Shown here: in pieces, positions 1 through 13,882 of the stretch
Position numbering within the stretch: the first letter of the stretch is position 1
Layout of the letters: each line of letters opens with the position of its first letter
NCBI GenBank assembly: GCA_038213805.1
Contig: JBBQSO010000118.1
Location: forward strand, 1 to 13,882
Length of the DNA stretch: 13,882 nucleotides
Direction of reading: 5' to 3'
From: Planctomycetota bacterium
Lineage (GTDB): Bacteria; Planctomycetota; UBA11346
Notes under the pieces: generated by a model
Databases searched by the model: none
What the model was told of the DNA's origin: nothing
The model's input: the letters and a program-made list of their open reading frames with translations, nothing else
Translations under genes and position numbers: made by a program

Positions 1-2414
<2,414 letters not shown>

Positions 2415-2478
2415 GATCAGGTCCAACCGGGATCGGGAACCGCCACGCCGCCCCCGGGATTTCCGGCGCCGTGATGGT

Positions 2479-2640
2479 CCCTGTCCTGCGGCCTGAGAGC
2501 GTGACTCCGTCGGCGCCGGCCAAACCGGTCTTTCCAGGGTGCCGTCAAAGCGAGGTCCTTCGGCCTGAGAGCGTTACTCCTTCGGCATCCCGGTCCCGGG
2601 CGCGTGCCCGGCTGGGACTTCTCCCTCGCCTATCATCCGG
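2479..2640 (-). promoter_or_regulatory. Tandem glycine riboswitch (two aptamers plus leader/linker K-turn)
   Basis: Minus strand. Aptamer 1 (2629-2550): P1 GCGAGG/CCUCGC, GGAGA, GCCGAAGGAG, CUCUCAGG, GGAC. Aptamer 2 (2539-2479): P1 CCCUG/CAGGG, CUGGAAAG, CGCCGACGGAG, CUCUCAGG, GGAC. Leader CCG-GAU-GAU (2640-2632) can pair with linker UGA-CGG (2547-2542) as a K-turn. Ends about 65 nt upstream of the gcvP start. Confidence 0.96.
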
Positions 2641-2764
2641 CCCCTGGACTCTCCGGCACCGGCACCCCGGTCAAGTGGTGCCCGGCACCACCATCCGCCC
2701 ATGTCTCCGCACGGTCACGGCCCCCGCCCTTGCCGCGCCCGTGCCCCCGCCGACCCTGCCGGCG

Positions 2765-3226
2765 ATGCAGGAATTCGTCCTCAAAGATCTCGCAGCCACG
2801 CGGCGCCTGGCGCAGGAGCTCGCTGCCGCCGTGCAACCTGGCGACCTGCTGCTGCTCGACGGGCCGCTCGGCGCGGGCAAGACCGCCCTGGTACGCTTCC
2901 TGGTCGAAGCCCTGGGCGGGGATCCCACCCAGGTCGCCAGCCCAACCTTCACCCTGCTCCACCAGTACGCAGCGCGTCTGCCGGTGGTCCACGTCGATGC
3001 CTACCGCCTCGCCGGTGCGGGCGACCTCGCCGGCCTTGGCTTCGACGAGCTCAGCGAGGGATCGCTGGGCGTGATCGAGTGGGCGGAGCGCGTGGCTCGC
3101 GCATTCCCTCCTGAAGTCTGCTGGTCGGTGAGCCTGGCGCATGCCGGCGATGACCGCCGGCAGGTGCGACTCGCAACGCCTCTCCGCTTGCGGGGTAAGT
3201 GGTTGCACGTGCCGGGCGAGGTCTGA
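2765..3226 (+). CDS. tsaE: tRNA threonylcarbamoyladenosine biosynthesis ATPase TsaE (YjeE)
   Basis: MQEFVLKDLAATRRLAQELA..., P-loop LDGPLGAGKT, VASPTFTL, HVDAYRL, VIEWAE; 153 aa. Start set at ATG 2765 because the longer ORF from 2471 overlaps the riboswitch. Confidence 0.96.
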   Translation: MQEFVLKDLAATRRLAQELAAAVQPGDLLLLDGPLGAGKTALVRFLVEALGGDPTQVASPTFTLLHQYAARLPVVHVDAYRLAGAGDLAGLGFDELSEGSLGVIEWAERVARAFPPEVCWSVSLAHAGDDRRQVRLATPLRLRGKWLHVPGEV

Positions 3227-3260
3227 ACGTCACCAGACCCGCCGGCTCCGGAGCGCGCGC

Positions 3261-5336
3261 ATGACCGACCCGCAAGGGACTCCGCCACAACCATCCCCGG
3301 CTCCGGACATCCCGGTGACCACGGCGCCCGCCGCAGGGCTTGGTGCAGACTCTGCTCAGCTTGCGGGCATGGCTCCTGCAGCGATCCGCTCGACCGCGAC
3401 GGAGGGGGAGACACCGAGCGCCACCTCGGCTGTGGTCGAACCGGTTCCGACCGCGTCCGCAGCGAGCGCAGACAGCGCCGTATCGTCGGCATCCGGCGGC
3501 CCAGACGCAGCGGCGACCATCCCGGCCAGCGTCGTGCAGGCGACGCCGGCGACCGACGCTGGTGCCATCCCGGCCGCCGGCATCGTCACCCACCTGCCGA
3601 CCGTCGACGGCGGCGATCCGCTGGTGAAGGACTACATCCAGCGTTTCCGCCCGACCTGCGCTTTCCACACGCTGTCATGGCTGTGGATCGCTCTCGGTGC
3701 GATCGGCGCCCTGGCCGGGGCACTGGTCGCGAACTGGATCGCCCAGCACCATTTCCACCGCCTGCCCGAGGCACTGGTCGGTTCGCGCAAGGCGCTCTCG
3801 CTGCTGGTCAATCAGCTGGTCGGCGACTGCCCGGTGTCGCTCGCTGGCATGGCGGCGGGGGCGCTGGTGGTCAGCACCCTCGGCGTGCTGTTCAACCGCA
3901 AGCGCGAGCCGCACGGCCAGGAGCCGCTGTTCGGCGGCGTGCTGATCGCGGTGCTCTATCTCTTCCTCAAGGACGCGGTGCTGTGCCTGAGCGTGCTCGC
4001 AGCGGTCATCACCCTGGTCTACGCCGCGGCCATCGCGTTCCGCCTGCTCGCGCTCGCCGCCGGCGGCCACCGCGGTCTGCGCAGCGAGACGCTCAGCGAG
4101 CCCGCGGGCGGCTGGCCGCTCTACACCGTGCTGGTGCCGCTCTACAAGGAGCGCAACGTCGCGCGCAACATCCTGGTCGCGCTCGCCAAGCTCGACTACC
4201 CGCGCGACCGCCTGGACGTGAAATTCCTGCTCGAGGCCGATGATCCCGACACCCTGAACGCCCTGGTCTCCGCCGGCATCCCGCCCTGGGCCGAGGTCCT
4301 GGTGGTGCCGCAAGGCCAGCCCAAGACCAAGCCGCGCGCCTGCAACCACGGCCTGCTGCGCGCGCGCGGCGACTACCTGGTGATCTTCGACGCCGAGGAC
4401 CGCCCGGAGCCCGACCAGCTCAAGCAGGCGGTGATCGCCTTCCAGAACATCGACGCCCAGGTCGCCTGCCTGCAGGCCCAGCTCGCCTACCACAACCACC
4501 GCCAGAACATGCTGACGCGCTGGTTCGCGCTTGAGTACAACGTGTGGTTCCGCCGCTACCTTGCTGGCCTGGTCGTGCTTGGCGTGCCGATCCCGCTGGG
4601 CGGCACCAGCAACCACTTCCGCACCGGCATCCTGCGCACCATCGGCGGCTGGGACCCCTTCAACGTCACCGAGGACTGCGACCTGGGCGTGCGCCTGTAC
4701 ATGGCCGGCTACACCACCCGCACCCTCGACAGCACCACCTGGGAAGAGGCGAACAGCCGGGTCGGCAACTGGATCCGTCAGCGCAGCCGCTGGCTGAAGG
4801 GCTATCTGATCACCCACCTGGTATGGGGGCGCCGGCCGCTGCACCTGATCGTCGGACTCGGCCCGTGGGGCGCCTTCGGCTTCATCATGTCGGTGTTCTG
4901 CGTCTCTGGCCTGGCGGTGCTGAACCTCGCGCTGTGGTCCATCTTGTTGGTTTACGCGGTGCTGCTGGGCATCGACCTGGCGCACGGCCACCAGATTGCG
5001 GAGCTGATCGCCACGCGCCCGGGCGGCGACGTCTTCCCTCGGCTGAGCTGGCAGATGATCTTCCACGGCCGCAACGAGGACCCGCAGTGGGCGCTGCTCT
5101 CGCAGGTGCTCGCCGTCGCCTCGCTGTGCCTAATGGCCGGAAACCTGGCGTTCATCCTCATCAACGGCCTGGCCGGGCGTCGCCCTGGACAGCGCGGCCT
5201 GTGGTGGGCGGTGCTGCTCAGCCCGCTTTACTGGGTGCTGATCAGCATCGCCGCGTGGAAGGGCTTCTGGCAGATGCTGGTCAAGCCGCACTACTGGGAG
5301 AAGACCGTGCACGGGCTGGACCACGACGAGGGCTGA
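3261..5336 (+). CDS. Membrane-bound family 2 glycosyltransferase (processive, cellulose-synthase-like D,D,D,QxxRW type)
   Basis: Motifs YTVLVPLYKE, PKTKPRACNHGL, IFDAEDRP, PLGGTSNHFR, GGWDPFNVTEDCDLG, WIRQRSRWLKGY and YWEKTVHGL, with several hydrophobic segments on both sides of the catalytic domain. ATG 3261 has GGAG upstream; the start is uncertain because the first ~110 aa are low-complexity. Confidence 0.92.
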   Translation: MTDPQGTPPQPSPAPDIPVTTAPAAGLGADSAQLAGMAPAAIRSTATEGETPSATSAVVEPVPTASAASADSAVSSASGGPDAAATIPASVVQATPATDAGAIPAAGIVTHLPTVDGGDPLVKDYIQRFRPTCAFHTLSWLWIALGAIGALAGALVANWIAQHHFHRLPEALVGSRKALSLLVNQLVGDCPVSLAGMAAGALVVSTLGVLFNRKREPHGQEPLFGGVLIAVLYLFLKDAVLCLSVLAAVITLVYAAAIAFRLLALAAGGHRGLRSETLSEPAGGWPLYTVLVPLYKERNVARNILVALAKLDYPRDRLDVKFLLEADDPDTLNALVSAGIPPWAEVLVVPQGQPKTKPRACNHGLLRARGDYLVIFDAEDRPEPDQLKQAVIAFQNIDAQVACLQAQLAYHNHRQNMLTRWFALEYNVWFRRYLAGLVVLGVPIPLGGTSNHFRTGILRTIGGWDPFNVTEDCDLGVRLYMAGYTTRTLDSTTWEEANSRVGNWIRQRSRWLKGYLITHLVWGRRPLHLIVGLGPWGAFGFIMSVFCVSGLAVLNLALWSILLVYAVLLGIDLAHGHQIAELIATRPGGDVFPRLSWQMIFHGRNEDPQWALLSQVLAVASLCLMAGNLAFILINGLAGRRPGQRGLWWAVLLSPLYWVLISIAAWKGFWQMLVKPHYWEKTVHGLDHDEG

Positions 5337-5515
5337 GCCCGCAATCCGTGCGCGGGTTGTGGAAGGTTGGCGACCGCACCTGGACTCGAGCCGTCTGGCC
5401 AGTGCGGAGCAGCCGGCAGCGGATCCCACACGCCCATAACCGGACCCCGAGCCGTTTCCCCGCCAGCCACGCCCGCAGGGTATCCTACGCGTAGGCAGCT
5501 GCGGCAGGGAAGACC

Positions 5516-7378
5516 ATGGACGTCGTCATCCATCTTGCGGCAGATCGGCTCACGGCGGTCCTCGACCTGCCGGCCGGGCAGTGCATCGATGCACTCAGCC
5601 TGAAGGCCCAGGTCGCCCGGCACGGCATCGTCTACGGCCTCGATTGCGAGGCCGTGGTCGCCGCCACCCAGATGGTGGCGGCCGACCGGCACCTGGTGCT
5701 GGCCCGCGGCCTCGTCCCGCAACCCGGCCAGGCGGCTGTGCTGGAACCGCTCGGCGTGCCGGGGACGGTGGTGACTGGGGCCCTGGTCGGACACCTGCGC
5801 GCAGGCACCGCCGGGCAGCCGGGCATCGGCGTCGATGCCCAGGCGGTACCGGCGCCGCCGGCAGTGCCGCTCGCGCTCGGTCGCGGCCTGGGGCTGCGCG
5901 CGGATGGCGGGGTGGTGGCAACGCGTGACGGACTGCTGCTGCTGGTCCCCCAGCCGACCGTGGCCATCCCCGGCGTCCACGAGGAGGAATGCCGCAAGCC
6001 GCTGGTGCAGGTCGACACCCATGACCTCCACGCCTGGCTGGACCTGGCAGCCGGCGAGTACGTACGCGGCGCGGTCCTGGCGGCGGCCATGACCACGGCC
6101 GGGGTGCACGTCGGCGTGGATGCCGCGGCGGTCGCGGCGGCCGAGGTGACGGTCGACCATGCGCGCAAGCTGCCCCTGGCGCGCGGCACACCGCCGGTCG
6201 ACGGCGGCGATGCGCACCTCGAGGTGCTGATCGACGAACGCGCTCACCTGCGCATTGATGCGCACAACCACGCCGATTTCCACGAACTCGATTTGTTCCA
6301 CGACGTCGTGCCCGGTCAGCCCCTCGGCCGCCTGCACCCACCGACCGCCGGCAGGCCGGGGCTGGGCGTGCGCGGGCGGGTGCTGCCGGCGAAGGCAGGC
6401 AAGGCGATCGAGGTGGGCGCGCTGCTCGGCGAGGGTACGCGGCCACGCACCACCGATCCCGCGCTCATCGAGGCGGCGGCGCCCGGCATCTTCCAGCACG
6501 ACCGCCAGGGGCGCCTGCTGGTGTTGCCGCTGCTCACCATCACCGGCGACGTCAATCTCAAGACCGGCAACATCGACACCACCCTGCCGGTGCTGATCAC
6601 CGGCGACATCAAGGCGGGTTTCGCGGTCAAGAGTGGCGCCGACATCACCGTGCTCGGCGCGATCGAGGACGCGCGCGTCACTTCACAGGCCAACCTCAGC
6701 GTACGCGGCGGCATCCTCGCCGGGCAACAGCGCGTCAAGGCACATGGCGCGATCAGCGCCCGCTATGCCGAAGGCCGCCAGCTCAAGGCTGGCACGGTCG
6801 CGGTCAGCGGCAGCCTGCGCCACTGCACGGTGCTCGCCACCGCCACGGTGCAGGCGAAGGAGATCGTCGGCGGTGAAGTCATCGCCGCGCTGGACATCAC
6901 CTGCGAGGTGCTGGGCAGCGGCGACGGCCAGCGCACCCGCGTCCAGGTCGGCGTCGACCCCTTCGCCGAGAGCCTGCACCGAGCCGCGCTCGCCGAGCGT
7001 GAGCGCCTGATCGACGAGGCGGTGCAGCGCCGCCAGCGCTGCAAGGTGCTCGGCCACCACCTTGAGGACGAGCACCGCCACGGGGGCGACCCGCATGAGC
7101 AGGAACTCGCCCACGAGGTGCGCGCCGAGCTCGACGCCCTGACCGCGACCTGCGCGCGCATCGCCAGCTGCGACGCGCTGATCGCCGCCCACGACCGCAT
7201 CCTGGCGCGCGCCCGCGAGGCCGCCCTGGGCGCCACGGTGCAGGTGCGCGGGCTGGTGCATCCGTTCGTCGACCTGGCCATCGGCGAGCACGATCGCATC
7301 CACGTCGAAAGCGCGCTCACGGGGCCGCTGGTCTTCCACCTCGGCGAGAAGGACGGCACGAAGGCGGTGGTCTGGTGA
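5516..7378 (+). CDS. FapA / DUF342 family protein
   Basis: HGIVYGLD...VLARGLVPQPG and GVHVGVD...LARGTPPVDG N-terminal modules, TAGRPGLGVRG, ITGDVNLKTGNID, ITGDIKAGFAVKSGADITVLGAIEDARV beta-solenoid, TRVQVGVDP followed by a coiled-coil-like segment. Purine-rich AGGGAAG precedes the ATG. Confidence 0.88.
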   Translation: MDVVIHLAADRLTAVLDLPAGQCIDALSLKAQVARHGIVYGLDCEAVVAATQMVAADRHLVLARGLVPQPGQAAVLEPLGVPGTVVTGALVGHLRAGTAGQPGIGVDAQAVPAPPAVPLALGRGLGLRADGGVVATRDGLLLLVPQPTVAIPGVHEEECRKPLVQVDTHDLHAWLDLAAGEYVRGAVLAAAMTTAGVHVGVDAAAVAAAEVTVDHARKLPLARGTPPVDGGDAHLEVLIDERAHLRIDAHNHADFHELDLFHDVVPGQPLGRLHPPTAGRPGLGVRGRVLPAKAGKAIEVGALLGEGTRPRTTDPALIEAAAPGIFQHDRQGRLLVLPLLTITGDVNLKTGNIDTTLPVLITGDIKAGFAVKSGADITVLGAIEDARVTSQANLSVRGGILAGQQRVKAHGAISARYAEGRQLKAGTVAVSGSLRHCTVLATATVQAKEIVGGEVIAALDITCEVLGSGDGQRTRVQVGVDPFAESLHRAALAERERLIDEAVQRRQRCKVLGHHLEDEHRHGGDPHEQELAHEVRAELDALTATCARIASCDALIAAHDRILARAREAALGATVQVRGLVHPFVDLAIGEHDRIHVESALTGPLVFHLGEKDGTKAVVW

Positions 7379-7390
7379 GGGAATCCGTGG

Positions 7391-7542
7391 GTTTCAACCG
7401 TCCAGACGCCAAGGCGCCGGGGGCAGAGCAGAGATTTCTGGGGTGACCGCCGAAAAGCGCTGTCCCTATCCTACGGTTGCTTGATCCGCTCACGGGTCGG
7501 TCGGCCGTCACCGTGGCGCATTGGTGTCCTGGCAGGTCAAAC
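7391..7542. repeat. Imperfect long inverted repeat between convergent genes (REP/MITE-like; possible bidirectional terminator)
   Basis: Left arm GTTTCAACCGTCCAGACGCCAAGGCGCCGGGG (7391-7422) resembles the reverse complement of 7511-7542, GTTTGACCTGCCAGGACACCAATGCGCCACGG. Confidence 0.6.
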
Positions 7543-7562
7543 TGCGCGTCCCGCAACGGGGA

Positions 7563-7913
7563 TCACCGTCCGAAGCGCGTCTGCTCCATGTCGATGCCGC
7601 GCCGCTCGGATTCGCCAACGCTGAGCGGGGTGGTGTCCTGCAGGTGGTAGACATTCAGCGTCTTCTCGCCGGTCTTCTCTGGGCGGATGATGTAGTTCAC
7701 CGTGGTCGAACCCTGGCTGGTCTTGACCAGCAGCCAACCGTTGTCGCGCCGCTCAGTGGCGATGATGTCGATGTAGGGGTCGCGCGTCAGGCGCGCCATG
7801 ACCGCCTGTTCCTCAATGCTCGGCTGATCTTCGGCGCGCGGCTGGCCGCCACAGGCGGTCAGGAGCAGGATGACGGACAGCGAGAGCACAGGCAGCAGGC
7901 GGGAGCGGGTCAT
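7563..7913 (-). CDS. Hypothetical lipoprotein, 116 aa
   Basis: Positively charged N-terminus, hydrophobic stretch and lipobox LTA-C (MTRSRLLPVLSLSVILLLTACGG). Natural protein-like composition; fills the gap between neighbours. Confidence 0.8.
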   Translation of the reverse strand: MTRSRLLPVLSLSVILLLTACGGQPRAEDQPSIEEQAVMARLTRDPYIDIIATERRDNGWLLVKTSQGSTTVNYIIRPEKTGEKTLNVYHLQDTTPLSVGESERRGIDMEQTRFGR

Positions 7914-8024
7914 GGCGCGGCATCATGGGGGCGCGCCGCACGGTGCCAGGGGGGATGCGGCCACCGGAAGCCCCAAGGGCACCAGATCCACGTGACATCC
8001 GCCGGCTGCATCCATGGACCACAA

Positions 8025-8075
8025 GACTTCCGGACTCCCGGACTTCCGGACTTCCGGTCTGCCGGTCTGCCGGAC
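8025..8075. repeat. Tandem 8-bp repeat, six units plus a partial one
   Basis: GACTTCCG GACTCCCG GACTTCCG GACTTCCG GTCTGCCG GTCTGCCG GAC, immediately after the stop codon of the 8078-10060 gene. Confidence 0.9.
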
Positions 8076-8077
8076 CT

Positions 8078-10060
8078 CTACTTCCAATCATTCCCAAACA
8101 GCTTCCATACCGCCGGCGCTGGCTGTCCCACGGTCCCGCCGATGACCAGATCCGGCAAACCGGCCAGCGGCAGGCCCTCGCCGAGTGGCGGCAGACCGTC
8201 GATGACCACCAGCAGGCGGCCATCGCCAGCCGGGTGCGGCCAGCACAACACCACGCTGCGACCCTCGGCGCGCGACCAACGCTGGCCGCAGCAGGCGACG
8301 GTGCGCGCATCCCAGGCGACCGGCAGCGCCGTAGCCTCCGCCAATTGCGCGAGCACCTGGTTTGAAAGGGGGTTGCCGATCAGCACCAGGTTCTCGCTGG
8401 GGAAGTCGCGGGCGCGGAAGCGCACGTCGTCGACCATGCGCGCCAGACCCTGCGCGTGCTGCGCCCAGGCCTTGCGGAAGGCTTGGGCGACGGCGCGGTT
8501 GTCGGTGCGTGCGGCGAGACTTTCGCCGGTGCCGACGACCATGGCAAAGGGCCCGGTGGCATAGGTGGAAATCGGTCCGGTGGCCTGGCCGAGGCGCTTG
8601 CGCGGCCCCGCGGGCGCAGGGCGCGCCGGCGCCAGGCCGGTCACCACGGCGCGCGGTGCGGCGCAGCGCAGCGCGCCGATGCCGACAGTCGCGTAGCGCG
8701 GCGGATCGCCGGGCGTGACCACCACCGAACCGGCGCTGCCCCAGGCGGCGAGCTCCTCGACTTGCGCGCCCGGCACCGCACCGGGAGCGATGACCACGCG
8801 CTCCTGGCTGACCACCGCTGCGATCGGCGGGGCCGTGGCGAGACTCCGCCACCAGGCATCCTGGTCGGGCGCATCCACGATCCCGCTGAGCCGCGCCCCG
8901 GCGCGACCGGCGCGCTGCCACCAGTCCTGAAGCGCGGCATCGCCGCCCGCGCCGCGCAGGATGGCGATGCCGGCGAGGTGCGCCGGCCGGGCCCCGGGCA
9001 GCTGCAGGTCATCCCAACGCGTACCTGCGGCACCACCTACGCTCGCCTGCGCCGCCGGCAGATGGCCATCGACCACGGCGAGGGCCCGCACGCGCTCGGG
9101 CTGGTCCTCGGCCAAGCGGATCGCACCGGCGGCGCCACTGCCGACGCCGATCAGCGCAACCTGAGCCGTATCCAGACTAGGCCAGGCGCGCCCGGCTGCG
9201 GCCAGCGTTGGCCACGCGCGCTGCAGCGCGATCCCATTCCAGGCGCTATCGCCCGCTGGGTAGACCTCGACCACCGCGATACCGGCGCCGCGCGCCGCCG
9301 CGAGCCACGTCGCCGGCAGCTGTGACCAGAGGTGCTTGGGGCCGGGCGGGGCGGCACACAGCACGAGCGCCACCGGCAGCCGGACGCCGCCTGGCGCGGC
9401 GGGCAGATGCAGCCGCCACGGCTGGACGCTCCCATCGATGGGATCGCGCAGGGCACCGTCCACATCGCCCGGCGCGGATGCCGTCGAGCGCCTGCCGTCC
9501 AACCAACCGGCGAGCGCCGGCTGCAGTCCGGCCAACGCACTACAGGTTGCCAGTGATGGCGTGCCCTGCATGCGCTCGGCAGCCTCCTCCAGCCACAGCC
9601 AGGGCAGGGCGTCGTCTGCCGCCGGGTGGTCCTGGAGCCTGGTTGCGAACGCCTCCAAGCGCGCCTGCAGCTGACGCGGTGTGGGCAGCACGCGTTCCAC
9701 CGACCGGGGCTGGCCGGCCACACCTGCCACGGCGATGCGCAGGTGCGCCTCCGCCAGGGGATGGCCGACCGCGCTGAGGTCCGGGAACAACGTCACCGGG
9801 ATGCCCAGGCGCAGCTGCGCGCGGGTCACCCCCGGCAGCACCGCATTGGCGAGCTCTACGCCATCCTGATCGAGAGTGACGCTCAGGCGCAGGGTGGTGC
9901 GGTCATCGTCGGGGCCGTCGCCCACGCTGACGCGGCAGCGGAAGGCGAGGCCATCGCGCACCACCGTGTCGCATTCGACGAGGCGCGGCTCGGGCAGGTC
10001 TTCGCCCGGCAGCAGCGTCGCGCAGACGAGCAGCAGCAGCGCCATGCAGATGCGGCTCAT
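8078..10060 (-). CDS. Secreted alpha/beta-hydrolase-fold (esterase/prolyl-oligopeptidase-like) protein, catalytic motif apparently degenerate
   Basis: Signal-peptide-like start MSRICMALLLLVCATLLPG; DPIDGSVQPWRLHLP; LDTAQVALIGVGSGAAGAIRLA at the nucleophile-elbow position; C-terminal domain GPISTYATGPFAMVVGT...NLVLIGNPLSNQVL...LPDLVI...FGNDWK recalls planctomycete secreted peptidase/esterase-like proteins (recollection, not searched). Start overlaps the upstream stop (ATGA). Confidence 0.75.
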   Translation of the reverse strand: MSRICMALLLLVCATLLPGEDLPEPRLVECDTVVRDGLAFRCRVSVGDGPDDDRTTLRLSVTLDQDGVELANAVLPGVTRAQLRLGIPVTLFPDLSAVGHPLAEAHLRIAVAGVAGQPRSVERVLPTPRQLQARLEAFATRLQDHPAADDALPWLWLEEAAERMQGTPSLATCSALAGLQPALAGWLDGRRSTASAPGDVDGALRDPIDGSVQPWRLHLPAAPGGVRLPVALVLCAAPPGPKHLWSQLPATWLAAARGAGIAVVEVYPAGDSAWNGIALQRAWPTLAAAGRAWPSLDTAQVALIGVGSGAAGAIRLAEDQPERVRALAVVDGHLPAAQASVGGAAGTRWDDLQLPGARPAHLAGIAILRGAGGDAALQDWWQRAGRAGARLSGIVDAPDQDAWWRSLATAPPIAAVVSQERVVIAPGAVPGAQVEELAAWGSAGSVVVTPGDPPRYATVGIGALRCAAPRAVVTGLAPARPAPAGPRKRLGQATGPISTYATGPFAMVVGTGESLAARTDNRAVAQAFRKAWAQHAQGLARMVDDVRFRARDFPSENLVLIGNPLSNQVLAQLAEATALPVAWDARTVACCGQRWSRAEGRSVVLCWPHPAGDGRLLVVIDGLPPLGEGLPLAGLPDLVIGGTVGQPAPAVWKLFGNDWK

Positions 10061-10581
10061 GAACAGGCCGCCGCCATGATCTCCGGATAGAGCGTCTGGT
10101 ATGCGACGTAGTCACCGGCAATGCGCGCGATGCGTTCGCGGGTCTCGGCGCGCAGTGGCGTCAGCACCTTGCCGGGCACGCCCGCGACCAGGTGGTGGTC
10201 GGGCACCACCATCCGCTCCGGCACCACGCATCCGGCCGCGACCAGCACGCCCTGACCCAGCACCGCGCCGTCGAGCACGCGCGAGCCCATGCCCAGCAGG
10301 CTGCCGCTGCCGACCGTGCAGGCGTGGGCGATGGCCCCGTGGCCCATGCTGACCTCGTCGGCGAGTAGACAGGGCAGTTTGCGGCTGACGTGCAGGACGC
10401 AGGTATCCTGGACGTTGCAACGCGCGCCCAGCACCACTGCGTTGATGTCGCCGCGCAGCACCGCCCCGAACCACACCGAACAACCTGGGCCGAAGCGCAC
10501 CTCGCCGATCAGCGTGGCATTGGGCGCAAGGAAGGCGGGCAGCTGCGGAGTGTGGCCGCGGACAGGCATGATCACGGGCAT
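10057..10581 (-). CDS. Gamma carbonic anhydrase family protein (YrdA/CaiE/PaaY-like hexapeptide-repeat protein)
   Basis: FLAPNATLIGEVRFGPGCSVWFGAVLRGD, NVQDTCVLHV, MGHGAIAHACTVG (three His metal ligands present), LVAGVPGKV. Start at ATG 10581; the longer ORF to 10974 overlaps bioB. Confidence 0.95.
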   Translation of the reverse strand: MPVIMPVRGHTPQLPAFLAPNATLIGEVRFGPGCSVWFGAVLRGDINAVVLGARCNVQDTCVLHVSRKLPCLLADEVSMGHGAIAHACTVGSGSLLGMGSRVLDGAVLGQGVLVAAGCVVPERMVVPDHHLVAGVPGKVLTPLRAETRERIARIAGDYVAYQTLYPEIMAAACS

Positions 10582-10683
10582 GGAGGCGAGGATAGTGAGG
10601 CGGAGGCAAGAGGAAGCCGAGAGGGGGCTTCCCCCTTCCTTCCCCGCCTTCAATCCCACGATCCAGGCCCAGGAACCCCGCCC

Positions 10684-11763
10684 ATGCCCCCGACCGCCGC
10701 CCTCGCCTCCGCCGCCTCGATCACCGCCCTCGCGGACGGGATCATCGCCGGGGACACGCTGTCGGCGGCCCAGGCGCGCGAGCTGCTCGAGGTCGAGCCC
10801 GGCAGCGCAGCGGCCGCAGCGCTGTTCGCCGGCGCCCAGCGCATCCGCGACCACTTCCTGGGCACGCGCGTGAAGTGCTGCTCGATCCTCAACGTCAAGG
10901 CCGGCAACTGCTCGGAAAACTGCTCGTACTGCGCGCAGGCCTCGGGCACCGCCAGCACCGACTACCAGAAGCACAAATGGCTCCCCGACGAGGACATCGC
11001 GGTGGCGAGCACCAGCGCCGCCGCCAATGGCGCCACCGCGCTCGGCTTGGTCGCGGCCTGGTGGGGGGTCAAGGAGGGCAGCCAGCTGGACATGGTCTGC
11101 GAGGCGATCGGCAAGTTCTCACAGAACGGCAAGGTGCGTGCCGACGTCAACCTCGGCATCCTCGAGTCGCAGCGTGTCGCCGACCGCATCAAGGAGGCGG
11201 GCGCAGCGGTCTACGGTCACAACCTCGAGACCGCGGCGAGCTTCTTCGGCGAGATCTGCACGACCCATTCCTATGAGGAGCGCCTCAAGACCATCCAGTA
11301 CATCAAGCAGGCGGGCATGGGCCTGTGTTCAGGCGGCATCGTCGGCATGGGCGAGAGCCGCGAACAGCGTATCGAATTCGCCGAGCAGATCCGCTTCATC
11401 GAACCCGACATGGTGCCGATCAACTTCCTGAATCCGATCGCAGGCACCAAGCTCGGCGACCGTCCGACCATGGCCGCGGACGAGGCGCTGACCACCCTGG
11501 CGGTGTTCCGCTACATGCTGCCCGACCGCAACATCATGGCCGCGGGCGGTAAAGAGGTCACGCTCGGCGAGCGCCTGCACGAGGTCTTCGCCGCCGGCGT
11601 CAATGCGGTGATGGTCGGCAACTACCTGACCACCATGGGCACCGCCCCCGATTACTGGCAGCAAGCCGCCAGCCGCCACGGCCTGGTCCTGAATCAGCAG
11701 GTCGAAGAGATCGAAGGCGGCGCGGGTAGCGATTGCGGTACGGGTGGGTGCGGCTGCGAGTGA
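10684..11763 (+). CDS. bioB: Biotin synthase-like radical SAM protein with atypical auxiliary-cluster ligands
   Basis: CSENCSYCAQ (CxxxCxxC), YGHNLET, TTHSYEERL, LCSGGIVGMGE, VPINFLNPIAGT, MVGNYLTT; 359 aa from ATG 10684 (AGGA upstream). Family is secure; exact function is less so (see findings). Confidence 0.88.
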   Translation: MPPTAALASAASITALADGIIAGDTLSAAQARELLEVEPGSAAAAALFAGAQRIRDHFLGTRVKCCSILNVKAGNCSENCSYCAQASGTASTDYQKHKWLPDEDIAVASTSAAANGATALGLVAAWWGVKEGSQLDMVCEAIGKFSQNGKVRADVNLGILESQRVADRIKEAGAAVYGHNLETAASFFGEICTTHSYEERLKTIQYIKQAGMGLCSGGIVGMGESREQRIEFAEQIRFIEPDMVPINFLNPIAGTKLGDRPTMAADEALTTLAVFRYMLPDRNIMAAGGKEVTLGERLHEVFAAGVNAVMVGNYLTTMGTAPDYWQQAASRHGLVLNQQVEEIEGGAGSDCGTGGCGCE

Positions 11764-11777
11764 GGCCGACGGGAGAC

Positions 11778-11995
11778 GATCGAACTGGAGGCGCGGAGAC
11801 GCGGAGCTTGGAATAGGTTTGCAGGGAGTGGGCCAACGGCTTCCCTGTTCCGGGCGGACTGGTCGGGTGATTGCGAAGCGGGAGCTGTCAGGCGGCGCAG
11901 ACGTGCCATGGATGCGGGGATGACCGCTGGTGGCCATTCACCTCTCCGCAGACGTCCTCATCTTCCCTCCGCGTCTCCGCGCCTCCTGTTCGATC
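11778..11995. repeat. 218-bp element bounded by 29-bp inverted repeats (MITE/REP-like), between convergent genes
   Basis: GATCGAACTGGAGGCGCGGAGACGCGGAG (11778-11806) versus the reverse complement of 11967-11995, GATCGAACAGGAGGCGCGGAGACGCGGAG: 28/29 identical. Confidence 0.9.
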
Positions 11996-12007
11996 CGGTT
12001 GTCGCAT

Positions 12008-12694
12008 TCACTTCACCGCCAGGATTTCCGCCAGCTCCTCGCCGCGTTCGTTGACCGTGTAGTTGCGCAGCCGCGGCGGCGCGAAGGCGATCTCGCGGCG
12101 CAGGCGCGCGGCCTTCTCCGCGTCCTTGGGCAGGTCGTGCTCGTAGTCCTTCTCGTAAGAGCGCACCGCGTCGAGCACCACCAGCGCATATTTCCACGAC
12201 AGACCCGAGAAGCAGTGGATCTCGACCGGCACCTGATCGTGACGGGATGCGGTTGCAGGGACTTCGCGCTCCTTGAGCGCACCACCGATGCGTGCCGCGA
12301 GGCCGTCGAGCGCGGCCGTCAGCTCCGGCGTGTCGCCACGCTCCAGGTCGGAACCGAGCAGCAGGAACGGCTCGGCGCCGCCGATGCGCACGCGCACCGC
12401 CGGCACCCTGCCCAGTTTCAGCAAGGTGTCGATGCGGCGCTGATAGGCGGCGGCGCTGTCGCCGGGCTCGACGCCGTCGGGGTAGACTGCGATGCGCAGG
12501 ACGTGCGGCTCCTCCACAATCGTCTGGTGCTGCAGCGCAGGCCCCTTGGCCGGCAGCAGCATGGCGATCTGCTTGTCCGGCGAGTGGAAGCTGGTGGTAA
12601 GGATGAAGAACAGCAGCAGGAGCATGATGCAGTCGATCATCGGCACGAGATCGAGCCTGCCTTCGCGCTTGCCGGAGTCGTCGGGGTCGTGCAT
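12008..12694 (-). CDS. ExbD/TolR family biopolymer transport protein, extended (228 aa)
   Basis: LDLVPMIDCIMLLLLFFILTTSF is the ExbD transmembrane helix with its conserved Asp; C-terminal PVEIHCFSGLSWKYALVVLDAV resembles the ExbD periplasmic strand-helix. GGAGG lies 9 nt before ATG 12694. Confidence 0.85.
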   Translation of the reverse strand: MHDPDDSGKREGRLDLVPMIDCIMLLLLFFILTTSFHSPDKQIAMLLPAKGPALQHQTIVEEPHVLRIAVYPDGVEPGDSAAAYQRRIDTLLKLGRVPAVRVRIGGAEPFLLLGSDLERGDTPELTAALDGLAARIGGALKEREVPATASRHDQVPVEIHCFSGLSWKYALVVLDAVRSYEKDYEHDLPKDAEKAARLRREIAFAPPRLRNYTVNERGEELAEILAVK

Positions 12695-12796
12695 GGCGGG
12701 TGTCCTCCGCACTGACGAACGCAGGTAGCGGGGCGCAGTTCATCGCATCGACCGGCACTCGGAGGTGAACCCTGGCCGGTCGGCACCGTTGCCGGA

Positions 12797-13555
12797 TCAG
12801 AGGGCAGCGTCCAAGTGTGCGACCGCCAGCGCATCCGTTGTGGCATGCCCGAACATGGTGTTGTCGAAGATGCACCAGGTTTCAGCATGGGTGCGCGCAG
12901 CGCGCAGACGTGCGGCGATTTCGCGCTGGCGGTGCGGGCCGTAGGGGGACCGGTACATCTCGGGAGAGCCGTGCAGGCGATGGTAGACCAGTCCGGGCCA
13001 GCCGCCGGACTCGGCCGCCGCCGGTAGCCGCGCCGGATCGGCAGCCACTCGTGCGATGTGCAGGTCGTTCAGCAGCGTCCCGGCCGCGGGCATGTACCAG
13101 CCTGCATGGCGTGGTTCGCAGGCGACCCCTCCGGCGTACGCCGCGCGGAGGGCGGTGAAGAACCTGGACGCCACTTTCACCTCAAAGGCGAAGCTGCCGG
13201 GCAGCTGCACCAACAGGGGACCAAGACGATCACCGAGACCACCGGCCTCGTCGAGAAAACGCGCCATGGCAATCTCGCAGCCGACCAATCGCGCTTCATG
13301 GGTAATGGTGCGGGGCACCTTCACGGCGAAGCGGAAATCCGCCGGCACCGCTTCTGCCCAGCGAGTATACGTGGTCCGGCGGTGCGGGCGGTAGAAGGAG
13401 GAATTGATCTCCACCGCGTTGAATCGCGCGCCGTAGCGCTCCAGGTGGCTGCCTTCCGCCGCGAAGTCCGGGGCGTGCGCGGCCGGGATGGACCATCCGG
13501 CGACTCCGATCCGCGACCTTCCGGTGACGGCTGGCTTGAGCTTCCGCGCCGCCAC
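12797..13555 (-). CDS. DUF72 (YecE/YunF) family protein
   Basis: RIGVAGWS, LERYGARFNAVEINSSFYRP, FRFAVKVPRTITH, LGPLLVQLPGSF, ACEPRH, YHRLHGSP, WCIFDNT. GTG at 13555 (4 nt after the aroC stop, GGAG upstream) chosen as start; start uncertain. Confidence 0.92.
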   Translation of the reverse strand: MAARKLKPAVTGRSRIGVAGWSIPAAHAPDFAAEGSHLERYGARFNAVEINSSFYRPHRRTTYTRWAEAVPADFRFAVKVPRTITHEARLVGCEIAMARFLDEAGGLGDRLGPLLVQLPGSFAFEVKVASRFFTALRAAYAGGVACEPRHAGWYMPAAGTLLNDLHIARVAADPARLPAAAESGGWPGLVYHRLHGSPEMYRSPYGPHRQREIAARLRAARTHAETWCIFDNTMFGHATTDALAVAHLDAAL

Positions 13556-13559
13556 CGCT

Positions 13560-13882
13560 TCAGCTCCGCAGCGGTCCGCCGAGGCCCGGCCACGGATCGC
13601 CGACCTGGCCACGCTGGCGCAGCCAACAGTCGGCGAGGACCAGCGCGGTCATGGCCTCGACGATCGGCACCGCGCGCGGCAGCACACAGGGATCGTGGCG
13701 ACCCTTGGCCTGGAGTTCGACATTGTGGCCCTGGTCGTCGGCACTGACCTGGGGCTTGAGCACCGTGGCGGTGGGCTTGAACACCAGGCGCAGATCGAGC
13801 GGCATGCCGTTGCTGATGCCGCCCTGGATGCCGCCAGAGCGGTTGCTGAGCGTGTGCATGGCCTGCGGGCTGGACGCGTCCC
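13560..13882 (-). CDS. aroC: Chorismate synthase, C-terminal part (partial)
   Basis: [21 protein letters not shown] and [26 protein letters not shown] are chorismate synthase signatures. Confidence 0.97.

Follow-up and report, generated by a model that had tools for sequence, protein, structure and literature searches.

The window considered here, namely a stretch of 13,882 nucleotides of planctomycete DNA, contains on its plus strand a biotin synthase (bioB) coding sequence at positions 10684..11763 that translates, without internal stops, into 359 amino acids and ends in a TGA stop codon (positions 11761-11763). In 27 homologues, the N-terminus is consistent with the ATG start at position 10684. 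Read-through of the TGA codon as selenocysteine was considered and rejected, given that 13 relatives stop with TGA, TAG or TAA and that the downstream sequence is unrelated. When the whole protein was subjected to profile searches, the biotin synthase model TIGR00433 returned 309.3 bits against a cut-off of 225, and the Pfam Radical_SAM (57 bits) and BATS (70.7 bits) domains were both detected above their cut-offs. The HydE, PylB, HmdB and LipS2 models scored far under theirs, with LipS2 reaching 28.5 bits against a cut-off of 270. The radical-SAM CxxxCxxC motif (C76/C80/C83, corresponding to E. coli C53/C57/C60; positions 10909..10932, plus strand) is found in all 117 full-length proteins of the clade that includes the window BioB (60-84% identity), as well as in all 144 BioBs from outside the clade that served as comparison set.

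Ranking of solved relatives by HMMER against PDB chains placed 8VDW (4.8e-61) before 8VCW (2.5e-52) and E. coli 1R30 (5.5e-42). The same three structures were the top Foldseek matches (TM 0.79-0.95) of an AlphaFold2 model with a pLDDT of 93.6, generated from an input alignment of 140 rows. The model superposes on 8VDW with TM values of 0.87/0.94 and an rmsd of 1.4 A, and on 1R30 with TM values of 0.79/0.90. The protein is a member of the BioB family and adopts the BioB fold.

Profile searches of the genome, which is 90% complete, revealed this protein to be the sole BioB above cut-off. Also present are bioA (423 bits) and bioD (123 bits), both over their cut-offs, a bioF-like gene (370.8 bits, under the cut-off of 426.45), a canonical lipA (382.9 bits) and three haem-copper oxidase genes. 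Taken together, these findings point to the window gene most likely encoding the biotin synthase of an oxygen-respiring planctomycete, and indeed, its product is predicted with good confidence to be a genuine biotin synthase. No bio operon and no other bio genes were found around bioB in the window. Instead, bioB is flanked by a divergently oriented gene encoding a gamma-carbonic-anhydrase-like hexapeptide protein and by a convergent ExbD-like gene. Across nine related loci, the hexapeptide gene adjoins bioB in two and lies some 2.7 kb away in a third, and no sulfur-donor partner emerged among the conserved neighbours of bioB in these nine loci.

Residue equivalences were drawn from HMMER pairwise alignments with PDB chains and from MAFFT alignments with E. 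coli BioB, all of which agree. In this manner, E. coli S43 was matched to C66, C97 to G121, C128 to D154, T130 to N156, N151 to G178, C188 to C215 and R260 to M285. Relative to the Type II enzyme of Blautia obeum, C52 corresponds to C66, C138 to D154, H161 to G178, C198 to C215 and R268 to M285. As such, only one of the four ligands of the Type I auxiliary 2Fe-2S cluster (C97, C128, C188 and R260) is kept, as C215. This is the assignment reached by eye in the preliminary description, which had also been reminded of Type II enzymes by the upstream Cys and the loss of C97; C66 aligns with B. obeum C52.

The same positions stand out in the clade, which takes the pattern beyond chance. C66, the relocated auxiliary-cluster Cys (codon at 10879..10881, plus strand, as are all codons listed here), is found in 116 of the 117 proteins, and the kept auxiliary-cluster residue C215 (11326..11328) in every one. 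D154 (11143..11145), a candidate carboxylate ligand in a strand predicted to span residues 152-156, and G178 (11215..11217) are likewise invariant (117/117 each), and M285 (11536..11538) is present in 116/117. The departures to Asp and Met pointed out in the preliminary description are thus genuine and conserved, as is the tail described below. By contrast, the neighbouring residue C65 is variable among relatives (C/F/A/V/M/T/R), such that the Cys pair to which attention had been drawn is not a feature; C66 alone is. At G121 (11044..11046), where E. coli has C97 and Type II enzymes have Ser, and where Gly is the hallmark of the 'Type G' group considered below, Gly occurs in 96/117 and Ser in 21/117, so that of the Type II swap (Cys at 43 and Ser at 97) the first half is present and the second appears in a minority of the clade. 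N156 is found in 105/117. At the position of G178, the BioBs outside the clade have His (96/144) or Asn (39/144). The substrate side is retained, in that the residues corresponding to E. coli N153, N222 and T292/T293, which have a role in dethiobiotin binding, are N180, N247 and T316/T317, all invariant or nearly so in the clade.

Beyond the folded core, the protein ends in a tail (residues 336-359; positions 11689..11760, plus strand) in which an acidic, Gly-containing linker precedes C351, C356 and C358. At least one tail Cys is present in 111 of the 117 clade proteins and at least two in 91; among the 111, there are 98 in which the last Cys sits within 0-3 residues of the C-terminus. Outside the clade, 23 of 144 BioBs have a Cys among the first 40 tail residues. 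Although the linker around them drifts freely, tail Cys residues are mostly retained. Their number and spacing vary, with a C-x(2-6)-C-x-C pattern in 36/117, and six clade proteins lack any tail Cys while keeping D154, G178 and M285. Of the CxxxxCxC tail originally described, it is therefore the Cys-bearing character that is conserved and not the exact spacing. Relatives of the D154 type that have His at position 178 are mostly tail-less, as in seven Planctomycetota loci and in the second BioB of the genome labelled G178. A crude genome-wide scan of open reading frames (2840 kept, many of them spurious at 70% G+C) revealed no other plausible protein with such a tail.

In the AlphaFold2 model, residues 341-359 have pLDDT values of about 50-60 (60 and 51 in the last two blocks), and the model does not place the tail. 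Prediction of a complex between the core (residues 1-329) and a separate piece comprising residues 330-359, in the presence of two 4Fe-4S clusters and SAM, gave a score of 0.58 (0.48, 0.61 and 0.58 in individual runs), as compared to 0.03 for the best of three controls, with at least 93% agreement of contacts between runs and a partner pLDDT of at least 51, an outcome that ranks as weak support. Of 157 solved complexes, 116 reach the mark applied to such predictions, as do 2 of 215 mismatched pairs, with 18 of the 157 and both passing mismatches scoring 0.60 or less. Because the piece includes the folded residues 330-336 and the task differs from those used in calibration, the core-tail score is uninformative as to the Cys residues.

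The combination of altered site and tail is also encountered in a second phylum. All 80 Verrucomicrobiota loci considered, at some 45% identity to the window BioB, carry the C66/G121/D154/G178/C215/M285 signature, with Gly at position 178 in 79-80 of the 80, depending on the alignment. An acidic linker is followed by at least one Cys in 69/80 and by at least two in 64/80, and in 4 of the 11 loci with no Cys after the linker, a Cys has shifted into the linker itself. Since the Cys residues are missing from 6/117 clade proteins and, after the linker, from 11/80 Verrucomicrobiota loci, with the site being kept in both cases, the tail is not indispensable everywhere. The Verrucomicrobiota lineage and the window BioB have ten lineage-specific residues in common; they differ at position 156, where the former have Ser rather than Asn, and in the tail, which in Verrucomicrobiota extends some 8-10 residues beyond the last Cys.

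In 5 of the 80 Verrucomicrobiota loci, all from one sublineage, a thioredoxin-TPR gene is fused to bioB or directly follows it, which hints at thiol/disulfide chemistry. No such partner was detected among ten Planctomycetota loci searched. A search for longer, fused forms (E <= 1e-40) returned two proteins, namely, a Verrucomicrobiota BioB-thioredoxin-TPR fusion and a BioB-aminotransferase fusion, neither of which falls within the clade of the window protein. In a quick IQ-TREE analysis, the Planctomycetota and Verrucomicrobiota clades each had nearer relatives without G178, and joining the two clades was not rejected by the AU test (p 0.171), for a group that was named after the tree had been seen. 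The sequences being kin, the co-occurrence of the tail and G178 may reflect one or two evolutionary events.

On the basis of these patterns, a mechanism can be proposed in which the window BioB would serve as the biotin synthase of its host, converting dethiobiotin to biotin by radical-SAM chemistry. The auxiliary, sulfur-donating site would be Type II-like (4Fe-4S/4Fe-5S), with C66 and C215 as its only two Cys ligands and the D154 carboxylate as the third. Replacement of the cluster-stacking Arg by Met285 and of the His or Asn beside the transferable sulfide by Gly178 would make space at the cluster's open face, into which the flexible tail could move, one tail Cys either ligating or capping the unique iron or else bringing persulfide sulfur, before leaving again during turnover. 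Taken as a whole, such a Cys2Asp Type II-like site served by the tail is an explanation to which we give an even chance. The assignment of a 4Fe cluster to a Cys2Asp site, with both cluster type and Asp ligation predicted from sequence comparisons, is similarly finely balanced, whereas involvement of the tail in cluster ligation or sulfur supply is suggested more tentatively, all tail roles being read from conservation.

In a bolder version, which we consider speculative and unlikely, this would be a BioB of the PVC superphylum equipped with its own sulfur arm. Here, the Cys cluster of the tail would receive a persulfide from a cysteine desulfurase, be recycled through thioredoxin and swing into the space at Gly178/Met285 to load the fifth sulfide onto the Cys2Asp 4Fe cluster. 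Were this so, many turnovers could take place in an oxygen-respiring cell without destruction of the cluster. Moreover, the missing sulfur supplier would be named for Type II BioB, for which a search for the source of the additional sulfide had been unsuccessful, according to Lachowicz et al. (2024; PMC10813225).

The tail could instead be non-catalytic, serving as a metal-binding or redox-sensing appendage, as a handle for Fe-S delivery or as an oxygen-shielding lid, with C66, D154 and C215 holding the cluster together with a ligand from outside the protein, as is the case in Type II. The clade members that lack tail Cys residues yet keep D154, G178 and M285, the variable length and Cys spacing of the tail and its low pLDDT all sit well with this explanation, as does the solvent exposure reported for the Type II auxiliary cluster (PMC10813225). 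In a host with three haem-copper oxidase genes, a protective lid would, moreover, make sense. Against it stand the Cys residues held close to the C-terminus across two phyla despite drift of the linker, the displaced Cys in lineages without terminal ones, and the rarity of the tail among relatives with His at position 178. A non-catalytic tail is deemed unlikely.

It is also conceivable that the enzyme is Type I-like and sacrificial, using a 2Fe-2S cluster bound by C66, D154, C215 and one tail Cys that would be destroyed in each turnover and rebuilt by the cell. Counting one tail Cys, four protein ligands are at hand, and the host is an oxygen-respiring organism, in line with the reported association of Type I enzymes with aerobes (PMC10813225). 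In addition, G121 is followed by AAW, matching Type I E. coli BioB and not Type II enzymes, which keeps a 2Fe-2S cluster in contention and so counts against a Type II-like site. Against a sacrificial cluster stand the closer sequence and fold match to Type II than to the E. coli enzyme, the nesting of the window protein within the D/H-128 Type G sequences in both trees, and the presence of Cys at E. coli position 43 (C66), said to predict alternative coordination well as a binary marker (legend to Table S2, PMC10813225). This explanation is accordingly thought improbable. Finally, recruitment of a BioB-like radical-SAM enzyme to another sulfur insertion or substrate, for which the several auxiliary-site and substrate-adjacent residues that differ from both characterised types and the precedent of LipS1/LipS2, first annotated as BioB, could be cited, is very improbable in light of its being the sole BioB beside bioA, bioD, a bioF-like gene and a canonical lipA, of its low LipS2 score and of the conserved N153, N222 and T292/T293 equivalents.

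The source of the sulfur inserted by BioB and the roughly one turnover achieved in vitro are old open questions. The subtype described here has lost a Cys ligand together with the cluster-stacking Arg and the catalytic His or Asn. It has acquired a conserved Cys-bearing tail, joined in some relatives by a thioredoxin partner. The tail thus offers a concrete and easily mutated candidate for the delivery of sulfur or of a ligand. Turnover of BioB is what limits strains used for biotin production, and a self-reloading enzyme would therefore be of practical value.

Among known systems, the best sequence and fold match is to Type II BioB, as represented by B. obeum (8VCW) and Veillonella parvula (8VDW), whose auxiliary cluster is of the 4Fe-5S kind (Lachowicz et al., 2024; PMC10813225). 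Shared features are the relocated Cys (C66 for C52), the kept Cys (C215 for C198) and a missing Cys where E. coli has C97. The three-Cys ligand set of Type II (C52, C138 and C198) is, however, broken by the invariant D154 in place of C138, Met replaces R268, and Gly replaces the hallmark Ser. G178 and N156 stand where 99-100% of Type II enzymes have the catalytic residues His161 and Ser140 (PMC10813225). The C-terminal Cys tail is a further difference. Type II enzymes have been reported from obligate anaerobes (PMC10813225), whereas the host of the window BioB has oxygen reductases. A non-Type I enzyme acting as sole biotin synthase in such a genome does not fit a simple division of Type I for aerobes and alternatives for anaerobes.

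The claim that this is a distinct subtype holds insofar as the site differs from both characterised types, yet its Cys/Gly/Asp/Cys combination had already been tabulated as 'Type G' (C43/G97/D128/C188; n=491, with D128 in 53.5% and R260 in 56.4%; Table S2, Lachowicz et al., 2024, PMC10813225), a motif group defined by bioinformatics only (Table S2 and Fig. S12 legend), of which no enzyme is known to have been characterised. With G121, C66, C215 and D154, the majority state at position 128, the window BioB carries each of these residues. It departs from Type G at the H161 position, where the group has His (31%) or Asn (61%) and the window BioB has Gly, at the S140 position, where Ser (93%) gives way to Asn, and at R260, replaced by Met (PMC10813225). 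AlphaFold models of Type G contain no other potential cluster-coordinating residue near the Gly (supplement, PMC10813225), which counts against a site served by the tail. Available portions of Lachowicz et al. (2024) make no mention of a tail in Type G, and a literature search revealed no follow-up on this group and no account of a Cys tail in BioB. What goes beyond the Type G listing is that D154, G178 and M285 are nearly invariant together and are accompanied by a C-terminal cluster of Cys residues behind an acidic linker. Also added here are the finding that G178 occupies the position of the catalytic His of Type II and the Asn of Type I, and the recurrence of the whole package in Verrucomicrobiota.

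With Type I BioB (E. coli, 1R30), which relies on a sacrificial 2Fe-2S cluster, the window enzyme shares the reaction family, fold, radical-SAM motif, C188, AAW segment and N153/N222/T292-T293 equivalents. It differs in that C97, C128 and R260 are all replaced, N151 is now Gly and a Cys is found at the S43 position. [quoted passage not shown] As LipA represents another family and fold region, employs Ser rather than Cys and binds its cluster through another motif, the likeness is one of principle only. A second parallel may be drawn with BsaP, a Cys-bearing helper needed by actinobacterial BioB that is fused to BioB in Pseudonocardia and has been placed near the auxiliary cluster by prediction (PMC11099021). 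BsaP, according to the same source, is a small folded protein with three conserved Cys residues that serves a Type I enzyme, whereas the appendage of the window BioB is an unstructured tail of some 25 residues; in both cases, a BioB would be provided with a Cys-bearing appendage or partner.

Examination of the forward strand revealed an ORF at positions 10684 to 11763 that is translated without stops into P0001, a BioB of 359 residues. The frame is open upstream as far as a GTG at 10390; despite this, the start was set at the ATG at 10684, because 27 homologues begin at the same Met. The tail Cys residues are C351, C356 and C358, and the stop codon that follows is TGA. Within P0001, the Pfam domains Radical_SAM (residues 75-235) and BATS (residues 245-334) were identified, and the NCBIfam bioB equivalog TIGR00433 matched with 309.3 bits (cut-off 225), while the HmdB, PylB, HydE, LipA and LipS2 models scored only 25-77 bits, all far under their cut-offs. 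In HMMER alignments, the nearest solved structures were those of the Type II enzymes of Veillonella parvula (8VDW; 4.8e-61) and Blautia obeum (8VCW; 2.5e-52), followed by the Type I enzyme of Escherichia coli (1R30; 5.5e-42). The same order was returned by Foldseek for an AlphaFold2 model of P0001 built from 140 aligned sequences (pLDDT 93.6, pTM 0.91), with 8VDW matching best (TM 0.87/0.94, rmsd 1.4 A, 35% identity). Only one BioB over the cut-off was found in the genome (5.5 Mb, 90% complete), which also contains bioA (423 bits; cut-off 405), bioD (123 bits; cut-off 83), a bioF-like gene under its cut-off (370.8 bits; cut-off 426) and a canonical lipA (382.9 bits), the latter also being a weak second match of the bioB model. 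P0001 retains the counterparts of E. coli N153, N222 and T292/T293, which are reported to bind dethiobiotin in 1R30. Score, fold and context thus all identify P0001 as a BioB. The presence of three haem-copper oxidase subunit I genes indicates that the host respires oxygen.

In the window, which has a G+C content of 70%, bioB is solitary, its neighbors encoding a hexapeptide (gamma-carbonic-anhydrase-like) protein, an ExbD-like protein, a DUF72 protein, a 660-residue protein without a family, a FapA-like protein, a GT2 glycosyltransferase, TsaE and GcvP. The gcvP gene (3-2426, reverse strand; GDC-P, 613.7 bits) is immediately preceded by a glycine riboswitch aptamer (RF00504; 2543-2636, reverse strand; 48.6 bits against a gathering score of 32), a textbook arrangement. 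The tsaE ORF (2471-3226, forward strand) runs into the GT2 gene, which starts at 3141; as the TsaE domain spans just residues 105-231, a tsaE start far 3' of 2471 is probable. The FapA-like (DUF342) protein (5516-7378, forward strand) contains both FapA_N and beta-solenoid domains, here in a planctomycete host. The 660-residue protein (8078-10060, reverse strand) begins with a signal-like segment and matches no Pfam family; in two related genomes, homologues of it adjoin the hexapeptide gene, at loci L040 (43% identity) and L045 (about 30%).

The residues of the auxiliary cluster site were next considered by aligning BioB from the E. coli K-12 record with P0001 using MAFFT, in a small alignment as well as in one of 270 sequences. 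All alignments agreed in pairing E. coli S43, C97, C128, T130, N151, C188 and R260 with P0001 C66, G121, D154, N156, G178, C215 and M285, respectively, while B. obeum C52, C138, S140, H161, C198 and R268 correspond to C66, D154, N156, G178, C215 and M285. As such, HMMER and MAFFT bore out the equivalences drawn by eye in the preliminary description at every position. D154 lies within a predicted strand (residues 152-156), the strand that bears a ligand Cys in the solved enzymes. Of the five residues with a known part in shaping the auxiliary site of the two solved types, three have fixed replacements in P0001. Conservation was counted over 117 full-length proteins of the P0001 clade, chosen as having D154 and G178. 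Here, C66 (116/117), C215 (117/117) and M285 (116/117) are kept, position 121 is Gly in 96 and Ser in 21 proteins, and position 156 is Asn in 105, Ser in eight and Thr in four. By contrast, the C65-C66 pair proposed earlier as a feature does not hold, since position 65 varies across the clade (C, F, A, V, M, T or R). In two clade members, an anecdotal number, Cys replaces Gly at position 178; one (P0098) lacks a tail Cys, as though it had been relocated to the barrel, and the other (P0059) retains its tail Cys pair.

According to a published survey, Type I enzymes present Cys at position 97 (PMC10813225), whereas Type II enzymes present Ser at 97 and Cys at 43, and bind a 4Fe-5S cluster through C52, C138 and C198, with R268 stacking on the cluster and H161 lying beside the extra sulfide (PMC10813225). 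Types G, A and D were named there as further motif groups by bioinformatics only (PMC10813225). For Type G (n=491), Table S2 lists C43 at 95.1%, G97 at 98.6%, D128 at 53.5%, C188 at 99.8% and R260 at 56.4%, while the legend of Fig. S12 divides the C128 position among Asp (52%), Cys (41%) and His (7%) and describes models in which no further residue near the Gly could coordinate the cluster; the H161 position is His in 31% and Asn in 61%, and the S140 position Ser in 93% (PMC10813225). Because Type G was tabulated and, according to Table S3, none of its members was expressed or assayed (PMC10813225), the Cys/Gly/Asp/Cys pattern is catalogued, not characterized. In the literature collection searched, no later work dealt with Type G or with a Cys tail in BioB. 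Of the distinct auxiliary-site subtype proposed in the preliminary description, what stands is a sharply defined sub-form, the pattern itself having been catalogued already. P0001 is a member of Type G, of a sub-form with Asp-128, Gly-151, Met-260 (E. coli numbering) and a Cys tail, which is found both in a single family of Planctomycetota and in a large lineage of Verrucomicrobiota.

Beyond the BATS domain, at least one Cys is found in 111 of the 117 clade proteins and at least two in 91, with the tail containing CG in 88/117 and CGC in 51/117. In 98 of the 111 proteins with a tail Cys, the last is 0-3 residues from the C-terminus. The linker sequence drifts freely within the clade, while the Cys is retained. 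Of the six proteins without a tail Cys, five belong together in a small, short-ended group that has Ser or Thr at position 156. As a comparison, Cys occurs in the first 40 post-domain residues of 23/144 other BioBs. Within the BioB family, ends with Cys seem to have more than one origin. A Cys-rich C-terminal extension is also seen in a Type I-like BioB of 414 residues (P0260), and Streptomyces BioBs with such extensions appear in supplementary Fig. S4 of the survey (PMC10813225).

A word-indexed search yielded 2578 proteins at E <= 0.001 among 8000 scored candidates. The best 120 of these share 60-84% identity with P0001, every named one being labelled Planctomycetota/Planctomycetes. When 50%-identity representatives were searched exhaustively, the clade formed one cluster (P0082; 498.6 bits, 64%), with the next match dropping to 274 bits and 42%. 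Across 201 sampled genomes of the phylum, 127 gave a BioB match at E <= 1e-20, yet identity of at least 55% was confined to the taxonomic family of the window, being seen in all nine relatives and the genome G000; next best were a second copy in the genome G178 (51%) and a pair of genomes from a different family (46-48%). Genome G178, of the same family as the window, carries two BioBs (L048, G178:C42:31400-44400, and L042), one being of the P0001 type with a tail and the other, 51-52% identical to P0001, having Asp-128, His-151 and Leu-260 and no tail. Other Planctomycetota variants include a tail-less Asp-128/His-151/Phe-260 form at seven loci. Trees built with FastTree (179 rows) and, quickly, IQ-TREE (80 rows), each with E. 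coli as root, gave the same picture, which should be read purely as description since the sequences are related by descent. The P0001 clade is monophyletic (support 96-100) inside a group whose C128 position is Asp or His; the nearest relative of the clade, at L019 in the same taxonomic family, has His at 178, Val at 285 and a two-Cys end, and next come two genomes whose residues 178 and 285 are Asn and Met, respectively.

When relatives longer than P0001 were sought, P0270 (657 residues, 45% identity) was returned, in which thioredoxin and TPR domains lie C-terminal to the BioB part. Using P0270 as query, 80 genomic loci were recovered, mostly titled Verrucomicrobiota, Limisphaerales, Pedosphaera or subdivision 3. 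C66, G121, D154, S156, G178, C215 and M285 are present in all 80, and the ends comprise a conserved acidic linker and then a Cys cluster (at least one Cys in 69/80, at least two in 64/80, CGC in 42/80); in four of the 11 loci without a post-linker Cys, the Cys has shifted into the linker. Ten positions (A73, A119, W126, G132, G149, R152, D154, Q163, G178 and M285) are at least 90% conserved in both clades and rare elsewhere. The Cys-bearing end thus travels with the fixed auxiliary-site change in two phyla. The larger group (support 90) in which the P0001 clade lies also takes in the Verrucomicrobiota clade, which sits beside a sequence without G178; in an AU test, a single clade of all G178 forms was not rejected (p 0.171), one and two origins being indistinguishable. 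A thioredoxin-TPR frame (WCGPC) is fused to bioB (L054) or lies directly 3' of it (L055, L056, L058 and L060) at 5/80 loci. At L054, BioB and thioredoxin-TPR share one open frame, with an odd stretch in the BioB part that could be a frameshift.

A mechanism can be proposed in which the auxiliary cluster would be of the Type II (4Fe) kind, held by C66, C215 and the D154 carboxylate; a 2Fe-2S cluster is a possible alternative. On a 4Fe cluster, replacement of the bulky Arg and His/Asn by Met and Gly would open the face where Type II enzymes have the fifth sulfide. A tail Cys may then enter the opened face as a fourth ligand, cap or persulfide carrier, with the small residues beside it (CG, CGC) permitting close approach. 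The thioredoxin partner at five Verrucomicrobiota loci fits a thiol/disulfide cycle. Counter to a role for the tail, its Cys is absent in some members, including L060, which has a thioredoxin-TPR partner yet no tail Cys, and its spacing is variable. The last two ten-residue blocks of the P0001 model have pLDDT values of 60 and 51, and complex prediction with a piece of the tail gave weak support and no contacts. Precedents for an active tail can be named. Swinging C-terminal Cys arms are employed by mercuric reductase, large thioredoxin reductases and HypE. In LipA, a Ser of the C-terminal RSSY motif ligates the unique iron of the donor cluster. Actinobacterial BioB has a Cys-bearing helper, BsaP, that is fused to BioB in Pseudonocardia (PMC11099021).
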